A stretch of DNA of 64,000 nt, from assembly GCA_000614405.2 (NCBI GenBank), contig GCA_000614405.2_3612.1. One strand, 5' to 3'. Source of the stretch: Escherichia coli O157:H7 str. 2011EL-2287. Its GTDB lineage: Bacteria; Pseudomonadota; Gammaproteobacteria; Enterobacterales; Enterobacteriaceae. The translations under genes and the position numbers were made by a program. Under the pieces are notes generated by a model. It saw only the letters and a program-made list of their open reading frames with translations, searched no databases and had not been told where the DNA came from. Shown piece after piece: positions 1-64,000 of this stretch (its first letter is position 1; each line of letters begins with the position of its first letter).

Positions 1-2
1 TG

Positions 3-1373
3 GACCAGAACAACAATATGATGGGTGTTGATCCTCGACAGGTGAGAAGGATTTTAATACCGCTTATGCCTAAAGATTGGGTAAGCAATAGCACAAACCC
101 AAGAACGGAAAATGTAGAGTGTGAGTTGCGCCTAGATCTGCTTCAGCCAGACACAGGCTGGAAAATGATGCAACTTAACAATATTCAGGTGAAAGAACAC
201 GACGTTGGGATCTGCACAGCATATGACGATATGTGGAACGTGTCTCCTTTAAGGGTGTTGAACAATATCAAGCGTCTGGGCTATACCGGAACCATAAACC
301 ACTATGTTGGTATGAGTCATTATTATGACTACACATGGTCAGGAACCCAATGGTCTATAAACAGAACAGGGGCGCTAAACGCTGCAGCTTATAAATGGCA
401 TGATGATTTTATGTACAATGCCAAACGACATAACTTCGACGTTATGCAGTCTGTAAGTTTTGAGCTTTACAGCGATGCCTGCCCGTTGGAATGGACCCAA
501 AGAGACTGGAATGATAACTACGCTAAAACAGGATATACACCTTGTAGCTACCTCCTGTCTCCAACCATTGAAGAGGGTATGAATTTCCTTACGGCAGTAT
601 TTAAGAATTTTGCATCAGCCGCTATGAGAAACAACCTGCCAGTGATTATGCAGGTTGGTGAACCGTGGTGGTGGTTCAATACCGATACTCGTAGACCTTG
701 TATTTATGATTACCCTACAAAACAGGCGTTTTATGATGAGACAGGTGAGTATGCATTAGATATTGGGACTATTGACGATCCTAAAACTGGCGGTGTTTAC
801 GACAAGTATGTAGCATTTTGTCGTGGTAAGCTTGGCGCTCGTATTGCGGCTATTTCAAAGGCAATAAAGGCACACGCTGCATCAGCTCAGATGACAGCTC
901 TGCTGTTTTTCCCAACCATTATGGAAACCGAGCTTACGCAAAAGCTGAACCTTGCTGACCAATATAAAAAAGAAGCAGGTGCTCTTGATTTCTTCTGCAC
1001 CGAGTGCTACGATTGGGTGATGCAGGGAGGTATTGAAAAGGCAAAAGAGTCTGTAAACATACCTATCGTTAAGCTAGGTTGGCAACCGTCTGAAATACAA
1101 TACCTTGCAGGGTTCGTTCCTAGTAAAGAGCTTGCTCCGGTATATGGATACGACCCAACTAGGAATTACCAAGAATTTTTATGGAGATGTATTTGCGGAA
1201 ACATGGCAACTATAGAGTATAGATACCCTGAGGTAAAACAGTATGTGTGGGCATACCCGCAAGTAATGTCTGACAGCATCACTGTTACCGCTAGAGATTC
1301 TACCGTGCTTCATATGGGGCAGGTTGCTCTGAAAGGGTATGTAGAAGATGTTGTCCCGCCAGACTTCTCATAA
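3..1373 (+). CDS. virion structural protein (tail/baseplate-associated), 5'-partial
   Basis: Reading frame is open to the window start; lies directly upstream of the tail-fibre genes; no catalytic motif recognised. Confidence 0.4.
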   Translation, partial: DQNNNMMGVDPRQVRRILIPLMPKDWVSNSTNPRTENVECELRLDLLQPDTGWKMMQLNNIQVKEHDVGICTAYDDMWNVSPLRVLNNIKRLGYTGTINHYVGMSHYYDYTWSGTQWSINRTGALNAAAYKWHDDFMYNAKRHNFDVMQSVSFELYSDACPLEWTQRDWNDNYAKTGYTPCSYLLSPTIEEGMNFLTAVFKNFASAAMRNNLPVIMQVGEPWWWFNTDTRRPCIYDYPTKQAFYDETGEYALDIGTIDDPKTGGVYDKYVAFCRGKLGARIAAISKAIKAHAASAQMTALLFFPTIMETELTQKLNLADQYKKEAGALDFFCTECYDWVMQGGIEKAKESVNIPIVKLGWQPSEIQYLAGFVPSKELAPVYGYDPTRNYQEFLWRCICGNMATIEYRYPEVKQYVWAYPQVMSDSITVTARDSTVLHMGQVALKGYVEDVVPPDFS

Positions 1374-1385
1374 TCAGGAGATAAA

Positions 1386-2426
1386 ATGTCAAAACCTAGT
1401 TTTCCATTAGAGATTTGGGCAGAGGAGGATCAGGTTCTGCCTAACACCCACAGACAGAACAGGCTACGCCCGATTGATGATTTGTGGAGAAAAGGTTGGG
1501 ATCTTGGTCAAAAGCCCTCATGTGAAGAACTTAACTATATTTTCAATATGCTCGGAACTTGGGCAAAATACATTGCTGACGAGCAGATCCCCGCTCAAGA
1601 AGGCCGTTATCTGGTACGTGATAATAACTTGAGTGATCTTTTGAACATCCCTGTTGCCCGTAGAAACCTTGGGATTATTACTAAGGAAGAGGCAGACGCC
1701 AGGTATGTAAAAGTTACAGGTGATACAATGACAGGCCCATTGGGTTTGCAGCGTATCAACTTTAAAGCTGCCGAGACAGATAAGGCTTGGATAGAGACAA
1801 CTATTGGCCCAGATAAGACAACTCTCGACTTTGGGTTAAGTGATAATACTGGGTCGTTTGATGATGGTGGTACATCTACGGTAGATGCGTTTCGTTGGAG
1901 ATTCCAGCCAACTCAGCCGGATATTAATCCAGAGTTCACTTTGATGTACCTTAACGCGATCACGGCTAACCGTGCGCTGTTGAAAGTGGTAGGCAATGTT
2001 GAAGTTGTCGATAACATGAGGTGCAATAACCTTACTATCAGCAATACAGCAACATTCACCAACTGTAATGTGGCTAGTCAGTTGACGACTGGGTCAGTGT
2101 ATGTTAATGGTGGTGCAAGTTGTGACAGTATGGTTGTAAGAAGTCAGCACTGTGTTGTCGGTAACAGAAATGTGGTGCGCTCTGTGAATGGAGTGACGGC
2201 TAACGGTAACGGTGATGTAACAATCACTATCCCGCAGACAGGTGTGCAAGACATCAGAATCGGTGCAAGACTTGTTGACGGCGTTTCTGAATCTCCAATT
2301 CGCAACGGCTACGTTGTCACAGGCTGGCATTTCGGTGACAAAAAAGAGATGCGTGGTTCAACCTACTGGGCAGGACCTTTACAAAAACTTGTAAATGGTC
2401 AATGGATCACTGTTAATTATGCATAG
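1386..2426 (+). CDS. tail fibre protein, paralog 1
   Basis: NLSDL..ARRNLG and GDTMTG tail-fibre motifs; C-terminus LQKLVNGQWITVNYA shared with ORF 3441-4484; AGGAGA RBS. Confidence 0.7.
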   Translation: MSKPSFPLEIWAEEDQVLPNTHRQNRLRPIDDLWRKGWDLGQKPSCEELNYIFNMLGTWAKYIADEQIPAQEGRYLVRDNNLSDLLNIPVARRNLGIITKEEADARYVKVTGDTMTGPLGLQRINFKAAETDKAWIETTIGPDKTTLDFGLSDNTGSFDDGGTSTVDAFRWRFQPTQPDINPEFTLMYLNAITANRALLKVVGNVEVVDNMRCNNLTISNTATFTNCNVASQLTTGSVYVNGGASCDSMVVRSQHCVVGNRNVVRSVNGVTANGNGDVTITIPQTGVQDIRIGARLVDGVSESPIRNGYVVTGWHFGDKKEMRGSTYWAGPLQKLVNGQWITVNYA

Positions 2427-2440
2427 ATCGGAGGACTAGC

Positions 2441-3025
2441 ATGAAAATACTTCAAGAGTTTAAACTTTACCAACCGGGATCTGGCGAATACCACTCCAAC
2501 AAGGAAACCAAGGAGCTGACCCCTCAAGAGGTTGAGGATTACACCGCATACACTGGGTATTTTTTACGTAATGATGATGGCGATTGGTATGTGCAGTCAC
2601 GAACATTACGACAAGAAAATCCGGGTTGTATCTTCCTACTTGTTGACGAGAAGGGAATTCTTAAGACATCTACAGAAGAACCTGATGCCTTATGGCCTGC
2701 TCCAGGTCTTCGTGTGGTTATCGCCAAAAAAGAAGAGGTACCAGAAAACATTATGCTTCACCACGACGCTTTGCGTTTAGTTGGTGATGAATTTGTCACA
2801 GATAATGAATTCTTTGTTCAACAGGCAGAGGGTGTCATAGAGACAGAACTTGCTTGGGCTACTGCTAGAATTGGTGCCTATCAAGACATGATTGACCTTG
2901 AATATGATCTTACTGATGACCAGAAACGTAACATCAGAGATTTGAAAATGTACAGGGTAAAACTTCTTGAAATAGATACATCTAAAGCCCCTGACATTTT
3001 CTTCCCGGAGCGACCTACCCTCTAA
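2441..3025 (+). CDS. tfa: tail fibre assembly chaperone (Tfa-like)
   Basis: C-terminal KMYRVKLLEIDTSKAPDIFFPERP matches the Tfa signature (YRVxLxxVDxSxAPDIxWPxxP); immediately downstream of a tail fibre gene. Confidence 0.75.
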   Translation: MKILQEFKLYQPGSGEYHSNKETKELTPQEVEDYTAYTGYFLRNDDGDWYVQSRTLRQENPGCIFLLVDEKGILKTSTEEPDALWPAPGLRVVIAKKEEVPENIMLHHDALRLVGDEFVTDNEFFVQQAEGVIETELAWATARIGAYQDMIDLEYDLTDDQKRNIRDLKMYRVKLLEIDTSKAPDIFFPERPTL

Positions 3026-3036
3026 GAGGAGGTGTT

Positions 3037-3351
3037 GTGGAGTTGGATTTGGCGGCATTGTACGGTATCTGCATGGGTACCGTTGTCCCGATCTGTGTAT
3101 GGGCTTTCAACCAGTGGCACACCAAATGGAAAGGCATTTCCAAGAGGTTGGATGAACTGGAGAAAGACCTCATCTTAGTGAAAAACAGTATGGTTACAAA
3201 AGATAAACTTGATTCCGTTATCGAGACCCGGTTAAGCAAGCTAGAGGCCGATATTAACGACCTTAAGCAGGATGTCAGGACAGATGTCTCCGGTATCCGA
3301 GCTGATGTACAAAAGATTTTGCACATGCTCGTAGAGCATAGTAAAAGGTAA
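3037..3351 (+). CDS. membrane-anchored coiled-coil protein
   Basis: N-terminal hydrophobic segment then charged heptad-like region; RBS GAGGAGG upstream. Confidence 0.4.
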   Translation: MELDLAALYGICMGTVVPICVWAFNQWHTKWKGISKRLDELEKDLILVKNSMVTKDKLDSVIETRLSKLEADINDLKQDVRTDVSGIRADVQKILHMLVEHSKR

Positions 3352-3440
3352 ACAAAGGTCAGAACGGAAAGGACTCCGTTCTTGCATTTTGTTCTCTAAA
3401 GTGTTAAAATAGTCCTAAGGAATTTTCTCAGGAGAACGCG

Positions 3441-4484
3441 ATGACTAAACCAGTTATCCCTCTTGATATTTGGGCCAATCAGGATGTTGTGCTTGAAAAT
3501 ACGGGAGAGTTGAATAAGTCTCAACCAAAAAAAGAAGAGAGATTGAAAGGTTGGGATATGACACAAAGAGTGGCATGTGAAGTTGTTAACTTTGAACTTC
3601 ACATGCTTTCTGCGTGGTTAAAGCATCTAACAGAAGATGTTGTCCCAGGATGGGATAATAGATTCTTAAGGGTCACTAATAATCTAGCAGACGTTCCAGA
3701 CAAAGCTGCTGCACGTCAAGTTCTCAATGTATACTCGCCTGAAGAAATGGACGATCTGTATGTTGACAAGTCTGGAGACATAATGACTCAGACTCAAACT
3801 TTAGGTCTTCAAAGAATCGAGTTTGCATCTGCGTCAACAGACAATGCGGCAATATATACCACCATAACTCCAGACAAGACGACGATGGATTTCTGGATTA
3901 TGGACAACATCGGTGGTGCTGACGGCACAGACCTTGATGATCCTTCTCACCAAATAGACGGGTTCCGTTGGAGATTTCAACCTTCTGGTGGGCAGCCTGT
4001 GTTTTCGGCTATGAAGCTCAATGCTATAACTGCCAACCGTGCAAGACTGGCCATCCAAGGAAATCTTGAATGCAACGATGCAAAAAGTTCCTCTGCAAAT
4101 GCCAATGCGGTCACGATACCAAGAGCCACTGTTAACGGACAACAATCCTGCGGAAGCGCTCAAATAGGTGGAAGAGTTGATTGTAACGATGAAACAGTCA
4201 GGGGTCAATATGCAACAGTTGGTGGAAGAAACGTGGTCCGCAGGGTAAATGGTAACGGCGCAGACAGTAGTGGTAACCTTACTATCCCTATGCCCAGCAG
4301 AGGGGTTGATGATGTAAGGATAGCAAACCGTTTCAAAACCACCTACAGAGAGTCAAGAGTCTACCCTGGACATGTGATGTGCTCTGGTAACTACGCTTAT
4401 AAACACCCTTATCAAGGTGATTACTGGACAGGTGCTATCCAAAAACTTGTAAATGGTCAATGGATCACTATATCTTATGCTTAA
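3441..4484 (+). CDS. tail fibre protein, paralog 2
   Basis: N-terminus and C-terminus (AIQKLVNGQWITISYA) parallel ORF 1386-2426; NNLADV..AARQVLN and GDIMTQ motifs; divergent central region. Confidence 0.7.
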   Translation: MTKPVIPLDIWANQDVVLENTGELNKSQPKKEERLKGWDMTQRVACEVVNFELHMLSAWLKHLTEDVVPGWDNRFLRVTNNLADVPDKAAARQVLNVYSPEEMDDLYVDKSGDIMTQTQTLGLQRIEFASASTDNAAIYTTITPDKTTMDFWIMDNIGGADGTDLDDPSHQIDGFRWRFQPSGGQPVFSAMKLNAITANRARLAIQGNLECNDAKSSSANANAVTIPRATVNGQQSCGSAQIGGRVDCNDETVRGQYATVGGRNVVRRVNGNGADSSGNLTIPMPSRGVDDVRIANRFKTTYRESRVYPGHVMCSGNYAYKHPYQGDYWTGAIQKLVNGQWITISYA

Positions 4485-4495
4485 AAAGAGGGTAA

Positions 4496-4762
4496 ATGAA
4501 ACTAACTCAGTTTTTATGGGGACTGGTTGCGGCATCTGATGACCCTACGAAAGTGTCCCAAACTAAGCTATGGTCGAACATAGGCATGGCGGTGATGACT
4601 GGGGTGTTTATTCATATGGGGTATAATGATACGCTTCCTGAATGGTATGCGTGGATATACGCGCCTTCAGTAGCTTGCCCCCAGCTTATTAGCAAATTCA
4701 TCTCGCTCCGGTGGGGTTGCCAGCACCCTGACCACGTTAAAAACGAAGAGCAAAAAGCTTAA
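4496..4762 (+). CDS. hypothetical small hydrophobic protein
   Basis: ORF with hydrophobic core, between tail fibre genes. Confidence 0.35.
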   Translation: MKLTQFLWGLVAASDDPTKVSQTKLWSNIGMAVMTGVFIHMGYNDTLPEWYAWIYAPSVACPQLISKFISLRWGCQHPDHVKNEEQKA

Positions 4763-4771
4763 GGAGAAATC

Positions 4772-6517
4772 ATGGCGCAAGACATGACAAGCTTTGAGCA
4801 GGCGGTAGATCAAGTAATTGTTGATTCTGAACGTTTGCACTTGGTTGTCAACGGTAACGCTGTGGATGAAGTTGTCGTAGAGGATGGGACCACCATCCCT
4901 ACGGTACGAAAAGCCATGCTTGACAACCTTTATTTTAAAACGCCACCGATCCCTTGGGCGTATGGTGCATCCACAACAGTTTTTAACCAGCTGTACGAGT
5001 TTAAAGGGGACACAGGCCCTCAGTGGTGGTACGCTCCCGCAGCATCAAAATCTAACCCGGTTAGAATGCCAGCAGATCCTTCACAATCTCCAAACTGGAG
5101 ATTATATACCGACTCTGCAGTAATGGCAAAATACTACGCAAAACTTAACAGCCCGAGGTTCGAAGGTGACCCACGAGTACCTACACCTCCAATGGACGAT
5201 AAGTCAGAGTCCATAGCAAACACAGAGTTTGTTGTTGACTATGTTGATAGCATATTTAAAGCCATGGAGGGGATGAAAGTTACTGTAGGGTCTTTGGTGG
5301 TAAAAGGTCTTACAGAACTCGCTAACACTATAGTTGGTGGCACCCTTACCTTACATGGACCTGTTAATGGGGCAGATTCTACTGCACGCTTTAGGAATCT
5401 AATCCTCACGGCAAATACTTCTACACTTACTTTTGCGTGGAGCGATCCTAAGCATGCAGACTGGAGAAGTACAGAGCTGCAACCTCATGAAGTGTCCACC
5501 CACAGGGTTATAGCTGACACTATAACTTCTGGGAAACCAGTGGCTAATAATAACGATGTGCATTTTGATGGTCTGGGTAATAACTTTTTTGACTACGTGT
5601 ACATTCGTGGTAATGCCATGAAGGCAGCAACCGAACCGACATTGCAGGTCGATGGGACCACCAGGGTTAAGAACCTTGAGGTGACAGGTACCGTTACAGG
5701 GATAACATACTCTGTCGATGGCACCATGATCTACCCTAGCTATATTGAAAGCACGGGTGATGCATTGATAAATGGCGATTTGGAGGTTGGCGGGTCTGTA
5801 GTTATTCGAGGTACAGCCTCTATCCAAAATATAGCTCTGAATACTCTAAGAGTCAATGAGCGTGCAACTTTTGAAGGAGAAGGGCTTACAGCCAATAAAG
5901 GTACAATTACCGAGCTAACCACCACCACTTTAACTGCAACAACTGCAAACTCTGAAAACTGCAACATTACCAGAAACTTGCAGGTAAATGGAGATGTTAG
6001 TTTAAACGCCGCAGGGACTGGCACCACCCACCTTCACAACCTTGAAATATCCGGCACAGTGACCGGGTGGCTGCCAGACTTCTCTAATGTCAACTTTGTC
6101 TGTAATGGCATTAACTCCAGTGGTAAGATAACCACCTCTCAAGAAATTGAGGCGGGTAAAACCATTACTGCCCCTACTTTCCACGCAGGAAAGGTAGATT
6201 TTGACTTAGAGGAGGTTGACGCGTCCAGTGGGACATGGACACCTAACGGGCAGGCCAGCATGTATGTTGTCCACTCGAAAGGGGATTTTACAATAGGACA
6301 GTGGCCTGGGACATCAGCGGAAGATAAACCTTATCCATTCACTGCAGTTATCTATGTCATTCAGGATGCTGTAGGTCACAACGTGACTTTGCACGATAAG
6401 TATGCTATCCTGTCGGCAACACCTGTTATTAACAACAAGGCTAACAGTGTTACCTTGCTGCAATTAACGTATTGTGGTGTTGGTGATATTGTAGACGTAG
6501 TAATTGCACAACGTTAA
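4772..6517 (+). CDS. beta-rich tail fibre / tail spike-like protein
   Basis: Repetitive Thr/Gly/Val-rich segments (VTGTVTG, TTTTLTATTAN) typical of fibre shafts; located in tail module. Confidence 0.5.
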   Translation: MAQDMTSFEQAVDQVIVDSERLHLVVNGNAVDEVVVEDGTTIPTVRKAMLDNLYFKTPPIPWAYGASTTVFNQLYEFKGDTGPQWWYAPAASKSNPVRMPADPSQSPNWRLYTDSAVMAKYYAKLNSPRFEGDPRVPTPPMDDKSESIANTEFVVDYVDSIFKAMEGMKVTVGSLVVKGLTELANTIVGGTLTLHGPVNGADSTARFRNLILTANTSTLTFAWSDPKHADWRSTELQPHEVSTHRVIADTITSGKPVANNNDVHFDGLGNNFFDYVYIRGNAMKAATEPTLQVDGTTRVKNLEVTGTVTGITYSVDGTMIYPSYIESTGDALINGDLEVGGSVVIRGTASIQNIALNTLRVNERATFEGEGLTANKGTITELTTTTLTATTANSENCNITRNLQVNGDVSLNAAGTGTTHLHNLEISGTVTGWLPDFSNVNFVCNGINSSGKITTSQEIEAGKTITAPTFHAGKVDFDLEEVDASSGTWTPNGQASMYVVHSKGDFTIGQWPGTSAEDKPYPFTAVIYVIQDAVGHNVTLHDKYAILSATPVINNKANSVTLLQLTYCGVGDIVDVVIAQR

Positions 6518-6565
6518 TATATCTAACCGCTCCTGACGGGGCGGTTTTCTTATCTGGAGAACACA

Positions 6566-9500
6566 ATGCTTCCAATCCCTTTGCTAAAACTTGGTCGTCA
6601 TTTCCTCGATAAGAGGGGTGGAATTAAGGAACTTGCTGTTCTGTCATACCCAATAGACAACAGTGATGGTACAAGCAACACAGTATCCTATGTAAATAGC
6701 TTAGCTATACTTTTTGATGATGGTCAGCTTAATATTACTGGCTATAATAGGTTCGGAGAGTGTCGGACTGGAGATCTTGATACAATAAACTATCCTAATG
6801 AGGCAGCTTGGAACGTAGACCATGTTTGGAGAGCTGACCGTGCATTTGTAATCCGCACATTCGATAATAAATTTTTCTATATTGGTTGCACAGCTGGTCT
6901 TATCGGATCGGAGGCAGCAGGTGGAAACGATGTTTGTGTCAGAGAGTGGACACCTTTGCCGGAACAGATCGTAACAGGGTTGCATTTGGACACCCATCCT
7001 GAGAGACTTGTTGAAGTAATGGGTGGCGTAAACAATACAGTGTGGGTAATTGCTGCACCAGAGGCTGATGGTATGCTTCACCTGTACGGCTCTGGCAATA
7101 ATACTTACGGCTCTCTTCATGTTGACAAAAGTCAACACGCTACTCCAGTTAAGATAGGTGAAACATCTGAAAGTCCAGAGACAGGTCCTTGGAAAAATCC
7201 AAGAATTAATTGTGAAGTTCATGACAACTCGGTTATTTTTGGTGGTCCTAACGGATTCTGGATTGCAGGTTATGATTTCTTAAGAAATAACAGCAAAAAC
7301 ACACTAGTTTATCCAGCCGAGCATGTGACTCTTGACCAGTTTAAAGGCATCCCGGTGGGCGAGACATGGAAAGGGTTCATGTGTGGACCTAATGGTGCAA
7401 TTATAGCCACAGAAAGGATGCACAAACCTGATGACCAACAGCTTGTTAATGTGTTTTATGGTCAGGATGTTTGGGGTGACGACACGTGGAGAAGCCTTAA
7501 CATCACCTATACCCATGAAGTAATTATGGCTCGCGGGTACGGGACTAGTGGAATTTTCTTCAATAATGGTACAAAACAGTACCGTGGTTTCTCCAGAAAC
7601 CTGTGTAACGATATTGGTGCTCAATCTGCTAATAATAGTCCTAGGGCCAATTTTATTCATTACAGAGCGCTGGCAACAGCTAAGTTTGTTGAACAGACAG
7701 AGCCAGTAAGCTGGACAGAAAGCGTTTATTTTCAAGGGATCCACAGGGAAGGTTTCTTAGGCACATTCTGTGTGGTAAATGGAAAGCTTTGGTGGTCAGG
7801 AATACCACGTGGTAGTTTTTCAGGATCTAATAACCTCTTTGGCGGCAGACTTAACAGCCAAGGGTTCACAGAGATTCCGGAGAATTGGTATAAAAATGTC
7901 CCGGTAGATAGCTGGGGTATCGAAGACATCTTTGATGTCAATGGTGTGAGCAATGTTAGCAACATTTACATCGGAGATACTGTCAAGATGAAATTGAAAC
8001 CTCAGCCGGAGGGTGCTACGTTCATTATTGACAAGATTGAGTTGGTAAATGCTGCAGGCACTGTTGTTACAGATGCAAACTATCAGTTCTCCACTAACTG
8101 GAACCATGGTGGTGCTAACGAAGTTGTGGTCACCCAGTATAACCGTAACATCAACAGACGTGGTTTGTATTCTATCAAGATCACCTACCATGACAAGCAT
8201 GGCACTGGAAGAACCTATACGACAAGGACTTTGAACTGGAACACTATAGTTCCTGCGTATCCGTCCAACGGCAAGTGGCATACCGTTGGTAGAAACAAGC
8301 AGTTCCATGTTAACGATACTGTATACTTTGGGCTGAATGGGACCCAGCCTGCAGTAGAAGGGGATACATCGTATATGGTCAGACTCCACAGAATGGATGC
8401 TGGATCAGTCACTTATGATGTGACCCAAGAGATCTACGATCAAAGACGCGCCACGTATGACAATATTGTGAAAACACAAGCCTTGTGGGAGTTCAATCCT
8501 AATGGCAAGGGTGGTAAAATGTTGCAGGTTAATGAGCAGAACGGAACGTCGTTGACTGTTCACGAACACCCAGACCCTTGGCCTGATCCTGGAAAACCTC
8601 ACCCGGGAGCTCGTACACTGAAAATTGTCAGCCATGATGCAGGATATTTCGGAATACGCTGGGAAGCTACAGTAAGATATGTCGACGGGACAACAAACAA
8701 CATAGGGATTACACTTGGCGGCACTAGTGAAGATAACTCGCTGAAAATTGCCTACACGCCCAGAGGTATCTCTATTGATAATATGGATGTTGTTCGCAAT
8801 GGCTACGGCGATGTGAATGTCAAAGTTACTCTTGGCGAACATCTTGGTGGGGAAAGGATCATCATGTATGCCTTTGATCATGATCCACGCACCAATGGAA
8901 CTTATGCAAATCAGGCATGGAGTTACCTGATAAATGCACCTGAGCCGAATACTAAAGAGTTCTACTATGGTATGAAGCGAGATGTGTGCAAGAAAACAGG
9001 AACACATGACTGGATTGCTATCTGCGTTAAAGATGAGCGCACAGCTTGGGATGAGCCTGTTAACAGATGGTTCATAGGTATTCCTACCAGAAGTGATAAG
9101 TATGTCGCAGAATATATTGTATGCATGGGCGGTACCAACCTAAACATGTGTTGGAACGAAGATGTAAACAAATACTCTGATTATGACTATATGAGGGATT
9201 ACTCTTGTAATTTGTGGTTTAACCAAACTACAGGTTACCCTCCAAGACAGGCAAGGGTAAATCCTGCAATCTTTACAGATACTCAGGTTTTCTTGACAAA
9301 ACAGGCAAACGAGGTTCAGACCTTCAAGAATAACTATGACCCTAACAAGTGGTTCTATAATTGTTACGGGGCATACTTTTGGGGGCCTGCTGAACTGCCT
9401 GACAGCGGTTCTTGCTTCGAGGCTGCAACCTACGGCAGCGACTATATCATGGGACAGGTCAAGAAGTACAAGATGATCCCAGGGCCTGAAACTTTAGGTA

Positions 9501-12202
9501 ACGCTGTTGACCCATACATAAATTTCGCAGCTTTGCATGCGAATATGGATGGTGCAAGGTATCCGTTCGACGTTCCAGTTGCCAATGGGTACAAACGTGT
9601 TGTGATGATCATTAAGTGCGACCTGATAGGTAAACAAGTTCTTGCAGAAAACGGGACATCCACACATCCTTTTGAGATCGCTCTGCACTATCAGTTTGCT
9701 GACTCACCTTTTGCAGGGGATAAGAGAATATCTGATACAGACGCACAGCGTTGTAAGAAAGTATTGTTGGGTGCAGGTTGGTGGTGGTATGAGTTTGATT
9801 TAACAGATAAGTTCACAGATGATACCAAGACTCTCACAGGTATCCGTCTGGATCTTGGTGAGAACATGCACAAAGCTGTTTGTGATGGCACCTACGGTGA
9901 TCCTACAGTATACTTGAAGTATGTCTCTCTTGAGCATCCAGAGGATGCCGTAATCGGTCCTAAACTGAAATTATTCGGCGCATGGATTGCCAAGGATAGA
10001 GTAGGTATGGGTAAGAAAGTGAGAGGATTCCTGATAGATGCAGGAACAGAGGACATGCTGGTTAATGCAGTGTGGCCTACGCTAGAAGGAACTGCCTACA
10101 ACAATGCAGCCAGGTCTATAAATTGGTTCAACATTCACAGAGCTATGTGGACTACCAACTGCTACTTGTGGAGAGAGCTCAACGATCAGGCCTTTGGCTT
10201 TAGTAACGGCAGAAGGATGGCGATCATCTGCTGGACAACACTGCAAAGATGTTATGACCATGACTACGAGATTGGCGGTAGAGCATGGAAAGATATCCGA
10301 GATAGAATCATATACAATTTTGCAGATGATAATGGTGGCGGGGCATATAACTTTGGCACAAGCCGACTTATCCACTTGAACGGATCTTCAGCCTACAAGA
10401 AAGAAGGTTACTCTGGATCCATGATCGAGTGGGGTCTGGTGAAAGATGCTCGCGTATTGATGGGCCAGCAACTTGCTGCCGCAATAGGTCCCAGCGCAGT
10501 GCAGTCGGTTAAACCAGCGTGGTTTGATATTCCATTGTGGTCACCCGGAACACCGGGAACTGCTGCAATCAACCCTACCACTGGGGATCTAGAAATCTCC
10601 TGGGAGGACTTGAAGCAGGTCGGCGGTTGGGACAAAACAGGGTATCAGGTTCAGTGGTGGAGAGCTGATGGATCTTTAGCTGCTGATGAGTTTGTTAAGG
10701 ACAATTTCTACACTATGTCCTCTGCAAAAGCACAGCAATTATTTGGTCAGGCCACTCCGTCAACAATCACCATGTCTATGTGCTGTAAAGACAACAGGAC
10801 TGGAGCTTTGGGGCCAAGGGTTGCTAAGGTTTTCTCAGGTATTAAATGGAATCTTCCTGTTCAAAGTGTTTCATGGAAGCAAATAGGTGATAACAAGCTG
10901 CTGGTTACCCCTGCCTGTCAGTTCAACGCAACTCTTAACGTTAATCCTGCTGTTGCGGCAAACTCAGCTAAAGCTTCTGACTTCTCTGTGTCTAACACCG
11001 CTATGGCAGATGTGAGGAAGATTGACACACTGAACGCCAGAATTACCTGTAAAAACACTTATGGCACATTCCAGATCATCAACAACTTCACAGATGCTGA
11101 TTCTAAGGTAGTGAGGACAGCAAGCCAGACTTTGAGTTTAGGAACTCTGGCCTATGCGGCCCTGATCACTGAACAGTCGGCAACACTCCAAGGAGGTGGT
11201 GTAGGCAAGTCCATTACAACACCTGTGTGGAAGCCAAATGAGTGGGTTGTGTTTGATTTGACTGTGGACTTCTCCAGCGATAATAACTGGACATGGGTAA
11301 GGAATTGTTTGTCACAGTTGATGGGCGGTCCAAGCTCCGTTAGTGATAGTCACGACTCTACTGACCCGAGTGTGTTCCAGGTAGGTAAAACTCACCCAGA
11401 GACTGGAGAAACGTTGCCTGACAGGAAGTATGCTTTGGTTTGCATCTCTTACGGAAAAGCAGATGTCACCTTCTCAGGGACACACACTTATAACGGAACT
11501 TACAACTTCTCAAGGAAGTATAGTCTCAAAGCAGGGAACATTATAGACGAGGTTGGTGTGCTGTATAATCCGGGCAACGGCATAGGGATTGTTGGTGGTA
11601 AACTGCAGATGCAGGAACCTTCTATTACCCCTTCCAACGTAGCCGGGATTAGAAAGACTTGGGAAAGTAGTAATACCAACATTGCAACAGTGGATGCCAC
11701 CACAGGACTGGTAACATTTAAAGCTACTGGGAATGTCACCATAAAGTTTGTAGTTACTGATGATGCAGGGCGCAAAACGTCTTCAACATCTTTTACTGTC
11801 AAACAGATGGCACCACAGTGGAGAATGTGGATAGGTACAGCAACAAACGGGGCATACCCTAATCCGGCAGGTACTTCTGGTATGAAGACTTTCTCTACAA
11901 GCAAACCGATGGAGTACGGCAGCGGTCCTAAGGTAGGGCAGATGGTGTACTTTGGTGCGTATATTCCTGAAATTATAGGGCTTCCGAGAAGTCAGCTTCA
12001 GTTGCTGTTTGGGGCTGGTGTTGACGATCTTGCCACTTTCGGGTATAGCGACAACATCGAGGCTGCAAGGAGTTCAGGATGGGTAGGGTTCAGAATGGAG
12101 CCTGGAAAGGAAGGCAGGATTCTAGGGACAGCCTCTATAGGTGTTATGTTCCCTGGTGACCAGCAGTATCGTCTAGAAGCCTACGCAACCTTTTCTCGTT
12201 AA
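6566..12202 (+). CDS. giant virion/tail-associated protein with Ig-like (Big_2-type) domain
   Basis: 1878-aa ORF; Ig-like segment (TWESSNTNIATVDATTGLVTFKATGNVTIKFVVTDDAG); N-terminal Gly-rich repeats; last gene of late operon. Confidence 0.55.
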   Translation: MLPIPLLKLGRHFLDKRGGIKELAVLSYPIDNSDGTSNTVSYVNSLAILFDDGQLNITGYNRFGECRTGDLDTINYPNEAAWNVDHVWRADRAFVIRTFDNKFFYIGCTAGLIGSEAAGGNDVCVREWTPLPEQIVTGLHLDTHPERLVEVMGGVNNTVWVIAAPEADGMLHLYGSGNNTYGSLHVDKSQHATPVKIGETSESPETGPWKNPRINCEVHDNSVIFGGPNGFWIAGYDFLRNNSKNTLVYPAEHVTLDQFKGIPVGETWKGFMCGPNGAIIATERMHKPDDQQLVNVFYGQDVWGDDTWRSLNITYTHEVIMARGYGTSGIFFNNGTKQYRGFSRNLCNDIGAQSANNSPRANFIHYRALATAKFVEQTEPVSWTESVYFQGIHREGFLGTFCVVNGKLWWSGIPRGSFSGSNNLFGGRLNSQGFTEIPENWYKNVPVDSWGIEDIFDVNGVSNVSNIYIGDTVKMKLKPQPEGATFIIDKIELVNAAGTVVTDANYQFSTNWNHGGANEVVVTQYNRNINRRGLYSIKITYHDKHGTGRTYTTRTLNWNTIVPAYPSNGKWHTVGRNKQFHVNDTVYFGLNGTQPAVEGDTSYMVRLHRMDAGSVTYDVTQEIYDQRRATYDNIVKTQALWEFNPNGKGGKMLQVNEQNGTSLTVHEHPDPWPDPGKPHPGARTLKIVSHDAGYFGIRWEATVRYVDGTTNNIGITLGGTSEDNSLKIAYTPRGISIDNMDVVRNGYGDVNVKVTLGEHLGGERIIMYAFDHDPRTNGTYANQAWSYLINAPEPNTKEFYYGMKRDVCKKTGTHDWIAICVKDERTAWDEPVNRWFIGIPTRSDKYVAEYIVCMGGTNLNMCWNEDVNKYSDYDYMRDYSCNLWFNQTTGYPPRQARVNPAIFTDTQVFLTKQANEVQTFKNNYDPNKWFYNCYGAYFWGPAELPDSGSCFEAATYGSDYIMGQVKKYKMIPGPETLGNAVDPYINFAALHANMDGARYPFDVPVANGYKRVVMIIKCDLIGKQVLAENGTSTHPFEIALHYQFADSPFAGDKRISDTDAQRCKKVLLGAGWWWYEFDLTDKFTDDTKTLTGIRLDLGENMHKAVCDGTYGDPTVYLKYVSLEHPEDAVIGPKLKLFGAWIAKDRVGMGKKVRGFLIDAGTEDMLVNAVWPTLEGTAYNNAARSINWFNIHRAMWTTNCYLWRELNDQAFGFSNGRRMAIICWTTLQRCYDHDYEIGGRAWKDIRDRIIYNFADDNGGGAYNFGTSRLIHLNGSSAYKKEGYSGSMIEWGLVKDARVLMGQQLAAAIGPSAVQSVKPAWFDIPLWSPGTPGTAAINPTTGDLEISWEDLKQVGGWDKTGYQVQWWRADGSLAADEFVKDNFYTMSSAKAQQLFGQATPSTITMSMCCKDNRTGALGPRVAKVFSGIKWNLPVQSVSWKQIGDNKLLVTPACQFNATLNVNPAVAANSAKASDFSVSNTAMADVRKIDTLNARITCKNTYGTFQIINNFTDADSKVVRTASQTLSLGTLAYAALITEQSATLQGGGVGKSITTPVWKPNEWVVFDLTVDFSSDNNWTWVRNCLSQLMGGPSSVSDSHDSTDPSVFQVGKTHPETGETLPDRKYALVCISYGKADVTFSGTHTYNGTYNFSRKYSLKAGNIIDEVGVLYNPGNGIGIVGGKLQMQEPSITPSNVAGIRKTWESSNTNIATVDATTGLVTFKATGNVTIKFVVTDDAGRKTSSTSFTVKQMAPQWRMWIGTATNGAYPNPAGTSGMKTFSTSKPMEYGSGPKVGQMVYFGAYIPEIIGLPRSQLQLLFGAGVDDLATFGYSDNIEAARSSGWVGFRMEPGKEGRILGTASIGVMFPGDQQYRLEAYATFSR

Positions 12203-12218
12203 CAAGAGGGGGTAAATA

Positions 12219-12250
12219 AAAAGGGGCCAAACGGCCCCTTTCTTTTTATA
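12219..12250. terminator. bidirectional rho-independent terminator
   Basis: Hairpin AAGGGGCC-AAAC-GGCCCCTT flanked by T-run on + strand and A-run (T-run on - strand); sits between convergent clusters. Confidence 0.6.
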
Positions 12251-12251
12251 G

Positions 12252-12452
12252 TTAGTAATACTCCCAACATGCACCATCTTCAGACGGCTTGACGCGCTTA
12301 CCTTTATGGTCAACATAGGTATAGCCACAACCTTCACAAATAACAGGTGCTGCATAGCCTTCCTTCCACTGATCCTCAGTGATCAGACCTTCCAAATCTT
12401 TGCAGTCAAAGCCAAACAACTCTTCAGAGCAATCTTTACAAAAATCAGCCAT
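12252..12452 (-). CDS. zinc-ribbon protein
   Basis: CxxC ... CxxC cysteine pairs (CKDC, CEGC) in a 66-aa ORF. Confidence 0.45.
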   Translation of the reverse strand: MADFCKDCSEELFGFDCKDLEGLITEDQWKEGYAAPVICEGCGYTYVDHKGKRVKPSEDGACWEYY

Positions 12453-12455
12453 TTC

Positions 12456-12863
12456 TCAGTCCTCGCATTTAACAAATTTTTCTACAGATCCACCAAGCAC
12501 AGCTTGTTGTTTGATGGCACTTTCTTCATCATAGTGAATAGACTTATGTTCCGTACCTCCAAACTTACCTGTGTGGAAGGTGTGCACCCAAATCTCTTTA
12601 GGAAGGGATTTATTCTCTTCTTCCACCAACTCCCACATTCCCCATAAGTGATCTGTGATATCTCTGATGAAATATCCCTCGCCTAGGTTTGTATTCACAC
12701 TATAAGCTGATTCGTGATCTCCACAAATATAACGGAAGGCTGTGTACTCTTTACCTGGTGTGAAGTGGGTATCCATTAGTATAGCTGTTAAAGAATAAGG
12801 GTCTCGAAAGCCCAAGAACTTTAGTTTAACAATTTCGACATTCACACTTGCAAGATTCTCCAT
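12456..12863 (-). CDS. hypothetical protein
   Basis: ORF tightly packed with neighbours; no motif recognised. Confidence 0.4.
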   Translation of the reverse strand: MENLASVNVEIVKLKFLGFRDPYSLTAILMDTHFTPGKEYTAFRYICGDHESAYSVNTNLGEGYFIRDITDHLWGMWELVEEENKSLPKEIWVHTFHTGKFGGTEHKSIHYDEESAIKQQAVLGGSVEKFVKCED

Positions 12864-13026
12864 GGCAGTCTCCTCTGTTTGGTTGGTGAGATAATCCTAT
12901 ACAAATCTGTTGTTGGTGTCAAGATTAATTTTAAGAGATCTGAGAGGGTATTTTATTCAGGAAGGCAATCGCACAGGGTGGGGCAATTTATGAAGGCACA
13001 GGCCTCGTTTGAGGCCTTAAATTATA

Positions 13027-13407
13027 TTATGACACTTTGACATAGCGCTCTGACAAAGCTGGGAAGCCAAAAGTAGTGCCTATACTACCATAGGCTATCC
13101 ACCATTGAAGTTCATCGTGACACCATTTTCCGATCAGGAAGGTGCTGGGATAGCGGGTCAGTATTTTGGCATAAGCTTTAGGATCTGCATCTTCTGGGAT
13201 AATGATGCTTGGAACATCTTTGTTATGACCACAGCAGCAGTTTAGCGTTTTCAATCCTGCCGCCCATAGACTCATGATAGGCTTAGCCATGCACTTATCA
13301 AGGCACACACGTTTTTTGCCGTCACGGAGCTTTTTAGGCACATCAACGATAACATTTTGATGCTTGGCACCTTTCACTTTCCAATTATAGGATTTACACT
13401 TGCACAT
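13027..13407 (-). CDS. cysteine-rich hypothetical protein
   Basis: Multiple Cys clusters (CKCK, CLDKC, NCCCGHN). Confidence 0.4.
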   Translation of the reverse strand: MCKCKSYNWKVKGAKHQNVIVDVPKKLRDGKKRVCLDKCMAKPIMSLWAAGLKTLNCCCGHNKDVPSIIIPEDADPKAYAKILTRYPSTFLIGKWCHDELQWWIAYGSIGTTFGFPALSERYVKVS

Positions 13408-13434
13408 TTAATCAGTCTCCATCTAGAAAGCAAT

Positions 13435-13608
13435 ACTTTACTTAAAATCTTTGTCACCTATTACGATTGCACGAATCCACTCATTGTGATGTTCAATGGC
13501 GGTAAGGTGTAACATAATGCAGTGATTGTCATTACCAAACACGGTGCGGTAAGCTTTAGCAGCACCATGATATAACTTCCACATCAGGTAATGATATCTT
13601 AGCCTCAT
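13435..13608 (-). CDS. small hypothetical protein (57 aa)
   Basis: Below ORF-track threshold; start codon overlaps stop of upstream gene (ATGA) suggesting translational coupling. Confidence 0.3.
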
Positions 13609-14084
13609 GGCTCTTTCTCCGGTTCAGGATCTGGGTAATCTTCAATAATAAAAGGCCATCCATTACGCTTTGCTTCAGACTTATACTTAATCTCCTTCAT
13701 TGCAAACTCTAATTGATTCTTAGCCGGAATACATGCCGGAGAATCATCAATCCAGATATCTGGGTAGATATCAAACTGAGCCAGATAGGCTGCCTTCTGA
13801 ACACCTCCAGTATAAAACACACCAACATCAAGCTCCTTGCGCCAATACTCAATGTCTACATTGTCTTGAGTAATGAATCGGAAAGTCACAAGGTAGACTG
13901 CCCACCCCTCCTTCTTCAGATCCCTGATCAGGCGGGAGAAGATGAAAGGGCTCGCATTAAACGTTCCATCAAAGTCAATGGCAATGATGTGCGTGCCGTG
14001 GCGAGTCTCATATGGATTGCTTGTGGTAAGATTGCTGTAGTTAAAAGGAACTTCTTCCCCGCAGTAGCTGTAGTCCATATTCAC
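13605..14084 (-). CDS. HAD-superfamily phosphatase
   Basis: HAD motif I IAIDFDGT and distal IWIDD motif. Confidence 0.6.
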   Translation of the reverse strand: MNMDYSYCGEEVPFNYSNLTTSNPYETRHGTHIIAIDFDGTFNASPFIFSRLIRDLKKEGWAVYLVTFRFITQDNVDIEYWRKELDVGVFYTGGVQKAAYLAQFDIYPDIWIDDSPACIPAKNQLEFAMKEIKYKSEAKRNGWPFIIEDYPDPEPEKEP

Positions 14085-14356
14085 ACCTTCTCGTTGATAA
14101 ATTTACGGGCGGTTTGGTGAGTTGTTTCTGCTGTCTTCAGAATGATATTAATCTTATTGTCAAGATCATTCATCTCTGCAGTTAATTCAGGAATCTCTCC
14201 GGCATGCATAGTGAAATCATACATAGACATGCCCAGAATCTCATTGATTCGGCGGTTGCATTCTGCAGCACGCTGGTTCATTTTCCAAGCTAACACCAGA
14301 GCCTCTTGCGTAGCCTCCAGTGCAAAGTCTAATACGTCAGCTTCTTCTTTCGTCAT
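14081..14356 (-). CDS. hypothetical protein
   Basis: Overlapping stop/start with neighbours in leftward operon. Confidence 0.4.
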   Translation of the reverse strand: MTKEEADVLDFALEATQEALVLAWKMNQRAAECNRRINEILGMSMYDFTMHAGEIPELTAEMNDLDNKINIILKTAETTHQTARKFINEKV

Positions 14357-14411
14357 CTCAGTCTCTCTTGTTGTATTGTTGGTAGGTGCATGAACACCTT
14401 ATATCTCACTT

Positions 14412-14978
14412 TTATTCAAACTGCAATAGCAAGTCCACCACCGCACTAGGCCTGTCAACAAATTCCCCAGGCCCACATGCCCATAGAGGGTATCCATCAA
14501 CATACCGCCATATCCAACCTGCAGTGTGAAGCTCAAGCAGGGCAGTGCCGTCCTTACTGTCAACCACCCTTTCCCACAGTGTTGGGCAGCGAAGCTTGAG
14601 AATCGGGTCCCCGCCCTTATACCCGTCCATGTAGATACCCATTGCAAAGTTCAGCATCATCTTTTTGTGCACTGATCTCTTACTGAGAGTGCTCATCACT
14701 TCCTCTTTGTGAATGTTTGTAAGCTTCTCCTTGGCTACCCGCAGATTGTTGCAACCATTGTTCAGCAGATCTTCCAGACACTTGATCCGAAGGTCGTGAA
14801 TGTCTTTGTCGTGTACCGTTGGCACAGGGTCGTAGCGGTATAGCACTGTTGATACAAGGTTGCTCGGGTGTGGGTCTGACAGCAACCCATAACCCCAATA
14901 CTCTTCTGTATCTGAAAGGACAAGACACCCAATGTCTCTGTCAAGCTTTCCTGTGTTGTAAGCCACATTGACCGCCAT
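14412..14978 (-). CDS. hypothetical protein
   Basis: 188-aa ORF in operon context. Confidence 0.4.
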   Translation of the reverse strand: MAVNVAYNTGKLDRDIGCLVLSDTEEYWGYGLLSDPHPSNLVSTVLYRYDPVPTVHDKDIHDLRIKCLEDLLNNGCNNLRVAKEKLTNIHKEEVMSTLSKRSVHKKMMLNFAMGIYMDGYKGGDPILKLRCPTLWERVVDSKDGTALLELHTAGWIWRYVDGYPLWACGPGEFVDRPSAVVDLLLQFE

Positions 14979-14980
14979 GA

Positions 14981-15226
14981 CTATAGCTCCACTAGCAAAG
15001 TGCTTTCAAAGTGCCGTTCATGCAAACCGTTGTAAGGGACCACTTCTACAACGCCATCACGGACATATGGGGCCATCATGGTGGTATAATCTCCAAACGG
15101 GTTGGTATTGTCACTAACCACAACCACCTTCTGCCCTTCCTTGGCAGAGTGCCAAATAGATCTGCACTTCATCAGGTGTTCGAGAGCTCCAGGTAAAATT
15201 TTGTTACGTTCTTTACGGGTCTTCAT
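14981..15226 (-). CDS. hypothetical protein
   Basis: ORF in operon context. Confidence 0.35.
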   Translation of the reverse strand: MKTRKERNKILPGALEHLMKCRSIWHSAKEGQKVVVVSDNTNPFGDYTTMMAPYVRDGVVEVVPYNGLHERHFESTLLVEL

Positions 15227-15672
15227 AACAGATATAGCTCCTTATGAAAGTGGTCTTTTAATTTCTCACTGAGAAACTTCTTGATACCTTCCTCTAAAGT
15301 GTTTTCGATGTAGTCCAGCTTAACTGCTTCGATGGACATATCATAGATCGCCAGCTCTAAGCTGTCAAGTCCCATCATAGCATGAACCATAAGATTTTCA
15401 TCTTCAGATACATTCAGGGGACTTCCTATAACATCTGTAGGTAGGATAGTTTCCCAATTATTCTGGGGGGTAGTTCTCCCACCATCCACTTTACGGCGCA
15501 GTTCGAAGGTGTTCTTAGTGTAGAACACTTCATAAGAAACGATACGACTATCGCTCTCATAATAAACGAAGTTCAGGTAGGAGCCTAGCCGCAGTCGGCA
15601 AACTTCTACCCCAAACCATTGTTTCTTATAAGAATTCAGGCTAATGCTGTCGCATTCACGCTTGCTCAACAC
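15223..15672 (-). CDS. hypothetical protein
   Basis: ORF with overlapping stop/start. Confidence 0.4.
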   Translation of the reverse strand: MLSKRECDSISLNSYKKQWFGVEVCRLRLGSYLNFVYYESDSRIVSYEVFYTKNTFELRRKVDGGRTTPQNNWETILPTDVIGSPLNVSEDENLMVHAMMGLDSLELAIYDMSIEAVKLDYIENTLEEGIKKFLSEKLKDHFHKELYLL

Positions 15673-15688
15673 GGCTATCTCCTTTTTG

Positions 15689-15922
15689 TTAATCTTCGTA
15701 AATCAGGATTTCTGCTTTAGGTTTTCGTGCTTTCAAGTTCAGCTCTATCCAGTGCACCATAGCTGTTTCAAGAAAAACAGCTTGGATGCATCCGTCCTCA
15801 GCGTGCCCCACCAACATAACAAGATCTTCACCTTCGTCATCTGCATCACGAACATACAGAATCTCTCCAGATTCAAAGTCTTTCACAACCTGATTGCTGG
15901 ATAATTTACGAATTTTTGCCAT
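15689..15922 (-). CDS. hypothetical protein
   Basis: ORF in operon context. Confidence 0.35.
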   Translation of the reverse strand: MAKIRKLSSNQVVKDFESGEILYVRDADDEGEDLVMLVGHAEDGCIQAVFLETAMVHWIELNLKARKPKAEILIYED

Positions 15923-15923
15923 A

Positions 15924-16187
15924 TCAGAAACCCTCTAAAAAGCTCTTGTAGAAAATAATTTCAGTATCAACACCAGTCACGATCTTGTCGTTCCTGATTT
16001 CATCGGTAAGATAGGTGTCAAAACGCAGAACCTGTGTGGTATTGTCGCACATCCACTCAGCTGTGACCATGGCGAAAATCTTAGCATCTTCATTATCTGG
16101 TGTAAATGTTACCACCTCACCACATTTAAATTTTTCGATAGGTTGCGTGTTAGCTTTCGGTTCTGCAATAGTGATTTTCGTGGTCAT
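15924..16187 (-). CDS. hypothetical protein
   Basis: ORF in operon context. Confidence 0.35.
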   Translation of the reverse strand: MTTKITIAEPKANTQPIEKFKCGEVVTFTPDNEDAKIFAMVTAEWMCDNTTQVLRFDTYLTDEIRNDKIVTGVDTEIIFYKSFLEGF

Positions 16188-16453
16188 TACTCTTCCTCCA
16201 TAGTTTCACCAAATACTTCGATACGAGCATCGAGCTCGGTTGCTTTCAGCTCCCCAACAAAATATTTTAGTTCTTTCTTGTCCAGATCGTAAGCCCACAC
16301 ACAAGAAGAACATGCAGATTTCACAATCAGCAGCGTAGATACACGACCTGACTCTGTGATCATGCTCACAATGGTTCCCACAGGGAACGTGTTGATAGCT
16401 TTTTTAACTGGGCGTTCAGCTTTAATTACTACCTCTGTTGCCATAAATAACAT
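16187..16453 (-). CDS. hypothetical protein
   Basis: ORF in operon context. Confidence 0.35.
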   Translation of the reverse strand: MLFMATEVVIKAERPVKKAINTFPVGTIVSMITESGRVSTLLIVKSACSSCVWAYDLDKKELKYFVGELKATELDARIEVFGETMEEE

Positions 16454-16459
16454 CCTCTC

Positions 16460-17941
16460 TTACTTAGCGTACTCGATTAATTCCACAGTTTTCCCAAAGC
16501 TAGGGATATAATTTTTATTATACCCTTCGGTGAGAACCCATAAAGTATCGTACTTTTTCCACTTGTTGTCAACAGCCTTTTGTTCAAAGTTATGCTCAAA
16601 GTATAGGTCGGTCAGGACGATGACATCTTTTGCATTCGGTATGTTGGCATCCAGATACTCGAACACGCAAGCAGCTGTTGTGCCCCATGTTGAGTGTACC
16701 TCATAGTTGATCATCTCGTCTATGTTGCCGCGAGTGTATACTTTAACCTCTCCGACTTCAGTTGACCAACAGAACATTGTAACCTTAAACTCTTTATACA
16801 GATTGCACAATCCGGTGATTTCATTGAACATTTTCTTTAAAGTTCTTTGAGAGATCGAGCCAGAAACGTCTAAAGCTACCACAATATCTATGGTGTTTTC
16901 CGGATTACGACCAGGAACAATAACGTGCTGGTTCTTGTTTATAGCCCCAACTTTTCGCATTGTGCTGGTCAAAGACCCAGATCGGCGACCAGGTTTTCTG
17001 TAGGTCAGTTCAGCCTTTCGTTTAGACAACATGCGTTGCTTGATGATGTCTATATAATTAATTACAGGCTTACCTCTATTCTTGACAAACTCACGAACCG
17101 CCTCAGGGCAACGGCCTCCGGAAGCTTGCATTGCTGCCTCCAGCATGTCACCAGAGTCCTGCATGGCCTGATCTTTATCAGATTGACTGATTACAGGTTG
17201 TGGCTGATCATACCCCATAGCCTTTCCAAGATCATCACTGGTGCCACCGTTACCACTCATGTGATCATCGGTTTGTCGCTTATCTTCTTGAGAGTTCTCA
17301 CCTTTACCGCTCTTACTTTTACCGTTATTCTGATCTCTTTGCTTATCAAGAACTGCATAAACGTTCTCAGCAATCCATCCATGAAACTTCATGTCGCAGT
17401 AGCAGCTGGCTAAGAAGCCAAAAGGCTTACCTTTCACGAACGTAGTGCTTTTCCCCTTCGAGAAGAAAACACAAGGAGGTTTGCTAAAGTCAACCACAAG
17501 GCCTGTGTTGATAACGTGATCACAAGCAATATTGAACAGTTCCGGCTCAAAGCTTTTACCACGGACCAGGTGATCACAGATAATATGCCCCACCTCATGC
17601 GACAGAAGAAAGGCCACCTCTTTCACAGATTTGGGGGAATAGAAAACCTCAGCCATCTCAAACTGCTTGTCAGTTAGAGAGGCCTTAAGAATAGCCTTGC
17701 GTTCATCAGCCAATCCCATAATGAACTCAGGGCTGTAATAGATGCGTTTATGGTCGGTTGCCATGGTGGAGCACCATGTGTGGTTTTCTACGAACTGCAA
17801 CCCTGACAGCAGTGTGCCATAAAACGGCAGCTTTTCAAGGAGATACATACGTGCAGCCTGCAACATTCTCAGGGCATCATCTTTCTGTGAGGCAACGATT
17901 TCTGAACTTCTGCTATCCATTAAAACTCCAGAAGGGGCCAT
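16460..17941 (-). CDS. vWA-domain protein with N-terminal HExxH metallopeptidase-like domain (DUF2201-type)
   Basis: HEVGHIICDH zinc-binding motif in N-terminal half; MIDAS motif IVVALDVSGSI in C-terminal half. Confidence 0.75.
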   Translation of the reverse strand: MAPSGVLMDSRSSEIVASQKDDALRMLQAARMYLLEKLPFYGTLLSGLQFVENHTWCSTMATDHKRIYYSPEFIMGLADERKAILKASLTDKQFEMAEVFYSPKSVKEVAFLLSHEVGHIICDHLVRGKSFEPELFNIACDHVINTGLVVDFSKPPCVFFSKGKSTTFVKGKPFGFLASCYCDMKFHGWIAENVYAVLDKQRDQNNGKSKSGKGENSQEDKRQTDDHMSGNGGTSDDLGKAMGYDQPQPVISQSDKDQAMQDSGDMLEAAMQASGGRCPEAVREFVKNRGKPVINYIDIIKQRMLSKRKAELTYRKPGRRSGSLTSTMRKVGAINKNQHVIVPGRNPENTIDIVVALDVSGSISQRTLKKMFNEITGLCNLYKEFKVTMFCWSTEVGEVKVYTRGNIDEMINYEVHSTWGTTAACVFEYLDANIPNAKDVIVLTDLYFEHNFEQKAVDNKWKKYDTLWVLTEGYNKNYIPSFGKTVELIEYAK

Positions 17942-17953
17942 TGGCCCCTGTCA

Positions 17954-18997
17954 TTATTTAACGTGTTTGAAAATACCTGCCAACTCGGTCATTGTCATGC
18001 GGGTGGTCTTCATAAGATCTGTCATAGCTTTCTCCATAATTGGAGATACTACCATAAAGTTTCCTTTAGTGAAACCTTTATTCCAGTCAGTCACCAACAG
18101 CGGTTTAAGTCCAGCTCCGAGACGTTCACCAGTTAAAGCACAGCATTTGCGAATATACGAACCCTTAAATTGGCTGAACGACAGATCAACTTTCATACCT
18201 GCATCGTAGAACGTTTGACAATAGAAAGTGTAAGCCTTAGCAATCTCAACATCATCAGGCAGTGCAGGAACCTCTTCTGCAATCTCCTCTTCGACCTCCT
18301 GAGGCTCTTTTTCTTCTTCAGAGGTCTGTTCTTCAATTTCTTCTGTCACAGTCTCGTTTACGATGTCTGAAATGTGTTTGTTGGCTGCACGATCAGCCAT
18401 GAAATTTTTAAAATCCTGCATCGGTGACATATCTTCTTCCTCTTCGTCAAATAGTGCTAGTTTATCTTCTTCTGTCCCGTATTGCAAGATGAAATCTTCA
18501 AAAGTATAATCACCTTTCAATTTCTCCATACGCTCTTCGCTCAGGTGGAGCATCATCTGCTGGACAATTTTTCGATCAGTTTTGTCTTTAATCAGGATTG
18601 CAGTCTTTTTATCTACCAGACAGTCTTTCAGAGCATTGCACCTCAACCCTACCACACAACAATTGTCAATTGCGTAAGGACCTTCATCATCTATACGCTC
18701 CAGAGATGGGTAGAAAGGATTTCCCAGCCCGTTTTCATCTGTGTGCATGTCAAAAGGTATAAGGGTATAGTCGCATACTCCATCTCCTAAAAGTTTTTTA
18801 CCAAATAGGAGGTATTCTTCCCATGACAGGTCGAACTCTATATCTCGTTTCCGTGCGTTATTCTGTTTGCGTCTATATTTTTTGAGCAAGCGCTCTAACT
18901 CTTCTGGTGTATAATATTTTTCAAGATTCATGAGTCGTCTCTCGTGCTCTGTAAGTGAAGAAATCGTATCAATTGTCTCAACAGATGTCAACATCAA
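17954..18997 (-). CDS. HNH-like nuclease-fold protein with acidic linker
   Basis: SLERIDDEGPYAIDNCCVVGLRCNALK resembles HNH/His-Me finger core; long Glu-rich linker; second related C-terminal segment. Confidence 0.45.
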   Translation of the reverse strand: MMLTSVETIDTISSLTEHERRLMNLEKYYTPEELERLLKKYRRKQNNARKRDIEFDLSWEEYLLFGKKLLGDGVCDYTLIPFDMHTDENGLGNPFYPSLERIDDEGPYAIDNCCVVGLRCNALKDCLVDKKTAILIKDKTDRKIVQQMMLHLSEERMEKLKGDYTFEDFILQYGTEEDKLALFDEEEEDMSPMQDFKNFMADRAANKHISDIVNETVTEEIEEQTSEEEKEPQEVEEEIAEEVPALPDDVEIAKAYTFYCQTFYDAGMKVDLSFSQFKGSYIRKCCALTGERLGAGLKPLLVTDWNKGFTKGNFMVVSPIMEKAMTDLMKTTRMTMTELAGIFKHVK

Positions 18998-19004
18998 AAA
19001 CGTG

Positions 19005-19033
19005 TTGACTTTACTCTAACTCCACAATATAGT
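19005..19033 (+). promoter_or_regulatory. sigma70-like promoter for 19074 operon
   Basis: TTGACT-N17-TATAGT followed by TAGGAG RBS and ATG at 19074. Confidence 0.5.
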
Positions 19034-19073
19034 GCACCCATTCGAAAGAAAACTAACATAGGAGCACTTACTT

Positions 19074-19973
19074 ATGGCAAATCTTAACAGTTTTAGTACG
19101 CGGTGGAAACAGGACATAACAACCAATCTTTCAGCTGGGGACATCCTTTCTGCAATTTACGAGGCTTTAGATGATAAAGCTACTTCAAAAGCGGTTTGTA
19201 CCAACCCACTAATTCCTGTAGTGATGAAGGTTATTGAGCGTAGATTGGTATCTGGGTCTGATAAGTGGACATATTTAGATAATGAAGGACACACCTATTC
19301 CAATGGGTACGTCGATATAAAAGTAGAATACGCGGTATCATACCGCCGGAGCGGTTCTGTAACTTTCAACTTCTCTGGAGGTTTTCGATCTCTGGCTACC
19401 TCACCTTTTGTTTCCTCAGAGGAGAAGTATGAGCTGCCATTTCTTTGGATGATGGCTAACGCGACAGGAAAAACCCCCGTTAGCATCCGAGTAAAATACA
19501 ACTACAACGGATCTAGTAAGATCTGTGCCGAAAGTGTCTCAGCAAGTTTTTATTTTGTGATGGGGGATGGAATCCTCAAACATATAAAGATGTGCGATAT
19601 GCATGATGTTATAAATGAAGTGACTGATAAGAATGTTCTAGTGAAAGACCTCAACAATTTTTATACACCCGGAGACTATTACGTCAGCCGTCCACTGTGC
19701 ATCTTTAATGCCGCACACCCTCTAGGTGAGTATTTGATCGCCAATAGCGATATTGCCAATAACCGCTTCGAGGTAGCAAGAGTTCAGAATGAGGTATTGA
19801 CATCTTGCAAGAGCGGTGATAAGTTTACCGAAGAAGAGATGGGTGTTTTAGAAATGATGGGATATAAGTGTAGCCTTTGGGTAGATGAGGTGTTTAATGA
19901 TTGCATCTATGGACAGGATATTTACCCATTAAAGAAGTATACTGATACAAGTTTAATTTATGCGAGGGTTTGA
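19074..19973 (+). CDS. hypothetical protein
   Basis: 299-aa ORF with RBS, first gene of rightward block. Confidence 0.45.
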   Translation: MANLNSFSTRWKQDITTNLSAGDILSAIYEALDDKATSKAVCTNPLIPVVMKVIERRLVSGSDKWTYLDNEGHTYSNGYVDIKVEYAVSYRRSGSVTFNFSGGFRSLATSPFVSSEEKYELPFLWMMANATGKTPVSIRVKYNYNGSSKICAESVSASFYFVMGDGILKHIKMCDMHDVINEVTDKNVLVKDLNNFYTPGDYYVSRPLCIFNAAHPLGEYLIANSDIANNRFEVARVQNEVLTSCKSGDKFTEEEMGVLEMMGYKCSLWVDEVFNDCIYGQDIYPLKKYTDTSLIYARV

Positions 19974-20248
19974 CTATGATGAAGGCATGTGGTAATGTAT
20001 ATTACGTCGGTGAACATGTTCAGGCAGACAGTGTGTGGAAATCTATTAAGTCCACCACTGACGATGCCTTTCTGAGTGGACTATGTTTCCCCAATCCGGG
20101 AGACATCCTCCCTCATCCTGGAGATTTTGTTGTCAACAAGATGGACGGTTATACCGTGTGCCTGATGGTTGAAAAAATCTTTTTAGACACTAGACACAAT
20201 CACCGTCTTGTGTTAAAATTTCAAGAATGTAAAATGACAATTGCCTAA
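19970..20248 (+). CDS. hypothetical protein
   Basis: ORF overlapping upstream stop. Confidence 0.35.
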   Translation: MTMMKACGNVYYVGEHVQADSVWKSIKSTTDDAFLSGLCFPNPGDILPHPGDFVVNKMDGYTVCLMVEKIFLDTRHNHRLVLKFQECKMTIA

Positions 20249-20618
20249 GGAGACCTTACCGATGTCTAAAGTTACTTATCGTGCAGCTATTTACTGCAAT
20301 GAACACCCAATCAATAATGATGGTCACTGCCTTTTTAAAGAAAATCAATTGGGCTGTATTGTCCTCCCTGATGAAGGGAAAGGTTATCTGATTGCATTGA
20401 CAGGGTTTGAACCTGAAGCTCTGGAAGCCAATCTGGACTACCTGGTAGAAGAGGGTGCTGCAGACCTGGTTGCCAATGGCTTCTCCATAAGCCTTGACGA
20501 AGTGGAGCGCTTCATGGGCAATTACCGTGTAGTGCGTGAGTTTACTATCGAGGTGGAAACTCCAGAGTGGGGTAGCCATGAAACTAATGCCGAAGAAAAA
20601 GAAGAGGAGGTAGAATAA
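20241..20618 (+). CDS. hypothetical acidic protein
   Basis: ORF with RBS AAGGAGA. Confidence 0.4.
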   Translation: MPKETLPMSKVTYRAAIYCNEHPINNDGHCLFKENQLGCIVLPDEGKGYLIALTGFEPEALEANLDYLVEEGAADLVANGFSISLDEVERFMGNYRVVREFTIEVETPEWGSHETNAEEKEEEVE

Positions 20619-20875
20619 TGAAAGTGCAGATCTTGACTAATGCCGAGAAGATGTTTATTGAAGATACACCTTTTGAAGCTGGTGAGCTACAGTTCATTTA
20701 TTTTGTTGACTTAGATAAGGTGTTCCCTGCACTGAATCTTGGTCTGGATGAAGTTCCTCATAAGGTTTTGTGCCAAGTTGTTCGTGCATTAGCGGCAGAT
20801 GGGGAGTTCCACACCCTTGAAGATGTCCAGACCTACGGGTATCTTGAACTACAACGAGAAGAAGAGGTGGACTGA
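20618..20875 (+). CDS. hypothetical protein
   Basis: ORF, start overlaps upstream stop. Confidence 0.4.
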   Translation: MKVQILTNAEKMFIEDTPFEAGELQFIYFVDLDKVFPALNLGLDEVPHKVLCQVVRALAADGEFHTLEDVQTYGYLELQREEEVD

Positions 20876-20877
20876 TA

Positions 20878-21258
20878 ATGGCCCTGTGGAAGACAACAGT
20901 TGACCTTCATGATCAGTGGTTAGGACGCATCACTGAAGACGGGAAGCTAGTGGAGTGGGACAATAAGCATGTTAGCGAGTTGGCAAGTATTGTGGCTGGC
21001 AAGTTACGCTCCAAGTTCCCTGAACAACTGGATCCTGATAGTTCAAAGTTCGATCCTGAGTTGGAGGATGTTGTATACTACTTCGACACCGTTGATGACT
21101 ACGACGCGTGGTTTGCAGCACGGGAACTTTACCCACAAGGCTCTGCTATGCGTCAGATGGAAGAAGATTATCCTCCGTGTGAGCAATTCAATAGTGCAAT
21201 GACTTGCCTCTATGATTGGGCAGATAAGAACCTTGTCTGGATTCGGACTGCATTTTAG
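20878..21258 (+). CDS. hypothetical protein
   Basis: ORF in operon. Confidence 0.4.
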   Translation: MALWKTTVDLHDQWLGRITEDGKLVEWDNKHVSELASIVAGKLRSKFPEQLDPDSSKFDPELEDVVYYFDTVDDYDAWFAARELYPQGSAMRQMEEDYPPCEQFNSAMTCLYDWADKNLVWIRTAF

Positions 21259-21302
21259 TGGGCAGGAATGGCGGCAAGGATGCTGCTTAAGGAGTAGTAG
21301 AG

Positions 21303-21572
21303 ATGTTATACCAGCAATATGAACTTCGTGCAGAAAAAGAGTTAAATTTTGACAAAGATATTCACAGATATTATTATGGGAAAGTTAGAGGGCAAGCAAG
21401 AAAGTGTACTCCAACACTCTTTTATGCCAGCAGACGACTAGCGCCAGAAGAGGCAACAGCAGAAAGGGTTGCGTACAACTGGAGAGTCACGTATGATATT
21501 GACAGATTCGATGTGATATCTGTTTTGGAAAACTTTGAAAACACTTACACACAAGTAGAGGACTTTTACTAA
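21303..21572 (+). CDS. hypothetical protein
   Basis: ORF in operon. Confidence 0.4.
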   Translation: MLYQQYELRAEKELNFDKDIHRYYYGKVRGQARKCTPTLFYASRRLAPEEATAERVAYNWRVTYDIDRFDVISVLENFENTYTQVEDFY

Positions 21573-22756
21573 TGTCAAGAAACGTATTCGAAAGTGGTCA
21601 AATCACTGTCCGTGAGTTGCCAGCTATTATTCAGTTTGCCCAACGTCATAGCCGATCTGTCCTAATTTTGGGACCAATGGGTGTGGGTAAAAGCCAGGTG
21701 ATGAAGCAGATCGCTGATAATATGTTCGGTGAGCGAGATGACAACCTTGTTGACGTGCGACTGTCAGATAAAGATCCTGCCGACTTATCTGGGCTACCTA
21801 TCCCTGTAGAAGCGGATGGAACTACACGTACAGTGTTTGCAATTCCAGAATTTTGGCCTGCGGATCCTGACTGGAGCGGAATTATCTTTCTGGATGAGCT
21901 CACTCATGCAGATAACTACCTGCAAAAGGTTGCAATGCAAATTATGCTTGACCACAAGTGCGGCACCTATGCATTCCCTAAGGGTTCTGTTTTTGTGGCT
22001 GCGGGTAACCGTTCTACAGATGGTGCGGTTCTTTCGGCGCTCGAAGCCCCTCTGGCTAACCGTTTTATCATTGTAGAGGTTACAAGCAATGCAGAGGTGT
22101 TTATTGAGGACTACGCATTCCTCAACGGGGTTCACTCCTCTGTGATTGGGTATCTGAAAAGAGTTCCATCAGCTATTGATAATTATGAGGCTATGGCTGA
22201 GATTAATTGTCCATCTTTTGCCACACCACGATCTTGGGTTGCTGCATCTGACATCTTGCACGATTTTGACAGCGGTATTATTTCTGACGCTATGGCCCGT
22301 GTTCTTCTGCAAGGTGCTATTGGTCACACTGCAGCGGTAGAGATCTGGACATACCACACCAAGAAACGCAATTTACCGGAAATCGGTCGGATTATGGCAG
22401 GTGGCTGCAAAGAATACATGGGTCCTAAGCAGCCAGACATTTTGTGGATTCTTGGATCTGAAGGTTGTATCGCTATTCGTAACATGATGGAAAATGCAAG
22501 TATCTCAGACGAAGATCTTGTCAGCTGCGTGGCAAACTTCCTAGATTTCCTTTGGGAAAACTTCAAGGACGAGAACCGAGATTTTGTATTCTCAGTCTTT
22601 ATGGCGATGATGAAACCTAATGCCTTAGGAAATGCCTTGCTTATCGGTAAAGGGCGTGACAAGATTGTTGCTCAGCTGATCAAAGCATACCCAAACCTGA
22701 TGAAGATTGTAAAAGAGTTTGGTGAAGAGTTTAGCGCCATTTTGGCTAAAGCTTAA
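21572..22756 (+). CDS. MoxR-type AAA+ ATPase
   Basis: Walker A GPMGVGKS, Walker B IIFLDELTHA, AAA_5-like organisation. Confidence 0.75.
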   Translation: MSRNVFESGQITVRELPAIIQFAQRHSRSVLILGPMGVGKSQVMKQIADNMFGERDDNLVDVRLSDKDPADLSGLPIPVEADGTTRTVFAIPEFWPADPDWSGIIFLDELTHADNYLQKVAMQIMLDHKCGTYAFPKGSVFVAAGNRSTDGAVLSALEAPLANRFIIVEVTSNAEVFIEDYAFLNGVHSSVIGYLKRVPSAIDNYEAMAEINCPSFATPRSWVAASDILHDFDSGIISDAMARVLLQGAIGHTAAVEIWTYHTKKRNLPEIGRIMAGGCKEYMGPKQPDILWILGSEGCIAIRNMMENASISDEDLVSCVANFLDFLWENFKDENRDFVFSVFMAMMKPNALGNALLIGKGRDKIVAQLIKAYPNLMKIVKEFGEEFSAILAKA

Positions 22757-22765
22757 GGGGGTTGT

Positions 22766-23146
22766 ATGGCTAAAGTAGGTAAGCGGGGAAACTACCTGGT
22801 GGTATTGACCGAGGAGCCGGAGAAGGAGTACGAATGCAGCTCCACTTGCGTGATCGATATCCGAGAAAAAGATGTAGATGAAATCTGGTTTAAAATATTG
22901 GACGCTTGCGATAGCAGTGATTATTTCTTCATCTATGTCAACGATAAGGCTGGGTTCTTCCATGACGACGGAGAGTTGCCGTATGAAATCTATGAACTTG
23001 TAGAGGCTTGCCATCGTGGAGATGCGGAGTTGTTTGGCTTACGGCTGAAAAGCGGTAAATTCTTCTATCAAGATGAGTGCATGAATCTTCATAACTTTGT
23101 AGAGGGAACTTGCAACGATGGAGAGATTTTGGCACACTACGATTAA
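22766..23146 (+). CDS. hypothetical protein
   Basis: ORF with RBS, ends before terminator. Confidence 0.4.
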   Translation: MAKVGKRGNYLVVLTEEPEKEYECSSTCVIDIREKDVDEIWFKILDACDSSDYFFIYVNDKAGFFHDDGELPYEIYELVEACHRGDAELFGLRLKSGKFFYQDECMNLHNFVEGTCNDGEILAHYD

Positions 23147-23156
23147 TTTCTAAGAC

Positions 23157-23187
23157 CTCCCCCGCTTCGGCGGGGATTTTCTATTTG
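23157..23187 (+). terminator. rho-independent terminator
   Basis: Hairpin CCCCCGC-TTCG-GCGGGG followed by ATTTTCTATTT. Confidence 0.55.
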
Positions 23188-23195
23188 GAGTTATT

Positions 23196-23696
23196 GTGAA
23201 AATTAAGATCTTTGCTATTATTTTGAGCGCATTTTTATCGCTGCCTGTTGTTGCAGCACCAAAACAAAAAGTATATCATACTTGCAAGCCCTCAGATACT
23301 AAGGAAAACATTCTGGCATGCAATATCTACAGGGAGGCTAGAGGGGATGGCACGATGGGTATGCTGGCATCCGGGTTTGCCACACTAAACAGGAAATCTC
23401 ACCCCAAATACCCAGACACTATAAGAAAGATTGTCTACCAACCTAACCAGTTTTCGTGGACAAACCACGGCAAAACTTTTAAGGTGACAGAAAAAGATTC
23501 ATGGGATCACGCTAAAAGTCTTGCAAAGATGCTTCTAAAGGTCTATAATAACAACCATGTTGCATACATGGCTATGGACATAACAGGTGGAGCAACACAC
23601 TACCATACAACCAAAGTACGACCGAAATGGGCAAAAAAGATGCAGAGGACAGCTCAATTCGGGAGTCATATCTACTACAAGGAGCGCAATAAATGA
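23196..23696 (+). CDS. secreted SleB-like cell wall hydrolase (Hydrolase_2 family)
   Basis: GTG start with RBS; N-terminal signal peptide (MKIKIFAIILSAFLSLPVVAAP); motifs NIYREARGD, ATLNRKSHPKYPDTI, QPNQFSW. Confidence 0.7.
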   Translation: MKIKIFAIILSAFLSLPVVAAPKQKVYHTCKPSDTKENILACNIYREARGDGTMGMLASGFATLNRKSHPKYPDTIRKIVYQPNQFSWTNHGKTFKVTEKDSWDHAKSLAKMLLKVYNNNHVAYMAMDITGGATHYHTTKVRPKWAKKMQRTAQFGSHIYYKERNK

Positions 23697-25675
23697 TTGT
23701 AAACAGTAATGAAACTAAAGCAGTACTAACCGGAAATATGGAGGTCACCAGGGGCTCAATTTCTCTGAACAAAGAGACTTTTGGGCTAATCATTAAAGGG
23801 ATTTACGAAGATAAGGTGCTGGCAAGCTGCCGTGAACCAATCTTCAATGCTGTGGACTCCCATGTTGAGTCTGGACGGGGTGATGTACCGATCATCATTC
23901 ACTCCCCTACAGACCTTGAACCATACTTCTTTGTGCAGGACGTTGGATTGGGCATGTCAGAAGAGATGGTCCGCAACACTTTCATGAACCTCGGGGAGTC
24001 AACCAAGCGCAACAGCAACGCTCTGGTAGGTAATAAAGGTGTTGGTTCAAAGGCTCCGTTCAGCATGGTGGACACTTTCGATGTTATCAGTGTGCACAAT
24101 GGTGTTGAAAGCACATATCTATTGTTCTTGGATCAGGGTATCCCAAACGTTACCAAGATCCGCGAGCGGAAGACTGAAGAGCACAACGGGGTAAAAGTTC
24201 AGTTTCATGTTAAGAAAGAGCATGTCCTGAAATATCGCACTGCTATTGCATCGTGCTTACGCTATGCGAAGTTTCCGTTCACCGTCACCGATCCCATGAC
24301 TAGTAAGATGTTAGAAGGTGACAAGGTTGAGGCGCAGTATCGCTACGAGAAAGATGGTTGGAAAATGACTATCCTGAAAGGTTATACCAGCTCTGATGAG
24401 AGCCGTGTGGTGATGGGACACCAACCTTACCGCTCTAAGTTTCTGGAAACATTGACCGATTACCCTGCAATCTGCGTGGAAATTCCTATTGGGGATTGCA
24501 ATATTAACCCTGGGCGTGAATGGACCATAGAGGGCCATGACGACGGTGGATTCCAGGATCGCCTGGAGGCCTTTGTCAAAGAAGGTATACGTCTTCGCGG
24601 GGCAGAAGTTGTTGCAGAACTGGAGACGGCAAAAACCTCCGCAGAAGCACGTGAAATGATGAAGAATAGTGGAGTGTTCGGACACATCTTCGGCAAAAAC
24701 TTTATGTGGAACCGTTGGGAAGAAACAGGGCTTGGCGACTTAGGCGATTGTGAAATTTTCGCTGGCGGCTTAAATAAAGGCCGCATAGGCTATGCCAGTT
24801 ACGGGAAGTCGGAGTTCTTACGAGGCGTATACCTTGTATTTAACGACGGAGACGGCAAATATAACCGAAATAAGTGTAACTACTTAAGCGAGATCACCGG
24901 ACGCAACGTTTTCTATTGCCGTAACACGGATCTGGTGGAAGAGTTTAAAGAAGCGGCACACCACCCGTTCTTTGCAGATACGGTCAAATTGTTATCAGAA
25001 CTCCCTCGCCGACCTGTCAAGAAAGGTGAAACAAAAACTCGTTATGAGCCAGGCTATTGGGTTAAAAAACTTGAGAAGGATGGTTACTTCCGCCGTGAGC
25101 GTATTACTAAGGCAGAGTTCCGGAAGATTAAACACTGCATCCCTTATGAGGGTGATATCCAACGTGGAAGTTGTTGGCTGGGGCAGATGAGTAACATCTA
25201 CCAGCAAGATTATGACCGTGTACGTGCGGCACTTCAGATTCCTGAAGGTGAAGATCTGTATCTGGTATCTGAATCTCGTCTGCTTTGGACTGATCCTGAT
25301 TGCCAGTATGTTACAGAGAAGAATGTGGAGCACCTGTTGAAAGAGGATGCTTGGAAATTCTTACTGACCCGTGCAGCAAATGAGACTTCTTATGACAGCC
25401 TGTATAGACAATTAGGGAAAATTATTCCCATGCAAGATTTTGGAAATTATCGGCCACATTTCCACAAGTGGGAAGGTAACACCACGTGGAAGCACAGTGA
25501 GCTAAATCATCGTGCCAAAATCTTAATCGCCAACCGAGTTAAATGCGGGAAGGCCTATATTGCAAGATTGGAAAAGAAATACCCGCTTTTGAAGCATGTA
25601 GGCTTGAAATATTGGGACACTCCTGCTATGATTGAATACCGTGAACTGATCGATACAAAGAATAACATCAAATAA
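23693..25675 (+). CDS. rIIA-like protein with N-terminal GHKL ATPase domain
   Basis: GHKL boxes: N-box REPIFNAVDS, G1 VQDVGLGMS, G2 GNKGVGSKA; ~660 aa followed by a ~400-aa partner, as in rIIA-rIIB. Confidence 0.55.
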   Translation: MIVNSNETKAVLTGNMEVTRGSISLNKETFGLIIKGIYEDKVLASCREPIFNAVDSHVESGRGDVPIIIHSPTDLEPYFFVQDVGLGMSEEMVRNTFMNLGESTKRNSNALVGNKGVGSKAPFSMVDTFDVISVHNGVESTYLLFLDQGIPNVTKIRERKTEEHNGVKVQFHVKKEHVLKYRTAIASCLRYAKFPFTVTDPMTSKMLEGDKVEAQYRYEKDGWKMTILKGYTSSDESRVVMGHQPYRSKFLETLTDYPAICVEIPIGDCNINPGREWTIEGHDDGGFQDRLEAFVKEGIRLRGAEVVAELETAKTSAEAREMMKNSGVFGHIFGKNFMWNRWEETGLGDLGDCEIFAGGLNKGRIGYASYGKSEFLRGVYLVFNDGDGKYNRNKCNYLSEITGRNVFYCRNTDLVEEFKEAAHHPFFADTVKLLSELPRRPVKKGETKTRYEPGYWVKKLEKDGYFRRERITKAEFRKIKHCIPYEGDIQRGSCWLGQMSNIYQQDYDRVRAALQIPEGEDLYLVSESRLLWTDPDCQYVTEKNVEHLLKEDAWKFLLTRAANETSYDSLYRQLGKIIPMQDFGNYRPHFHKWEGNTTWKHSELNHRAKILIANRVKCGKAYIARLEKKYPLLKHVGLKYWDTPAMIEYRELIDTKNNIK

Positions 25676-25685
25676 GGAGACCAAG

Positions 25686-26891
25686 ATGATTTTCATCTAC
25701 GAACATTTCAAAACTCGTAAAGAAGCACGCGACCGCCGTGCAGAACTTGAGAAGAAGGGTTTCACATGTGCCATTGAGAAAGGTGACACAACCTGGACAC
25801 TGGCAGTGGGTGCCCCAGAATTGTTCGATCCTGACCGTGACAGCGTCTGCTACACCCGTGAGGATTTTGAAACCCGTGAAGAGGCCCGTCTATTTCGATA
25901 TGGGCTGGAAGATAACGGTAAGTACGCCATGATCTTAGACTTAGGCGAAGGTTCCGTTAAACGTTGGGGCGTGATATACCCACTGTGTGTTGTTCACGGT
26001 GTGGGGTTCACCGGGGTGGCAATCAAGTCAGAAGAACCTTTAGTAGAAGTCAAAGACCCGGTGCTGGAGGTGGTGAGCAGTGTGTCTCAGCAACAGACTC
26101 GAAGCATCGAGCCTTTAGTAGTTATTTGTGGGGAACTCCTCCAGATCACCTGCAACGAAGGCATTTTTGAAATTCGCCGCAGCGAAAGTGAGGAAGTTTA
26201 CCAGAAAGTCTTCGACCATATCTCTGTTCAGGAATATGATGAGGCAATTGGTGAAATCCTTGTCTGGCTGGAACGCAAGAATGAGTTCACCACACTTGCA
26301 GACAACCTGATCATGAAAGATGGTAAGCTCTACTACTACGGTGTAGAGATGCGATCCACCATTGCAAAGAAAATTGAGAAAGACTATGCAGACGGAACAC
26401 TGGATGACCGCTATGTGAAATTCCTCGTTCGCCTGCTACGCAATCCTTCTGCAAAATCTGTAAACATGCTCTACGATTTTATGCAGGCCAACGATATCCA
26501 GATTGCAGAAGATGGTCGAATCATTTGCTACAAAGGGGTTCAGTTTAACGGCAGCAAGTGGGTGGATTGGCACAGTGGTAAAGTTCCACAATACCAGGGT
26601 GCTTTTGTATCCATGCCTCGTAACTTTGTAGAGGATGATCCTGAAGCTGCGTGCTCCTATGGCTTACACTGCGCCAGCAAGGAGTATGCAAAGAGCTACG
26701 GCACTGTAATGACTGTCATGGTTGACCCTGCAGATGTGGTTAGTGTGCCATACCAACACAATAGCGCTAAGTGCCGTGCATGCCGCTATGAGATTGTGGT
26801 AGCTCCGGAAGCACGCAAGGACGGAGACCCGATTGAATACGTGGTTGACCGAGACGGTAACACTATCGACATTCTTTACGAGGAGGCGTAA
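25686..26891 (+). CDS. putative rIIB-like protein
   Basis: Assigned by synteny only (immediately downstream of rIIA-like gene, size ~400 aa); no motif verified. Confidence 0.35.
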   Translation: MIFIYEHFKTRKEARDRRAELEKKGFTCAIEKGDTTWTLAVGAPELFDPDRDSVCYTREDFETREEARLFRYGLEDNGKYAMILDLGEGSVKRWGVIYPLCVVHGVGFTGVAIKSEEPLVEVKDPVLEVVSSVSQQQTRSIEPLVVICGELLQITCNEGIFEIRRSESEEVYQKVFDHISVQEYDEAIGEILVWLERKNEFTTLADNLIMKDGKLYYYGVEMRSTIAKKIEKDYADGTLDDRYVKFLVRLLRNPSAKSVNMLYDFMQANDIQIAEDGRIICYKGVQFNGSKWVDWHSGKVPQYQGAFVSMPRNFVEDDPEAACSYGLHCASKEYAKSYGTVMTVMVDPADVVSVPYQHNSAKCRACRYEIVVAPEARKDGDPIEYVVDRDGNTIDILYEEA

Positions 26892-28261
26892 TGGAAAAAG
26901 GGCAGTATGATGTAGGCACAGATGCTGCCCTCGTTGCAATCATGAGCGGTGAGAATGTCTTCGTTTCAGGACCCGCAGGTTGTGGGAAGACGTACCTCAT
27001 CAACATGATCCAGTCAATGTATGGAGACTCTTGCATAACGGTTGCCCCGACAGGGGTAGCCGCTTTAAACGTTAATGGAGCAACAGCACACCGAACCTTC
27101 GATCTTGCAGCAGGTGTGAGCATGGAGTCAGACTGGACCGCAATAAGGGCAAAAACAGCAAAGCCTTTGAAAAGCAAGGCATTTACCATCCTAATTATCG
27201 ATGAAATCTCTATGATCCGTGCTGATAAGTTTATAGAGATGGATAGGAAACTCCGCTTCCTTCGAAAAAATGACAAACCTTTCGGAGGCATACAGGTCAT
27301 ATTGTTTGGCGATTTTTACCAGGCACCTCCTGTTGTCTCTTCTATGGAGAAGGAAGCCTACTTCAACTTCTACCATACGGACCTGTGTTGCTACACCGAA
27401 TCTTGGAAAGAACTTGACCTCCACAACATAGCTCTAATAGATCAGTTCCGACAGGAGTCTATTCGATTTGCCACAATGCTCAACTGTGTTCGTGAGGGTC
27501 GTCGCATAAAAGAGGTTGTAGCAGAACTTAATGCTCGCTGTTACAAAGGCGGTGTACCAACAGACGCTCTCACAATTTGCGCCACCAACAAACAAGCAGA
27601 GGAAGTGAACAGAAGGTTCTATGATGCCATCAACGCCCCAGAGAAGGTATACACTGGTGAAATGAAGGGTAAGTTTCCCTCCACCCTGCCAGTTGAGCAG
27701 GAGATGAAGTTGAAAATTGGCATGAAAGTTATGATAACCGCCAACGATGTTGACCCGACGCACAAAGTACCTTATTATGTTAACGGAACACGTGCCACAA
27801 TTGTTAAATTTAAGAACAAGGCAGTGGTGGTAGAGCTTGAAGATGGAACACAGGTTGACATAGAGCAGAGGTTGTGGGAGAATAACGAGTATAAGCCCTC
27901 TCAGAGATACAACATTGCAGAAAGGAAGATGGAGAAGTTTATAGAGAGGGTAGTGATTGGGTCATACAAGCAACTTCCTCTGAAATCTGGGTACGCCGTA
28001 ACATCTCATAAAAGTCAAGGACTTACTCTAGATTGTTACAACCTAGACCTTGGAAAGAACGGAGCTTTCTCTCCTGGGATGACGTATGTCGCTTTGAGTA
28101 GAGTTAAGACAATACAGGGAATAAACTTGTTGCGTCCACTAAGAGAAGTTGACATTATTGTTGACCCGCGAGTCGTAGAGTTTTACAATACAACATTCCC
28201 TGACTTAGACAAAATTGTCAGGAAAGATTTTGAAACCAGAGCAGAAGAGGGGGACGTATGA
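26891..28261 (+). CDS. dda: Dda-like SF1 DNA helicase
   Basis: Walker A GPAGCGKT, Walker B IIDEISM, GDFYQAPPV, motif VI VTSHKSQGLT; ~456 aa. Confidence 0.8.
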   Translation: MEKGQYDVGTDAALVAIMSGENVFVSGPAGCGKTYLINMIQSMYGDSCITVAPTGVAALNVNGATAHRTFDLAAGVSMESDWTAIRAKTAKPLKSKAFTILIIDEISMIRADKFIEMDRKLRFLRKNDKPFGGIQVILFGDFYQAPPVVSSMEKEAYFNFYHTDLCCYTESWKELDLHNIALIDQFRQESIRFATMLNCVREGRRIKEVVAELNARCYKGGVPTDALTICATNKQAEEVNRRFYDAINAPEKVYTGEMKGKFPSTLPVEQEMKLKIGMKVMITANDVDPTHKVPYYVNGTRATIVKFKNKAVVVELEDGTQVDIEQRLWENNEYKPSQRYNIAERKMEKFIERVVIGSYKQLPLKSGYAVTSHKSQGLTLDCYNLDLGKNGAFSPGMTYVALSRVKTIQGINLLRPLREVDIIVDPRVVEFYNTTFPDLDKIVRKDFETRAEEGDV

Positions 28262-28599
28262 GTTTGTGGAGAAATATCGTTAACTACGTGTGTGGCAATC
28301 CAACTCCTGAAGAGAAGGATGTTGTGATTCACGATTTTACTAAAAGATCTCGTGAAAAAGATCTACTGCTAACAAAGGTGACTGATAAAGATCCTGCAGT
28401 AGGGGACTGGGCAGGTTTTGCGTTTACATCGGACGAATACACCTTTAACAAAGGTGACTACCTTGTTGTGGATTTTAACGAAGACATTGAGGGTGCTGAA
28501 CCTTACTATCAAACCCTTATTGTTGCAGGGTGTGTTAATCTCTCTGCAGGTATGCACAGTTTGATTCTTTTTGAGCTTGACTCTGAAGACCTTCAGTAG
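28258..28599 (+). CDS. hypothetical protein
   Basis: ORF overlapping dda stop (ATGA). Confidence 0.4.
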   Translation: MSLWRNIVNYVCGNPTPEEKDVVIHDFTKRSREKDLLLTKVTDKDPAVGDWAGFAFTSDEYTFNKGDYLVVDFNEDIEGAEPYYQTLIVAGCVNLSAGMHSLILFELDSEDLQ

Positions 28600-28659
28600 T
28601 AAGATGTAAGTCTAAAGGGGAGGCACTCCTCCCCACAAAAACTAAGGAAGCACTAAACG

Positions 28660-29868
28660 ATGAGTAAAACCAAATTAGAACTTACCTGGATAGGTAAAAA
28701 CGAGCGCAAAAAGTTAGAGCCGCACATTTTGTTAGAAGATTCTAGCAAATCTTACCACAGCCAGAAAGTGACCGAAAACGATATTTTTGATAATAAACTG
28801 ATTTTTGGAGATAACTTATTAGCATTGAAGGCGCTAGAGCAAGAGTATGCAGGTAAAGTGAAGTGTGTTTACATAGACCCGCCATTCAATACCGGGAGGG
28901 CTTTTGAGCACTACGATGATAGCCTGGAGCATTCCATTTGGCTGGGCTTAATGAGGGATAGGTTAGAAATAATTCGTAATCTTCTAAGTGATGATGGGGT
29001 AATATTCGTTCACTTAGATGATTGCGAAATGGCGTATTTAAAAGTTTTGATGGACGAGATTTTTGGTCGTGCAAATCAGTTAAATACCATATCGATGACC
29101 ACAAATTCCCCTTCGGGATTTAAGGCAACAGGAGCCACAGTTTTCTCCACAGCAAACTTTTTGCTTGTATATGCAAAAGATCGCACCCAGAAACCGCTTA
29201 ACAAAATCTATATACCTAAAGGGTATGATACAGGGTATAACAAATACTTATTAAACCCGGACGACCATTATAAAAATTGGACGTGGTGCGGTATTGCCGA
29301 TGCGTTTGCAAAGGCCAATGGCTATAAAGATGCAAAAGAAGCCAAGAAAAAACTGCCTGATACATTCGATGATGAATTAGCACAATTCGCAATTGATAAT
29401 GCAGAACGTGTATTTCAATCTGTTGCAATTGGTGGTGGAGCTAAAATAAAGAGAAAAGAAACTATCGAGAAGTCAAAGAGAGATAGGAATAAGGTTTATG
29501 TACATCCAAATGAGGATGTTGAAGGATTTTATATCGCAAATGGTAGGCAAATGGTCTTTTACTCCAATAGACTTTTGGAAATTGACGGTGAGATGCAACC
29601 TGCAGAACTAATAACTGATGTTTGGACAGACATTAGTTGGAATGGAATAGCAAATGAAGGCGGCGTTAGTTTCAAAAATGGGAAAAAACCAGAAGCTCTT
29701 TTGAAGCGGATTTTCGAAATGTGTACGCTAGAAGGCGATTTGGTATTGGATTCATTCGGTGGTTCGGGAACTACTGCTGCTGTAGCTCACAAGATGAAAA
29801 GACGTTGGATCTCAATCGAGCTAGGTGATCATTGTCATACCCATATTATTCCGCGCTTGGAAAAGTGA
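28660..29868 (+). CDS. Mod-like (beta-class) N6-adenine/N4-cytosine DNA methyltransferase
   Basis: N-terminus LTWIGKN...DNKLIFGDNLLALKAL; motif IV IDPPFNTG precedes motif I DSFGGSGTT (beta-class order). Confidence 0.8.
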   Translation: MSKTKLELTWIGKNERKKLEPHILLEDSSKSYHSQKVTENDIFDNKLIFGDNLLALKALEQEYAGKVKCVYIDPPFNTGRAFEHYDDSLEHSIWLGLMRDRLEIIRNLLSDDGVIFVHLDDCEMAYLKVLMDEIFGRANQLNTISMTTNSPSGFKATGATVFSTANFLLVYAKDRTQKPLNKIYIPKGYDTGYNKYLLNPDDHYKNWTWCGIADAFAKANGYKDAKEAKKKLPDTFDDELAQFAIDNAERVFQSVAIGGGAKIKRKETIEKSKRDRNKVYVHPNEDVEGFYIANGRQMVFYSNRLLEIDGEMQPAELITDVWTDISWNGIANEGGVSFKNGKKPEALLKRIFEMCTLEGDLVLDSFGGSGTTAAVAHKMKRRWISIELGDHCHTHIIPRLEK

Positions 29869-29997
29869 TCGATGGTGAAGATCAAGGGGGTATTTCTAAG
29901 TCTGTAAACTGGCAAGGTGGTGGTGGCTTCCGCTATTACAAACTTACTCCGACCTTAATTACGAAAGATAAGTCTGATCAATAAAGAGTACAATCAA

Positions 29998-30303
29998 ATG
30001 ATGAAACGTTATAAACCATACACTTTTGAAATCGATTTCGAACTTGACGATATGTTCACTGTGGAAGCTCAGGCAGTTGTCCAGTTGCCAGACCCAGAGT
30101 GCCGTGATTCTGATGTTGACTATTATGGATTTAGACAAATCACTGATGTGCATGTTTACCACAACGGTGAAGAGGTGGACTTCCACCAACTGCCAAACGA
30201 TATGCGCCACTCAATTTACAAACGTGCAGCCCGTGAACTAGAGTCATATCTGGATGCAGCGACGACAGCAGCTGCATTTGCTGAAGAAGTGGGAGGTTTC
30301 TGA
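29998..30303 (+). CDS. hypothetical protein
   Basis: ORF with RBS. Confidence 0.4.
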   Translation: MMKRYKPYTFEIDFELDDMFTVEAQAVVQLPDPECRDSDVDYYGFRQITDVHVYHNGEEVDFHQLPNDMRHSIYKRAARELESYLDAATTAAAFAEEVGGF

Positions 30304-30698
30304 TGATTACAGGTGTGAAGATTATCCAATACCACTTAACCAAATTGGAAGATGCTGAAAAAGAGCTTGCAGAAGTTCTGAATAGTGGATATACTTTACT
30401 ATCATGCGCCTGCTCAGACACCTACGCTGTGTGGACACTTATCCGGAAGGAAGAGCCTGCGGGGATCTTGGTGCCAAACCCTAAGATCATTAGTGAGGTG
30501 GATGACTACGCTCAGGACGGCCTGCCAGAAGGCTGGGAAGTATGGGAAGGTGGTGAAAACCCTGCACCAGGTAAGTGGGTAAAATACAAACTGCGTAGTG
30601 GCGCACAGTACGCTGACTATTCTGATGACCTGGACTGGAGTCATTCTTCACCAGAATCATCTGCAAGTTCCTATGATATCATAGCTTTTAAGGAATAA
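30303..30698 (+). CDS. hypothetical protein
   Basis: ORF, start overlaps upstream stop. Confidence 0.4.
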   Translation: MITGVKIIQYHLTKLEDAEKELAEVLNSGYTLLSCACSDTYAVWTLIRKEEPAGILVPNPKIISEVDDYAQDGLPEGWEVWEGGENPAPGKWVKYKLRSGAQYADYSDDLDWSHSSPESSASSYDIIAFKE

Positions 30699-30710
30699 GG
30701 AGAAGGCGGT

Positions 30711-31193
30711 ATGTCAGATTTTATGTGGAAAGTAGGTTACGCAGCCCCTGAAATGTGCGAAGCCTGCTTTGTGAAAATAGGCCGCGAGGATATCGACAAG
30801 GTGATCCTTAAGTTTCGTGATGTGGCTGTAATCGGCAACCGAGTGCTTAAGCACTTGAAGAATCTGAAGCTCACCAAAAAGAAGTTCTTCGGGCTTTTCG
30901 AAGAGAAGGTTGATGCTTGGACGCATTGCATTCAGGAAGCTAAATCTCACTACAGTGCTATCGTTACCCCAGAACGGGTAGCCAAGATGGAAGGGTTCAT
31001 CAACAGCACAGAGTTTGAGTGCCTGAAAGCTGCACTTGATAGTTATCCGAAATGCCTCAAGCACTTGGACAAATATGTAGAAAAGGATGGGGAAATGTAT
31101 CTCACCCTGGACGCATACTATGAGATGCAAGAAATTTTAAATTTAGATTTGACATTGGTATCCACCGAGTATACAATAGGTATCCGGGTTTAA
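30711..31193 (+). CDS. hypothetical protein
   Basis: ORF with RBS AGGAGAAGG. Confidence 0.4.
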   Translation: MSDFMWKVGYAAPEMCEACFVKIGREDIDKVILKFRDVAVIGNRVLKHLKNLKLTKKKFFGLFEEKVDAWTHCIQEAKSHYSAIVTPERVAKMEGFINSTEFECLKAALDSYPKCLKHLDKYVEKDGEMYLTLDAYYEMQEILNLDLTLVSTEYTIGIRV

Positions 31194-31198
31194 CATTA

Positions 31199-31228
31199 GG
31201 CCCTGCCCGAAAGGGTGGGGCTTTTTGC
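31199..31228 (+). terminator. rho-independent terminator
   Basis: Hairpin GCCCTGCCC-GAAA-GGGTGGGGC followed by TTTTT; same sequence recurs at 41622. Confidence 0.6.
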
Positions 31229-31242
31229 ATTAGGAGACAGCA

Positions 31243-32009
31243 AATTGAAATTCATCTACAAAGAACACTACCACAAAGGTGTTGTGTGGAGCCTATTTGA
31301 CGGGTCTGGTGGTGCAGTTATTGACTGGGCAAAAGCTGGGTACCTGTGCCTGTGCTTTAATGCAGAAGGTGCTGACCACGGCAGTTATGCAGAGGTGATC
31401 ACCGATCATCCAAATATTCACTATGTAGATTATTGGATTGATCCATGGTTCCCTCAGGAAACTTTCTGCATGTACCCAGCTCCGGACTTTGTTCTTGCAT
31501 TTCCTCCGTGCACCCACTTAGCGGTGTCAGGTGCTGCACACTTTAAGAAGAAGCTGGCTAAGGACCCGCTGATCCAGATTAATGCTGTAAAGGATGCTCG
31601 GGTTGCAGAAGAGTTGGGAGAGATTTACGATTGCCCGTGGCATGTAGAGAATCCTGTGGGTGTTATGTCCACACTGTGGCGCAAACCTGATTACCGTTTT
31701 CACCCTTCTGACTATGGCGGGTATTTACCGGAGGATGATGTAAACCCCTGGTTTCCTGAATTTATAGCTCCACGTGATGCCTATCCAAAAATAACTTGCG
31801 GCTGGATAGGTAATGGATTTATAATCCCGGCCACAAAACCTGTCCCGCAAATAGTTGACGCGGTTAGCGGGTATTCCATGCAACACGCCAAGCTGGGTGG
31901 AAAGAGTGCAAGAACGAAGATGATCCGAAGCCTCACACCACGTGGCTGGGCAAAAGCCGTATTCTTAGCAAACGAGCCTGTAGTAAGGAGCAGAATTAAT
32001 GGGAAGTAA
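31243..32009 (+). CDS. DNA (cytosine-5) methyltransferase
   Basis: Motif I SLFDGSGG, motif IV FPPCTHLAVSG, motif VI HVENPVG; probable TTG start after AGGAGA RBS (ORF track starts at 31215). Confidence 0.65.
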
Positions 32010-34077
32010 ATTTATGGCATCTGCATACAACCGTTTCGGTGAGCCAAACCCGAAAGCAACTAAGTATAAAAGTGGGGGAAGTGTGAAACGAGACTATCGT
32101 GATGAAAAAGAAGTTGAAACTGTAGAGACTGTTTTAGAAAATACTAAAATTGTCCCTGTCCCACAACAAAATATCGGTCTGATGGCTGCACAATATTTTG
32201 GTGTGCGATCAGCATTGTCCCAAGAAGACGGTGTGACAGTCACTGCAACATATTTCCCATATTACGACCGCTACGGAAATCTGTCTGGTTTCAAAAAGCG
32301 TGACTGGACTATTCCTAAAGAGCAAAGGGGCCATTTCTCCGTTGTTGGCATCGTAAAGGCCAACTCCCAGATGTTTGGTCAAAAGCTGTGTGCATCTTCC
32401 AACAACCGTAAGCAGATTAACGTTTGTGAGGGAGAAGGTGATGTTATTGCAGCATGGCAGGCTGCATATCAGATACAAGTAAAAGGGATTCTCACCAACG
32501 CTAAAGCCCCGGCAAAGGTGAAGCAGTGGGCTAAAGAGGTCCAGGACGGGATCGACGCAGTTATCAACGGTGGTGATCTGGCAGGAAAACCCTGCCTGCC
32601 TTTTGTTGGAATTAACTGTGGATGTGCAAACGCAGTAGATACTTTTGCAAACAATGAGAAGTTTATCCGTAGCTATGGAACAGTTGTGCTGGCAATGGAT
32701 AACGATGCAGCTAACGAGGTAGAGAAGCAAAAACACGTCATTAAAGGTGTTGAGGCCACGCACAATATCGCAGCATTTTTGATGGCTGATAACGTTTACC
32801 ACGTAGAATACCCTGGTGAAGTAAATGACCCTGACGGTGTAAAAGATATCCGAGACATGCTGAAGGCTAAAAAGCTGGAAGATATTGTCAACATGTTCCG
32901 GCACCCTGTTAAATATGTGCCTGATGCTGTGTCGGATTTAGAAGACTTCTCTATCGAGTCTTTGCGGAAAAAGACTTCCAACGGGGTAGATATCAGTGCA
33001 GAGTTCCCAAAACTGCAAAAAATGCTAAAAGGCTTGCACAAAGGGACACTCGTAATGCTTACAGGTCCATCAGGCGGCGGTAAAACAACCGTGGCTAAAA
33101 AACTGGAACACTGTATTGCAAGATACCTAATGGACCCGACATGCCCGAAGGCCGATGACTATGAAGAGGATGATCGTCTATGCATGATCCATCTTGAGGA
33201 GGATCCAGAGGAAGCAATTAACTCCTTGTATGCAAACCAGTTAGGGTTTGATGTTAAAGAGTTTGTTGAAGATCCTAGCCAGTTTTTAACTGATCAAGAA
33301 CATGCAGAGATTCACCAATCATGGGCAAAAGCTGGAAAAATCAAAGTGTTCAAACATTTCGGGTCTATTCCAGTGGACGAGTTGATTACCAAGCTTAAGC
33401 AAATGGTCTGCCTATACCATTGTCGCTATATTGTGCTGGATCACCTGTCTATGGTAATTTCAGGGCTTAATGTTAAAGATGAGCGAAAAGAACTGGACAT
33501 GGCTATGACTCAGCTGGCTGCGTTTTGTAAGCAGTTTAACGTGTTTATCTTGGTGATCGCTCACCTCAAACGTACAGAGATTGTGCCTCCTAAGGACAAG
33601 GATGGTAACCCATTACCTTTCTGGTATCCTGTGCGAAAAGAGAATTTGCGAGGATCGGCTGGGCTTGAACAGTTGAGTTGGGTAGTCATAGGTGTCGAGG
33701 CCGAAGAAATGGTGGATCGTTCTCGTGGGCGTGTCCGTCTGGTAGGTCTTAAAAACCGTCCAGCAAAAACTTTAGGTATTGCTGACACTTTAGTTATGGA
33801 CCCACATACAGGTAAGTTCCATGATGCCAGTAATTGGTACTGGGACAAAGAAATGCAGATGTTTACAGACGGAGAAGGTGGGGAGATTGTTTGGAGACCT
33901 CAGGCCATGTTTGAGGACCAAGAGCATGCAGTTGTAGAAACACCTATGGGCAAGGTTGTAGCCGATAAGGTTGTAACTCCTACTATTAAGCCTGTTGACA
34001 CGCAGGAAGACCTCCAGTACGATGATCCATCCTCTGATCCGGTCCCCGGTTTTGAGGATGATGAAACACCTTTTTAA
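31999..34077 (+). CDS. bifunctional DNA primase-helicase (TOPRIM + SF4, T7 gp4-like)
   Basis: TOPRIM Glu (VCEGEGD) and DxD (LAMDNDAANE); helicase Walker A LTGPSGGGKTT, Walker B RYIVLDHL; acidic C-terminus FEDDETPF. Confidence 0.8.
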   Translation: MGSKFMASAYNRFGEPNPKATKYKSGGSVKRDYRDEKEVETVETVLENTKIVPVPQQNIGLMAAQYFGVRSALSQEDGVTVTATYFPYYDRYGNLSGFKKRDWTIPKEQRGHFSVVGIVKANSQMFGQKLCASSNNRKQINVCEGEGDVIAAWQAAYQIQVKGILTNAKAPAKVKQWAKEVQDGIDAVINGGDLAGKPCLPFVGINCGCANAVDTFANNEKFIRSYGTVVLAMDNDAANEVEKQKHVIKGVEATHNIAAFLMADNVYHVEYPGEVNDPDGVKDIRDMLKAKKLEDIVNMFRHPVKYVPDAVSDLEDFSIESLRKKTSNGVDISAEFPKLQKMLKGLHKGTLVMLTGPSGGGKTTVAKKLEHCIARYLMDPTCPKADDYEEDDRLCMIHLEEDPEEAINSLYANQLGFDVKEFVEDPSQFLTDQEHAEIHQSWAKAGKIKVFKHFGSIPVDELITKLKQMVCLYHCRYIVLDHLSMVISGLNVKDERKELDMAMTQLAAFCKQFNVFILVIAHLKRTEIVPPKDKDGNPLPFWYPVRKENLRGSAGLEQLSWVVIGVEAEEMVDRSRGRVRLVGLKNRPAKTLGIADTLVMDPHTGKFHDASNWYWDKEMQMFTDGEGGEIVWRPQAMFEDQEHAVVETPMGKVVADKVVTPTIKPVDTQEDLQYDDPSSDPVPGFEDDETPF

Positions 34078-34135
34078 TGTTTAACAAAGAGTGGGAGGGG
34101 TAGTACAACCGCCTCCCCTTTAAGGAGAACTGTAT

Positions 34136-36559
34136 ATGAGCATGTGGTCGTTCGACTTTGAGTCATCCGGTTTGCTGGAAGACCCAGATCTTTATTATCA
34201 CTGCGGCCTGTTTAAAGAGCTGAATAAGAACCGTTTTATGCTGTTCCTTCCTCTAAATGACCGCACACACTACTCCGAGGAGGATATAGAAAAGGCTAAG
34301 AACTTCATTCTGGCAAAGAAAACTCTTTATAAAGATTTTGAAGTTCGCATAGCAGATTTTTCAGAGTTGGAAGGTTGGCTTACAGGAAATTCTGACTGGT
34401 CACCAACAGCTTTGAACTGCCATAACTGCTACAGTTATGACTTTATGCTGATGGAAAGATTATCTGGTATTCATTTTGATATGTTCCGTGATCCTAAATG
34501 TATGGGGACTATCAACGATCACCAGGTTAACCTGTTTGATACGTTGGCGATGAGCCGAATCTTGTGGCCTGATCGCCCTTTACCAAAAGGTTGTCCGGAC
34601 TCTGTATTCAACCCGGTTACTAAGAAAATGCAGCCTGTTGGTCCTCACGGCCTTATGGCATGGGGCTACGCCCTTGGTAACCAGAAAGTTCAAATTGATG
34701 ACTGGCGCGATCTTCCGTTATGGAAGTATGTGGATCGTGTATTTGAGGACGTTATCATCCAGGAGCTGCTCTGGAAAGAGCTGGTAGCGGAATCAAAAGG
34801 TGTATTCTACGGCAAATCTGACATGCAGAACTTTATGTACGATCCTGCCAAAGAGAAGCCGAAAGGGTTCAAGAAGATCACCTGGAAGAACGCATTACGT
34901 CGAGGCATGTTGCAGCACTTCCTGATGGAGCTGCAGGCCCGTCAGGGTGTATACTTCGACATAGATGGAGCTATTGCTTTACGTGACCGTTGCGATGCGT
35001 GGATGAAAGAAATCGCTGATCGTGTTGAACCACAACTGCCTTTAAAAGAGCTGTTAATGTCTCAGCGGCCCAAGTTCCCTGAAAAGCCGTTTAACCAAGA
35101 TGGGACAATCTCTAATAATGGTTGGAAATGGTTAAAAGATAAGCTTGGCTATCCTGTGGACATGAGTGCTTTAGAGTTCAAAGCCCCACCTAAGCGAGCA
35201 TTTACCTCTACAGGAGATGTCAGTAAGATGGGGATAAAATGGTGTGAAGAGATGGGCTGCAAAGACCACGATAAGATGGCTGATTTCTTGAGAGGCTATA
35301 TTAAGGGCACCTCCACACCACAACCTTTACCTAAAGAGCTGATGGATCAGGCAATAAGCGATCTGCAGCAGAAGCGAATGCCTGACTGCAAGATACCTAT
35401 GAAAATCAGCAATCAGGACGATATTAAGCGATACCTGATCAGTGCTGGTTGGCTTCCGACAATGTGGAGAACTAAGGATGTAACTAAAGACAGCAAGAAG
35501 AAAGCTTTACCTGATGCAGATGTTGATGCACGAGTATATGCATATATGGACGAGCTTTTGGAGTCAGAGTATTGTGACCTAATTATCAACTTCTGGAACA
35601 AAACTGATGCTAAGTTCCAGACAACCGTGCACAAGTTCCGAAGCTTTCCTAACTCCGAAAGGATTAAAAAGGAAGTATTCGGGAAAATACGTAGAAAAGC
35701 TAGGGCACTTATTACTTCTCCGCAACTGAAAGATACGTTTGGACACCTGTGTCCGAATCTTGAAAAATTGAACGGAGAGATGGCTAAAGATATCGTCTTA
35801 TGGTTATCATTGCGAAACCGCAGATCGGTCCTTGATCCACTCAAGGAGGATAAGGTTGACACTGGTCTTCTTAATCACCCACGCTTGAAGATTGACCATA
35901 AGCTTCCTGCTAAAAGTTCTGGGCTAACAAACACTTCCAGACAGAAACACAGTATTTGTGCAAACATGCCTAAACCATCTCCTAAAGTGGTTATGGGTAA
36001 AGAGATGCGTAGTCTATGGGGTGTTCCTCCGGGATACTTTGAGATCGGTATTGACGGGTCCAACTTAGAGCAGCTTATCGGAGCTTGGGGTGCCTTTGAG
36101 TTCGACAACGGCTTGTATTATGATGTTGTAAGTAACGGGGACGCACACCAAAACAATGCTGAGGCATATACAAAAGTAGCAGGTAGAGAGGTGTCTCGTA
36201 ACGACGGTAAACCTATCACGTATGGGGTTATGTACGGGGCACAAAAAGATAAAGTTGCAGACATGCTGGATATCTCTCCAGAGTTGGGACAAAGGGTAAT
36301 CGATGCACTCTGGGATGCCAACCCTGGTCTTAAGGGGCGCAAAGAGGATCTGGAGAAATTCTGGGAAGCAACAGGTAAGAAGTTTATCTACTCTTTTGAT
36401 GGTCATGCTATCTGGACCCGATCTAAACACTCTTTACTTAATGCATACCAACAGAATGGTGGTGCATCGCTGTGTGACTTAGTTGGGATACTCATGCACC
36501 ACCAAATGGTGAAGCGTGGGTGGTACGATGAAGGTGTTCGTCGTATTATTTATTACCAT
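34136..36559 (+). CDS. family A DNA polymerase, exon 1 (3'-5' exonuclease + polymerase motifs A and B)
   Basis: Exo I FDFESSG, HCGLF and WGYALG align to T7 gp5 as I recall it; motif A GIDGSNLEQLIGAWGAFEFDNG; motif B RNDGKPITYGVMYGA; ORF stops right at the His of motif C. Confidence 0.85.
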
Positions 36560-36835
36560 AAATAACATTGTGGCTTCATAGAGTAATCTATGTCGAATAA
36601 CCTCTTTAACTGCGGGAAGCCTAAACCTTATGGCAAGGTAATCCGCAACGAAGCGCTCAAAAGAGCGAACGCTCAGAGGCCATTCCGAAAGGAAGTAGAC
36701 CAGCAAGTGCGGTCGAAATGGGAGGATTCCTGTGGTTGCTTATCATAGGAATATGAGATGGTCCGATCCTACGTGAAAACGTATGGCTATGCACGTAATG
36801 GTGCGGGGTAGCTTAACGACCTACCTGAACTATTG
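36560..36835 (+). ncRNA. group I self-splicing intron (no ORF) in DNA polymerase gene
   Basis: Inserted between His and Asp-Glu of motif C; follows exon U, ends with G; GUGG guide near 5' end pairs with exon CCAU; core elements AACUGCGGGAAG, AAUCCGCAAC, GUAGACCAGC, GAGAUGGUCC. Confidence 0.7.
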
Positions 36836-37189
36836 GATGAGTACCAACTTCAGGTCCCTGACACACCTAAGTATAAGACTGTGTACACCTTCGACACAAT
36901 TGAAGAACTGGAAGCATTTAAGGCAGAGCAGGAAGCCAAACTTCATGTGTTCGACGGTCATAAGTACAAAAAGGCACGCAAGGATGAAAACGGAAACGAG
37001 GTGGTTGACAGAGACGGAAACACGGTGTACGATCCTATCCTGAACGATGACGGAAAGCTTGAACTTATCTGGAGCCCTGTGGGCGAGATGGTGGTACATT
37101 GCTTCTGGCAAGCTTCTAAAATGATGGGAGTCCCGTTCCAGATCACAGGTGAATACTTGTGTGGTCGTAACTGGGGTGATTGTCACTAA
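36836..37189 (+). CDS. family A DNA polymerase, exon 2 (motif C Asp-Glu to C-terminus)
   Basis: Begins DEYQLQV (cf. HDEIQV of T7 gp5); ends GRNWGDCH, matching the conserved Pol A C-terminal NW..H. Confidence 0.65.
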   Translation, partial: DEYQLQVPDTPKYKTVYTFDTIEELEAFKAEQEAKLHVFDGHKYKKARKDENGNEVVDRDGNTVYDPILNDDGKLELIWSPVGEMVVHCFWQASKMMGVPFQITGEYLCGRNWGDCH

Positions 37190-37238
37190 TGTAAACTATC
37201 AGCACAGGGAGGTGCTGTTGAGCAAAGAGGAGACTTTT

Positions 37239-37523
37239 ATGGTAGTAGAGCCAACAAAAACATTTACATCCATGACCATTCCTGTTATTATGCAGGTGGA
37301 GTGTGTTCAGGTATCTCAAGTGTGGCCTGGCACCAAAATCCCAACAGGGCCTGATTTCTTTCAGGTTGGGAAAGTGTACAATGTCTGGAAGGCACCAGAT
37401 TGTTACCCTTTCATTAAAGATGACCGTGGGATGCTGTGGTATCTTGGAAATGACTTGACACTGCACCTTGGGAATGCTATTATTGCAGTATTCAGACTTA
37501 ACAAGAAGGAGACCGATCAATGA
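37239..37523 (+). CDS. small paralog-family protein
   Basis: RBS AGAGGAG; shares GKxYxV...IKDDxGxxW pattern with neighbours. Confidence 0.4.
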   Translation: MVVEPTKTFTSMTIPVIMQVECVQVSQVWPGTKIPTGPDFFQVGKVYNVWKAPDCYPFIKDDRGMLWYLGNDLTLHLGNAIIAVFRLNKKETDQ

Positions 37524-37747
37524 CAACTTTGGTTAAAGCTACTTTTGTAGAAGAAAAGATGACAGACCTGTCCTTCTTTAAAGAAGGAAAGACCTACGAG
37601 GTTTATTACGATAAAAATCGTGCAAACAAGATGATTAAAGACGAGGAAGGGATTGCCTGGTTTATCTCCCATCTGGCAAACGGTGAGTATCATATCTACG
37701 GAACCGCCCTGCTTGCCAAGTTTGTAGCTGTTGAAGAGGGCCTATGA
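37520..37747 (+). CDS. small paralog-family protein
   Basis: ATGA start-stop overlap; KEGKTYEVYYD...IKDEEGIAWF pattern. Confidence 0.4.
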   Translation: MTTLVKATFVEEKMTDLSFFKEGKTYEVYYDKNRANKMIKDEEGIAWFISHLANGEYHIYGTALLAKFVAVEEGL

Positions 37748-37938
37748 AAGTAAAGTATCTGGCTGAGGGTATGAGTAGGTATTTCACCCTTGGTGAAGAA
37801 TATTGGCCCTTTACAAGCAACGGCGATGTCTACGTGAAAGATAATTTCGGCACGCCGTGGTTTCTGCACTCTAATGGGTTGGGATATTCCATTTACTGCG
37901 GTGCAGTGAACAACACAACTCTTGCAGAGTTCGTTTAG
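37744..37938 (+). CDS. small paralog-family protein
   Basis: ATGA overlap; GEEYWPF...VKDNFGTPWF pattern. Confidence 0.4.
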   Translation: MKVKYLAEGMSRYFTLGEEYWPFTSNGDVYVKDNFGTPWFLHSNGLGYSIYCGAVNNTTLAEFV

Positions 37939-37948
37939 AGGAGGTAGG

Positions 37949-38320
37949 ATGTTAGTAAAAGGTACCCACACAGTCAAACAACGTATCGAAGTTGAGATCG
38001 ATGACTGCGAGCTGAAGCATATTTTACGGTCATGTTCTAACGTTTTGCTACTCAGTATTCTCCAGGAGCGAGCGGAGAACGAGTTCTTAAATGCATTGGC
38101 AGGCCGTCCTGGTGACTTCTGCGTGCGTAAACGTGAAGGTCATAAGTCATGGTTGTGGGAAATCGATGCCGACTGGGATTACCACAAAAATGAGGGTATA
38201 GATGAGCCTATTCGTGAACTGACGGACAAAGAGATTCAGATGTACAATGAAGTTTGTCATTGGGCAACACGCCAACAAATTTACCTCGACCCTGTGTGGC
38301 TGATTGAAAATAGCCATTGA
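37949..38320 (+). CDS. hypothetical protein
   Basis: ATG after RBS AGAGGAGG (ORF track start 37922 lies upstream of it). Confidence 0.4.
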   Translation: MLVKGTHTVKQRIEVEIDDCELKHILRSCSNVLLLSILQERAENEFLNALAGRPGDFCVRKREGHKSWLWEIDADWDYHKNEGIDEPIRELTDKEIQMYNEVCHWATRQQIYLDPVWLIENSH

Positions 38321-38396
38321 CAAGAAGTAAGATTAGATATAAGATGCTTCACACAAACAGAGCGTTGATTTTTAAATAACTAAGGAGACTGCCAAG

Positions 38397-38651
38397 ATGA
38401 AAATTACTTTGAAGCCAGAATGCGTTGCAAATGACCGAGCTTTTAAAGATTGCACAGTCGGTGCAATTTATGAAGCAGAGTTTTGTGAGAACCCTCTGGT
38501 AAAAGCCCTTCTGGAAGAAGGGGCCCCTTTATCACAAGAAGAGATCGATGAGCTGGAAAACTCAGCACAGTGCCTTACCTTTAAAGATGATGAAGGAGAC
38601 TCTGTCTGGTGCACTGTTAATGAAGTCGTTTTTGTAAAACCTGAACATTAA
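38397..38651 (+). CDS. small paralog-family protein
   Basis: RBS AAGGAG; NDRAFKDCTVGAIYEA...FKDDEGDSVWCTVNEV pattern. Confidence 0.4.
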   Translation: MKITLKPECVANDRAFKDCTVGAIYEAEFCENPLVKALLEEGAPLSQEEIDELENSAQCLTFKDDEGDSVWCTVNEVVFVKPEH

Positions 38652-38714
38652 TACTTGACAACAGCGATAGGACCTAATACAATGGTCCTATCAAAACGAA
38701 AGGGGACCACAACA

Positions 38715-38987
38715 ATGACCAAACAATACCAACGAATTAAAGCCAAGGTTAAGCCAGACTATCTGGAGAAGGACTCTGCTTTTCGGGACTGCACAGCTGA
38801 CAAAGTTTACACAGGGGCCGTCCTGTTGAACGATGAACTTGAAGTAGATATTCTTGGTAAAGAGGCCACTATTAAGGACGACCAAGGCGATTATGTTTGC
38901 TGCACCACACGGGAGCTAGAAATCTTAGAATACTTCGGTGAAATCTTCACCTCTCTTGATGATTACTTAGATGACGAGGAAGCGTAA
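38715..38987 (+). CDS. small paralog-family protein
   Basis: DSAFRDCTADKVYTGA...IKDDQGDYVCCTTREL, paralog of 38397 ORF; promoter-like TTGACA upstream. Confidence 0.4.
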   Translation: MTKQYQRIKAKVKPDYLEKDSAFRDCTADKVYTGAVLLNDELEVDILGKEATIKDDQGDYVCCTTRELEILEYFGEIFTSLDDYLDDEEA

Positions 38988-39376
38988 TGAAAAATATTTG
39001 GGATATTGATATCTTTGAAGCCTCTAAGCTTGACGGTGCTGATGGAGTGATTATGGTGTCTGATGGCAAGGCAACACTAACTTCCGGAGATATCATCTAT
39101 GCCTTGGACGAGCTGGCGCTTCTGAAGTCTACCGGTAACACTCTAGAGGAGCGTCTTCAAGGCTTCGCCTTCAAAGAAGGCACAAATACCGCCATGATGT
39201 GCACCACACGGACAGTTCAGGTGGGTAACGGTGTCTATATGATCATTGCTGTGTGTCCTAAATTCAGCAACGTCAACAAAGATGATACTGACGCTGTCAA
39301 CGATGTGGTTGTTCTCTTCGTTGGTGACGCTATGGCAGATCTGATGAATGCAGGAGAGGCAGCAAATGAAGACTGA
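38987..39376 (+). CDS. hypothetical protein
   Basis: ATGA start-stop overlap. Confidence 0.4.
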   Translation: MKNIWDIDIFEASKLDGADGVIMVSDGKATLTSGDIIYALDELALLKSTGNTLEERLQGFAFKEGTNTAMMCTTRTVQVGNGVYMIIAVCPKFSNVNKDDTDAVNDVVVLFVGDAMADLMNAGEAANED

Positions 39377-39668
39377 AAACATCACCCCCGCAGGGTTCTT
39401 AAAAGTATACCGTGAACTGCTATACACTACAGAGGACAGTATTCTAGAGTATCCAGAGTATCTTTTGCTGTATAAGTATCTGCAGGAGGCTGGTGAAAAT
39501 CTGCCAGTTAGTGCAGAAGGTGGTCCGAACTGGATATACAGCGCATGGAGAAAGGTTGACATTCTCCCAGACCCAGGTAAAGATATGGTAGTTTGGCAGC
39601 TTATCAACAACATCGGGATTCCAATCTTTGATGAAGCTGTTAAAATCTATTTTGAACTTGACGATTAA
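39366..39668 (+). CDS. hypothetical protein
   Basis: ATG after GGAGAGG RBS (ORF track start 39348). Confidence 0.4.
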   Translation: MKTENITPAGFLKVYRELLYTTEDSILEYPEYLLLYKYLQEAGENLPVSAEGGPNWIYSAWRKVDILPDPGKDMVVWQLINNIGIPIFDEAVKIYFELDD

Positions 39669-39685
39669 TATCAGGAGACCTTAAG

Positions 39686-39931
39686 ATGGCTGAAGTAGTT
39701 GCTCGCGCAGGACAGAAAGTACGTTGTGTGGAAGTAGGTTTTGGTGGCAAAGGGTGTCAAAACTTGACTCAAGGTAAGGAATACGCTGTTATTTCTGGTG
39801 GTGGCGACGAGAGTATTGTGTTCGAGGGCCACATCCTGGATGCTGAAAACTTTGAAATCTTTGACGACGATGGAGATCCGATCACCTGCCTGCTGGACGG
39901 GAATTGGGGAACTTTCGAAGTGATTGGCTAA
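39686..39931 (+). CDS. small paralog-family protein
   Basis: GKEYAVIS...FDDDGDPITC pattern; RBS AGGAGA. Confidence 0.4.
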   Translation: MAEVVARAGQKVRCVEVGFGGKGCQNLTQGKEYAVISGGGDESIVFEGHILDAENFEIFDDDGDPITCLLDGNWGTFEVIG

Positions 39932-40014
39932 CAAATACCTATTGTAATTTACAGAAGGGGATGCTAAAATAGTGTCTCCTTCTATGTTGTTCAAATAAAA
40001 TCGGAGATTCCATA

Positions 40015-40380
40015 ATGGAACAAATGAACGATCAAGCGTCGGTTGCGATGAACGAGCAAGAACAACCTCAAGAATTTTTCTTAGGGTTAAGTAAAGATCA
40101 AGTGTCTCTTCTGCTAGTGCTTTCTTCTTTCATGGGAAGACTTCAGGAGCTCACACAACAGCCAGAGGCTGAACAATTATTCCAAGCTTTGCGTGAAGAA
40201 GAAAAATATCGTCGTTTGGACTATGCCTTAGGTTGGGTAGCTCAACAACGGGATATGCTGATGGCCCTCTCTGGGACCACAAGTTTTGCAATGGGCCTGT
40301 TGGCTCAAGTTCAGGACAAATTAATTCAAGCAGGGTTCGCACACACGGCAAGCACTAACGAAGAACAAGGAGACAAATAA
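40015..40380 (+). CDS. hypothetical protein
   Basis: ORF with RBS GGAGA. Confidence 0.4.
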   Translation: MEQMNDQASVAMNEQEQPQEFFLGLSKDQVSLLLVLSSFMGRLQELTQQPEAEQLFQALREEEKYRRLDYALGWVAQQRDMLMALSGTTSFAMGLLAQVQDKLIQAGFAHTASTNEEQGDK

Positions 40381-41606
40381 TGAGCGTTATTCAACAATTC
40401 GCTAACCCAATGAATCCGCGTGAAACTGTTTTACTAGCTCACGGCATGATTAAACGTGTTAGCATCAAGCCTATTAAAGGTGCTGATCCTACAACAGGTA
40501 TTAAAACCACTGTGTGGCAAGGTAAGAAAATTGAATCCAGCCACACCATCTCTTTACTGATTTCTGAACTGGATTCCTCTGATAACCTGCTTCAAGGTGG
40601 TGAAGAAGTCTGGATCAGCATGGGTGATAAGCTGCTTAAACCCGGTCATCAAGACTCTGTCTCTGTTAAGATTGATGACAAGTGGGAAACCGTAACGCCA
40701 GGATGGATCGTAAATATCCCTTTGAAGGCAAACGAGCATAACGGTAAGACCTATTACAAGGGCTCACTGGCTAAGATGGTTAAGCTGGGTGCAGGAGAGG
40801 CTCCAGCAGCGACTCAGCAGCAAAAACAGCAACAAGGTGCACAATCACAAGGCCAGAAGCAGAAACCTCAGCAGAATGCCAATCAGGACGTTTTACGCAT
40901 CTATGGTGATGTGACTCAGATTGTTGGCAACGTGGTTACTGTTAATGACCACAAGATTGGCGAAGGTGCTATGGTTGTAACTGATGAGCAGCTTAAAGAC
41001 CTGGTGGTAGGTGGTCGTGTTGCAGCCATTGTTGACAAAGACACCGGAAACATTATCAGTGGTTTCAAGGCCTATCCTCCTAAGGCAGAGAACGGCACTC
41101 AAGGATCTGGTGGCAAGCGTAAATCCTCTTACGACCCTATCGGTGTGGAAACGGGGCATAGCATCAATGCGTTGCAGATCATCCTGGATCGCGGGTTTAA
41201 GGTAGACGACCCACTGGGCGTGGCTAAAACACTGCACGTAGTCACCATTGAGCTTAAGAAAGAGTATGCTCAAGCCACCAACCGAACTGAAGATGAAGTA
41301 GGTGCCAGTGTCGGTAATGCGGTGTTGAACGCTTGTCGCCGTATTGACAAGAAAACGAAAGTTGATGATTTTGCAGCGGCAATTACTGCAGAAGCAAAAG
41401 ATGTCTTGACTAATCTGGCTGAACCGTTGTACGATTGGATCAAGAACGGTGCTGGGTCAACCGACCATCAAGAACCTCAGGCTGCCAAACAGGAAGCAGC
41501 TCCACAGCAAAACACTGTAGACGCTCCTCCTGTAAATGATGCGGAAGATGACCCAATGGATCAGAATCCAGCACAGTACGCCTTTGATGATGACATCCCT
41601 TTTTAA
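40380..41606 (+). CDS. ssb: single-stranded DNA-binding protein
   Basis: C-terminal acidic tail ...AFDDDIPF identical in form to bacterial SSB tail; Gln/Gly-rich linker; replication-module context. Confidence 0.6.
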   Translation: MSVIQQFANPMNPRETVLLAHGMIKRVSIKPIKGADPTTGIKTTVWQGKKIESSHTISLLISELDSSDNLLQGGEEVWISMGDKLLKPGHQDSVSVKIDDKWETVTPGWIVNIPLKANEHNGKTYYKGSLAKMVKLGAGEAPAATQQQKQQQGAQSQGQKQKPQQNANQDVLRIYGDVTQIVGNVVTVNDHKIGEGAMVVTDEQLKDLVVGGRVAAIVDKDTGNIISGFKAYPPKAENGTQGSGGKRKSSYDPIGVETGHSINALQIILDRGFKVDDPLGVAKTLHVVTIELKKEYAQATNRTEDEVGASVGNAVLNACRRIDKKTKVDDFAAAITAEAKDVLTNLAEPLYDWIKNGAGSTDHQEPQAAKQEAAPQQNTVDAPPVNDAEDDPMDQNPAQYAFDDDIPF

Positions 41607-41621
41607 CAATTAGTTAACATA

Positions 41622-41650
41622 GCCCTGCCCGAAAGGGTGGGGCATTTTTG
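41622..41650 (+). terminator. rho-independent terminator (copy of 31199 terminator)
   Basis: Hairpin GCCCTGCCC-GAAA-GGGTGGGGC + ATTTTTG. Confidence 0.6.
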
Positions 41651-41668
41651 TATAAGGAGATCTGAAAA

Positions 41669-42085
41669 ATGACATTAGAAGATATCATTGTTAAACCTGA
41701 GAACTATGACCAATACAACCTGTCAACTCAATCTGTAGACCTCGGATGCGCCACAGTCAGTGCATGGCTGGTTAACGGAAAAGAGCTTGACGAGTGCCTG
41801 GAAGCACACATGTCGGTGAATAAATTTCTTGATGAAAATACCCACTGGATAGAGGGTGCAGGAGTATATGCTTCATGGTTGGAGAGTATGGGATTCGACT
41901 ACCAATCTGAAGAGGGGTGGTGGAGCTATTTAGCTGTCTGCCCAGAGACGCTGCAATGCTTCATGAAATATTCTGAAGATTTGGAGTACCGGGCGGTGGT
42001 TGATAGTGCCATTGCCCGTTATAGCCGTAAACCTTTTTCCCACGACATTAAAACTGTGGAAGAATTTGTTGAAGTTTTCTGTTGA
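41669..42085 (+). CDS. hypothetical protein
   Basis: ORF with RBS AAGGAGA. Confidence 0.4.
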   Translation: MTLEDIIVKPENYDQYNLSTQSVDLGCATVSAWLVNGKELDECLEAHMSVNKFLDENTHWIEGAGVYASWLESMGFDYQSEEGWWSYLAVCPETLQCFMKYSEDLEYRAVVDSAIARYSRKPFSHDIKTVEEFVEVFC

Positions 42086-42181
42086 CACAGGTTGAAAGGT
42101 GTGCAATTATAACTTCATATAACGGGAGGACGCGATGAACGAAGAAAACTGGGATGTATAACTAACAGGAGGCCACTGCCC

Positions 42182-42379
42182 ATGATTTATCGAATCCGTG
42201 TAAGAGAAGACGCACCAGGCTGTTACTTTGACTGGCGTGGGTGGTGGTTTCTCCACCCAATGGATGGACTCACAGATAGAATGCTGGATGCTGCCCTTTA
42301 CACAGATACCGACATAGAATATAATCTCTATCTGAAGGACGGTATAGATAACGGCCTGTTTGAAGCAATTCCTGTGTAA
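42182..42379 (+). CDS. hypothetical protein
   Basis: ORF with RBS AGGAGG. Confidence 0.35.
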   Translation: MIYRIRVREDAPGCYFDWRGWWFLHPMDGLTDRMLDAALYTDTDIEYNLYLKDGIDNGLFEAIPV

Positions 42380-42447
42380 GAGACTGTGATAACTATGTTT
42401 TATGATCTTCCTGTAGCGCCACCACCTGTTGAACCCGGAGAACTAAG

Positions 42448-42873
42448 ATGATCTATGAAATGCCAAAACTGATTCGTGACGATGCCCAAAACGCTCACAC
42501 CATTATTATGGGCAAACGCATGGATATTATTTGTCATAAAGATTTCTGGGAAGGAAGTTACTTCACAGAGTATTTTGGTAAACTGGACAATGGTCTGCTG
42601 ATCCAGTTCTACACCGATGCGGAAAACAATATCTGCTGGGAGTTCGAAACTGAAGATATCCATAAACTTTTCACCTTCCTCGGTATTAAGGTTGAGGCCA
42701 AGTTTGAAGAAGGTGAGTGCGACGATTGTGGATTCTACGAGGTAACAGATTTCTACCTCCCGAGCGGTGAGAACCTTTACTATGAAAGCCACTTCGGTAA
42801 CTCCAATATGCCACAGTGCTGGACTGAGTTTTTTGAAATTGCGGAAGAGGAGCTGGCATACCGTGATTATTGA
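42448..42873 (+). CDS. hypothetical protein
   Basis: ORF immediately upstream of macro-domain gene. Confidence 0.4.
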   Translation: MIYEMPKLIRDDAQNAHTIIMGKRMDIICHKDFWEGSYFTEYFGKLDNGLLIQFYTDAENNICWEFETEDIHKLFTFLGIKVEAKFEEGECDDCGFYEVTDFYLPSGENLYYESHFGNSNMPQCWTEFFEIAEEELAYRDY

Positions 42874-42922
42874 TACTGTAGGGGGAGATCTAATCTCTCT
42901 TTTCAAGAAAGGGTCGGGCCAC

Positions 42923-43321
42923 ATGATCCACGGTTGTAACTGCTTTCACACAATGGGTGCAGGCATAGCGAAAGACATTGCCCGTGAGTTCCCTCAAGCA
43001 CTGGCAGCCGACAAAGAGACTGCTTATGGTAATCTAGACAAGCTGGGTATGTTTTCTTGTTGGGAGCATTTTGCCAAGAACAGGGCCGTATATGGAATCA
43101 ACCTGTATACCCAGTTCTACCCAGGGCCCAATGCTGAATACTTCTCAATCATGAAAGGTTTTGAGCGAGTCAACGAGGTATTCAAAGGTGTGTCATTGCC
43201 GTTCTACATTCCTAAAATCGGATGCGGTATTGGCGGTCTAAAGTGGGAACATGTAGAAGATGTAATTAATCTTGCAACCACAGATATTGATGTGGTTGTA
43301 GTAGAGTACAAAAAGTGTTGA
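42923..43321 (+). CDS. macro-domain (ADP-ribose binding/processing) protein
   Basis: HGCNCFHTMGAGIAKDI and IPKIGCGIGGLKW resemble macro-domain Gly-rich loops; start uncertain (ORF track frame opens at 42767). Confidence 0.55.
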   Translation: MIHGCNCFHTMGAGIAKDIAREFPQALAADKETAYGNLDKLGMFSCWEHFAKNRAVYGINLYTQFYPGPNAEYFSIMKGFERVNEVFKGVSLPFYIPKIGCGIGGLKWEHVEDVINLATTDIDVVVVEYKKC

Positions 43322-43375
43322 CGACCATCTTCTGAGGTGATATAGTCTCCACAACAACTAAGAGAGGAGAGCACT

Positions 43376-43546
43376 GTGGAGACTAAAATCTTAATTCTTG
43401 CTGTGGTAGATACAACCGAAGGAGCTATATTCGAATCTGCAGGAGGGTATTTCTACCTACCATACGGAAAAAGAACTTCCGAGCCAAGTAAAGATTCAAT
43501 CCGCAAAGTGTTCCCGTGTGCTTTCTGGCTGGAGATTTTGGTATAA
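43376..43546 (+). CDS. small hypothetical protein (56 aa, GTG start)
   Basis: Below ORF-track threshold; strong RBS AGAGGAGAG 7 nt upstream of GTG. Confidence 0.3.
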   Translation: METKILILAVVDTTEGAIFESAGGYFYLPYGKRTSEPSKDSIRKVFPCAFWLEILV

Positions 43547-43572
43547 GATTGCAGAGGATTTGGGAGAGAATT

Positions 43573-43767
43573 ATGAGAAACAAGAAAGAGCTTTACTCTG
43601 GTGAGTGGATCAACGATCAACAGGTGGGAGAGGTAACCTGCTTCCGATGTTTTACCAGGTACAATCTTAAAACTGCACCAAAAAGTGTTCCAAAGACTGA
43701 TGGTTATTACATAAAAGAACCTTATTGCCCAAAATGTAAATGCCGATTATACTGGAGTAACCTGTAA
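43573..43767 (+). CDS. zinc-ribbon protein
   Basis: CFRC ... CPKCKC cysteine pairs; ATG after GGGAGAG RBS. Confidence 0.4.
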   Translation: MRNKKELYSGEWINDQQVGEVTCFRCFTRYNLKTAPKSVPKTDGYYIKEPYCPKCKCRLYWSNL

Positions 43768-43830
43768 AAGATTGACATCTGAAAACTGCAGTGTATAATA
43801 TATGCATAAACTAACAGAGAGTGATGTATT

Positions 43831-44022
43831 ATGGTAATTTTTAACCGGGATGGTATCATAGTTAGACAGCACCCGTTCCTTGAATACTATCAAATTGAGC
43901 AATGGTGCTACGGGGATTGCAGTCACTCCTATGGGCAAAGTTGGGGATATCGTACAGTTTTTGAATCCACAGACCTTGACAAAGTAAGACAGAAAGTTTT
44001 AGAACTTATTAACAACAAGTGA
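43831..44022 (+). CDS. hypothetical protein
   Basis: ORF with RBS. Confidence 0.35.
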   Translation: MVIFNRDGIIVRQHPFLEYYQIEQWCYGDCSHSYGQSWGYRTVFESTDLDKVRQKVLELINNK

Positions 44023-44029
44023 GTATGAT

Positions 44030-44362
44030 ATGGTAACATTAGAAAGACGTAAAGCTATCGCCGCCACACTGGCAGACATCTTTTGGGAGTGCAATTTAAA
44101 AGATACTAGATATTGTGGCGCATCTGTAGATGCATTGTTCCCACGGCCTACTATTGTTGCAATGGGCAACCTGCTCGATGTGGTATATGGAGCATGGGAC
44201 AAGGAAGGTGGATTCTATATCTGGCAACCTGACTACGGGACTTGGAAAGAGGTTAGTGGTTCTTCGGACTTCACTCCTGCAGTGGCTAAAATGGATGGCT
44301 GGAAAATCTATGTCGGTAACGACATGGAACTGAAAGGCGAAATTGTTTACTGGTTACCTTAA
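44030..44362 (+). CDS. hypothetical protein
   Basis: ORF in operon. Confidence 0.4.
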   Translation: MVTLERRKAIAATLADIFWECNLKDTRYCGASVDALFPRPTIVAMGNLLDVVYGAWDKEGGFYIWQPDYGTWKEVSGSSDFTPAVAKMDGWKIYVGNDMELKGEIVYWLP

Positions 44363-44383
44363 GAAAGTCCAGGAGATAAAGTT

Positions 44384-44629
44384 ATGAACAAAGGGTGGAC
44401 ATTTGTAGACGGCGTTAAAAACATGCCTCTAGGAAAGTATATTGTAGCCATGGCAGATGAGAATGGCAATGTGGATTTCGGAGCTTGCGAGGTTGTTCTT
44501 GCAGGATCTGGTAACTATGTGGACAAAACCGGGATAATTAACGGTCAGTTCTACTTTGATCACAACCCTGTTGTAGCGTATATGGCTATGCCAGAGTTCA
44601 AGTTCCCAAAGGAGGGTGCAGATGTTTAA
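44384..44629 (+). CDS. small paralog-family protein
   Basis: RBS AGGAGA; beta-rich small protein. Confidence 0.4.
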   Translation: MNKGWTFVDGVKNMPLGKYIVAMADENGNVDFGACEVVLAGSGNYVDKTGIINGQFYFDHNPVVAYMAMPEFKFPKEGADV

Positions 44630-44819
44630 GCTTAAATCTGCATGGAACATCGCTGTGGGGGACGAGATCCGTATCCCAGGTGGAAAGACCATTATGAAGA
44701 TATCTCGTATCGAGTACGAAGGTGATCGTGTATTTCATATCTTTGCAGAGGATGGTCGAGAAATTTATATACAGGCAGGCTCTCACATCTATATTCGTAA
44801 GAAAGGGGACGACAAATGA
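44616..44819 (+). CDS. small paralog-family protein
   Basis: Overlaps upstream stop; AEDGREIYIQAGSHIYI pattern. Confidence 0.35.
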   Translation: MQMFKLKSAWNIAVGDEIRIPGGKTIMKISRIEYEGDRVFHIFAEDGREIYIQAGSHIYIRKKGDDK

Positions 44820-45145
44820 CAGAGATCATCATTTCAACTGCAGGGTATGTGTTCCTGACAATCATTGCACTGACCATTCTGGTGGTGGTATATGGAATTG
44901 TTATTCTCCCTATTCTTGAGACAATTAGTTTGTGTCGGTGTTGGAGAAAGGCTTACGGTCCACAGCCGTGGAAGGACTGGCCCCACCTGGTGCACATAGC
45001 GTTCTCTTATGCTTATGATCACGCCAGCAGTGCATGCATAACCGGGTATCACGCCCACAACTGGAGCTGGGAAGGGTTGAGGAAATGGAATGTTACAAAG
45101 ACCATACCTCTGCGCATGTACAAACCTAAAAACAAAGACAGCTGA
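44816..45145 (+). CDS. membrane protein
   Basis: N-terminal hydrophobic helix FLTIIALTILVVVYGIVILPIL; ATGA overlap. Confidence 0.4.
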   Translation: MTEIIISTAGYVFLTIIALTILVVVYGIVILPILETISLCRCWRKAYGPQPWKDWPHLVHIAFSYAYDHASSACITGYHAHNWSWEGLRKWNVTKTIPLRMYKPKNKDS

Positions 45146-45454
45146 TACTTGAAAATTCCTGGCATATCAAGTATAAGGGGGATTTCTAAAATGGATTTCC
45201 TCCTTTTGATATTTCACCGGGCCGGATATTTTAAAATTCTTAGAAAATCAGAAAATGGATCGAAAACTAAAATGGATTTTTCAGAGTAGGCGCGACAAGC
45301 TGAATAACTCATCCTATCGTTTGCACCATATTCCAGACCACCATTATAGATTTCCCGCACATGCTTACATCTCGCTACTAGAACTTCCTCCACTTACCCT
45401 TGACCTTTTATAGCAATAATCCAACCACTATCTTGAAGTTGCGGTGCAGCTTTC

Positions 45455-45620
45455 CAGGTACTCGATCTGTTTTTCGTTTCAAAGATTGAATTTTCTGAAA
45501 ATTTTTCTCGATAAATTTCTCAGTACTCGATCTGTTTTTCGTTTTCTGAATCGGATTTTCTGGAAATCGCTCCGGCTCTTGGCCTAAACTTTTTGGGGAC
45601 GAAATCGATTTTTCGTTTTC
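45455..45620. repeat. direct repeats (CAGGTACTCGATCTGTTTTTCGTTT x2 plus related CGAAATCGATTTTTCGTTTTC)
   Basis: Near-identical 25-bp copies at 45455 and 45521; related copy at 45600; AT-rich non-coding context. Confidence 0.5.
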
Positions 45621-45747
45621 AGAAATGGATTTTTAAAATTTCTATATGGGAATATTTTAGTGGATACTATTTTATAGGAAATTGTTACGGAGGGTAATTA
45701 GCGTGCTAATTAAATTTATTAAATGCGAGGAGTTCTCATTTAGAATT

Positions 45748-45766
45748 TTGAATGATAATCATTCTC
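45748..45766. promoter_or_regulatory. Fur-box-like operator (copy 1)
   Basis: TTGAATGATAATCATTCTC matches the Fur consensus GATAATGATAATCATTATC at 15/19. Confidence 0.45.
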
Positions 45767-45780
45767 GTTTGCAGAATAAC

Positions 45781-45821
45781 GGGCAGGCCCGGTGATTGTC
45801 TCCCGGCCCCTACTGCCCCGG
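45781..45821 (+). repeat. GC-rich structured element (copy 1)
   Basis: GGCAGGCCCGGTGATTGTCTCCC core shared with 45921 and, inverted, 54594. Confidence 0.5.
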
Positions 45822-45883
45822 CTTGTTATTATAGTAACACACAGGACAAAGAAAGCAAGAAGTTTTTGCATAAATTTTTAGAC

Positions 45884-45902
45884 GATAATGATAATCGTTC
45901 TC
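45884..45902. promoter_or_regulatory. Fur-box-like operator (copy 2)
   Basis: GATAATGATAATCGTTCTC matches Fur consensus at 17/19; overlaps a GATAAT -10-like hexamer with TTGCAT 18 nt upstream. Confidence 0.5.
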
Positions 45903-45920
45903 ATTTCATGCAGCGCCCAT

Positions 45921-45957
45921 CCCCGGTGGTTGTCTCCCCCGTCACCGGTGCCTGCCG
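45921..45957 (+). repeat. GC-rich structured element (copy 2)
   Basis: CCGGTGGTTGTCTCCCCCGTCACCGGTGCCTGCCG; internal inverted repeat CCGGTG/CACCGG. Confidence 0.5.
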
Positions 45958-46164
45958 TCCTTTCGATAGGTATATTTTGCCACCTGGCGGGGCCGCTGTC
46001 AACACTTTTCAAAAAAAAAAATTTCTAACCTGATGCGCTGACCGCTGCAACCTGGCGGGGCCAGCCTGGCAGGGCCTAACTGACCAGGTAGGAGAGAATG
46101 AAGGCTTGCAAACCTGGTGGGCCTATGCTATAGGATAGGTAACAATTGAAGAGGAGGTACAAAA

Positions 46165-46341
46165 ATGGAAGGTAATATGATCCCCCTGGAAAATGTAGCT
46201 ATTAATGACGCTGAGGCTATCGCCCTGGTTGAAAAGGCTATGGCGGGAGCGTTGGAACATAAAGAAGAGTACGAAAAAATGATGGTTAACCTGGCAGGGG
46301 CGGCGGCTGGAGAATTCTACCCAAAAAATAATTTTAACTAA
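46165..46341 (+). CDS. small hypothetical protein (58 aa)
   Basis: Below ORF-track threshold; strong RBS GAGGAGG before ATG. Confidence 0.45.
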   Translation: MEGNMIPLENVAINDAEAIALVEKAMAGALEHKEEYEKMMVNLAGAAAGEFYPKNNFN

Positions 46342-46344
46342 TGG

Positions 46345-46373
46345 TTGACAGCTCGGACAGTTCTTGTTATTCT
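46345..46373 (+). promoter_or_regulatory. sigma70-like promoter
   Basis: TTGACA-N17-TATTCT upstream of 46429 gene. Confidence 0.5.
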
Positions 46374-46428
46374 TATCCTCGCAAGGTGAACAACACCACA
46401 CCAATTAACAGAGAGGATAAAAAAAATC

Positions 46429-46626
46429 ATGAACGCCTACGGAATTAAAGTACGTCGCAACACTCGCCAGGTGGTCACCAATCAAGTGATTTGCCGGGTG
46501 GATGTAACCATCAACAACGGGCAAGGCCTTTATAAATTTCGTCGCGGTCATAGCTATACCCTGCAACAGCTTAACCGTTGCGCCCTGACAAAAGGTCAGA
46601 TCAACCACTGGTTTAATAAAAAATAA
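46429..46626 (+). CDS. hypothetical small basic protein
   Basis: RBS AGAGGA; own promoter. Confidence 0.45.
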   Translation: MNAYGIKVRRNTRQVVTNQVICRVDVTINNGQGLYKFRRGHSYTLQQLNRCALTKGQINHWFNKK

Positions 46627-46628
46627 TG

Positions 46629-46657
46629 TTGACATATGGTCTGACACAAAATACACT
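46629..46657 (+). promoter_or_regulatory. sigma70-like promoter
   Basis: TTGACA-N17-TACACT upstream of 46690 gene. Confidence 0.5.
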
Positions 46658-46689
46658 GAAATCGCAAAAGACACTAAGAGGATAAAATC

Positions 46690-47088
46690 ATGAAAACCAC
46701 TACCTTTAATTTTGATAATGCGGACTTTTCTTTTTCTGATGTCAAGAACTGCCGCCGTGATCGTGGATTTTACAAGGCTTATAATCTGGTGGGCCTGGAC
46801 GATGACAATAATTTGCACGAAGTAGCTGAGATCCGGTATTATGCCGCCGCCAGTGGTAACACTCACTACTGCGTGTTTTGGATTCACGACAACAAGAACA
46901 ATAAGTACGGTTATACTGGCGGCAAGGCGAGCGGTCACGGTTACGATAAAGCTAACGCAGCACTTGAGAGTGCATTAAATGCTATGGGGATCACTGCCGA
47001 CGGCTGGATCTACGAAGAAGAGTTTTTGTCGGCACTTGCTGACCACCTGGGCTATAAAAAGCACATTGTGACATGCGCCCACGAATAA
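46690..47088 (+). CDS. hypothetical protein
   Basis: RBS AAGAGGA; own promoter. Confidence 0.5.
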   Translation: MKTTTFNFDNADFSFSDVKNCRRDRGFYKAYNLVGLDDDNNLHEVAEIRYYAAASGNTHYCVFWIHDNKNNKYGYTGGKASGHGYDKANAALESALNAMGITADGWIYEEEFLSALADHLGYKKHIVTCAHE

Positions 47089-47102
47089 AAATCATTGACA
47101 CG

Positions 47103-47130
47103 CTGCAAAATTTAAGTAAACTAGACACAA
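47103..47130 (+). promoter_or_regulatory. sigma70-like promoter
   Basis: TTGACA-N16-TAAACT then leader hairpin GGCGGGAA-TGT-TTCCCGCC. Confidence 0.5.
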
Positions 47131-47170
47131 AAGGCGGGAATGTTTCCCGCCAGCACAAAGGAAAAAGATC

Positions 47171-47575
47171 ATGAATAAGAACGTACGCCGCATCATGAAC
47201 GAACTGGCAAACGATGAAAAAATTATTGACATGCACTTAGTGAACATTTGCCGCCGTTGTGTAACCTATAACAACCGCGCCGCAAAAGCGCGTGAGATGA
47301 ACGCAAAAGGCACCTTAAAGCCCTTCCAGGTGGTGGTAAAGGCCATTAAAGATGTAGCTAATACGGCAAACCAGGTACAGGGGAACACCAACGAGAGTAC
47401 CAATATTGATCCGGCTTACATCATGAAACGGATCCGGACCTGCAAGAACAAAGAGCAAGTGTATAACGTCATAGACTGGTTGGATTCCATGGGCGACGTG
47501 GTTTATAATAGGTTTTCTGCAGCCATTGAGATCCAGCTAGACAGGTTGGACGGGAAAGTACTAAAAACTTATTGA
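47171..47575 (+). CDS. hypothetical protein
   Basis: RBS AAAGGAAAAAG; own promoter and leader hairpin. Confidence 0.5.
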   Translation: MNKNVRRIMNELANDEKIIDMHLVNICRRCVTYNNRAAKAREMNAKGTLKPFQVVVKAIKDVANTANQVQGNTNESTNIDPAYIMKRIRTCKNKEQVYNVIDWLDSMGDVVYNRFSAAIEIQLDRLDGKVLKTY

Positions 47576-47576
47576 G

Positions 47577-47623
47577 TTTATTTTTAGATGGCCTTGACTC
47601 CAGGGCCATCGATAAAGTAAACT
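47577..47623 (+). repeat. promoter-stem-loop repeat (PeSL-like) copy 1
   Basis: TTTATTTTTAGATGGCCTTGACTCCAGGGCCATCGATAAAGTAAACT; hairpin GATGGCC/GGCCATC with TTGACT in loop. Confidence 0.55.
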
Positions 47624-47655
47624 AATCTCAGTTAAGCGAAAAAGGGGGCTTTAAG

Positions 47656-47775
47656 ATGGGCACTACACGCCAATACACAAAGGTAACTATTATCGTCTGC
47701 GTTGTCGGTTACATCCTGGCGCAAATGTTAATGAGTAGCGCTAACAGTTTTGCAAAATTTTTCTTAAATTTTTAA
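47656..47775 (+). CDS. hydrophobic micro-protein (39 aa)
   Basis: Below ORF-track threshold; RBS AAAGGGGG; central hydrophobic stretch VTIIVCVVGYILAQML. Confidence 0.35.
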   Translation: MGTTRQYTKVTIIVCVVGYILAQMLMSSANSFAKFFLNF

Positions 47776-47803
47776 TTGACAAGCTAACTTAGATCGGTAT
47801 ACT
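47776..47803 (+). promoter_or_regulatory. sigma70-like promoter
   Basis: TTGACA-N16-TATACT; leader hairpin GGGAA-AAC-TTCCC. Confidence 0.5.
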
Positions 47804-47854
47804 TAAACCCGTAAACGGGAAAACTTCCCAGAACACACAAAAGGAGAAAACACC

Positions 47855-48196
47855 ATGACCACTATGACCGCCGCAGAAAAAGCTATTCAGGTTGCCGCAC
47901 TGAAAAAACAGATCGCAGACCTTGAGAACAAGATCGATACCTTTGAAATCGACGAGGACAAGTACGACGAAAACTATGATGAATGGTTAGACGAGATCTA
48001 CGGAGAAATCATGATCGGAAACATTTCTTTTCTTCCGTCGCGTATCCTCAAGGAGCTAGATCCTATCGCTTACCGCTGCGGATTTAGCGACTACATCGAC
48101 AGCCTGGATATTGAGGACGATGAAGAATACCAGGAATTACAGACAGAGTTAGAAGAAGCAAAAGAAGAGCTTGCGGAGCTGGAAGAAAACGAGTAA
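47855..48196 (+). CDS. hypothetical acidic protein
   Basis: RBS AAGGAGAAAA; Glu/Asp-rich C-terminal half. Confidence 0.5.
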   Translation: MTTMTAAEKAIQVAALKKQIADLENKIDTFEIDEDKYDENYDEWLDEIYGEIMIGNISFLPSRILKELDPIAYRCGFSDYIDSLDIEDDEEYQELQTELEEAKEELAELEENE

Positions 48197-48198
48197 GA

Positions 48199-48244
48199 TT
48201 ATTTTTAGATGGCCTTGACTCCAGGGCCATCAATAAAGTAAACT
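48199..48244 (+). repeat. promoter-stem-loop repeat (PeSL-like) copy 2
   Basis: Near-identical to 47577 element (single G/A difference). Confidence 0.55.
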
Positions 48245-48285
48245 TTATACTGTTAACACTGAACTAATGCATAGGAGTTAAAACC

Positions 48286-48531
48286 ATGGCAGCACTAATC
48301 ACCAAATATTATGCCCCTACCAACACCAAAAGCGCCCGTATCATGGTAAAAGGCTTCGGACGTAAAAAGGTTTACACCTGGGATTATGCCTTAGACACGG
48401 AAGACAACTACACCAACGCGATGACAGATTTTATTAATGAGCTGAACACGCGGATCTTGACAAATTATAAAATTACCGATATTGCCTATATAGGGGAAGG
48501 CGGGATCTGTTTTGTCGGTATCGTCAAATAA
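48286..48531 (+). CDS. hypothetical protein
   Basis: RBS TAGGAG. Confidence 0.45.
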   Translation: MAALITKYYAPTNTKSARIMVKGFGRKKVYTWDYALDTEDNYTNAMTDFINELNTRILTNYKITDIAYIGEGGICFVGIVK

Positions 48532-48532
48532 G

Positions 48533-48580
48533 CTGTTTTTTCGGTGGTCCTGGTAGCAGGGCCATCTATAAAGATAGTTT
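48533..48580 (+). repeat. degenerate promoter-stem-loop-like element
   Basis: GGTCCTGGTAGCAGGGCCATCTATAAAG shares GGGCCATC-ATAAAG core with PeSL-like repeats. Confidence 0.3.
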
Positions 48581-48606
48581 ATCAACACAATGAAAGGAGA
48601 AAGTAC

Positions 48607-48960
48607 ATGATCAGCGGGGCAAGTTTTATTATTGGCGCTATTGCTACGGCTTTAATTGTAAACAAGATCCAATCTAAAAACGAAAAAGAGAGCAACGCGC
48701 TCACAGAATACCCATTTTGGGTATTCAACGACAATGAAGACTACATTATCAAGTACAAGAATGAGAAGGGCGACCAGGTAACACCGCGACCGATCCCGGC
48801 TTACAAGATGCAAGAAACACTATACCGCCTAAAGGCTGGAGGCGCAAAAATCGTAGACTTTTGGGGATATGATTGCAAGGATCAGGAGGTTATAAAGCGC
48901 CGTATCCGGGCTATTCAGGCCAATATTGAAGTTAGCAAGGGGGGAATATATGAAGATTAA
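48607..48960 (+). CDS. membrane protein
   Basis: ATG after AAAGGAGAAAG RBS; N-terminal helix ISGASFIIGAIATALIV (ORF track start 48544). Confidence 0.45.
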   Translation: MISGASFIIGAIATALIVNKIQSKNEKESNALTEYPFWVFNDNEDYIIKYKNEKGDQVTPRPIPAYKMQETLYRLKAGGAKIVDFWGYDCKDQEVIKRRIRAIQANIEVSKGGIYED

Positions 48961-49147
48961 TTTTGAGAAGATTGTAAAGCGATCTCATGATTCCGAAGAG
49001 CTGCCGGAACGACGCCAGCGTAACAATAAACTGAATAAGCCGAAAAGATTTGGGAAGATCTGGCGAAATCACTATGATCGCAAATTACCCAGCCTGCTTT
49101 TGGAACGTGAACGACAAGCGGAACGATACCGCCACAAAGACAAATAG
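48950..49147 (+). CDS. small basic protein
   Basis: ATG after AGGGGGGAATAT; Arg/Lys-rich; overlaps upstream gene end. Confidence 0.35.
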   Translation: MKINFEKIVKRSHDSEELPERRQRNNKLNKPKRFGKIWRNHYDRKLPSLLLERERQAERYRHKDK

Positions 49148-49154
49148 CAACCAA

Positions 49155-49184
49155 CGCCCCGCCATTGTGCGGGGTTTTTTATTT
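49155..49184 (+). terminator. rho-independent terminator
   Basis: Hairpin CCCCGC-CATTGT-GCGGGG + TTTTTT. Confidence 0.6.
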
Positions 49185-49328
49185 CTATCCTACGAATAGC
49201 GCCCCTGGTTGGCCCCACAAACGCCACAAAAGCCCCTACCTATGCAATCCCCTTTATTAACCTGAAAACATCACCCAGGGCCGTTTTATGGTGTTAAAAA
49301 ATATCATTGACAGTGATTTTATTTAAAG

Positions 49329-49357
49329 CTTGACACCTTGGAATAGTCCGGATATAC
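49329..49357 (+). promoter_or_regulatory. sigma70-like promoter
   Basis: TTGACA-N17-TATACT upstream of 49394 gene. Confidence 0.5.
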
Positions 49358-49393
49358 TAACCACATCAAAGCAAGAAGGAAGGAGTAAACGCC

Positions 49394-49654
49394 ATGCGTA
49401 AATTAAAAAATTTTGATAAAGTTGATGTTGTCCTGAATAATTTTTACTACTGCAATAACAAGGCCATTTGGTGGCGTGATAGTTCCACCGATAAAGTCAA
49501 GGCGCGCTTTCTCCAGGGGCACTGGCAAGGCCGTCCAGTGATTAAAATCATGGGGCAATTGGTAGCGTTTAAAAATTGCCGCCGTGTTGATGACGTTGAA
49601 GAGATTTTAAGCATTTTGCGCCACAATAATTTAAAAAATAGTGTTGACAAGTAA
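49394..49654 (+). CDS. hypothetical protein
   Basis: RBS AAGGAAGGAG. Confidence 0.45.
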   Translation: MRKLKNFDKVDVVLNNFYYCNNKAIWWRDSSTDKVKARFLQGHWQGRPVIKIMGQLVAFKNCRRVDDVEEILSILRHNNLKNSVDK

Positions 49655-49671
49655 ATCTCGATAAGTATACT
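49644..49671 (+). promoter_or_regulatory. sigma70-like promoter
   Basis: TTGACA-N16-TATACT; leader hairpin GGCGGGAA-AAC-TTCCCGCC. Confidence 0.5.
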
Positions 49672-49728
49672 TAAACACACAGGCGGGAAAACTTCCCGCC
49701 ACTAACAAAGAAAATAGGAGAAAATATC

Positions 49729-50352
49729 ATGACCACCGTTAACATTACCACAGGTTACAATTTATCTTTCGACGTGCTGACCGATGAACAAAAAGAAAAA
49801 GCTATTGAAATGGTCCGCGAAAGAGAAGAACACAGCGGGGATAACTTTTTTGCAGAAAGTGTAATTGAAGACTATAAAGAACATATCTTTCCAGAGTATG
49901 GCCTTGAAGATACCAAGGTACATTGGTCCGGCTTTTGGTGCCAGGGCGACGGCGCGTCAATCAGTGCGGAAAACGTGGATTTAGAAAAATTCTTGCGTAA
50001 AGTCAAGTCTCTGACTAAATTCCGCTCAATTCGTCACTTGTTCGGCACAATGCACGATGGCGAGCTATCCGCAAGTGTTGAGCGTGATCCATATAGCCGC
50101 TATAGTCACGAAAATACTGTGAGCGGGTACATCGATACTACATGGCTAGACCTGACAGCCAAGCAAGAAAGTAAGGTTGAAGAGCTGGAAGAGTTGATCA
50201 CCGAGAACGTACGGGAACTATCCCGCAAGGTTTACGTAGACCTGGAGCAAGCTTATCTTGAACAATTTACTACCGAAAACCTGATCGGCCTTATCGAGGC
50301 CAATGATTGGCGGTTTGATGTGGATGAATATGGAGAGATGAGTTTTTCATAA
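49729..50352 (+). CDS. hypothetical protein
   Basis: 207-aa ORF, RBS TAGGAGAAAA. Confidence 0.5.
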   Translation: MTTVNITTGYNLSFDVLTDEQKEKAIEMVREREEHSGDNFFAESVIEDYKEHIFPEYGLEDTKVHWSGFWCQGDGASISAENVDLEKFLRKVKSLTKFRSIRHLFGTMHDGELSASVERDPYSRYSHENTVSGYIDTTWLDLTAKQESKVEELEELITENVRELSRKVYVDLEQAYLEQFTTENLIGLIEANDWRFDVDEYGEMSFS

Positions 50353-50360
50353 ATAAAGTG

Positions 50361-50388
50361 TTGCAATAATCTAAAAACCTGCTATATT
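50361..50388 (+). promoter_or_regulatory. sigma70-like promoter
   Basis: TTGCAA-N16-TATATT; leader hairpin GGGGCAA-GACG-TTTGCCCC. Confidence 0.45.
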
Positions 50389-50442
50389 AAAACTCAAGGG
50401 GCAAGACGTTTGCCCCCCACACAAAACAAAGAGGAAAACATC

Positions 50443-50823
50443 ATGAAAAACACTACTAAAGCTATTGACACCGTCATGTTTAACCTGGTTACCTTTCGCG
50501 AGGATATGAAAGATCTTCCACGTGAAACAGTGTGCGATCACATTGAAAACTATCGCAAACTAATCAAAGAGTTGCCTTTAAAACGTGATCAGTATGCGGC
50601 TAACGCCATGCTTAATGCCATGATCAAAAAGATGATCCAGTGTGATTTAACTCTGGCCTATGACTATGCGGGTGGTCGTTTTGCAGTATACAATCAGCCC
50701 GTGCCCGGTATGGGCACCACCGAAGAATTGCACGCGTTAAATCTGAAGCAAGATGTATGGGATAACATGCCCCGCGTGGTGGTGTGGGCAGAAAGCGGAA
50801 AGATTTACGGCGATAATTTTTAA
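50443..50823 (+). CDS. hypothetical protein
   Basis: ATG after AAAGAGGAAAACATC leader (ORF track start 50410 lies within the leader hairpin). Confidence 0.45.
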   Translation: MKNTTKAIDTVMFNLVTFREDMKDLPRETVCDHIENYRKLIKELPLKRDQYAANAMLNAMIKKMIQCDLTLAYDYAGGRFAVYNQPVPGMGTTEELHALNLKQDVWDNMPRVVVWAESGKIYGDNF

Positions 50824-50832
50824 TCAGGTAAC

Positions 50833-50860
50833 AGGCGGCATATTTGCCGCCTTATTGTTA
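50833..50860 (+). terminator. putative terminator hairpin
   Basis: AGGCGGCA-TATT-TGCCGCCT followed by TATTGTT. Confidence 0.45.
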
Positions 50861-50887
50861 AACAGAGTTGCAAAAGAGGTACATAGA

Positions 50888-51259
50888 ATGGAATTTATTA
50901 TTTTGGCTGTAGTAGTTGCCTTGTTCAACGCCTGGATAGCTGGCAAAATAGGTAGATCCGCTTTTCTATGGTTTGTTATATCTATTTTCCTGGGAGTGGT
51001 TGCAACCATTGTACTAGTTATCCTTGCAATTGTTGACAAGGATAATAATAAGAAGGGTAAAGTATTTTCCGACCTGTATGACGCCCAAACTTTTGTTAAC
51101 GCCTATTATAGTGATCTTCCGGTCTCCTTGCGCTGCAGCCTGGCGCAACAAGTTTTTGATGAGGCTAAAACCAGAGATCAAGCCCATGAGATATGTTTAA
51201 CTGAGGCGGATCGCCTATTTGAGAGGAATAGAAAATATGTGGGCCAGCCGTTTAAATAA
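50888..51259 (+). CDS. membrane protein
   Basis: ATG after AAAAGAGG; two predicted TM helices (ORF track start 50753). Confidence 0.45.
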   Translation: MEFIILAVVVALFNAWIAGKIGRSAFLWFVISIFLGVVATIVLVILAIVDKDNNKKGKVFSDLYDAQTFVNAYYSDLPVSLRCSLAQQVFDEAKTRDQAHEICLTEADRLFERNRKYVGQPFK

Positions 51260-51482
51260 TACCACGTTAATTAATCCCTTTAATGAAGATTTGAAGCCAG
51301 CCGCCTGGCGTGATGGATTCAATAACGAACGCTTTATTTTCAGGCCTGATCTTGAGGAATTTTATAACAATGGATCGAACAACGACAGAGATAATTTTTC
51401 TTGTGATGTGCGTGGTGATGGTACTCCTGGGGGACATTGTAAACCACGTCACTACTACCAGGAGGAAAGGGGGAGACGATGA
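51237..51482 (+). CDS. hypothetical protein
   Basis: ATG after AGAGGAATAG; overlaps 3' end of upstream gene; start uncertain. Confidence 0.3.
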   Translation: MWASRLNNTTLINPFNEDLKPAAWRDGFNNERFIFRPDLEEFYNNGSNNDRDNFSCDVRGDGTPGGHCKPRHYYQEERGRR

Positions 51483-51598
51483 CAACCAAGGATAAGCCCC
51501 GCACCGATAAGGTGCGCCAGGTTATGGTATGGCTTGAGATCATCGCCCTTGAAATATTGTTAGGGGTAGGAATGTACTTTATTGCTATAAGTAACTGA
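51479..51598 (+). CDS. hydrophobic micro-protein (39 aa)
   Basis: Below ORF-track threshold; ATGA overlap; RBS GAAAGGGGGAG; TM segment WLEIIALEILLGVGMYFIAI. Confidence 0.35.
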   Translation: MTTKDKPRTDKVRQVMVWLEIIALEILLGVGMYFIAISN

Positions 51599-51602
51599 TA
51601 AC

Positions 51603-51631
51603 GCCCCCGATCATGGGGGCTTAACTTTTTC
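51603..51631 (+). terminator. rho-independent terminator
   Basis: Hairpin GCCCCC-GATCAT-GGGGGC + TTAACTTTTT. Confidence 0.5.
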
Positions 51632-51653
51632 AAAAAATTTTTCTTCCAGGGTG

Positions 51654-51681
51654 TTGCAATCTGGTCCGCAATATGGATAAT
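51654..51681 (+). promoter_or_regulatory. sigma70-like promoter
   Basis: TTGCAA-N17-GATAAT; leader hairpin GGGGA-AACA-TCCCC. Confidence 0.4.
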
Positions 51682-51737
51682 AACAATCAACGGGGAAACA
51701 TCCCCACCAACACAAAAACCAGAAAGGAGAAACAAAA

Positions 51738-51938
51738 ATGAGCAACAATATCCGCGTTATTAACTTCAAAAAAGAAGAAAAAATTGCCGTGCTGATTGAC
51801 GGTCAAGAAATCTTCAAGGGCGACTATGAAGATCATCAAACGGCGATTAGTATCACTCGCGTGATTGGTTACCATAATTTTTACCCCCAAGGCGCTGAGG
51901 CGGCGGTTAAACGAATCAAAGAGATTGTAGGCCTGTAA
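51738..51938 (+). CDS. hypothetical protein
   Basis: RBS AAAGGAGAAA. Confidence 0.45.
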   Translation: MSNNIRVINFKKEEKIAVLIDGQEIFKGDYEDHQTAISITRVIGYHNFYPQGAEAAVKRIKEIVGL

Positions 51939-51939
51939 A

Positions 51940-51985
51940 ATTTATTTTTAGATGGCCTTGACTCTAGGGCCATCAATAAAGTAAA
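51940..51985 (+). repeat. promoter-stem-loop repeat (PeSL-like) copy 3
   Basis: TTTATTTTTAGATGGCCTTGACTCTAGGGCCATCAATAAAGTAAAT; near-identical to copies at 47577 and 48199. Confidence 0.55.
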
Positions 51986-52031
51986 TTTAAACCCTGTTAA
52001 AATACCACGCAGTTAACAAGGAGTGATAGAC

Positions 52032-52331
52032 ATGTTTATCCAGGCTAATAATCTTTATTTCTTTGATGGTCAGATCGTAGATGGTGTGGAAGTGGAGATC
52101 ACTGGGTGCCCTGGTGGTCAGGCTATGACTTTTCGGAATAATGCCTTTGATGATTCTCATATCGTTATGAGAATGGAAGTTACAAAGCTGGACGACAAGA
52201 AAACGCTCATTGACTATTCCGTGAAAGATCATCCAGACTACCACATGATCTATGGTGATTTGTGCATTGTTGACCGTGACAAGGTGGGCGGCATTGTGAT
52301 CGCTATTGTGAACGATGTTTTCTCTGTATAG
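52032..52331 (+). CDS. hypothetical protein
   Basis: ATG after AAGGAG (ORF track start 52023). Confidence 0.45.
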   Translation: MFIQANNLYFFDGQIVDGVEVEITGCPGGQAMTFRNNAFDDSHIVMRMEVTKLDDKKTLIDYSVKDHPDYHMIYGDLCIVDRDKVGGIVIAIVNDVFSV

Positions 52332-52389
52332 TTCCGGCAAATGATGCAAAATAAGGCCCCTAGCAGGGCCTGCAGCGATATAATCACAT

Positions 52390-52425
52390 AAAGGCCATGC
52401 GGTTGCATGGCCTTTATTATTTTGG
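52390..52425 (+). terminator. rho-independent terminator
   Basis: 10-bp stem AAGGCCATGC-GGTT-GCATGGCCTT + TATTATTTT. Confidence 0.65.
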
Positions 52426-52471
52426 CGTTACAACGGCCTCCAAGGCGCTTAAAAATTTTTTAAAGAAGTAC

Positions 52472-52500
52472 TTGCATCAAGCCCTACAATATGGATAATA
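52472..52500 (+). promoter_or_regulatory. sigma70-like promoter
   Basis: TTGCAT-N17-GATAAT; leader hairpin GGGGGC/GCCCCC. Confidence 0.4.
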
Positions 52501-52552
52501 GTACGTGTCAGGGGGCGGCCCCCAATCATTAACAGAAACAGGAGTTAAAACT

Positions 52553-52837
52553 ATGGCTATTGTTACCGCTGGCGATGTAGTAGAAATGGAAGCAAAATAC
52601 TTAAAAGCGGGTATGCATATCCTGCGCAACGATCTTGAACTGGTCTTGACAATGGTTGACTATAACCCAGGGCAAGATTATCCAAGTGTTGACTACTTTT
52701 TTGAGTATGTTGATGAAGAGTTGAAAGAGGATGAGGCCTATTGCGGTGAGTTCTGCAACTTCTTTTGTCCTGATGAGGTTGTAAAGGTTATCTATCAACC
52801 TGGCGTAGCTTTCCCGCTGCACGCTATCAATAAATAA
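52553..52837 (+). CDS. hypothetical protein
   Basis: ATG after ACAGGAG (ORF track start 52505). Confidence 0.45.
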   Translation: MAIVTAGDVVEMEAKYLKAGMHILRNDLELVLTMVDYNPGQDYPSVDYFFEYVDEELKEDEAYCGEFCNFFCPDEVVKVIYQPGVAFPLHAINK

Positions 52838-52899
52838 ACCTGGCGGGGCCGAAAAGGCCTCCGCCTGAAATTATGAAAAATAAAAAGAGGCAAACTATC

Positions 52900-53130
52900 A
52901 TGATGGAACAAATTAAACGCGCTGAGGCTATTAATGGCAATGTGATCTATTTTGTCAGCAATAACGAAAAAGGCGTACCATATGCGGCGGTAATAGTACA
53001 GCCTGACGGCGATTATTGGTTTACTGTGTACGGCGCTTACTCTTTTGGGCGTCCAGTGCATGATAAAATTTTGAAAGTAGCGAACCCTACCGGGAAGAAT
53101 ATCACAGCAGAAAAATTTTTTGAAAAATAG
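52900..53130 (+). CDS. hypothetical protein
   Basis: ATG after AAAAGAGG (ORF track start 52873). Confidence 0.45.
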   Translation: MMEQIKRAEAINGNVIYFVSNNEKGVPYAAVIVQPDGDYWFTVYGAYSFGRPVHDKILKVANPTGKNITAEKFFEK

Positions 53131-53158
53131 TTGACATGGCCTTATAAGACTGTAGAAT
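53131..53158 (+). promoter_or_regulatory. sigma70-like promoter
   Basis: TTGACA-N16-TAGAAT; leader hairpin GGGGGC-AACAA-GCCCC. Confidence 0.5.
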
Positions 53159-53210
53159 ATAAATCAAAGGGGGCAACAAGCCCCACCAACCACAAAGAGG
53201 ATAAAAAATC

Positions 53211-53390
53211 ATGGCTATTATTGCAAAGACTGAGATCGTAGGCTTAGATTCTATTCTCCTCGCATATGAGGAAGCTATAGAAATGTATGTGGTTTCCTAT
53301 GGTGAATATATCCGTGAATATAAATCTATTGATCTGGCTTTTGAATGTTATATTCGCCAGGTTAATAAAGCGTACGATGATTATCGTTAA
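53211..53390 (+). CDS. small hypothetical protein (59 aa)
   Basis: Below ORF-track threshold; RBS AAAGAGGATAAAAAATC. Confidence 0.35.
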   Translation: MAIIAKTEIVGLDSILLAYEEAIEMYVVSYGEYIREYKSIDLAFECYIRQVNKAYDDYR

Positions 53391-53480
53391 AATAGCTTGA
53401 CAACAAACAACCATCTAACAAAGCATAATACATAAGGCGGTGGAATGGTCCGCCACCTGGAACAAGAAGAGGAAAACAAG

Positions 53481-53585
53481 ATGAAACAGAAATTAATTGA
53501 TGCGGTGATCCTGGTTATTGCCCTGGGTATTGGCCTGATTGCAACCATGTCTAATATGATCTTGTCTTCCAACGGTATCGGGTGA
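53481..53585 (+). CDS. hydrophobic micro-protein (34 aa)
   Basis: RBS AAGAGGAAAA; single TM-like segment AVILVIALGIGLIATM. Confidence 0.35.
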   Translation: MKQKLIDAVILVIALGIGLIATMSNMILSSNGIG

Positions 53586-53594
53586 GGTTGGCAA

Positions 53595-53810
53595 ATGATC
53601 ACTAACAAAACAGGCAAAACAGAATTTTTACGCAACTTACAGATCGGCAAGCCTGAGATCTGGTATTGCACTAAAACACCACGTGACGAAATGAAAGACT
53701 TCACCGCCACGCTGCAACGGGTAAAGATATCCATCACGCAGAAAAAGGCCTTATTAGTGGTGGAAGGTGAGATCCCCCAAACCGTTGTTATAGTTGAGCG
53801 TACAGCATAG
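53595..53810 (+). CDS. hypothetical protein
   Basis: ORF with RBS GGTGAGG. Confidence 0.4.
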   Translation: MITNKTGKTEFLRNLQIGKPEIWYCTKTPRDEMKDFTATLQRVKISITQKKALLVVEGEIPQTVVIVERTA

Positions 53811-53901
53811 TTTAATTTATACCGATACCCGAAAATTAACCAACAAAGCATAAACAGGCGGTTACCGCCGCCTTAAACGTAGCAGAAAGAGGATAGACAC
53901 A

Positions 53902-54186
53902 ATGAAAAAGATGATCGCAGCGGTTGCCCTGGTTGTTGGACTTAATGCGCCTGTAATGGCTAAAGAGCTGGCAAAAGAGGTTAATCTAACGGATATTCAT
54001 GCCGTCAATCAAATCGGGGTTACTTATCGCTTATGCCTTGCCGCTAAAACTTTCCAGGACGGCACGACAGAGTACTACGGATTCGAGGGTATCCGGTGCG
54101 GTGAGCTTGCTCGCGACCTTAAGGAAGATCCAGACCTGGAAGATCTGCCCATCACCGTAAACGGTAAAGCTTACGTAAACCGTTAA
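53902..54186 (+). CDS. secreted small protein
   Basis: Signal-peptide-like N-terminus MKKMIAAVALVVGLNAPVMA; RBS AAAGAGGA. Confidence 0.45.
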   Translation: MKKMIAAVALVVGLNAPVMAKELAKEVNLTDIHAVNQIGVTYRLCLAAKTFQDGTTEYYGFEGIRCGELARDLKEDPDLEDLPITVNGKAYVNR

Positions 54187-54188
54187 CC

Positions 54189-54323
54189 ATGAGAAAGATA
54201 ATCATCACCTTGGGGATTGTGGCGGGATCGCTGGCGCTCTTTCCCATTATGGTTAGGTATGTGCTGATCAGTATTGTCCTGGTAGTCAGTGATCTATTGG
54301 AAACGGTTGGCACCTTGTTTTAA
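54189..54323 (+). CDS. hydrophobic micro-protein (44 aa)
   Basis: Start overlaps upstream stop region; two hydrophobic stretches; weak RBS. Confidence 0.3.
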   Translation: MRKIIITLGIVAGSLALFPIMVRYVLISIVLVVSDLLETVGTLF

Positions 54324-54342
54324 AGAGCGATAAAAAAAAAAA

Positions 54343-54534
54343 ATGAATGTCGAACAAGTTAGAAAGGTATTGGCGGTACTGCGTTATCATAATCATAGAA
54401 AGGTCATAGACGATCCTGATTATGTCGATTCAAACCTGGAAGAGGATACACTACAAGCCATAAGTAACATGCAAGAATTGCTAAAGCGCATGACAGAGAA
54501 AAACCGACCGGACTACATAGGCGAAAAAATATAA
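54343..54534 (+). CDS. hypothetical protein
   Basis: ORF; weak RBS. Confidence 0.35.
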   Translation: MNVEQVRKVLAVLRYHNHRKVIDDPDYVDSNLEEDTLQAISNMQELLKRMTEKNRPDYIGEKI

Positions 54535-54550
54535 TATTTATAAACTACAA

Positions 54551-54580
54551 AACAGGGCTTGCAATGGTCCTGTTTTTTGT
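54551..54580 (+). terminator. rho-independent terminator
   Basis: Hairpin ACAGGGC-TTGCAATG-GTCCTGT + TTTTTT. Confidence 0.55.
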
Positions 54581-54593
54581 TATACTTATTCCA

Positions 54594-54640
54594 CGGCAGG
54601 CACCTGGCGACGGGGGAGACAATCACCGGGCCTGCCTGTC
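54594..54640 (-). repeat. GC-rich structured element (copy 3, inverted)
   Basis: Reverse complement GGCAGGCCCGGTGATTGTCTCCCCCGTCGCCAGGTGCCTGCCGT matches copy 1 (23 nt exact) and copy 2. Confidence 0.5.
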
Positions 54641-54661
54641 ATATAAGAACTATAAAAACCG

Positions 54662-54690
54662 TTGACATCTGCCATGGGGTGGGGTAACAT
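54662..54690 (+). promoter_or_regulatory. sigma70-like promoter
   Basis: TTGACA-N17-TAACAT; leader hairpin GGGCA-AAAG-TGCCC. Confidence 0.5.
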
Positions 54691-54744
54691 TTATCTTGAA
54701 GGGGCAAAAGTGCCCACACAACACCCAGGAGAGAGGAAAACATT

Positions 54745-55017
54745 ATGTCAAGCTGGATTAATCAAGAAGTCGAATCACGTTTTAATGCTATATGGGATCT
54801 CATCGAAAAAGAGGACGGAACATCAAGCCCCTACCTCAACAATTTGGAATTCCATTTTGTGGAAGCGATGAACGCAGAACATGATCACGAAGGTGGCGCA
54901 GATGAGTTCGCTAAAGGTTATGGCTTTAACAATGCCAACGAAATGATCGAGGCGGTAGTACTCCAGGCTGAGGAAGATTATCAATTAAAAACGCTTGAAT
55001 TCTGCCGCCGTAAGTAA
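54745..55017 (+). CDS. hypothetical protein
   Basis: RBS AGGAGAGAGG. Confidence 0.45.
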   Translation: MSSWINQEVESRFNAIWDLIEKEDGTSSPYLNNLEFHFVEAMNAEHDHEGGADEFAKGYGFNNANEMIEAVVLQAEEDYQLKTLEFCRRK

Positions 55018-55077
55018 TAAGATAATGACACGGGCCAAAAGGCCCACTAATCAGAACCACACAAAGAGAGAAAGAAA

Positions 55078-55296
55078 ATGACAACCCGTAAAATTAAAGT
55101 TGTTTGCATTGAATCGACTGGGGGCGCTTTTGTAGTTGGTCAGGAATATAATGCGGTTTTAATGGGTACGGATTGGAAGGTTAAAGGCCTTAATGGTTAC
55201 GAGTACGGCACTACTTGCGGCTTGCGTGGTCGAATCGGATACGTGAGTTTAGACAATAAAGAAAAATTTGTTTTCGACACCCTTGTGAGTAAATAG
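55078..55296 (+). CDS. small paralog-family protein
   Basis: RBS AAAGAGAGAAAG; beta-rich small protein similar to the 37-39 kb family. Confidence 0.45.
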   Translation: MTTRKIKVVCIESTGGAFVVGQEYNAVLMGTDWKVKGLNGYEYGTTCGLRGRIGYVSLDNKEKFVFDTLVSK

Positions 55297-55373
55297 CATG
55301 AATTGCTAAAAACTGATCTGCGAACTGCTGTATTATCAACTAATCAAAACGAACCACATAAAGAGGAAACATC

Positions 55374-55637
55374 ATGAAACGTCTGGATCAGCTTAAACTA
55401 GTTCAGTACATGGCCTACAAAGTTCTTGAAGTCCAAAAAGGTAGCAAAAAAGAGGTTTGCGAGAAAGCTTATAAGATCTTTACCCGCAAAAAAGATGACT
55501 GGATGCTACGCCAGACCAAAAAGGCTGACATCTTGGGGTACCTGGAAGAAGAGATCCGCCTTGAAGAGCAAGAAGAGATCCGCCGCAGTGAAGCAGATTA
55601 TCAGGCAGCCTGGGAAAACTGGATGAATAACAAATAA
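55374..55637 (+). CDS. hypothetical protein
   Basis: RBS AAAGAGGAAA. Confidence 0.45.
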   Translation: MKRLDQLKLVQYMAYKVLEVQKGSKKEVCEKAYKIFTRKKDDWMLRQTKKADILGYLEEEIRLEEQEEIRRSEADYQAAWENWMNNK

Positions 55638-55704
55638 TACAACAAGTTACATGGTCAGGGGGGCAATAAAGCCCCTTGATCACATAAAAATTATGCTATC
55701 CTTA

Positions 55705-55733
55705 TTGACAAGGATCGGCAGTTTTGCTATATT
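55705..55733 (+). promoter_or_regulatory. sigma70-like promoter
   Basis: TTGACA-N17-TATATT upstream of 55783 gene. Confidence 0.5.
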
Positions 55734-55782
55734 CTTTTTTAAAGGGAAGTTGTAAGAAAATTAACTAAGAGGTAAAAACACC

Positions 55783-56202
55783 ATGAACATTAAATCTAAT
55801 AATCCGGCATATAGCTTTGATAACGCTTTTTGTCACGGTCCGGCGGCGAAAGGATTCGAAATCGATGGTAAACTAATTATTGTCAATGTTGACGGGGAAG
55901 AGGTTGCAGTATATCCGGTGGCAGACGTAAAAAGCCGTTTACAATGCCGCATTGATGTTACCGCCTATCAGCTTGATCCGGTCCGCATAGTTGCCCTGGT
56001 CCTGGAAGAAGAAATTAAAGCCATGCACCATAGCAACAGGTTTATTGGTGACGCTCAGGATAATATGAAGGTGTGCCGCCATAAAGTTAATGAAGTGCTT
56101 AAAGAGTACGGCTATAAAGATCTTATGATCAAACGTGATGAAAAATTCCGGTACCGTAACGACCTGGCAAATCGGATTTTTGAAATATACGAATCATTAT
56201 AA
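55783..56202 (+). CDS. hypothetical protein
   Basis: RBS AAGAGG; last gene before non-coding region. Confidence 0.5.
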   Translation: MNIKSNNPAYSFDNAFCHGPAAKGFEIDGKLIIVNVDGEEVAVYPVADVKSRLQCRIDVTAYQLDPVRIVALVLEEEIKAMHHSNRFIGDAQDNMKVCRHKVNEVLKEYGYKDLMIKRDEKFRYRNDLANRIFEIYESL

Positions 56203-56220
56203 TTTTTTAACTGAATTATC

Positions 56221-56246
56221 AAGGGGCTTAGGCCCCTTTCTTTTTG
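56221..56246 (+). terminator. rho-independent terminator
   Basis: Hairpin AAGGGGC-TTAG-GCCCCTT + TCTTTTTG. Confidence 0.6.
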
Positions 56247-56854
56247 TCTGATCTTCCCCCTACCATAAACGGCCCTACCTGGCAAGTGGAATAATTGACG
56301 AGCCATCAACCCCACACACTGTACAAATATACATGGAAAATAACTATTGCATAATTTTTCATTGTGTGGTAGCAAGTCCATTTTTACCCGTTTTCTCTCC
56401 CAAAAGTGCACGTAATGCCGCTATTGCACAAATTTTAACCTGATGCACATCTCCAATATCTTGTCAACAACTAAAAATCTTTATAAGTCATACACTTACA
56501 CAGCATCGAAAGCGTGTTCTACGCGAAAAATCGAGTATAACTATAGCCGCCAGATCTCAGAATTCACGTACGCACGCCATTCTATAGCCTGCAAAGTATT
56601 TATTCCAACCACAGAATAACGGAATAGTCAATACCTGCATAAAATAATTATTCGTGTAAACTGCATAACATAAATCAGCTCAGGTGTCAACATTTTTCGT
56701 AAACAGTCCGAAATTATCACGATGAGTTATCATAAACAGAGAAATCTTTAGTCGTCTAATGTTTACTGTACATTACTATATTGACTGGAATCATTAGATG
56801 ACTAATAGAAAGATAAGAAATAATTAACAATACAATTATTTTATCTGTAACAAT

Positions 56855-57052
56855 AAGGCAACTATGCAAACGAATGGCATGGCGCGACGGAGTCGCGACA
56901 TAATATAAAAGCAGTAACCATCACCCCCGTGATAGTTTGTCTGCAATCTATTAATCAGATCATAGTTGCCTTGTATTTAGTTAATCATGACATAACAAGC
57001 AAGGCAACTATAGATCTGCTAATAGTTGCCCTGCTTTTATATTATGTCATAG
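56855..57052. repeat. nested palindromes / inverted iterons (AGGCAACTAT x4 alternating; 18-bp inverted repeat)
   Basis: AGGCAACTAT at 56856 and 57002, inverse at 56962 and 57023; GACATAATATAAAAGCAG (56893) inverted at 57031; GCAAACGAATGGCATGGC repeated at 56865 and 57127. Confidence 0.5.
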
Positions 57053-57157
57053 AAACACCCGAAGGGGTGACCAAAGGTCACCTGGCATAGCCAGTGAAAT
57101 ATTGTAAACAAGTTAATTATTGTCATGCAAACGAATGGCATGGCTTATCATCTCTGT

Positions 57158-57289
57158 GTAAACAGTTTGTTTGTAAACAGTTTATACGTGAACAGTTAAC
57201 TATGTAAACTATTGAGAATGTAAACAGTAAAGGAAGTGAATAGTAAGCGAGTGAATATTAATAGCGTGAATAGTGACAGCGTAAACAGT
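57158..57289 (+). repeat. iteron array: nine 9-bp direct repeats GT(A/G)AA(C/T)A(G/T)T at ~15-bp periodicity
   Basis: Copies start at 57158, 57173, 57188, 57205, 57220, 57236, 57251, 57266, 57281; non-coding context. Confidence 0.6.
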
Positions 57290-57873
57290 CAGGCATGTCA
57301 ATTAAGTCTAAAGTGTCAAAGGTGTCATATTATGTCACCATTATGTCAGACAAGTTTTTCTCCTCTTTGTCAAGTGCTGCATGAAAATTTACAATCTGGT
57401 ATGGTAGCATTTTTGCGGCCCTGTTTACATTCAGTTGTGTATGTATAAGCCTTGTTGTGTGGGCGTTTAGACGTCTAGACGGTTGGAAGTCTACAGGTCA
57501 ATATCTAATCTATTGGTTGCTAACTATATCCCACACAAATAGTAAGAAATATAATTGTTATGTGTGTAAACTGTAACTCATGTTATCAATCCCTGTATGG
57601 ATCGCCAGTGGTGCGCATAATGGGTATTATGTTAAATTGCCCGTAATGATAACAGTTCTCACAATGATAGGTATTCTCATTCACCCCACAAGATAGGTTG
57701 CAAATGTTGTGCCACTGTGTGAACGGCCTCACCTATTAATTTGCCTCACTGCCTCGATATTTGAGAATTATTATAAGAATGAGAAGTATTCCCATTCCGT
57801 CCGCCTGGCAGCACTCCTGTCGGTCAGGTCAAAATCGTGGTAGAATTGGGCCTATTCAGATATTTCTGGCTGA

Positions 57874-58068
57874 CTCTTCAGGTCTGTGTGGGAAAAGCCA
57901 ACCTCTCCGGCGGGGCAGGGGGAGGTCAATTAAAAAATTTACGTGGTGTATGAAGCGCTCTTCAGGTAAGGCAGGTATTATGGGATGAAACCCTCTTCAG
58001 GCAATGATATTTGTGGGTGTGATATTTGCTGGAAAGCCAGATATGACGGGACTCCCGGCGGGGCAGGG
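57874..58068 (+). repeat. direct repeats (CTCTTCAGG x3; CCGGCGGGGCAGGG x2)
   Basis: CTCTTCAGG at 57874, 57958, 57993; CCGGCGGGGCAGGG at 57907 and 58055. Confidence 0.4.
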
Positions 58069-58765
58069 GTAGTACAGACAGGGAAAATATGGGGATGTAG
58101 TTGGGTGAATTGATCGGGCAGGTAGAGTATGGAATATGTTACAAGTATGTTAAATATGGAGGTTGAATATCTGTAGGATTTGTGTGTAAAATCAAAGACT
58201 TAAGGGGTGTTGTGGTATTTTCTATAAATAATTCAAGTTTAATAGGCAATATTTGTCTCTATCCGCTTTGTGTGGTAAACAGATTCAGATTAGATTGGTT
58301 TACAAGTGTATACATAATATACAAATTAAAGATACAAGAAACCCCCCTCCCCCCTTCGGCTACCATTCACCTTTTCCTCTGACTGGTACTTAAACACTTA
58401 TTCAGACTCTTCAGGTTATCACCCATATATCATATGGCAGTGACTGGTGTCCTCCGGCCCCTCTTTCGTCACCCGTCCGCTTCGCCATGCTAATGCCATA
58501 GCTAATGGTTCGGTTGTTCACCCTGTTCACTCAGGTGTATCTCTATACCCCTTCAAACCGAAGAGAACAGAAAACCCGAATTACTCGGTAAAAGAAAAGA
58601 GAAGAACTTAATTTTATCAGGATAGGCAAGAATGTCAAGGCATGACTGCTCACTAAACAAGCAAACAGTCATGTGTGGGAGGTAAGTGATTGTGGTGGTA
58701 GGAAATTTAGTTGAAAGATGTGTTATAGGTGCTTCCAGCACTTTAGCCGGGCAGCTAATTGTGTG

Positions 58766-58981
58766 TCAGTCCAGCGGTTCATCCTCTACTTCACTGAAAT
58801 CAATGTTCATGGTCTCTTCCCAACCATCGATCTCAGCACAAGAGTGGAGTTCTTTAGGGTTTACTCCCAAAGCCTCAGCAACAGAGTCTATATTTAACAC
58901 CTCTGGCAGGTATGATTCATCGAATTCAAGGTAAATCAGGCCACGAGTGTTGTCAGCTCCACCAAATATTTCTATCTTCAT
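58766..58981 (-). CDS. small acidic protein
   Basis: ORF at 3' end of leftward cluster; Glu/Asp-rich. Confidence 0.4.
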   Translation of the reverse strand: MKIEIFGGADNTRGLIYLEFDESYLPEVLNIDSVAEALGVNPKELHSCAEIDGWEETMNIDFSEVEDEPLD

Positions 58982-59102
58982 AAAATCTCCTCTGGGAATG
59001 AAAGTGTGAACAGGGTTTTATACGTTCTAATGCACAGGAATTATACACGTTTGCCTCTTCAGGCCATGCTTTAGCATGAGGAACCTGTGTGGGCTCGGTG
59101 CT

Positions 59103-59516
59103 TCATAGTCTACCACCTCTGAACTCTTCGTGCTCAGGCATAATAGAGAACCAGATATCTACGATGTCCTCCCACGTCAGGTCATCAGCCTCAGGATCTG
59201 TCTGGGACGAAGATGAAGAGTCCTCAGAATCTAAGTTTTCCTCTTTAACTGGCTCATCCAAGGGACATATGGTCACTCCTTCGGATGTCTCTTCAGATGC
59301 ATGTGTGTTGATCATGTTCCACCCGTGAGTATTCCGGCAACAGCCGCTATGGAAGTAATGATCATCAGGATCACCACTAAAACTTCGGACAATGTTCTCA
59401 TTGTGTATTCCATATTCTCCAAATGATGTGTGGATATTATCACTGGAGCGGCAATGTGTCAACAGAAACGCCGCGAGGGTTTGGTTAAAATCCGAGCGTA
59501 TGGTGATTTGGGTCAA
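59103..59516 (-). CDS. hypothetical acidic protein (start uncertain)
   Basis: ORF with Ser/Asp/Glu-rich C-terminal half; alternative internal start near 59315. Confidence 0.3.
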   Translation of the reverse strand: MTQITIRSDFNQTLAAFLLTHCRSSDNIHTSFGEYGIHNENIVRSFSGDPDDHYFHSGCCRNTHGWNMINTHASEETSEGVTICPLDEPVKEENLDSEDSSSSSQTDPEADDLTWEDIVDIWFSIMPEHEEFRGGRL

Positions 59517-59617
59517 AACGGACGTGCGTTCTCGCTACGCTCGAAAAAGAGAGTTGTTTGTAGGAAGCTCTTAAACGCTCTGTAAGGAGATTATCTGTCC
59601 AAGGTATGCAATCGTGC

Positions 59618-59652
59618 ACCAGATAAAGAAAAGGACGCCACAGAGCGTCCTA
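59618..59652 (-). terminator. putative rho-independent terminator
   Basis: Hairpin AGGACGC/GCGTCCT with T-run TTTTCTTTATCT on - strand. Confidence 0.45.
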
Positions 59653-59675
59653 GGTGTCTTAAATTTGATATTTTG

Positions 59676-59987
59676 CTATACCCATGAGGGCTTATCAAGG
59701 TTGGAGTAGCTAAAAGGTGTCAAAAGGTGACTGTCAAAATCTCTCAAACTATCCAAATCTTTTTCCTCGTCCTGACACCATCTGTGCCTACATTTATTGT
59801 TGTAGTGCATAGAATGCATAGCGTTCTGCAACTTAACAGGCACAATTGATTCAGGAGTAGTTAGTATTGTTGGGTATGCCAGAACCACCTCAAACAGTGG
59901 AAACACATCGAAACTAAAATCTACCTCTGCAGAGGTTGATGGCATGTAGGAGTATTTAGCCGTCTTTGTAGACATAATCCACCTCAC
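59676..59987 (-). CDS. hypothetical protein
   Basis: ORF; overlapping start/stop with next gene. Confidence 0.4.
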   Translation of the reverse strand: MRWIMSTKTAKYSYMPSTSAEVDFSFDVFPLFEVVLAYPTILTTPESIVPVKLQNAMHSMHYNNKCRHRWCQDEEKDLDSLRDFDSHLLTPFSYSNLDKPSWV

Positions 59988-60310
59988 ACAGGTTTGATAA
60001 TACCTTCACCGAATAACTCTTCATATCTAATCTTATCCGGATCCCACTCCTGGATAATTTCGAAGACAATATCCAACCCTGGGATAATCACTTCTCCAGT
60101 GTCAAGTTTGGCAAGAACAAAACCAGAAGGCTGAATGGTTTCCCAGTTGCGACGATTGGAATAGAAGACCTCGAAAATATCACCGACCTTGATCTGTTGA
60201 TCAAGATGTTCAAGGTTCTCTTTCATGTAGACGCAGCGTATTTTTCGTGCAGGCCATAGACCACCTGCATCGCGTTCATTCAATTCTTTTACAGTGATCG
60301 GTATACTCAT
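59984..60310 (-). CDS. hypothetical protein
   Basis: ORF in leftward operon. Confidence 0.4.
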   Translation of the reverse strand: MSIPITVKELNERDAGGLWPARKIRCVYMKENLEHLDQQIKVGDIFEVFYSNRRNWETIQPSGFVLAKLDTGEVIIPGLDIVFEIIQEWDPDKIRYEELFGEGIIKPV

Positions 60311-60327
60311 CTCAAATCTCCTTCATA

Positions 60328-60358
60328 GATAGTAAAAAGAGGGGCCCAAGCCCCTCTC
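60328..60358 (-). terminator. putative intra-operon terminator/attenuator
   Basis: Hairpin AGAGGGGC-TTGG-GCCCCTCT followed by TTTTTACT on - strand. Confidence 0.45.
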
Positions 60359-60365
60359 TTTGTCA

Positions 60366-60671
60366 TTATTCTACAGAGCGTTTGAACAGAATGTCTGCCT
60401 CGGACATGTGCTCAACCTCTTCTTCGATTTTAGCTCGACGTTTTTCAGCCTCATATCGAATATCGAACTCGGTAGCCACCAGAGATTTGATGAATTTAGG
60501 AGAATACAGATGATCCTGCTTCTCAACAAGAATGATATCCTTGATGGCATCTTTCAGATCTTTAATCTGAAGTTGGAGTTCCACCAGTTCTTCGATTGTT
60601 TTGCGAAGGCGATCACGCTCTGCAGTGTCAGAAGGAAGAGAGGTGAACAGTTCAACTTTAGATTTAGCCAT
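60366..60671 (-). CDS. coiled-coil protein
   Basis: Charged heptad-like sequence (ELVELQLQIKDLKDAIKD). Confidence 0.45.
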   Translation of the reverse strand: MAKSKVELFTSLPSDTAERDRLRKTIEELVELQLQIKDLKDAIKDIILVEKQDHLYSPKFIKSLVATEFDIRYEAEKRRAKIEEEVEHMSEADILFKRSVE

Positions 60672-60699
60672 AGTAAGAGTCTCCTTATGTTGTTTTAAA

Positions 60700-60951
60700 T
60701 TAACGTTCTACAAAAATACCGTTCAGTTCAATAACCAGGAATTTCTGGTCTTCACTATCGTCTCGTGCCAGCACCTCACAGACGTATCGGTCATCCCCAT
60801 CATCATCGCAGTCAAATACAAGACTGAGGACTTTATCATGATAAACCTTCGCCACTACCGCCTCGTAAGTATTGCCGATTGTGAATCCAAGATAATCTCC
60901 GATGCATTTGACAACAACATGGTCGCCAGCATTCAAGTCAATCTTCGTCAT
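60700..60951 (-). CDS. small acidic protein
   Basis: ATG after AAGGAG RBS on - strand (ORF track extends to 61017); DCDDDGDD acidic patch. Confidence 0.4.
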   Translation of the reverse strand: MTKIDLNAGDHVVVKCIGDYLGFTIGNTYEAVVAKVYHDKVLSLVFDCDDDGDDRYVCEVLARDDSEDQKFLVIELNGIFVER

Positions 60952-61106
60952 TACTGCGCTCCTTGGGTAATAATACTGTATGTAAAACTTTAACCAGAGA
61001 TGTGAATAACGCCCCAAAACACACCGATAGCGCTAAAACAGACAAGGCCATCATTAAAGCTTCAGTAAAATCTGTCATTCCTCACCTCTTGTTAGTCACT
61101 ATACTA

Positions 61107-61370
61107 TCATTTATCCTTACCGTCAAGAACTTTTTTAAATCTTTCAGGGATATCTCCCGTTCTTAGATAGTTCATGACCTCACAAGGTTCCCACTTGAAT
61201 TTCTTACAAAGCAGGGCGGCTGATATTGTCTCATTGCGAAAAGAAAGGATATTAATATCCCATTCTGAGAACCCCAACTTCCGAAGGGTAGCTACAGAAA
61301 TCCTCACCGCAACCCAGCAGCAAAAACATGCAACAAACGCCACTGCTATAACCCACATCAGGATGTTCAT
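61107..61370 (-). CDS. membrane protein
   Basis: N-terminal TM helix ILMWVIAVAFVACFCCWVAV. Confidence 0.4.
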   Translation of the reverse strand: MNILMWVIAVAFVACFCCWVAVRISVATLRKLGFSEWDINILSFRNETISAALLCKKFKWEPCEVMNYLRTGDIPERFKKVLDGKDK

Positions 61371-61459
61371 ACAAGCACCTCACTGAAATACAAGACACAG
61401 TGTTAAGGTTACTGACCAGCAAATAATTAACAGTGCCGTTGCAACCTTGGCAAGATTTA

Positions 61460-61747
61460 TCATAGTGCCTCTAAGATTTCATATCCTTCGGGTCGGAATA
61501 CAAGCCACTCCGTGGCTCCGTTTGGTCGATACGCTTTATACAGAACAACCTGATCTCGGCACATGCACATAGCTACATAGTTTTCATCCACACCTGCAGC
61601 CTGCATTGCAGCTTCTTCTCCGGCAACTGCTTTGCTTACAACCTCCTTGGTAGGCAGGTGTGCGATCAGCTCGTCACCATCATTAATTCCAAAATGGCTG
61701 AGCTCTCCATTGGTATCTTTAATCTTAATCTTAACCAGATCTTTCAT
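61460..61747 (-). CDS. small paralog-family protein (leftward cluster)
   Basis: ORF; acidic, similar size and composition to neighbours. Confidence 0.4.
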   Translation of the reverse strand: MKDLVKIKIKDTNGELSHFGINDGDELIAHLPTKEVVSKAVAGEEAAMQAAGVDENYVAMCMCRDQVVLYKAYRPNGATEWLVFRPEGYEILEAL

Positions 61748-62076
61748 TAGTCTTCCTCCAGGTTCAAAGGCCCTAAGATTTCATATGCCAGATTAGAAGT
61801 TACCAGAGGGTCTTCTGCATCTTTAGTATTATACCACCCGTGAATAACCAGAGTCCCACTCTGTTTCATATCCAACTGGAACTGTTCTGCAGTTTCCTCA
61901 TCCATCTCTAAGATCTCCATGAGGTATTTGATGTTAGGAAGGTATGCAGCTGTTACAGTTCCCTCCACCAAACCTTCGGGCCAACCTACATCTGGATGAC
62001 AAGTAGGAACCAGGTTGGTCAGCTTAATGGTGTACGCTTTTTCTGCACGAGCCTTCAGTAACGGGTCAATCTTCAT
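61747..62076 (-). CDS. small paralog-family protein (leftward cluster)
   Basis: Overlapping start/stop. Confidence 0.4.
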   Translation of the reverse strand: MKIDPLLKARAEKAYTIKLTNLVPTCHPDVGWPEGLVEGTVTAAYLPNIKYLMEILEMDEETAEQFQLDMKQSGTLVIHGWYNTKDAEDPLVTSNLAYEILGPLNLEED

Positions 62077-62426
62077 TATTCGTCCTCCTCTTCGGTGCCT
62101 GCTTCCAGTAATAAGTTAAGAATATCTTCTGCACAAGGCTCATAGAACTCTTGGCCTTCATTATCGATGATTTTGTAGTCATCTCCACGAATAATCAGAG
62201 GATCACTCTCAAAATTATCGAGACCTTTAACAACGACAACACGATCGATTGCCATCATTGTAAGAACTTTATCAACATCTTCCTCTGCTACACCATACTG
62301 CAGCAGAATGTCTTTGGTAGGAGGAACAGCATCCACCACAACACCGTTACCAAAACCTTCCGGCAATTTAGATAAAATATCTTCCGGAACCGCATTCACA
62401 TCAAAACCGGTAATTTCTACTTTCAT
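62076..62426 (-). CDS. small paralog-family protein (leftward cluster)
   Basis: Overlapping start/stop; acidic. Confidence 0.4.
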   Translation of the reverse strand: MKVEITGFDVNAVPEDILSKLPEGFGNGVVVDAVPPTKDILLQYGVAEEDVDKVLTMMAIDRVVVVKGLDNFESDPLIIRGDDYKIIDNEGQEFYEPCAEDILNLLLEAGTEEEDE

Positions 62427-62687
62427 TTACAGCACCTCTTCGTCGACTACTTCATAAAAATGGCTTGGGATTGCAATAGCGTTCTCACCTTCACCTACAA
62501 ACACAGTTCCGTCAAGAATCAACATCATAAGAATTTCTGGAATATCCTCTTCCGGAACGTTGCCAAAACCTTTAATCAGCGTGTAGGTTGGAAGATTTAC
62601 CTCTAAGATGTCACCATCTTTAGAACGGAAATCTACACCGTCCTGAATCTCTGCCGTTTCAAGGTTTTTCAATTTAATCTTCATCAA
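62427..62687 (-). CDS. small paralog-family protein (leftward cluster)
   Basis: ORF; ...ILMMLILDGTVFVGEGE... resembles neighbours. Confidence 0.4.
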   Translation of the reverse strand: MMKIKLKNLETAEIQDGVDFRSKDGDILEVNLPTYTLIKGFGNVPEEDIPEILMMLILDGTVFVGEGENAIAIPSHFYEVVDEEVL

Positions 62688-62763
62688 TCGGTCTCCTGTC
62701 TTGTTAAGATGAAGGTATTATTTCACACAGGGTTGGCGTTGTCAACACCTGTGTGCAAGAAAA

Positions 62764-63159
62764 TTACTGAAACAGTGCGGATAAATTACCTTCTGGTGGA
62801 AACTTATCTGCCAAAAACGGTGTTAGCACAGTAGCCTTCTGAAGATCTGGGGTCCACTCGTTGTTCAGAACATCCCAGTAGTACGCAATGTTGCTGTGTG
62901 GGTGCCGCATTACGAACTTTTTCCCTTCGTAGTCATCTGAAACCTCTACAGAAGAAATAACAACAGAATCTTCAAGGGTTTCTTCATAGAAAGATCCACC
63001 TTCAAATTTCCAACGAGATGCAAGAGCCCCTGCCTTGAACGCTGCAGATAACGGACTGTCGGCAAGAACATACATTTCTTGCACTCTGTCGCTGCGATCT
63101 TTGCTTCTTACGTTGTATACAGTATCTGAGCTATACTCAACACGGTATAGTCTTACCAT
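62764..63159 (-). CDS. hypothetical protein
   Basis: ORF in leftward operon. Confidence 0.4.
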   Translation of the reverse strand: MVRLYRVEYSSDTVYNVRSKDRSDRVQEMYVLADSPLSAAFKAGALASRWKFEGGSFYEETLEDSVVISSVEVSDDYEGKKFVMRHPHSNIAYYWDVLNNEWTPDLQKATVLTPFLADKFPPEGNLSALFQ

Positions 63160-63491
63160 TACCGCACCTCCTCAATAACTTCCACATCTGAACCTACCAC
63201 AAATGCAAAAGGACAGGTTTCATGAAAGACATCCGGATCGCCGCCAAGCTTGCTAACAATTTCTCCACCACTAATAAACACAAGCTCACCGATATTCATC
63301 AGATTGCTGAAATAGTATCCATAATGATTAAAGAATGCAGCAGGGTCAGGTAAACTAGTAGCCTCAAGTTCTACATCGTTTGAGATTACTTTCTTATCAT
63401 AACCTCTCGCCTTCTGAGATGCAAGATCTGCAGAATCTTCAGGCGACCGGAGATGCACAGGAATTGTTTCACCAATAAATCGTACTTTCAT
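63159..63491 (-). CDS. hypothetical protein
   Basis: ATG at 63491 after GGGTGAG RBS (ORF track extends to 63518). Confidence 0.4.
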   Translation of the reverse strand: MKVRFIGETIPVHLRSPEDSADLASQKARGYDKKVISNDVELEATSLPDPAAFFNHYGYYFSNLMNIGELVFISGGEIVSKLGGDPDVFHETCPFAFVVGSDVEVIEEVR

Positions 63492-63495
63492 ATTC

Positions 63496-63759
63496 TCACC
63501 CAACAACCATAGCTTCAAAAGGAGTCATGAACGAATAAACGGCATCATCATCTGCTTCAGGGAATGCTCCCAAAGACTTCATGTCTGAGCCCTTGACAAA
63601 TACAAGGTTTTGATCAAAAGCTTCTTGGGGATCAATCCGATACATATCTCGTAGAATATCGCTTACCTCCTCATCAAGAGGTGAGTATGCTGTGCACGTT
63701 TTTCCGATCAAGCTTTGAGAATCAGGGTATCCACCTGAAGTTTTAAAATAAACAATCAT
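63496..63759 (-). CDS. small paralog-family protein (leftward cluster)
   Basis: ORF in operon. Confidence 0.4.
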   Translation of the reverse strand: MIVYFKTSGGYPDSQSLIGKTCTAYSPLDEEVSDILRDMYRIDPQEAFDQNLVFVKGSDMKSLGAFPEADDDAVYSFMTPFEAMVVG

Positions 63760-63854
63760 ATAGTATCACCTCTGGCAAGAGATGGGGATTCCTTTCCCAC
63801 AAATAATTACAAACTTTTCTTTTTATTGAGAGAAGTATGCTAATCCAAGCAGGA

Positions 63855-64000
63855 TTACTCTTCTACAATCTCATACACATCAGGAGTTACAATCAACTCT
63901 TCTCCGTTACCCGGTGCAACAAACACCACCAAGCCTTCAGGTGTGTGCTTTTTAGCCATCTCGATAACATCTTCCCGCAGAGCTGGCTCCATCAGATCAA
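63855..64000 (-). CDS. small paralog-family protein, 5'-partial (runs off window end)
   Basis: Open frame from window end to TAA at 63855; C-terminus ...LVVFVAPGNGEELIVTPDVYEIVEE resembles 62427 ORF. Confidence 0.35.
   Translation of the reverse strand, partial: DLMEPALREDVIEMAKKHTPEGLVVFVAPGNGEELIVTPDVYEIVEE

Follow-up and report, generated by a model that had tools for sequence, protein, structure and literature searches.

A rearranged MoxR-type ATPase and VWA metallopeptidase-like gene module in an rV5-like Escherichia coli phage

The window, a 64,000-nucleotide stretch of DNA from an assembly of E. coli O157:H7 str. 2011EL-2287, is the sequence of a Vequintavirus with 98.7% identity to phage RudolfGeigy. 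Two of its genes, coding for a DUF2201 protein and for a MoxR-clade AAA+ ATPase, descend from one conserved two-gene module of the N4 gp24/gp25 type and, judged from their sequences, have co-diverged since they were split, with every catalytic motif kept. The pair in this rV5-like E. coli phage is a rearranged member of a known, mechanistically uncharacterized module. We verified the coordinates and strands of both ORFs (Table 1). The genes lie on opposite strands and are transcribed divergently, with 3,630 nt between them that hold one minus strand gene and six plus strand ORFs. The original prediction had noticed that this layout is odd for a MoxR–VWA-type pair, and the locus census described below bears this out.

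Table 1. Features of the DUF2201–ATPase region and of a distal ORF in the window
Feature	Position	Strand	Description
DUF2201 protein gene	16460..17941	-	N-terminal putative zincin metallopeptidase domain, acidic linker, C-terminal VWA domain
GC-rich hairpin GGGGCCAAUGGCCCC	17933..17949	-	immediately 5' of DUF2201 ribosome-binding site and start codon
"Anti-sigma factor" gene, Srd-like or endonuclease-VII-like	17954..18931	-	first gene of leftward unit
Bidirectional control region	18963..19033	.	promoter consensus matches only
Six intervening ORFs of rightward unit	19074..21572	+	299, 92, 125, 85, 126 and 89 aa
Promoter-like site TTGACA-17-TATTAT	21349..21377	+	11/12 consensus matches
MoxR-clade AAA+ ATPase gene, orthologue of bas54_0063	21572..22756	+	motifs, model, homologues
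Terminator-like hairpin CCCCGCTTCGGCGGGG with T-rich tail	23160..23175	+	after 126-aa gene 3' of ATPase
99-aa ORF, bas54_0140 orthologue	59676..59975	-	position, length, identity to bas58_0139

Domains and motifs of the two proteins

The DUF2201 ORF (493 aa) contains both domains of its family (PF13203 and PF09967) above the gathering scores, in the order N-terminal peptidase-like, then C-terminal VWA-like. The match to DUF2201_N (E = 8e-29, 101.5 bits, cutoff 23.2) is stronger than that to the VWA-like domain (E = 3.2e-11, 43.9 bits, cutoff 26.4). An HEVGH sequence at residues 115–119 provides the HExxH motif, and the MIDAS site is complete (D358-x-S360-G361-S362, T421, D445). In an alignment of 30 family sequences H115, E116, H119, H124, D141, D358, S360, S362, T421 and D445 are invariant. 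Members of this set also give weak Pfam matches to Peptidase_M48 (12/30), SprT-like (9/30), M78 (4/30) and VWA_CoxE (17/30). The C-terminal domain has a VWA fold, with NorD and BatB among its matches. Two fold searches, both dominated by such VWA matches, did not recover a zincin fold for the N-terminal domain, and a sequence search of the PDB with the DUF2201 protein returned no matches; we describe this domain as a putative zincin metallopeptidase. The acidic linker (about residues 209–235) is of low confidence. Translation probably starts at the ATG at 17920, which affords a protein of 486 aa as in the BASEL phage annotation, since this codon is preceded by GGAG 5 nt upstream while the ATG at 17941 sits within the GC hairpin.

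The ATPase (394 aa) produced only sub-threshold Pfam matches (AAA_5: E = 0.0075, 16.7 bits, cutoff 22). Homologues that are about 34% identical to it (E about 1e-44) bear AAA_3, AAA_5 and bpMoxR, a PDB search with the family profile returned midasin as the top match (3e-10), and Foldseek with an AlphaFold2 model (pLDDT 83) found NorQ and CbbQ2 as the best matches (E = 3e-8, target-normalised TM 0.64). Together, these three lines of evidence support assignment of the protein as a divergent member of the MoxR clade of AAA+ ATPases. The sequence contains Walker A (G37-x-G39-K40-S41), Walker B (D108-E109), sensor 1 (N146), an arginine finger (R164 in PLANRF) and sensor 2 (R220 in ATPRSW), and Walker A/B, the sensors and the arginine finger are invariant in 20 homologues with identities down to 30%. 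In the AlphaFold2 model, a beta-hairpin (strands 76–81 and 84–89) is inserted between helix 69–73 and the Walker B strand, and a pre-sensor-1 hairpin of short strands lies ahead of strand 138–146. The former insert, in helix 2, is the feature that defines the MoxR clade (PMC7159879). Both identities in the original prediction, a vWA metallopeptidase-like protein and a MoxR-type ATPase, are therefore sound, the former on Pfam evidence and the latter on homologues, the midasin match and the AlphaFold model; its AAA_5/MoxR label was correct, even if from Pfam alone it would have been a guess.

Gene order and transcription

A DUF2201 gene is present in all 72 IMG/VR loci that were anchored on the ATPase and extended 1.5 kb or more downstream of it. 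In all of them but those of the split lineage and one with a 517-nt gap, it follows the ATPase gene directly, in the same orientation. Among DUF2201-anchored bacterial loci, the ATPase gene is upstream on the same strand in 73 of 73, and the same holds for 17 of 17 N4-like viral loci; a few gaps in these sets measure 0.4–0.8 kb. The order ATPase then DUF2201 also recurs in N4 (gp24 then gp25), GAP32, phiKp_21, Plateaulakevirus, A73, Certrevirus CR3 and the Sulfurivermis chromosome. These counts agree with the expectation in the original prediction that such pairs are normally adjacent and co-oriented: elsewhere the ATPase family always adjoins a DUF2201 VWA gene, whereas the window has its two genes on opposite strands, 3.6 kb apart. 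Among the sampled loci, the divergent layout is confined to Vequintavirus, Seunavirus 4MG, BIS47 and Mydovirus; in Vequintavirus, Seunavirus and Mydovirus it is derived.

The minus strand gene between the two had been called HNH-like, which is loosely right, as its PHROG matches (phrog_3118 with 9e-111, phrog_4592, phrog_1400 and phrog_1035) carry the labels HNH, Srd anti-sigma and endonuclease VII, although the gene has no Pfam match. It is annotated as "anti-sigma factor" in BASEL, and its longest ORF reaches a TTG at 18997. The six plus strand ORFs matched no Pfam family and only function-unknown or label-only PHROG families; they had been counted correctly, but the description as small does not fit the 299-aa member. 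The sixth shares one base with the ATPase start codon. The orthologues of all seven genes in phage Bas54 are non-essential and unaffected on strain CFE311 (log2FC -0.08 for the minus strand gene).

Two promoter-like sites, TTGACA-17-TACGAT on the minus strand (18991 to 18963) and TTGACT-17-TATAGT on the plus strand (19005 to 19033), are arranged back to back with 13 bp between their -35 boxes, which form the arms of an inverted repeat (GTCAACA...TGTTGAC, 18987–19009). Since the DUF2201 and ATPase genes are each downstream of one of these sigma-70-like promoter-like sites, they would not belong to unrelated transcription units. Of all promoter-like sites in the 7.3-kb region, TTGACA-17-TATTAT, 195 nt 5' of the ATPase start, fits the consensus best; it may be an extra promoter for this gene. 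The hairpin that follows the 126-aa gene likely marks the end of the rightward early unit. The hairpin upstream of the DUF2201 gene (MFE -15.2 kcal/mol, z = -1.8) corresponds in position to the terminator-like hairpins found ahead of DUF2201 genes in other lineages, with analogues in 4MG, BIS47, A73, L010, Plateaulakevirus and GAP32. Such a hairpin is present in most lineages in which the two genes are adjacent, and therefore partial transcriptional insulation is not new to the window phage.

Defence phenotype and competing explanations

The original prediction considered the role of the pair in a phage to be unknown. This view is outdated by a HIDEN-SEQ preprint (10.1101/2025.11.20.689424), in which knockout of bas54_0063 (MoxR) rendered Bas54 sensitive to the defence system DS-28. 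The authors name 0063 and 0140 as anti-DS-28 genes, not 0055; they do not treat 0063 and 0055 as a pair and report no peptidase knockout. In the HIDEN-SEQ data, neither orthologue is required on E. coli K-12: the ATPase gene tolerates insertions at 60 of its 64 TA sites and the peptidase gene at 81 of 86. Depletion on CFE311 amounts to log2FC -7.23 (q = 0) for the ATPase gene and -2.20 (q = 0.009) for the peptidase gene, values from a sheet that is inconsistent at source (title "K-12_vs_CFE303", command line with the "311" library). Disruptions of the peptidase gene are thus depleted about 4.6-fold, about 30 times less than those of the ATPase gene. This effect is not polar, since genes 0054 and 0056 on either side show no effect on the same strain. 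Because the table contains 21 significantly depleted features of about 229, and the value of -2.2 falls within a mild-effect class common to a run of unrelated genes (0123–0129), the peptidase depletion lends weak support to the pair. The orthologue of 0140 in the window is the 99-aa ORF, identified by a gene-length series that matches Bas54 and Bas58 and by 97% identity to bas58_0139; its tie to the ATPase is solely the common DS-28 phenotype of the orthologues.

We favor, with slightly better than even confidence, the explanation that the two genes encode the halves of a two-protein machine of ancient origin and usually encoded in one operon (the N4 gp24/gp25 family), here split by relocation of the DUF2201 gene, that couples ATP-driven remodelling to cleavage of a client. 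The DUF2201 gene and its preceding hairpin would have moved together in an ancestor shared by Vequintavirus, Seunavirus and Mydovirus, leaving the slot just 3' of the ATPase gene for the other arm of this divergent early region, and host RNA polymerase would still turn on both genes together from the back-to-back promoters. By analogy with NorQ–NorD and other MoxR–VWA couples, the ATPase would form a hexameric ring and the DUF2201 protein would dock on it through its VWA domain, whose MIDAS site grips a client peptide; ATP hydrolysis would remodel the client or the DUF2201 linker, and the zincin domain might then cut the client. According to the preprint experiments on Bas54, the module has an accessory function, dispensable on K-12, and the ATPase is required to escape the HEPN-nuclease system DS-28 (10.1101/2025.11.20.689424).

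That the genes are unrelated neighbors, whose domains happen to pair elsewhere, is very improbable. Only their separation and opposite orientation speak for this idea, which is contradicted by the census and by a mirror-tree comparison: the identities of the two proteins, compared pair by pair in 17 lineages, correlate with r = 0.93, a value reached by 0 of 5000 Mantel permutations, even if such a correlation is expected for any two vertically inherited genes. Furthermore, each gene is orthologous over its full length to its counterpart in the adjacent pair of the sister genera A73 and Certrevirus (33–37% identity, with at least 97% of the length covered). More plausible, though still doubtful, is functional uncoupling, by which the ATPase would after the split have taken up a job that does not need DUF2201, acting on its own or together with some other protein, for example the 99-aa protein, leaving the DUF2201 protein a separate or minor role. 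The split arrangement itself, the unequal depletion on the same host and the listing of 0063 and 0140 as the two genes required against DS-28 are consistent with this idea, as is the restriction of the 99-aa gene to Vequintavirus (118 records), which would make it a lineage-specific innovation layered on an old ATPase. On the other hand, both proteins keep all catalytic and MIDAS residues, and their divergence is matched in the split lineages (identity between window and Seunavirus-type proteins: ATPase 0.50–0.52, DUF2201 0.46–0.48). Every split-lineage genome sampled retains the DUF2201 gene, whose depletion on the same host is still significant. In more than 160 loci, we found no lineage with one gene of the pair but not the other. 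Since the ATPase gene is depleted far more than the peptidase gene, partial functional uncoupling is possible. The original choice between independent regulation and no functional pair was too stark given the common origin, the co-divergence, the retained motifs and the back-to-back promoters.

An assembly or maturation chaperone is an unlikely third explanation. The pair would mainly mature a phage or host complex or insert a metal into it, in the manner of NorQ–NorD, CbbQ–CbbO or the p618–p892 tail-development pair of a virus of archaea, and the DS-28 phenotype would arise indirectly when a misassembled phage product triggers the defence. The nearest solved structures, NorQ and CbbQ2, are indeed metal-insertion and activase chaperones, and a viral MoxR–VWA chaperone pair is known from Acidianus two-tailed virus (ATV, as cited in PMC7159879). 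The presence of gp24/gp25 in the core of all N4-like phages (PMC4193335) also fits housekeeping better than the countering of one rare system. However, that both genes are fully dispensable on K-12 without fitness cost argues against an essential assembly role in this phage, and the invariant HExxH motif suggests proteolysis rather than metal delivery.

Relation to known systems

The Bas54 genes bas54_0063 ("MoxR ATPase") and bas54_0055 ("putative metallopeptidase") are direct orthologues by genus, gene order and gene lengths and show no difference of consequence in sequence. N4 gp24 (AAA ATPase) and gp25 (vWFA protein) form a homologous module that our family profiles match with 6e-58 and 5e-80, despite identities of only about 21–29% to the window proteins. 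They are middle genes and belong to the 14 genes that make up the core of N4-like phages (Schitoviridae; PMC4193335, PMC2784036), and the literature that we searched provided no function for either. In both phages the module is surrounded by early or middle genes, with rIIA, rIIB and a helicase gene downstream of it; the N4 genes are adjacent and co-oriented with a 168-nt gap, while the window pair is divergent and 3.6 kb apart.

NorQ–NorD, CbbQ–CbbO, CoxD–CoxE and RavA–ViaA share the MoxR-clade fold and all motifs of the ATPase as well as the MIDAS VWA domain of the partner. In contrast to these couples from respiratory and carbon-fixation operons, the module described here is encoded by a phage, and the place of the target-binding domain is taken in its VWA protein by an HExxH peptidase-like domain at the N terminus. 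The archaeal Acidianus two-tailed virus likewise encodes such a pair, p618 (MoxR) and p892 (VWA); as cited in PMC7159879, they are reported in connection with extracellular tail development, and this citation describes no peptidase domain. Finally, the MoxR–vWA ternary conflict systems (Kaur et al. 2020, PMC7159879) also place such a couple in virus–host conflict, often with effector domains, including peptidases, fused to the vWA component (PMC7159879). Those systems serve host defence and include a third component (VMAP, iSTAND, FtsH or a beta-propeller), whereas the phage-encoded MoxR–VWA module consists of two genes and appears to act against host defence.

Identity of the two proteins

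The 6.3-kb region that holds both genes is 98.7% identical to the corresponding region of Escherichia phage RudolfGeigy, and more than 100 further rV5-like phages (Vequintavirus, Vequintavirinae) match likewise. Records of these phages annotate the two products as "putative metallopeptidase" or "VWA-like domain containing protein" and as "MoxR ATPase". Sixteen records from the series MG065646–MG065682, labeled "Campylobacter phage", share 98–100% identity with E. coli rV5-like phages over this region, and their host attribution looks doubtful.

The original prediction had described a vWA-metallopeptidase and a MoxR-type ATPase encoded on opposite strands. Both ORFs are present where it placed them (see the table), and its two labels prove right. 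The 493-aa product scores well over the gathering thresholds of two Pfam domains, DUF2201_N (E = 8e-29, "putative metallopeptidase domain") and DUF2201 (E = 3e-11, "VWA-like domain"). In an alignment of 30 sequences reaching down to about 21% identity, residues H115, E116 and H119 (HExxH), H124 and D141 are invariant, as are the MIDAS residues D358, S360, G361 and S362, plus T421 and D445. G483, near the C-terminus, is invariant too. No structural match was found for the N-terminal domain, and a PDB sequence search with either the whole protein or its N-terminal 197 residues returned nothing. The link of this domain to the zincins is based on the motif and on weak Pfam matches of family members to M48, SprT-like, M78 and M56. 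The true start codon is probably ATG 17920 (486 aa), because GGAG stands 5 nt upstream of it and ATG 17941 sits within a GC hairpin. DUF2201 proteins are often annotated as "HNH endonuclease" or "homing endonuclease" (NC_008720, N4 gp25; NC_019401, GAP32_211; OR805294, ETTORE_0139; PP464953), a label that seems to be inherited from that of PHROG phrog_1314. Since Pfam detects DUF2201_N and DUF2201 but no HNH family in these proteins, this label looks like a propagated mis-annotation.

The 394-aa product matches AAA_5 with E = 0.0075, a weak identification under the Pfam cutoff. Its match in a PDB sequence search is confined to the P-loop region, and NCBIfam returned P-loop noise only. In homologues that align over 85% of the length at about 34% identity, AAA_3 (MoxR family), AAA_5 and bpMoxR are recognized, and a 20-sequence profile of the ATPase has midasin as its top match in the PDB (3e-10). 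The best structural matches of an AlphaFold2 model (pLDDT 83, pTM 0.78) are NorQ from NorQ–NorD complexes and the MoxR-type rubisco activase CbbQ2 (E = 3e-8 to 7e-8). The model includes a helix-2 beta-hairpin insert, which is the defining feature of the MoxR/midasin clade (PMC7159879). Conservation is complete at the Walker A and B motifs, sensor 1, the arginine finger (R164, directly ahead of strand 5) and sensor 2 (R220).

Features of the window, and hairpins preceding DUF2201 in homologous loci (L numbers)
Feature	Position (nt)	Strand	Remarks
DUF2201 gene	16460-17941	-	493 aa; orthologue of bas54_0055
Srd-like gene	17954-18931	-	first gene of leftward arm
299-aa ORF	19074-19973	+	annotated "putative alpha 1-3 fucosyltransferase"
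89-aa ORF	21303-21572	+	
ATPase gene	21572-22756	+	394 aa; orthologue of bas54_0063
Helicase gene	26891 onward	+	orthologue of bas54_0068
99-aa ORF	59676-59975	-	positional orthologue of bas54_0140
Promoter-like site	18991 to 18963	-	TTGACA-17-TACGAT, extended -10; consensus match
Promoter-like site	19005 to 19033	+	TTGACT-17-TATAGT; consensus match
Promoter-like site	21349-21377, 195 nt upstream of ATPase	+	11/12 consensus match
Inverted repeat	18987-19009		GTCAACA-n9-TGTTGAC
DUF2201-preceding hairpin	17933-17949	-	GC-rich, terminator-like
Same, L091	3633-3653		GC-rich, terminator-like
Same, L090	8243-8268		GC-rich, terminator-like
Same, L010	about 11237-11259		GC-rich, terminator-like
Same, L092	about 8148-8167		GC-rich, terminator-like
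Same, L095	about 5249-5269		GC-rich, terminator-like

Gene order and origin of the split

GC skew and the ORF map place a strand switch at about 19.0 kb in the window, from which "-" genes run leftward and "+" genes rightward. The DUF2201 gene is the second gene of the leftward arm and the ATPase gene the seventh of the rightward arm. As predicted, the two lie on opposite strands, separated by 3,630 nt and seven genes. Among the rightward genes, the 299-aa ORF belongs to a PHROG of unknown function; its product has no match in Pfam or NCBIfam, so that the fucosyltransferase annotation is unsupported here. The start codon of the ATPase gene shares one base with the 89-aa ORF, an overlap that suggests translational coupling. 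This ORF is labeled "ATPase" (phrog_13164) in some records; it has no Pfam match.

The expectation that MoxR–VWA pairs are usually adjacent and co-oriented holds strikingly, in censuses anchored on either gene and in named genomes. The nearest homologues outside Vequintavirinae come from phage-like contigs of about 150 kb, with the ATPase directly upstream of the DUF2201 gene. When 80 IMG/VR loci with the ATPase were scanned with a purpose-built DUF2201 profile, the partner was found in 72 of the 72 with at least 1.5 kb of sequence downstream of the ATPase. Over all ATPase-anchored loci, DUF2201 lies downstream on the same strand in 80, nearly always less than 400 nt away; one locus departs from this with a 517-nt gap, and the jumbo phage Ettore does so with 2.9 kb of insertions between the genes. 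In six loci, each of them Vequintavirus or Seunavirus-type, it is found upstream and on the other strand. Because many IMG/VR loci are closely related, the independent evidence amounts to about eight lineages rather than to the locus count. Searching from DUF2201, we found the ATPase upstream on the same strand in every bacterial locus with enough upstream DNA (73/73) and in all N4-like viral loci (17/17), a few gaps measuring 0.4–0.8 kb. Apparent overlaps of the two ORFs in this set are artifacts of stop-to-stop ORFs. Likewise, the seeming fusion of the two genes into one ORF in a MAG of Nitrosomonadales (L156, 4948-7248) is an assembly artifact, as its junction translates to XXXX, a run of N. 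Named examples of the adjacent order are N4 gp24→gp25, GAP32 210→211, phiKp_21, Plateaulakevirus, Escherichia phage A73, Certrevirus CR3 and the chromosome of Sulfurivermis fontis. In N4-like phages, gp24 and gp25 count among the 14 core genes, as middle genes with function given as unknown (PMC4193335, PMC2784036).

Members of Vequintavirinae in which the two genes are still adjacent are Certrevirus (CR3), A73 and the related contig L010. The order is divergent in Vequintavirus, Seunavirus (4MG), the group of Klebsiella phage BIS47 and Mydovirus (Mydo), where an Srd-like gene opens the arm that bears DUF2201. From this distribution, the split is a shared derived character of the divergent sub-clade. 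Identities of the window ATPase and DUF2201 proteins are 0.52 and 0.46 to BIS47, 0.36 and 0.39 to A73, and 0.28 and 0.27 to GAP32. Since the identities to each outgroup match for both proteins, we can rule out independent acquisition of the two genes. Over 17 lineages the identity matrices of the two proteins correlate with r = 0.93, a value reached by none of 5000 Mantel permutations. This correlation shows co-inheritance and does not by itself prove interaction. The window ATPase lies upstream of rIIA, rIIB and the helicase, as in N4. Having kept this N4-like place, it identifies the DUF2201 gene as the one that moved. A simple inversion is ruled out because the orientation of the ATPase relative to rIIA, rIIB and the helicase is unchanged; translocation of the DUF2201 gene together with its hairpin fits better.

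Hairpins and promoter-like sites around the pair

Ahead of the DUF2201 gene stands a GC hairpin, in most cases with a T-run and then GGAG and the start codon after it. It occurs in the split lineages (the window, 4MG, BIS47) and also in the adjacent-order A73, L010, Plateaulakevirus, GAP32 and phiKp_21; in a freshwater group it is followed by a promoter-like site. The hairpins are modestly better than shuffled sequence (z -1.1 to -4.3). Because the element occurs whether or not DUF2201 adjoins the ATPase, we infer that it moved along with the gene. Its sequence differs between lineages and its position does not, which suggests that a partial insulation of DUF2201 from the ATPase is ancestral. 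Such insulation would fit a sub-stoichiometric DUF2201 partner.

The 77-nt gap between the arms, taken together with the 5'-terminal part of the longest leftward ORF, contains the two divergent promoter-like sites, and the leftward one is consistent with the BASEL start of the Srd-like gene. Their -35 boxes, 13 bp apart, form the arms of the inverted repeat, which could also be a candidate binding site for a dimeric regulator. On the rightward arm, a terminator-like hairpin follows the gene next downstream of the ATPase. Taken together, the arrangement is confirmed, and the interpretation first attached to it, that the pair is either independently regulated or not functional as a pair, is supported in part only.

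Counter-defense phenotype and possible mechanism

The HIDEN-SEQ preprint (10.1101/2025.11.20.689424) built transposon libraries in Bas54; this Vequintavirus shares its gene order and gene lengths with the window. On K-12, insertions are tolerated at 60/64 TA sites in bas54_0063 and at 81/86 in bas54_0055, and both genes are non-essential. Knockouts of 0063 and 0140 are reported to become sensitive to DS-28, a defense system from the clinical isolate CFE311, which shows a role of the ATPase against DS-28 in Bas54. The two components of DS-28 are a HEPN-family nuclease and a hypothetical protein (DefensePredictor supplement, PMC13092281). For quantitative comparison we used the resampling table of Extended Data Table 8 ("Data S6"), which is titled "resampling_K-12_vs_CFE303" and names "311" in its command line and data files; its depletion of 0063 and 0140 agrees with the main-text CFE311 result. 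In this table log2FC is -7.23 for the MoxR gene (q = 0), -5.48 for 0140 and -6.32 for helicase 0068, and -2.20 for the metallopeptidase gene 0055 (p = 0.0009, q = 0.009). Since insertions in 0053, 0054 and 0056, which form one unit with 0055, are not depleted, a polar effect on the downstream 0051 (-2.28) can be ruled out. The table holds 21 significantly depleted features, and several unrelated genes lie near -2 as well, so the signal of the peptidase gene, though real, is weak. The orthologue of the 89-aa ORF has log2FC +0.24 and is not needed on CFE311. Helicase 0068, non-essential on K-12, belongs to the same rightward block as the ATPase, downstream of rIIB; its depletion is not discussed in the preprint text available to us. 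The 99-aa ORF of the window is 97% identical to bas58_0139, has no family match and is confined to Vequintavirus (118 records). A PADLOC search with the ATPase, DUF2201 and 99-aa proteins gave no meaningful matches. CRISPRi-ART covers neither N4 nor Vequintavirus genome-wide, and the 138 coding sequences on its gene map of SUSP1 do not amount to a gene set of this size.

In the mechanism that we consider most likely, proposed by analogy to NorQ–NorD and the general MoxR–vWA model (PMC7159879), the ATPase would assemble into a hexamer on which the VWA domain of a co-expressed DUF2201 protein docks, with the MIDAS site holding a client peptide. ATP hydrolysis would then remodel the client or the DUF2201 linker, and the zincin domain might cleave. 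Given the 30-fold difference in depletion between the ATPase and peptidase genes, the main rival reading is a serious possibility: the vequintavirus ATPase would now act largely independently of the DUF2201 protein, perhaps paired with the 99-aa protein. A more speculative reading, which we consider unlikely, runs as follows: gp24/gp25-type modules would be two-polypeptide, ATP-dependent protease-like machines, with a MoxR ring as motor and a VWA-zincin as substrate-holding protease, by which N4-like, Rak2-like jumbo and rV5-like phages dismantle or cleave host immune complexes such as DS-28, the vequintavirus motor being partly rewired to the 99-aa protein. If so, the module would be among the most widespread general counter-defense devices. 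Owing to the natural split, either gene can be removed on its own free of polar complications, which makes the dependence of the ATPase on the VWA-peptidase readily testable. Should this partner prove dispensable, a MoxR ATPase would here have escaped its VWA cofactor; should it be needed, the module would be a candidate counter-defense protease of broad spectrum.

More than 100 GenBank records already carry annotations of both genes, and for one of the two a preprint gives a phenotype. New are the recognition of the two genes as split halves of the gp24/gp25 module, the dating of the split, the conserved hairpin and the weaker peptidase phenotype drawn from the preprint's table. In several large groups of virulent phages, the gp24/gp25-type pair ranks with the best-conserved pairs of non-structural genes, and many bacterial chromosomes carry it as well. 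We found no published mechanism for it in the literature searched, and a search on "DUF2201" yielded nothing relevant. Recognizing the pair connects an unexplained N4-like core module, the recently solved NorQ–NorD structural framework and DS-28 escape in Bas54, which is the first genetic phenotype for this family.

The window pair belongs to the MoxR–VWA class and, within it, to the DUF2201 (N4 gp24/gp25) family, as a rearranged member of a known and mechanistically open group. Unlike the characterized MoxR–VWA chaperone couples, it carries a peptidase-like domain on the VWA subunit and stands in a phage context with an apparent counter-defense role. From all other sampled members of the DUF2201 family, it differs in gene order.

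Follow-up and report, generated by a model that had tools for sequence, protein, structure and literature searches.

Does the gene for an exported SleB-type cell-wall hydrolase whose 3' end overlaps the start of an rIIA-like gene form, together with rIIA and rIIB, a single lysis or superinfection-control module, or are these genes neighbours only by descent? The question is raised by a locus within a 64,000-nucleotide stretch of DNA from Escherichia coli O157:H7 str. 2011EL-2287 (the window, with positions counted from its first letter), which is a Vequintavirus, an rV5-like coliphage, whose DNA is 97-99.9% identical to that of over 100 records of this genus bearing these gene annotations. The hydrolase, rIIA and rIIB are already known and in part tested, and a signal-peptide SleB-like hydrolase has been published as known throughout the Vequintavirinae; little is added overall to annotations present in more than 100 genomes and to an rII function tested in a near-identical phage. 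The reading favoured here, at a probability of roughly 80%, is that the locus comprises two independent functional units, neighbours through inherited gene order.

The locus is placed in the early/middle accessory gene cluster of the phage, which includes replication genes, with several DNA methyltransferases among the genes around it. Its features and syntenic anchors are as follows.

21572-22756, + strand: MoxR-like ATPase (PHROG 1297), upstream syntenic anchor
22766-23146, + strand: conserved 126-aa ORF (orf126; PHROG 12370), upstream syntenic anchor
23160-23185, + strand: terminator-like hairpin, GC-rich (CCCCGC-TTCG-GCGGGG) and with a T-rich run after it, the best site in 18.5-30.5 kb
23196-23696, + strand: 166-aa peptidoglycan hydrolase of the SleB/CwlJ type (Pfam Hydrolase_2) with a GTG start (ORF and profile matches)
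23196-23255, + strand: Sec signal peptide predicted from rule-based features, aa 1-20, with the cut following V-V-A
23346-23678, + strand: Hydrolase_2 catalytic domain, aa 51-161 (Pfam envelope; Pfam and structure/homolog alignment)
23693-25675, + strand: rIIA, 660 aa, start overlapping the hydrolase stop (ATGA; PHROG 612, tblastn)
23768-24262, + strand: rIIA ATPase domain of the GHKL type (Bergerat fold), roughly aa 26-190 (HATPase_c_3, motifs)
25686-26891, + strand: rIIB, 401 aa (PHROG 609, hhalign)
25689-25988, + strand: N-terminal extension of rIIB specific to the rV5 group, with one beta-alpha-beta-beta repeat at aa 2-43 and another at aa 55-101
26127-26804, + strand: conserved RIIB core domain, aa 148-373
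26891-28261, + strand: Dda/Pif1-like helicase (PIF1 E 1e-32; PHROG 325 E 6e-112), downstream syntenic anchor

The three long ORFs have very strong profile matches and are kept in more than 100 phage genomes, far exceeding chance. The first of them is of the SleB type, as the sequence-only reading had proposed, and the GTG start and the EARG, LNR and QFS motifs that it listed are all in the sequence. The match to Hydrolase_2 (PF07486) scores 70.4 bits where 27 is the cut-off and takes in positions 2-100 of the 100-position profile, and the conserved core begins at about residue 38 and includes E47. The motifs are located at residues 46-50 (REARG), 64-66 (LNR) and 85-87 (QFS), with E47, L64, N65, R66, Q85, F86 and S87 invariant among six homologs of 43-54% identity; the homolog alignment also shows an invariant pair, Cys30/Cys42. 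The catalytic domain of Bacillus cereus SleB (4F55) is matched at E 2.5e-6, sharing the Hydrolase_2 domain and placing E47 opposite the YGESRGE Glu of 4F55/4FET (YGE(S/A)RG in Bacillus SleB); the Glu of this Y-x-E-[AS]-R-G motif is the catalytic residue of SleB. Bacillus SleB, however, possesses an N-terminal peptidoglycan-binding domain, whereas a Pfam scan of the phage protein returned Hydrolase_2 only, and the SleB equivalog model TIGR02869 scored 48.3 bits, below its cut-off of 236.5. Consequently the phage protein is regarded as belonging to the family defined by the SleB-type domain, not as a SleB ortholog, its probable substrate being ordinary Gram-negative murein and not the muramic-lactam cortex of SleB.

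The N-terminus, MKIKIFAIILSAFLSLPVVA|AP, harbors an n-region with two Lys and a run of 18 uncharged residues, with Pro at position -4 and the predicted cut falling after V-V-A; the signal-peptide call is based on rule-based n-, h- and c-regions (V-V-A|A). Homologs, though diverged in sequence, have corresponding signal peptides that end in VLA|K, ALA|K and AQA|E, in agreement with the cleavable-looking signal peptide noted earlier; the export signal might instead be a SAR-type anchor. A signal-peptide segment is predicted in 71 of 80 phage SleB-like proteins sampled, suggesting that Sec-exported Hydrolase_2 proteins are widespread in Gram-negative phages and, at least in the rV5-like ones, stand beside a separate endolysin. 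On these features the hydrolase would be exported by Sec, cut after VVA and folded in the periplasm, where Cys30 and Cys42 probably form a disulfide, and would cut the glycan strand via Glu47 by analogy with SleB.

The following two genes had been likened to rIIA-rIIB by their size, their order and the GHKL ATPase of the first, and profile and homology searches bear this out. PHROG 612 'RIIA' spans the full-length 660-aa product (E 1.5e-124) and PHROG 609 'RIIB' matches its 401-aa neighbour (E 1.3e-61); tblastn against T4 rIIA gives E 1e-15, and hhalign against T4 rIIB gives a probability of 99.9% (E 1.2e-33), with the core 35% identical over 216 columns. In addition, PF26926 is precomputed on every rIIB homolog. 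HATPase_c_3 reaches 34.9 bits in rIIA (E 1.8e-8, cut-off 25), and the ATP-binding motifs E48/N52/D55 (ExxxNxxD), D83-G85-G87 (DxGxG) and G113-G116-G118 (GxxGxG) are intact and invariant among six distant sequences from T4, N4-like, Felix O1-like and rV5-like phages. T4 has the same gene order, rIIA then rIIB, and the same invariant motifs within a GHKL N-terminal domain, but its rIIA is 725 aa long, with similarity mainly within the first ~190 residues, and its rIIB is without the 147-aa N-terminal extension and the two beta-alpha-beta-beta repeats found here. Resemblance of the rIIB N-terminus to a SPOR domain is weak and borderline, and no such domain is claimed.

The rII proteins of phage EdH4 are 98% (rIIA) and 97% (rIIB) identical to those described here. 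The EdH4, Bas54 and rV5 loci have the same genes in the same order, the present one showing merely strain-level substitutions, and coordinates and products in Bas51 and Bas54 agree with rIIA and rIIB here. In EdH4 the two genes counter lambda RexAB, CRISPRi-ART knockdown of either one lowering plating only on RexAB hosts (PMC11879866), an anti-Rex role shared with T4 rIIA/rIIB, which protect against lambda RexAB exclusion. As orthologs of the T4 proteins, rIIA and rIIB of this locus would neutralise the membrane-depolarising RexAB abortive infection of lambda lysogens, as they do in EdH4.

The physical coupling of hydrolase and rIIA was also read correctly from the sequence. The hydrolase gene ends in ...AAT AAA TGA with the rIIA ATG at 23693, giving a 4-nt ATGA overlap, and AAGGAG lies about 9 nt 5' of this ATG, inside the hydrolase gene. 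A 10-nt spacer containing GGAG separates rIIA from rIIB, which stands directly 3' of rIIA likewise in N4-like, Felix O1-like and other rV5-like lineages, and the rIIB stop overlaps the helicase start (TAATG). Start/stop overlaps are found at 15 of the 43 junctions (35%) in the gene cluster, five of them being ATGA. Upstream, the hairpin at 23160-23185 is unique within the window; it marks where the MoxR-orf126 unit ends and sits directly before the ribosome-binding site of the hydrolase (GGAG at 23187-23190, 5 nt 5' of the GTG). Hairpins with other stem sequences occupy the same position in Seunavirus, Klebsiella rV5-like phages, CR3 and lineage L094, and the record of EdH4, a phage that also has the ATGA overlap with its hydrolase gene, annotates the counterpart as a putative terminator. 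A sigma-70 promoter scan yielded 24 matches against 22.2 expected, and with about the expected number no promoter is assignable to the hydrolase-rII block.

Gene order across relatives bears most directly on the question. The MoxR ATPase-orf126 order is identical in Bas51, EdH4 and L094, the last a lineage for which no close cultured relative was found, and the helicase comes after rIIB, or after the hydrolase block, in all sister lineages; every combination described here for the rV5-like group occupies one slot between orf126 and the helicase. The direct hydrolase-rIIA junction was observed only in Vequintavirus and one further lineage (L024), while Seunavirus and Klebsiella rV5-like phages have a membrane ORF of 51-57 aa between the two genes. 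In five uncultured rV5-like loci the slot holds rIIA-rIIB but no hydrolase; conversely, Certrevirus and SSBI34 have the hydrolase and a small ORF, with rII missing from that slot (sequence and PMC7344957). The Certrevirus protein (CB7_83/CR3_087; Buttimer et al. 2020, PMC7344957) is an orthologous exported Hydrolase_2 protein with a signal peptide, 46% identity being found to that of CR3 in the homolog alignment, and is likewise encoded 5' of a Dda-like helicase. Its 3' end, however, is overlapped by a two-TM ORF of 62-65 aa, a class II holin candidate, whereas here the small ORF is missing and rIIA overlaps the hydrolase 3' end instead. CR3, SalP219 and the Klebsiella relative all have a small two-TM ORF beside the hydrolase, and the hydrolase without rII is also found in phi92-like and T5-like phages. 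Linkage was seen in 13 of 80 SleB-centred loci and in 13 of 80 rIIA-centred ones, all rV5-like. Outside this group, none of 60 rIIA loci had a SleB-like gene within 5 kb and none of about 65 SleB-like loci had rII beside it; the rII loci of T4, N4-like and Felix O1-like phages contain no SleB-like gene.

Given all hydrolase/rII combinations in the same slot, no co-occurrence outside the rV5-like group and overlaps that are common, the two units are taken to be independent. The ATGA overlap is most likely ordinary genome compaction following loss of a small ORF between the two genes; it may even out the translation of hydrolase and rIIA, but does not indicate a shared mechanism of hydrolase and rII. 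Sister genera pair the hydrolase with a small two-TM holin-like protein that Vequintavirus would have lost, a scenario drawn from only a few lineages and an unrooted comparison. A search for this small ORF elsewhere in the window gave chance-level matches only, the best at 52975-53049 in a non-hydrophobic ORF. Counting against the two-unit view, hydrolase-rII adjacency on the same strand is kept in at least three genera at 35-54% protein identity, as a degree of selective linkage would allow. That the cell envelope is the site of action of both units also speaks against separation.

The sequence-only reading had gone further, taking the coupling as the sign of one lysis-timing or superinfection-control module whose co-translated products, exported hydrolase and rIIA/rIIB, act jointly on the envelope. 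This is now considered unlikely, even though the ATGA overlap with its internal AAGGAG, the same-strand adjacency kept in Vequintavirus, Seunavirus, Klebsiella rV5-like phages and L024, the position of the block directly 3' of a conserved terminator-like hairpin and the annotation of T4 rII proteins as membrane-integrity protectors all fit it. Against it stand the hydrolase without rII in Certrevirus, SSBI34, phi92-like and T5-like phages, rII without the hydrolase in five rV5-like loci, in all 60 others and in T4, N4-like and Felix O1-like phages, the small ORF between them in sister genera, the frequency of overlaps in this genome and the Rex-specific phenotype of rII knockdown. Furthermore, the Bas54 orthologs of the hydrolase (bas54_0065, insertions at 32 of 36 TA sites) and of rII (bas54_0066 and bas54_0067) are each individually dispensable on K-12, a result that does not extend to other hosts, and on a host carrying defence system DS-28, against which the Bas54 MoxR ATPase ortholog is required, the ATPase and helicase on either side are important whereas the hydrolase and rII are not. 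The useful outcome is a negative one, in that overlap and adjacency are here no evidence for a joint mechanism.

Exported endolysins include the signal-peptide enzyme Lys44 of Oenococcus phage fOg44 and the SAR endolysins of P1 and phage 21, the latter type accompanied by pinholins. They share with the present hydrolase, which has the N-terminal export signal by the rule-based comparison, a Sec-dependent way for a muralytic enzyme to reach the periplasm with no need of a holin, and the adjacent two-TM protein of sister genera recalls a pinholin or class II holin; the catalytic fold differs from those of Lys44 and the SAR endolysins. The SleB-like protein might, as many automatic annotations have it, be the real endolysin of the phage, independent of a holin, exported early and lysing the cell once the membrane de-energises, which is judged quite improbable. 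PHROG 938 'endolysin' matches it (E 1.7e-27), relatives label it 'cell wall hydrolase/SleB/endolysin', and in Certrevirus the signal-peptide-bearing ortholog is toxic when expressed, CR3_087 is implicated in lysis (PMC7344957) and the holin-like ORF overlaps the hydrolase 3' end. However, an adjacent small two-TM protein is lacking throughout the genus. The gene lies in an early/middle replication cluster and not among late genes, and the tolerance of bas54_0065 to insertion marks it as dispensable. Moreover, Gp89 of rV5 is an obvious lysin of the lysozyme type (PMC3606486), and in Bas51 and rV5 there are, apart from the hydrolase, an endolysin, a holin candidate, spanins and lysozymes of the baseplate. 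The absence of an adjoining holin or spanin, as first remarked, stands: no TM-containing ORF adjoins the hydrolase among the ORFs of the locus, which is no canonical holin-endolysin-spanin cluster; the annotated holin candidate maps to 50888-51256, and in Bas51 the spanins adjoin the terminase and the endolysin is elsewhere, both outside the region matching this locus. Under the favoured two-unit reading, the hydrolase would be an accessory, non-essential wall-degrading enzyme and not the main endolysin.

A speculative link between the units, to be given very little weight, is that the Sec-exported hydrolase might be kept inactive by the proton-motive force, as happens with certain exported endolysins, and that rII, by preserving membrane energisation when Rex-type depolarisation threatens, might also prevent its premature activation. 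If so, 'rapid lysis' of rII-defective phages in the rV5-like group would depend on the hydrolase, and the weakly SPOR-like N-terminal repeats of rIIB would hint at a wall-related contact. Least probable of all is a hydrolase serving neither lysis nor rII but early periplasmic wall remodelling, superinfection interference or the countering of envelope defences, for while neighbours with a demonstrated or probable part in counter-defence surround it (DS-28 for the MoxR ATPase and helicase, RexAB for rII; also several DNA methyltransferases) and exported SleB-like genes are widespread in unrelated phages, including T5-like ones with their own endolysin, PADLOC defence profiles returned nothing meaningful on the locus, no other profile link was found and no host-specific phenotype is reported for bas54_0065 under the conditions covered.

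Two minor candidates were set aside. A common small ORF upstream of rIIA does not hold, with T4 rIIA.1, G17 gp37 and the 54-aa ORF of ST-3 being mutually unrelated and T4 rIIA.1 not hydrophobic. The motif GTAAACAGT at rIIA codons 3-5 (23699-23707) is a lone outlier in line with the 0.67 copies per window expected by chance; the remaining five copies are grouped in a non-coding region at 56.7-57.3 kb.

The window is DNA of a Vequintavirus (rV5-like) coliphage, with 22700-27000 sharing 97-99.9% identity with more than 100 phage records. Annotated relatives, the tables of phages Bas51 and EdH4 among them, label the three genes of interest 'cell wall hydrolase / SleB', 'rIIA' and 'rIIB', and the hydrolase-rIIA-rIIB feature is already known. 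Coordinates, sizes and the GTG start of the three open reading frames are exactly as described in the sequence-only reading, and the locus is laid out as follows.

21572-22756: MoxR-like ATPase, ortholog of bas54_0063 of phage Bas54
22766-23146: orf126, a conserved 126-aa ORF
23160-23185: GC-rich hairpin with T-run, between orf126 and the hydrolase ribosome-binding site
23196-23696: hydrolase, GTG start, 166 aa
23693-25675: rIIA, 660 aa
25686-26891: rIIB, 401 aa
26891-28261: Dda/Pif1-like helicase downstream of rIIB, ortholog of bas54_0068

The hydrolase and rIIA overlap by ATGA with AAGGAG upstream, rIIA and rIIB are separated by a 10-nt spacer containing GGAG, and rIIB overlaps the helicase at TAATG. 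An unannotated GenBank 'Campylobacter phage' series (MG065644-MG065690) shows the same 97-99.9% identity, both with the window and with rV5-like phages of E. coli, and its host label looks doubtful.

The hydrolase matches Pfam Hydrolase_2 at 70.4 bits (cut-off 27) as well as PHROG 938, and aligns with the Bacillus cereus SleB catalytic domain (4F55, E 2.5e-6), where its E47 pairs with the Glu of the motif YGESRGE. The protein falls outside the SleB orthologs, scoring 48 bits versus 236.5 for the equivalog model TIGR02869 and having no peptidoglycan-binding domain. The N-terminal residues have the look of a Sec signal peptide, with KxK, a stretch of 18 residues free of charge, Pro at -4 and V-V-A|A. 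Homologs of 43-54% identity carry a comparable signal, which ends in VLA|K, ALA|K or AQA|E, and the Cys pair is invariant among them. A hydrophobic N-terminal segment of this type is present in 71/80 SleB-like proteins sampled from 80 environmental phage loci. At the level of sequence this is an exported-type Hydrolase_2 enzyme with its catalytic Glu intact. The protein would be exported by Sec, cleaved after VVA and would probably form a disulfide in the periplasm, where it may cleave the glycan strand in an accessory role in wall degradation. SleB-like orthologs occur in every Vequintavirinae genus; that of CB7 has a signal peptide, and its expression is toxic (Buttimer et al. 2020, PMC7344957).

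The rIIA protein aligns end to end with PHROG 612 (E 1.5e-124), also matches Pfam HATPase_c_3, and hits T4 rIIA directly (E 1e-15). Its GHKL ATP site is intact in sequence, and all three motifs for ATP binding are kept without change in rIIA from T4, N4-like, Felix O1-like and rV5-like phages. The rIIB protein matches PHROG 609 (E 1.3e-61) and, by profile comparison, T4 rIIB (probability 99.9%, E 1.2e-33, 35% identity, 216 columns), which marks its core as orthologous to the T4 protein. Unlike T4 rIIB, rIIB of the rV5 group has a 147-aa N-terminal extension, in which two conserved beta-alpha-beta-beta repeats are combined with a disordered linker. The likeness of this extension to a SPOR domain is borderline, and no such domain is claimed; rIIB was searched for an export signal and none was found. 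Together, the Hydrolase_2, PHROG, HATPase_c_3, SleB and T4 matches establish that the earlier gene identifications were right, the profile searches having upheld rather than failed the rIIA/rIIB homology. The rII pair of phage EdH4, in which rIIA shares 98% and rIIB 97% identity with the proteins of the window, has been demonstrated to counter the membrane-depolarising lambda exclusion system RexAB (PMC11879866).

The sequence-only reading had further suggested, from the physical coupling of the hydrolase to the rII genes, a lysis or superinfection-control module. Across sister lineages, the slot between the orf126 homolog and the Dda-like helicase holds every combination of these contents.

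Slot contents between the orf126 homolog and the Dda-like helicase
Vequintavirus and rV5-like lineage L024: hydrolase, then directly rIIA-rIIB
Seunavirus SalP219 and Klebsiella K54_rec5: hydrolase, 51-57-aa membrane ORF, rIIA-rIIB
Certrevirus CR3 and Salmonella phage SSBI34: hydrolase, small ORF(s), rII absent
Uncultured lineages L094-L096, L106 and L110: rIIA-rIIB, hydrolase absent even at a relaxed threshold

The absence of rIIA/rIIB from Certrevirus, and their presence in rV5 and PVP-SE1, has been reported previously (Buttimer et al. 2020, PMC7344957). SleB-like genes are also carried by phi92-like and T5-like phages, with no rII within 5 kb of the examined phi92-like locus or of any SleB locus sampled outside the rV5-like group, including those on T5-like contigs, and no hydrolase was found at T4, N4-like or Felix O1-like rII loci. 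Of 80 SleB-centred loci, 13 have rIIA within 6 kb (2 further loci are split by a contig end), and a SleB-like gene lies within 5 kb at 13/80 rIIA-centred loci; all linked loci are rV5-like contigs, with linkage in 0/60 other rIIA loci. Sec-signal-bearing Hydrolase_2 proteins are widespread in the environmental phage contigs (L013-L092), T5-like genomes included, and adjoin rII only in the rV5-like subset. Overlapping junctions are common, accounting for 15/43 in the gene cluster of the curated Bas51 annotation, with 5 of these sharing the 4-nt length, so that the hydrolase/rIIA overlap is unremarkable. With all combinations found in sister lineages, linkage missing from the 60 other rIIA loci and overlaps common, the coupled module is not supported. 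Gene order passed on by descent is the best reading of the adjacency, the direct junction having arisen after loss of the small ORF, and the hydrolase and rII would have no functional dependence on each other.

The small ORF (51-62 aa) comes straight after the SleB-like gene, or overlaps it, in Seunavirus (L008, 5816-5989), Klebsiella rV5-like phages (L009, 5836-5991) and Certrevirus (L006, 5477-5665), encoding two hydrophobic, TM-like segments; a copy was sought in the window and none was found. In Certrevirus it has been described as a two-TM class II holin candidate that overlaps and follows the hydrolase (Buttimer et al. 2020, PMC7344957). In phage rV5 the lysozyme-type lysin Gp89 is a separate protein, and the holin candidate lies at a distance (PMC3606486); the Bas51 annotation lists an endolysin, a holin candidate (mapping to window 50888-51256), an i/o-spanin pair and baseplate lysozymes, all away from the hydrolase locus.

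HIDEN-SEQ transposon mapping of the Vequintavirus Bas54 on K-12 found the hydrolase (32/36 TA sites hit), rIIA (90/101) and rIIB (56/59) non-essential (bioRxiv 10.1101/2025.11.20.689424). On a clinical isolate that carries the defence system DS-28, the MoxR ATPase and the helicase on either side become essential, with log2 fold changes of -7.2 for bas54_0063 and -6.3 for bas54_0068, while the hydrolase, rIIA and rIIB stay dispensable (same source). This depletion of the flanking genes places the hydrolase and rII in a counter-defence neighbourhood.

Within the region, the hairpin at 23160-23185 is the site most like a terminator, and the EdH4 record annotates it as a putative one. Its position immediately 3' of the orf126 homolog is kept across the Vequintavirinae lineages L008, L009, L006 and L094, and its stems differ in sequence between sister genera yet still pair. 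In L094, which has no hydrolase gene, it stands directly ahead of rIIA, so it belongs to the end of the MoxR-orf126 unit and not to the hydrolase. Promoter-like matches in the region occur at chance level only. The Dda-like helicase of L094 (8243-10612), an uncultured lineage, has 789 aa versus 456 aa, owing to a large insertion just behind the P-loop region, which resembles an intein containing a homing endonuclease.

Elsewhere in the window, 56200-58700 is poor in ORFs and low in GC (0.386), lies where the direction of transcription switches and contains no tRNA. Short repeats, both direct and inverted, are packed closely there, among them GTAAACAGT, which occurs five times against 0.67 expected for the window as a whole, and three tandem 15-nt units at 57236-57285. 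The stretch appears to correspond to a Bas54 intergenic region of ~2 kb in which HIDEN-SEQ recovered zero transposon insertions (bioRxiv 10.1101/2025.11.20.689424), and on account of this apparent match it may be an origin or an essential regulatory region.

Follow-up and report, generated by a model that had tools for sequence, protein, structure and literature searches.

A frameshift in a Type III Mod-like methyltransferase gene of an rV5-like Escherichia coli phage, probably a recent pseudogene of an accessory gene

Does the methyltransferase gene that begins at position 28,660 of the DNA analyzed here end where its reading frame stops, or has it lost its 3' end to a frameshift? The stretch in question (hereafter the window) comprises 64,000 nucleotides, one strand of a contig in the assembly of Escherichia coli O157:H7 str. 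2011EL-2287. The original prediction, made from the letters alone, held that a Mod-like methyltransferase ORF ends in ...IIPRLEK at a TGA at 29866, that the -1 frame then stays open for about 49 codons, an openness with a chance probability of roughly 10%, and that one extra A within GGAAAAG would fuse the two frames. We read the same ORF (Table 1), with a C-terminus of ...IIPRLEK followed by TGA at 29866-29868. The other frame is free of stops for 51 codons (29829-29981) and reads ...GKVIDGEDQGGISKSVNWQGGGGFRYYKLTPTLITKDKSDQ up to a TAA at 29982-29984, while the frame change falls within GGAAAAG at 29859-29865. The chance of such an open stretch is 7.6% when calculated from the frequency of stop triplets and 11% when taken empirically from runs in non-coding frames of this window, close to the original estimate. 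With chance openness at 8-11%, the open frame alone proves nothing and homology must decide. From 29865 to 29981, the downstream frame encodes 39 residues, VIDGEDQGGISKSVNWQGGGGFRYYKLTPTLITKDKSDQ, that match the C-terminus of the intact enzyme, and because of this homology the question of chance openness is beside the point.

Table 1. Coordinates of the features of the methyltransferase locus in the window
Feature	Coordinates	Strand	Details
Ribosome-binding region CTAAGGAAGCACTAAACG	28641..28659	+	One G shorter than the GGAGAGCACCAAACG of the other methyltransferase-bearing phages examined
Captured cassette, homologous to a Type III mod gene on the E. coli chromosome	28655..29993	+	93.6% nucleotide identity (blastn against L009, from strain APEC E16002)
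Truncated methyltransferase ORF	28660..29868	+	402 aa and TGA; DPPF at residues 73-76, FGGSG at 366-370; PF01555
A4 run, site of the 1-nt deletion	29861..29864	+	A5 in all relatives examined; puts TGA 29866-29868 in frame
Orphaned 3' end of the gene	29865..29984	+	39 codons (V403-Q441 of the intact protein) and TAA, out of frame

The window belongs to an rV5-like E. coli phage (Vequintavirus), and the region is 97.5-98.7% identical to FFH2, V18, Phage 203, RudolfGeigy and others. In these relatives the methyltransferase locus lies between genes for proteins of 113 aa and 101 aa, downstream of a gene for a PIF1-like helicase, and the window has the same arrangement, with 113-aa and 101-aa hypothetical genes as neighbors. 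FFH2 ORF213 (AHN83803.1), V18 ASJ80560.1 and RudolfGeigy bas52_0070 are the same gene at the same locus, a putative adenine methyltransferase of 441 aa with 97.5-98.7% nucleotide identity. The window differs from them in having A4 instead of A5 at the deletion site, which brings a stop at codon 403, and in a weaker upstream ribosome-binding allele that was otherwise seen only at empty sites. About 16 GenBank records in the range MG065635-MG065690, entitled 'UNVERIFIED: Campylobacter phage ...' with C. jejuni as host, are 96-98% identical to E. coli rV5-like phages and look mislabelled or contaminated.

The shorter A run sets the window apart from every other sequence in which we could read the site. 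FFH2, Phage 203, V18 and ECO111 5-P read GGAAAAAG there, in alignment exactly one A more than the window, which is the extra base that the original prediction had called for, and an intact 1326-nt CDS for 441 aa is annotated in all four. When a 75-nt probe centered on the frameshift site was matched to INPHARED, all 64 phage records found carried A5; the A4 allele occurs in none of them, since each match spans one base more than the query (76 nt or equivalent). Six of six further metagenomic or Logan contigs also carry A5, bringing the count to 70 of 70 other sequences, and the homologous E. coli host gene likewise has A5 here, as CAAAAAG. Exact-pattern scans of IMG/VR returned a match for neither the A4 nor the A5 allele and are thus without weight here. 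An authentic C-terminus at the stop, shared by homologous enzymes and followed by a peptide devoid of homologs, is not what we found: the repaired 441-aa protein is covered over 99-100% of its length by more than 100 homologs of 441-637 aa, and among the homologs matched to it, no natural one ends at the stop position of the window.

The gene otherwise bears little sign of decay. It has a single private substitution, which is synonymous and lies outside the orphaned tail, and the tail is identical to FFH2 at the nucleotide level, so the event, if real, is very recent. The intact phage alleles show a median pairwise dN/dS of 0.08, and such purifying selection indicates that the 441-aa form is functional.

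What kind of enzyme does the gene encode? The product scores 143.5 bits (E 1.2e-41) with PF01555 (N6_N4_Mtase), for which the gathering cut-off is 26.7, and its residues 67-393 cover 216 of the 221 profile positions, so that the match already ends at residue 393. The order of motifs is that of the beta class, with motif IV (DPPF) preceding the target-recognition domain and motif I (FGGSG) following it, and D73, P74, P75, F366, G368 and G370 are invariant in 105 homologs. Searches of the PDB with phmmer returned the Helicobacter pylori Mod (6k0w, 1.5e-28), EcoP15I Mod (2.5e-24) and also Mbo45V Mod, and the top Foldseek matches were 4zcf, 6k0w and 7dsu, the best being EcoP15I Mod (4ZCF, E 8e-21). 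The label 'Mod-like' was thus well chosen: the best matches of solved structure are Type III Mod proteins, and a 96%-identical E. coli homolog is a Type III Mod encoded beside Res. By these sequence features, the gene product can be classed as a beta-class N6-adenine methyltransferase of the Type III Mod type.

The segment beyond the stop is conserved. In the alignment of 105 homologs (58-95% identity), G411, G421 and G423 are invariant, and G406, D408, W418, G420, G422, F424, L429, A430 and P431 are nearly so. By phmmer, GFRYYKLTP aligns to residues 505-514 of EcoP15I Mod, in agreement with the earlier suggestion that this Gly-rich stretch resembles the C-terminus of full-length Mod proteins. 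An AlphaFold model (mean pLDDT 84, pTM 0.77) places a strand at 361-364 (motif I), a helix at 371-378, a strand at 382-387 (motif II), a helix at 391-405 and a strand at 423-429, with a mean pLDDT of about 92 for the block 421-430; on this model, a stop after residue 402 removes the end of helix 391-405, the Gly-rich loop and the last strand (423-429).

EcoP15I Mod, the archetypal Type III methyltransferase, allows these losses to be placed on a solved structure. It shares with the phage enzyme the beta-class motif order and the tail motif GF(R/K)xYxL, but the two are only about 19% identical, and EcoP15I Mod has a Res-contacting C-terminal domain that is absent even from the intact 441-aa phage form, which ends at the equivalent of about EcoP15I residue 522. 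The methyltransferase domain of EcoP15I comprises aa 62-262 and 390-516, and the Res-contacting C-terminal domain aa 539-644 (PMC4490356). Because the aligned EcoP15I residues fall within its methyltransferase domain, the lost segment is part of the catalytic domain. All relatives have the catalytic domain entire, up to the last core strand that follows motif II, while in the window residues 403-441 are gone. With strand 423-429 aligning inside the methyltransferase domain of EcoP15I Mod, conservation and predicted structure together indicate that the 402-aa protein is probably inactive or unstable, most likely misfolded or unable to bind S-adenosylmethionine, with residual activity possible.

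Where did the phage obtain the gene? Its homology with a chromosomal E. coli mod gene begins 5 nt before the ATG. Of 5426 complete E. coli genomes, 29 have this host gene (24 of them at 80% coverage or more), which encodes a Mod of 567 aa (WP_213054361.1 / P0003) with 96% amino-acid identity over the whole phage gene. PADLOC MTase_III matches the host Mod from end to end (E 6e-284), and its gene is followed by that for a 912-aa Type III Res (REase_III, E 9e-191), the mod-res pair (QQA28_RS04500 and QQA28_RS04505) lying within a defense island of strain APEC E16002. That island (L009, 2919-13464) also holds a MADS mad1-like HTH gene, a gene for a DrmD/SNF2-like helicase, and AbiD-like and AbiU/AIPR-like genes, and it adjoins IS66 remnants.

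The host and phage genes contain the same A-runs but differ at their 3' ends. At about 29974/29975 (window 29970-29993 against L009 10310-10349) the phage gene is 11 nt shorter than the host gene, a deletion that closes the phage frame, and because of this deletion before the stop codon, the phage protein stops at the boundary of the methyltransferase domain and is without the C-terminal domain. The host Mod thus goes on for some 126 residues more, which make up the C-terminal domain, and has res as its partner, whereas the phage copy has neither: no res gene adjoins the methyltransferase among its neighbors in the window, and a mod-res operon was seen only for the E. coli homolog. On the grounds of its homology to host mod, the missing C-terminal domain and the lack of a res neighbor, we regard the phage gene as an orphan Mod-derived methyltransferase captured from an E. 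coli Type III mod.

Such an enzyme would presumably methylate the DNA of the phage itself at the sites recognized by the cognate host system, and so let it escape restriction. In the literature on rV5-type methyltransferases we found annotation-level mentions only and no characterized specificity. In the BASEL study (PMC8594841), Vequintavirinae were reported as exceptionally sensitive to the restriction systems that were tried, which is compatible with protection by the intact enzyme only if that protection is site-specific. A second methyltransferase gene, 1.2 kb downstream in the window (31215-32009), is intact and encodes, by the RudolfGeigy annotation, a Dcm-like C5-cytosine methyltransferase, so the phage keeps at least one other DNA-modification gene.

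The methyltransferase gene is accessory. When related phage records were searched with a probe across the empty site, 29 of 117 proved to lack the gene cleanly, and the Logan contigs L013 (4740-4775) and L016 likewise have a 100-aa gene directly after the 113-aa gene. The ATG of the downstream gene marks the point where the insertion begins. Short sequence matches are present at its two junctions (ACGATGA / AAATG), which suggests that illegitimate recombination brought the cassette in. The downstream gene starts with ATGATG (MMKRY...) in methyltransferase-bearing phages and with ATG (MKRY...) in the others.

Comparison with the empty sites also accounts for the sequence just upstream of the gene. 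The upstream allele of the window, AAGGAAGCACTAAACG-ATG, is identical to that at the empty site of methyltransferase-less phages, and the window is the only methyltransferase-bearing genome in which we saw this short allele, for which the predicted anti-Shine-Dalgarno pairing is -6.0 kcal/mol, compared with -9.1 kcal/mol for the other allele. A 1-nt deletion at 28649 was considered as a second private hit on the gene and rejected, the same allele being present at methyltransferase-less empty sites. The short allele is instead a natural polymorphism, ancestral or recombinant, and because it is common to methyltransferase-less phages it gives no evidence for either selection or error. Between the 113-aa gene and the methyltransferase start lies a perfect stem-loop (GGGGAGG-CACT-CCTCCCC, 28617-28634) without a T-run on the + strand, which is kept in all relatives, including the methyltransferase-less ones.

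Several relatives carry broken alleles of the same gene, which we took from the protein collection (phage-sized contigs). In the 347-aa allele, the A6 run at window 29683-29688 is shortened to A5, and this allele is found on five or more different sequence backgrounds, O157 typing phage 14 among them. In that phage (KP869112; AKE47181.1, 347 aa) an independent A-run frameshift has left the gene annotated as two CDSs; compared with the window, the site is another one, the stop comes earlier and motif I is lost. The 389-aa allele has A7 in the same run, the 316-aa allele a 1-nt deletion within GCAAATGG, and the 320-aa allele an 11-nt duplication, which sits at a direct repeat, CAAATGGT-AGG-CAAATGGT. 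Length changes of the A6 run at window 29347-29352 underlie the 239-aa and 217-aa alleles, and the 342-aa allele has lost 99 residues in frame, DPPF with them. The window-equivalent positions of the disruptions in relatives are 29683-29688, 29347-29352 and 29531-29545. Among curated phage genomes, broken alleles are rare: the gene is split in two in one of 60 listed records (O157 typing phage 14), the 60 being an even draw from 94 matching records of which about 87 are rV5-like; in EmilHeitz, also among the 60, the match begins only at residue 42. Homopolymers of at least 5 bases are about twice as dense in the gene as on average in the window, the longest being A6, and these runs are inherited from the host gene. 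Such a spectrum of disruptions is what one expects from the neutral decay of a dispensable, homopolymer-rich gene.

The same pattern could be read as recurrent, selected switching-off of a captured Mod, with the frameshift of the window as one instance. The gene would then be kept while the phage meets hosts with the cognate Type III system and lost where self-methylation is costly or targeted by methylation-dependent defense, and the routes of loss may include A-run frameshifts, the 11-nt duplication, the in-frame deletion and deletion of the whole cassette. The presence/absence polymorphism and the at least seven independent disruptions fit selection and neutral decay alike, and we consider this reading distinctly doubtful.

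Is the missing A a mutation of the phage or an error of the assembly? A length change of one nucleotide in a homopolymer is the classic type of sequencing error, the A4 allele is unique against the 64 phage records and six contigs, and there is no decay downstream of the frameshift, all of which would be seen if the phage had A5 and an intact 441-aa gene and the consensus had dropped one A. Against this, a run of 4-5 bases is short for systematic errors, and comparison over about 48 kb with four relatives revealed neither scattered homopolymer indels nor another broken ORF. Nineteen indels separate the window from all four relatives, and of these only the one at the methyltransferase site interrupts a reading frame. 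The other private indels are intergenic, one pair being a compensatory hairpin change, or fall in a divergent patch of a tail-fiber ORF that is still intact over 1891 codons, and their distribution argues that the assembly is free of general homopolymer noise. The intergenic pair, at window 51603-51614, consists of two window-private 1-nt deletions (G and C) that flank an inverted repeat, GCCCCC-GATCAT-GGGGGC; together they appear to have shortened the stem of a terminator-like hairpin in a compensatory way.

The truncated product is also on record elsewhere: the identical 402-aa protein is present at NCBI (WP_149009229.1 and EFJ7314476.1, filed under E. coli) and on two contigs of the separately produced Logan assembly, the longer of 136,654 bp, though the NCBI and Logan records may share one sequencing run. 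In relatives, moreover, the 11-nt duplication and the 99-aa in-frame deletion cannot be homopolymer errors. With no second gene broken by a private indel, and with the 402-aa protein recorded elsewhere, we favor a real, recent mutation over an error: we think it probable that the change is in the DNA and not in the assembly alone, and an artefact unlikely. That the protein is filed as E. coli's on a contig of 136,654 bp means that a phage genome sits inside an E. coli assembly; the phage is of lytic type, and its presence in an isolate assembly would reflect contamination or a carrier state.

If the mutation is real, the 402-aa protein might still be an active methyltransferase, a shorter functional isoform. 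It keeps motifs IV (DPPF), I (FGGSG) and II (WISIEL), and residue 393 is as far as the PF01555 match extends. Some short beta-class enzymes, too, have little sequence past motif II. If, as the usual methyltransferase fold suggests, the lost strand is beta-3, its place would be an edge of the sheet. But the lost residues are invariant in 105 homologs down to 58% identity and belong to a segment that in EcoP15I is within the methyltransferase domain proper, the tail is present in all intact phage alleles, where purifying selection is strong, and none of the homologs matched ends here. An active short form thus seems improbable.

Full-length enzyme could in principle be made from the frameshifted gene by programmed recoding, that is by -1 frameshifting or transcriptional slippage at GGAAAAG, or be restored by phase variation. 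An AAG lysine codon stands just before the stop (G GAA AAG TGA), and a lysine tRNA on AAG directly before a stop could slip on rare occasions. Type III mod genes are classically phase-variable, and several independent frameshift alleles of relatives fall in A-runs. Yet the shift is not conserved, the relatives all being in frame, G GAA AAG is no X XXY YYZ heptamer, the RNA downstream folds no better than shuffled controls (z = -0.69), and Rfam returned no match, and we rejected programmed frameshifting for want of structure, Rfam element and conservation. As for phase variation, the phasevarion mod genes of Haemophilus, Neisseria and Helicobacter are likewise mod ORFs that are switched off by a change in the length of a simple repeat, but they have long tracts (many tetranucleotide units or long homopolymers) and high switching rates. 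The tract at this site has 4-5 bases and a length that differs in one genome only (A4 in the window, A5 in 70 of 70 other sequences), tracts of A4-A6 are far shorter than those known to be phase-variable or slippage-prone, and the host gene already has the same A-runs, which the phage gene inherited without change; on these grounds, phase variation was rejected too. Recoding or phase variation therefore has next to no probability. Of the three explanations offered originally, then, a recent truncating mutation is favored, sequencing error is possible and less likely, and slippage is unsupported.

The DNA polymerase gene of the window (34136-37200) is broken into more than one ORF as well. Its first ORF (34136-36565, 809 aa) ends in ...IIYYHK*, coding restarts a few codons on (MSNNLFNCGK...), and more stops lie beyond. 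In RudolfGeigy the polymerase is annotated as a CDS joined from two pieces, and the end of the first ORF is identical to that of the window over the 110 nt compared. Unlike the methyltransferase frameshift, which is not conserved, the conserved polymerase break is a candidate for a split gene, an intron or recoding.

The explanation that we favor, with a probability of roughly three in four, is a recent frameshift pseudogene of a dispensable, host-derived accessory phage methyltransferase gene. A phage lineage captured mod from a Type III restriction-modification system of E. coli. In its normal phage form, of 441 aa, the protein has an N-terminal domain, a methyltransferase core and a target-recognition domain and is without the Res-contacting C-terminal domain; the intact enzyme would mark phage DNA at the sites of the cognate host system and evade restriction. 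In the lineage of the window, one A would then have been lost from the A5 run, so that translation ends at TGA 29866 and the last 39 residues go unmade; with them the methyltransferase domain loses the end of the helix past motif II, its conserved Gly-rich loop and its last strand. The resulting protein would be misfolded or unable to bind S-adenosylmethionine, leaving a very recent pseudogene of a dispensable gene.

The finding is thus an ordinary frameshift truncation of an accessory phage gene that was already known, and it bears on annotation, since RefSeq WP_149009229.1, filed as an ordinary E. coli 'site-specific DNA-methyltransferase', is actually a frameshifted phage gene. This phage is probably without the adenine methylation pattern of its relatives and would therefore be restricted by E. 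coli with a cognate Type III system. More widely, the locus would be a tidy but unsurprising case in which a phage captures a gene against restriction and loses it again when it is not needed.
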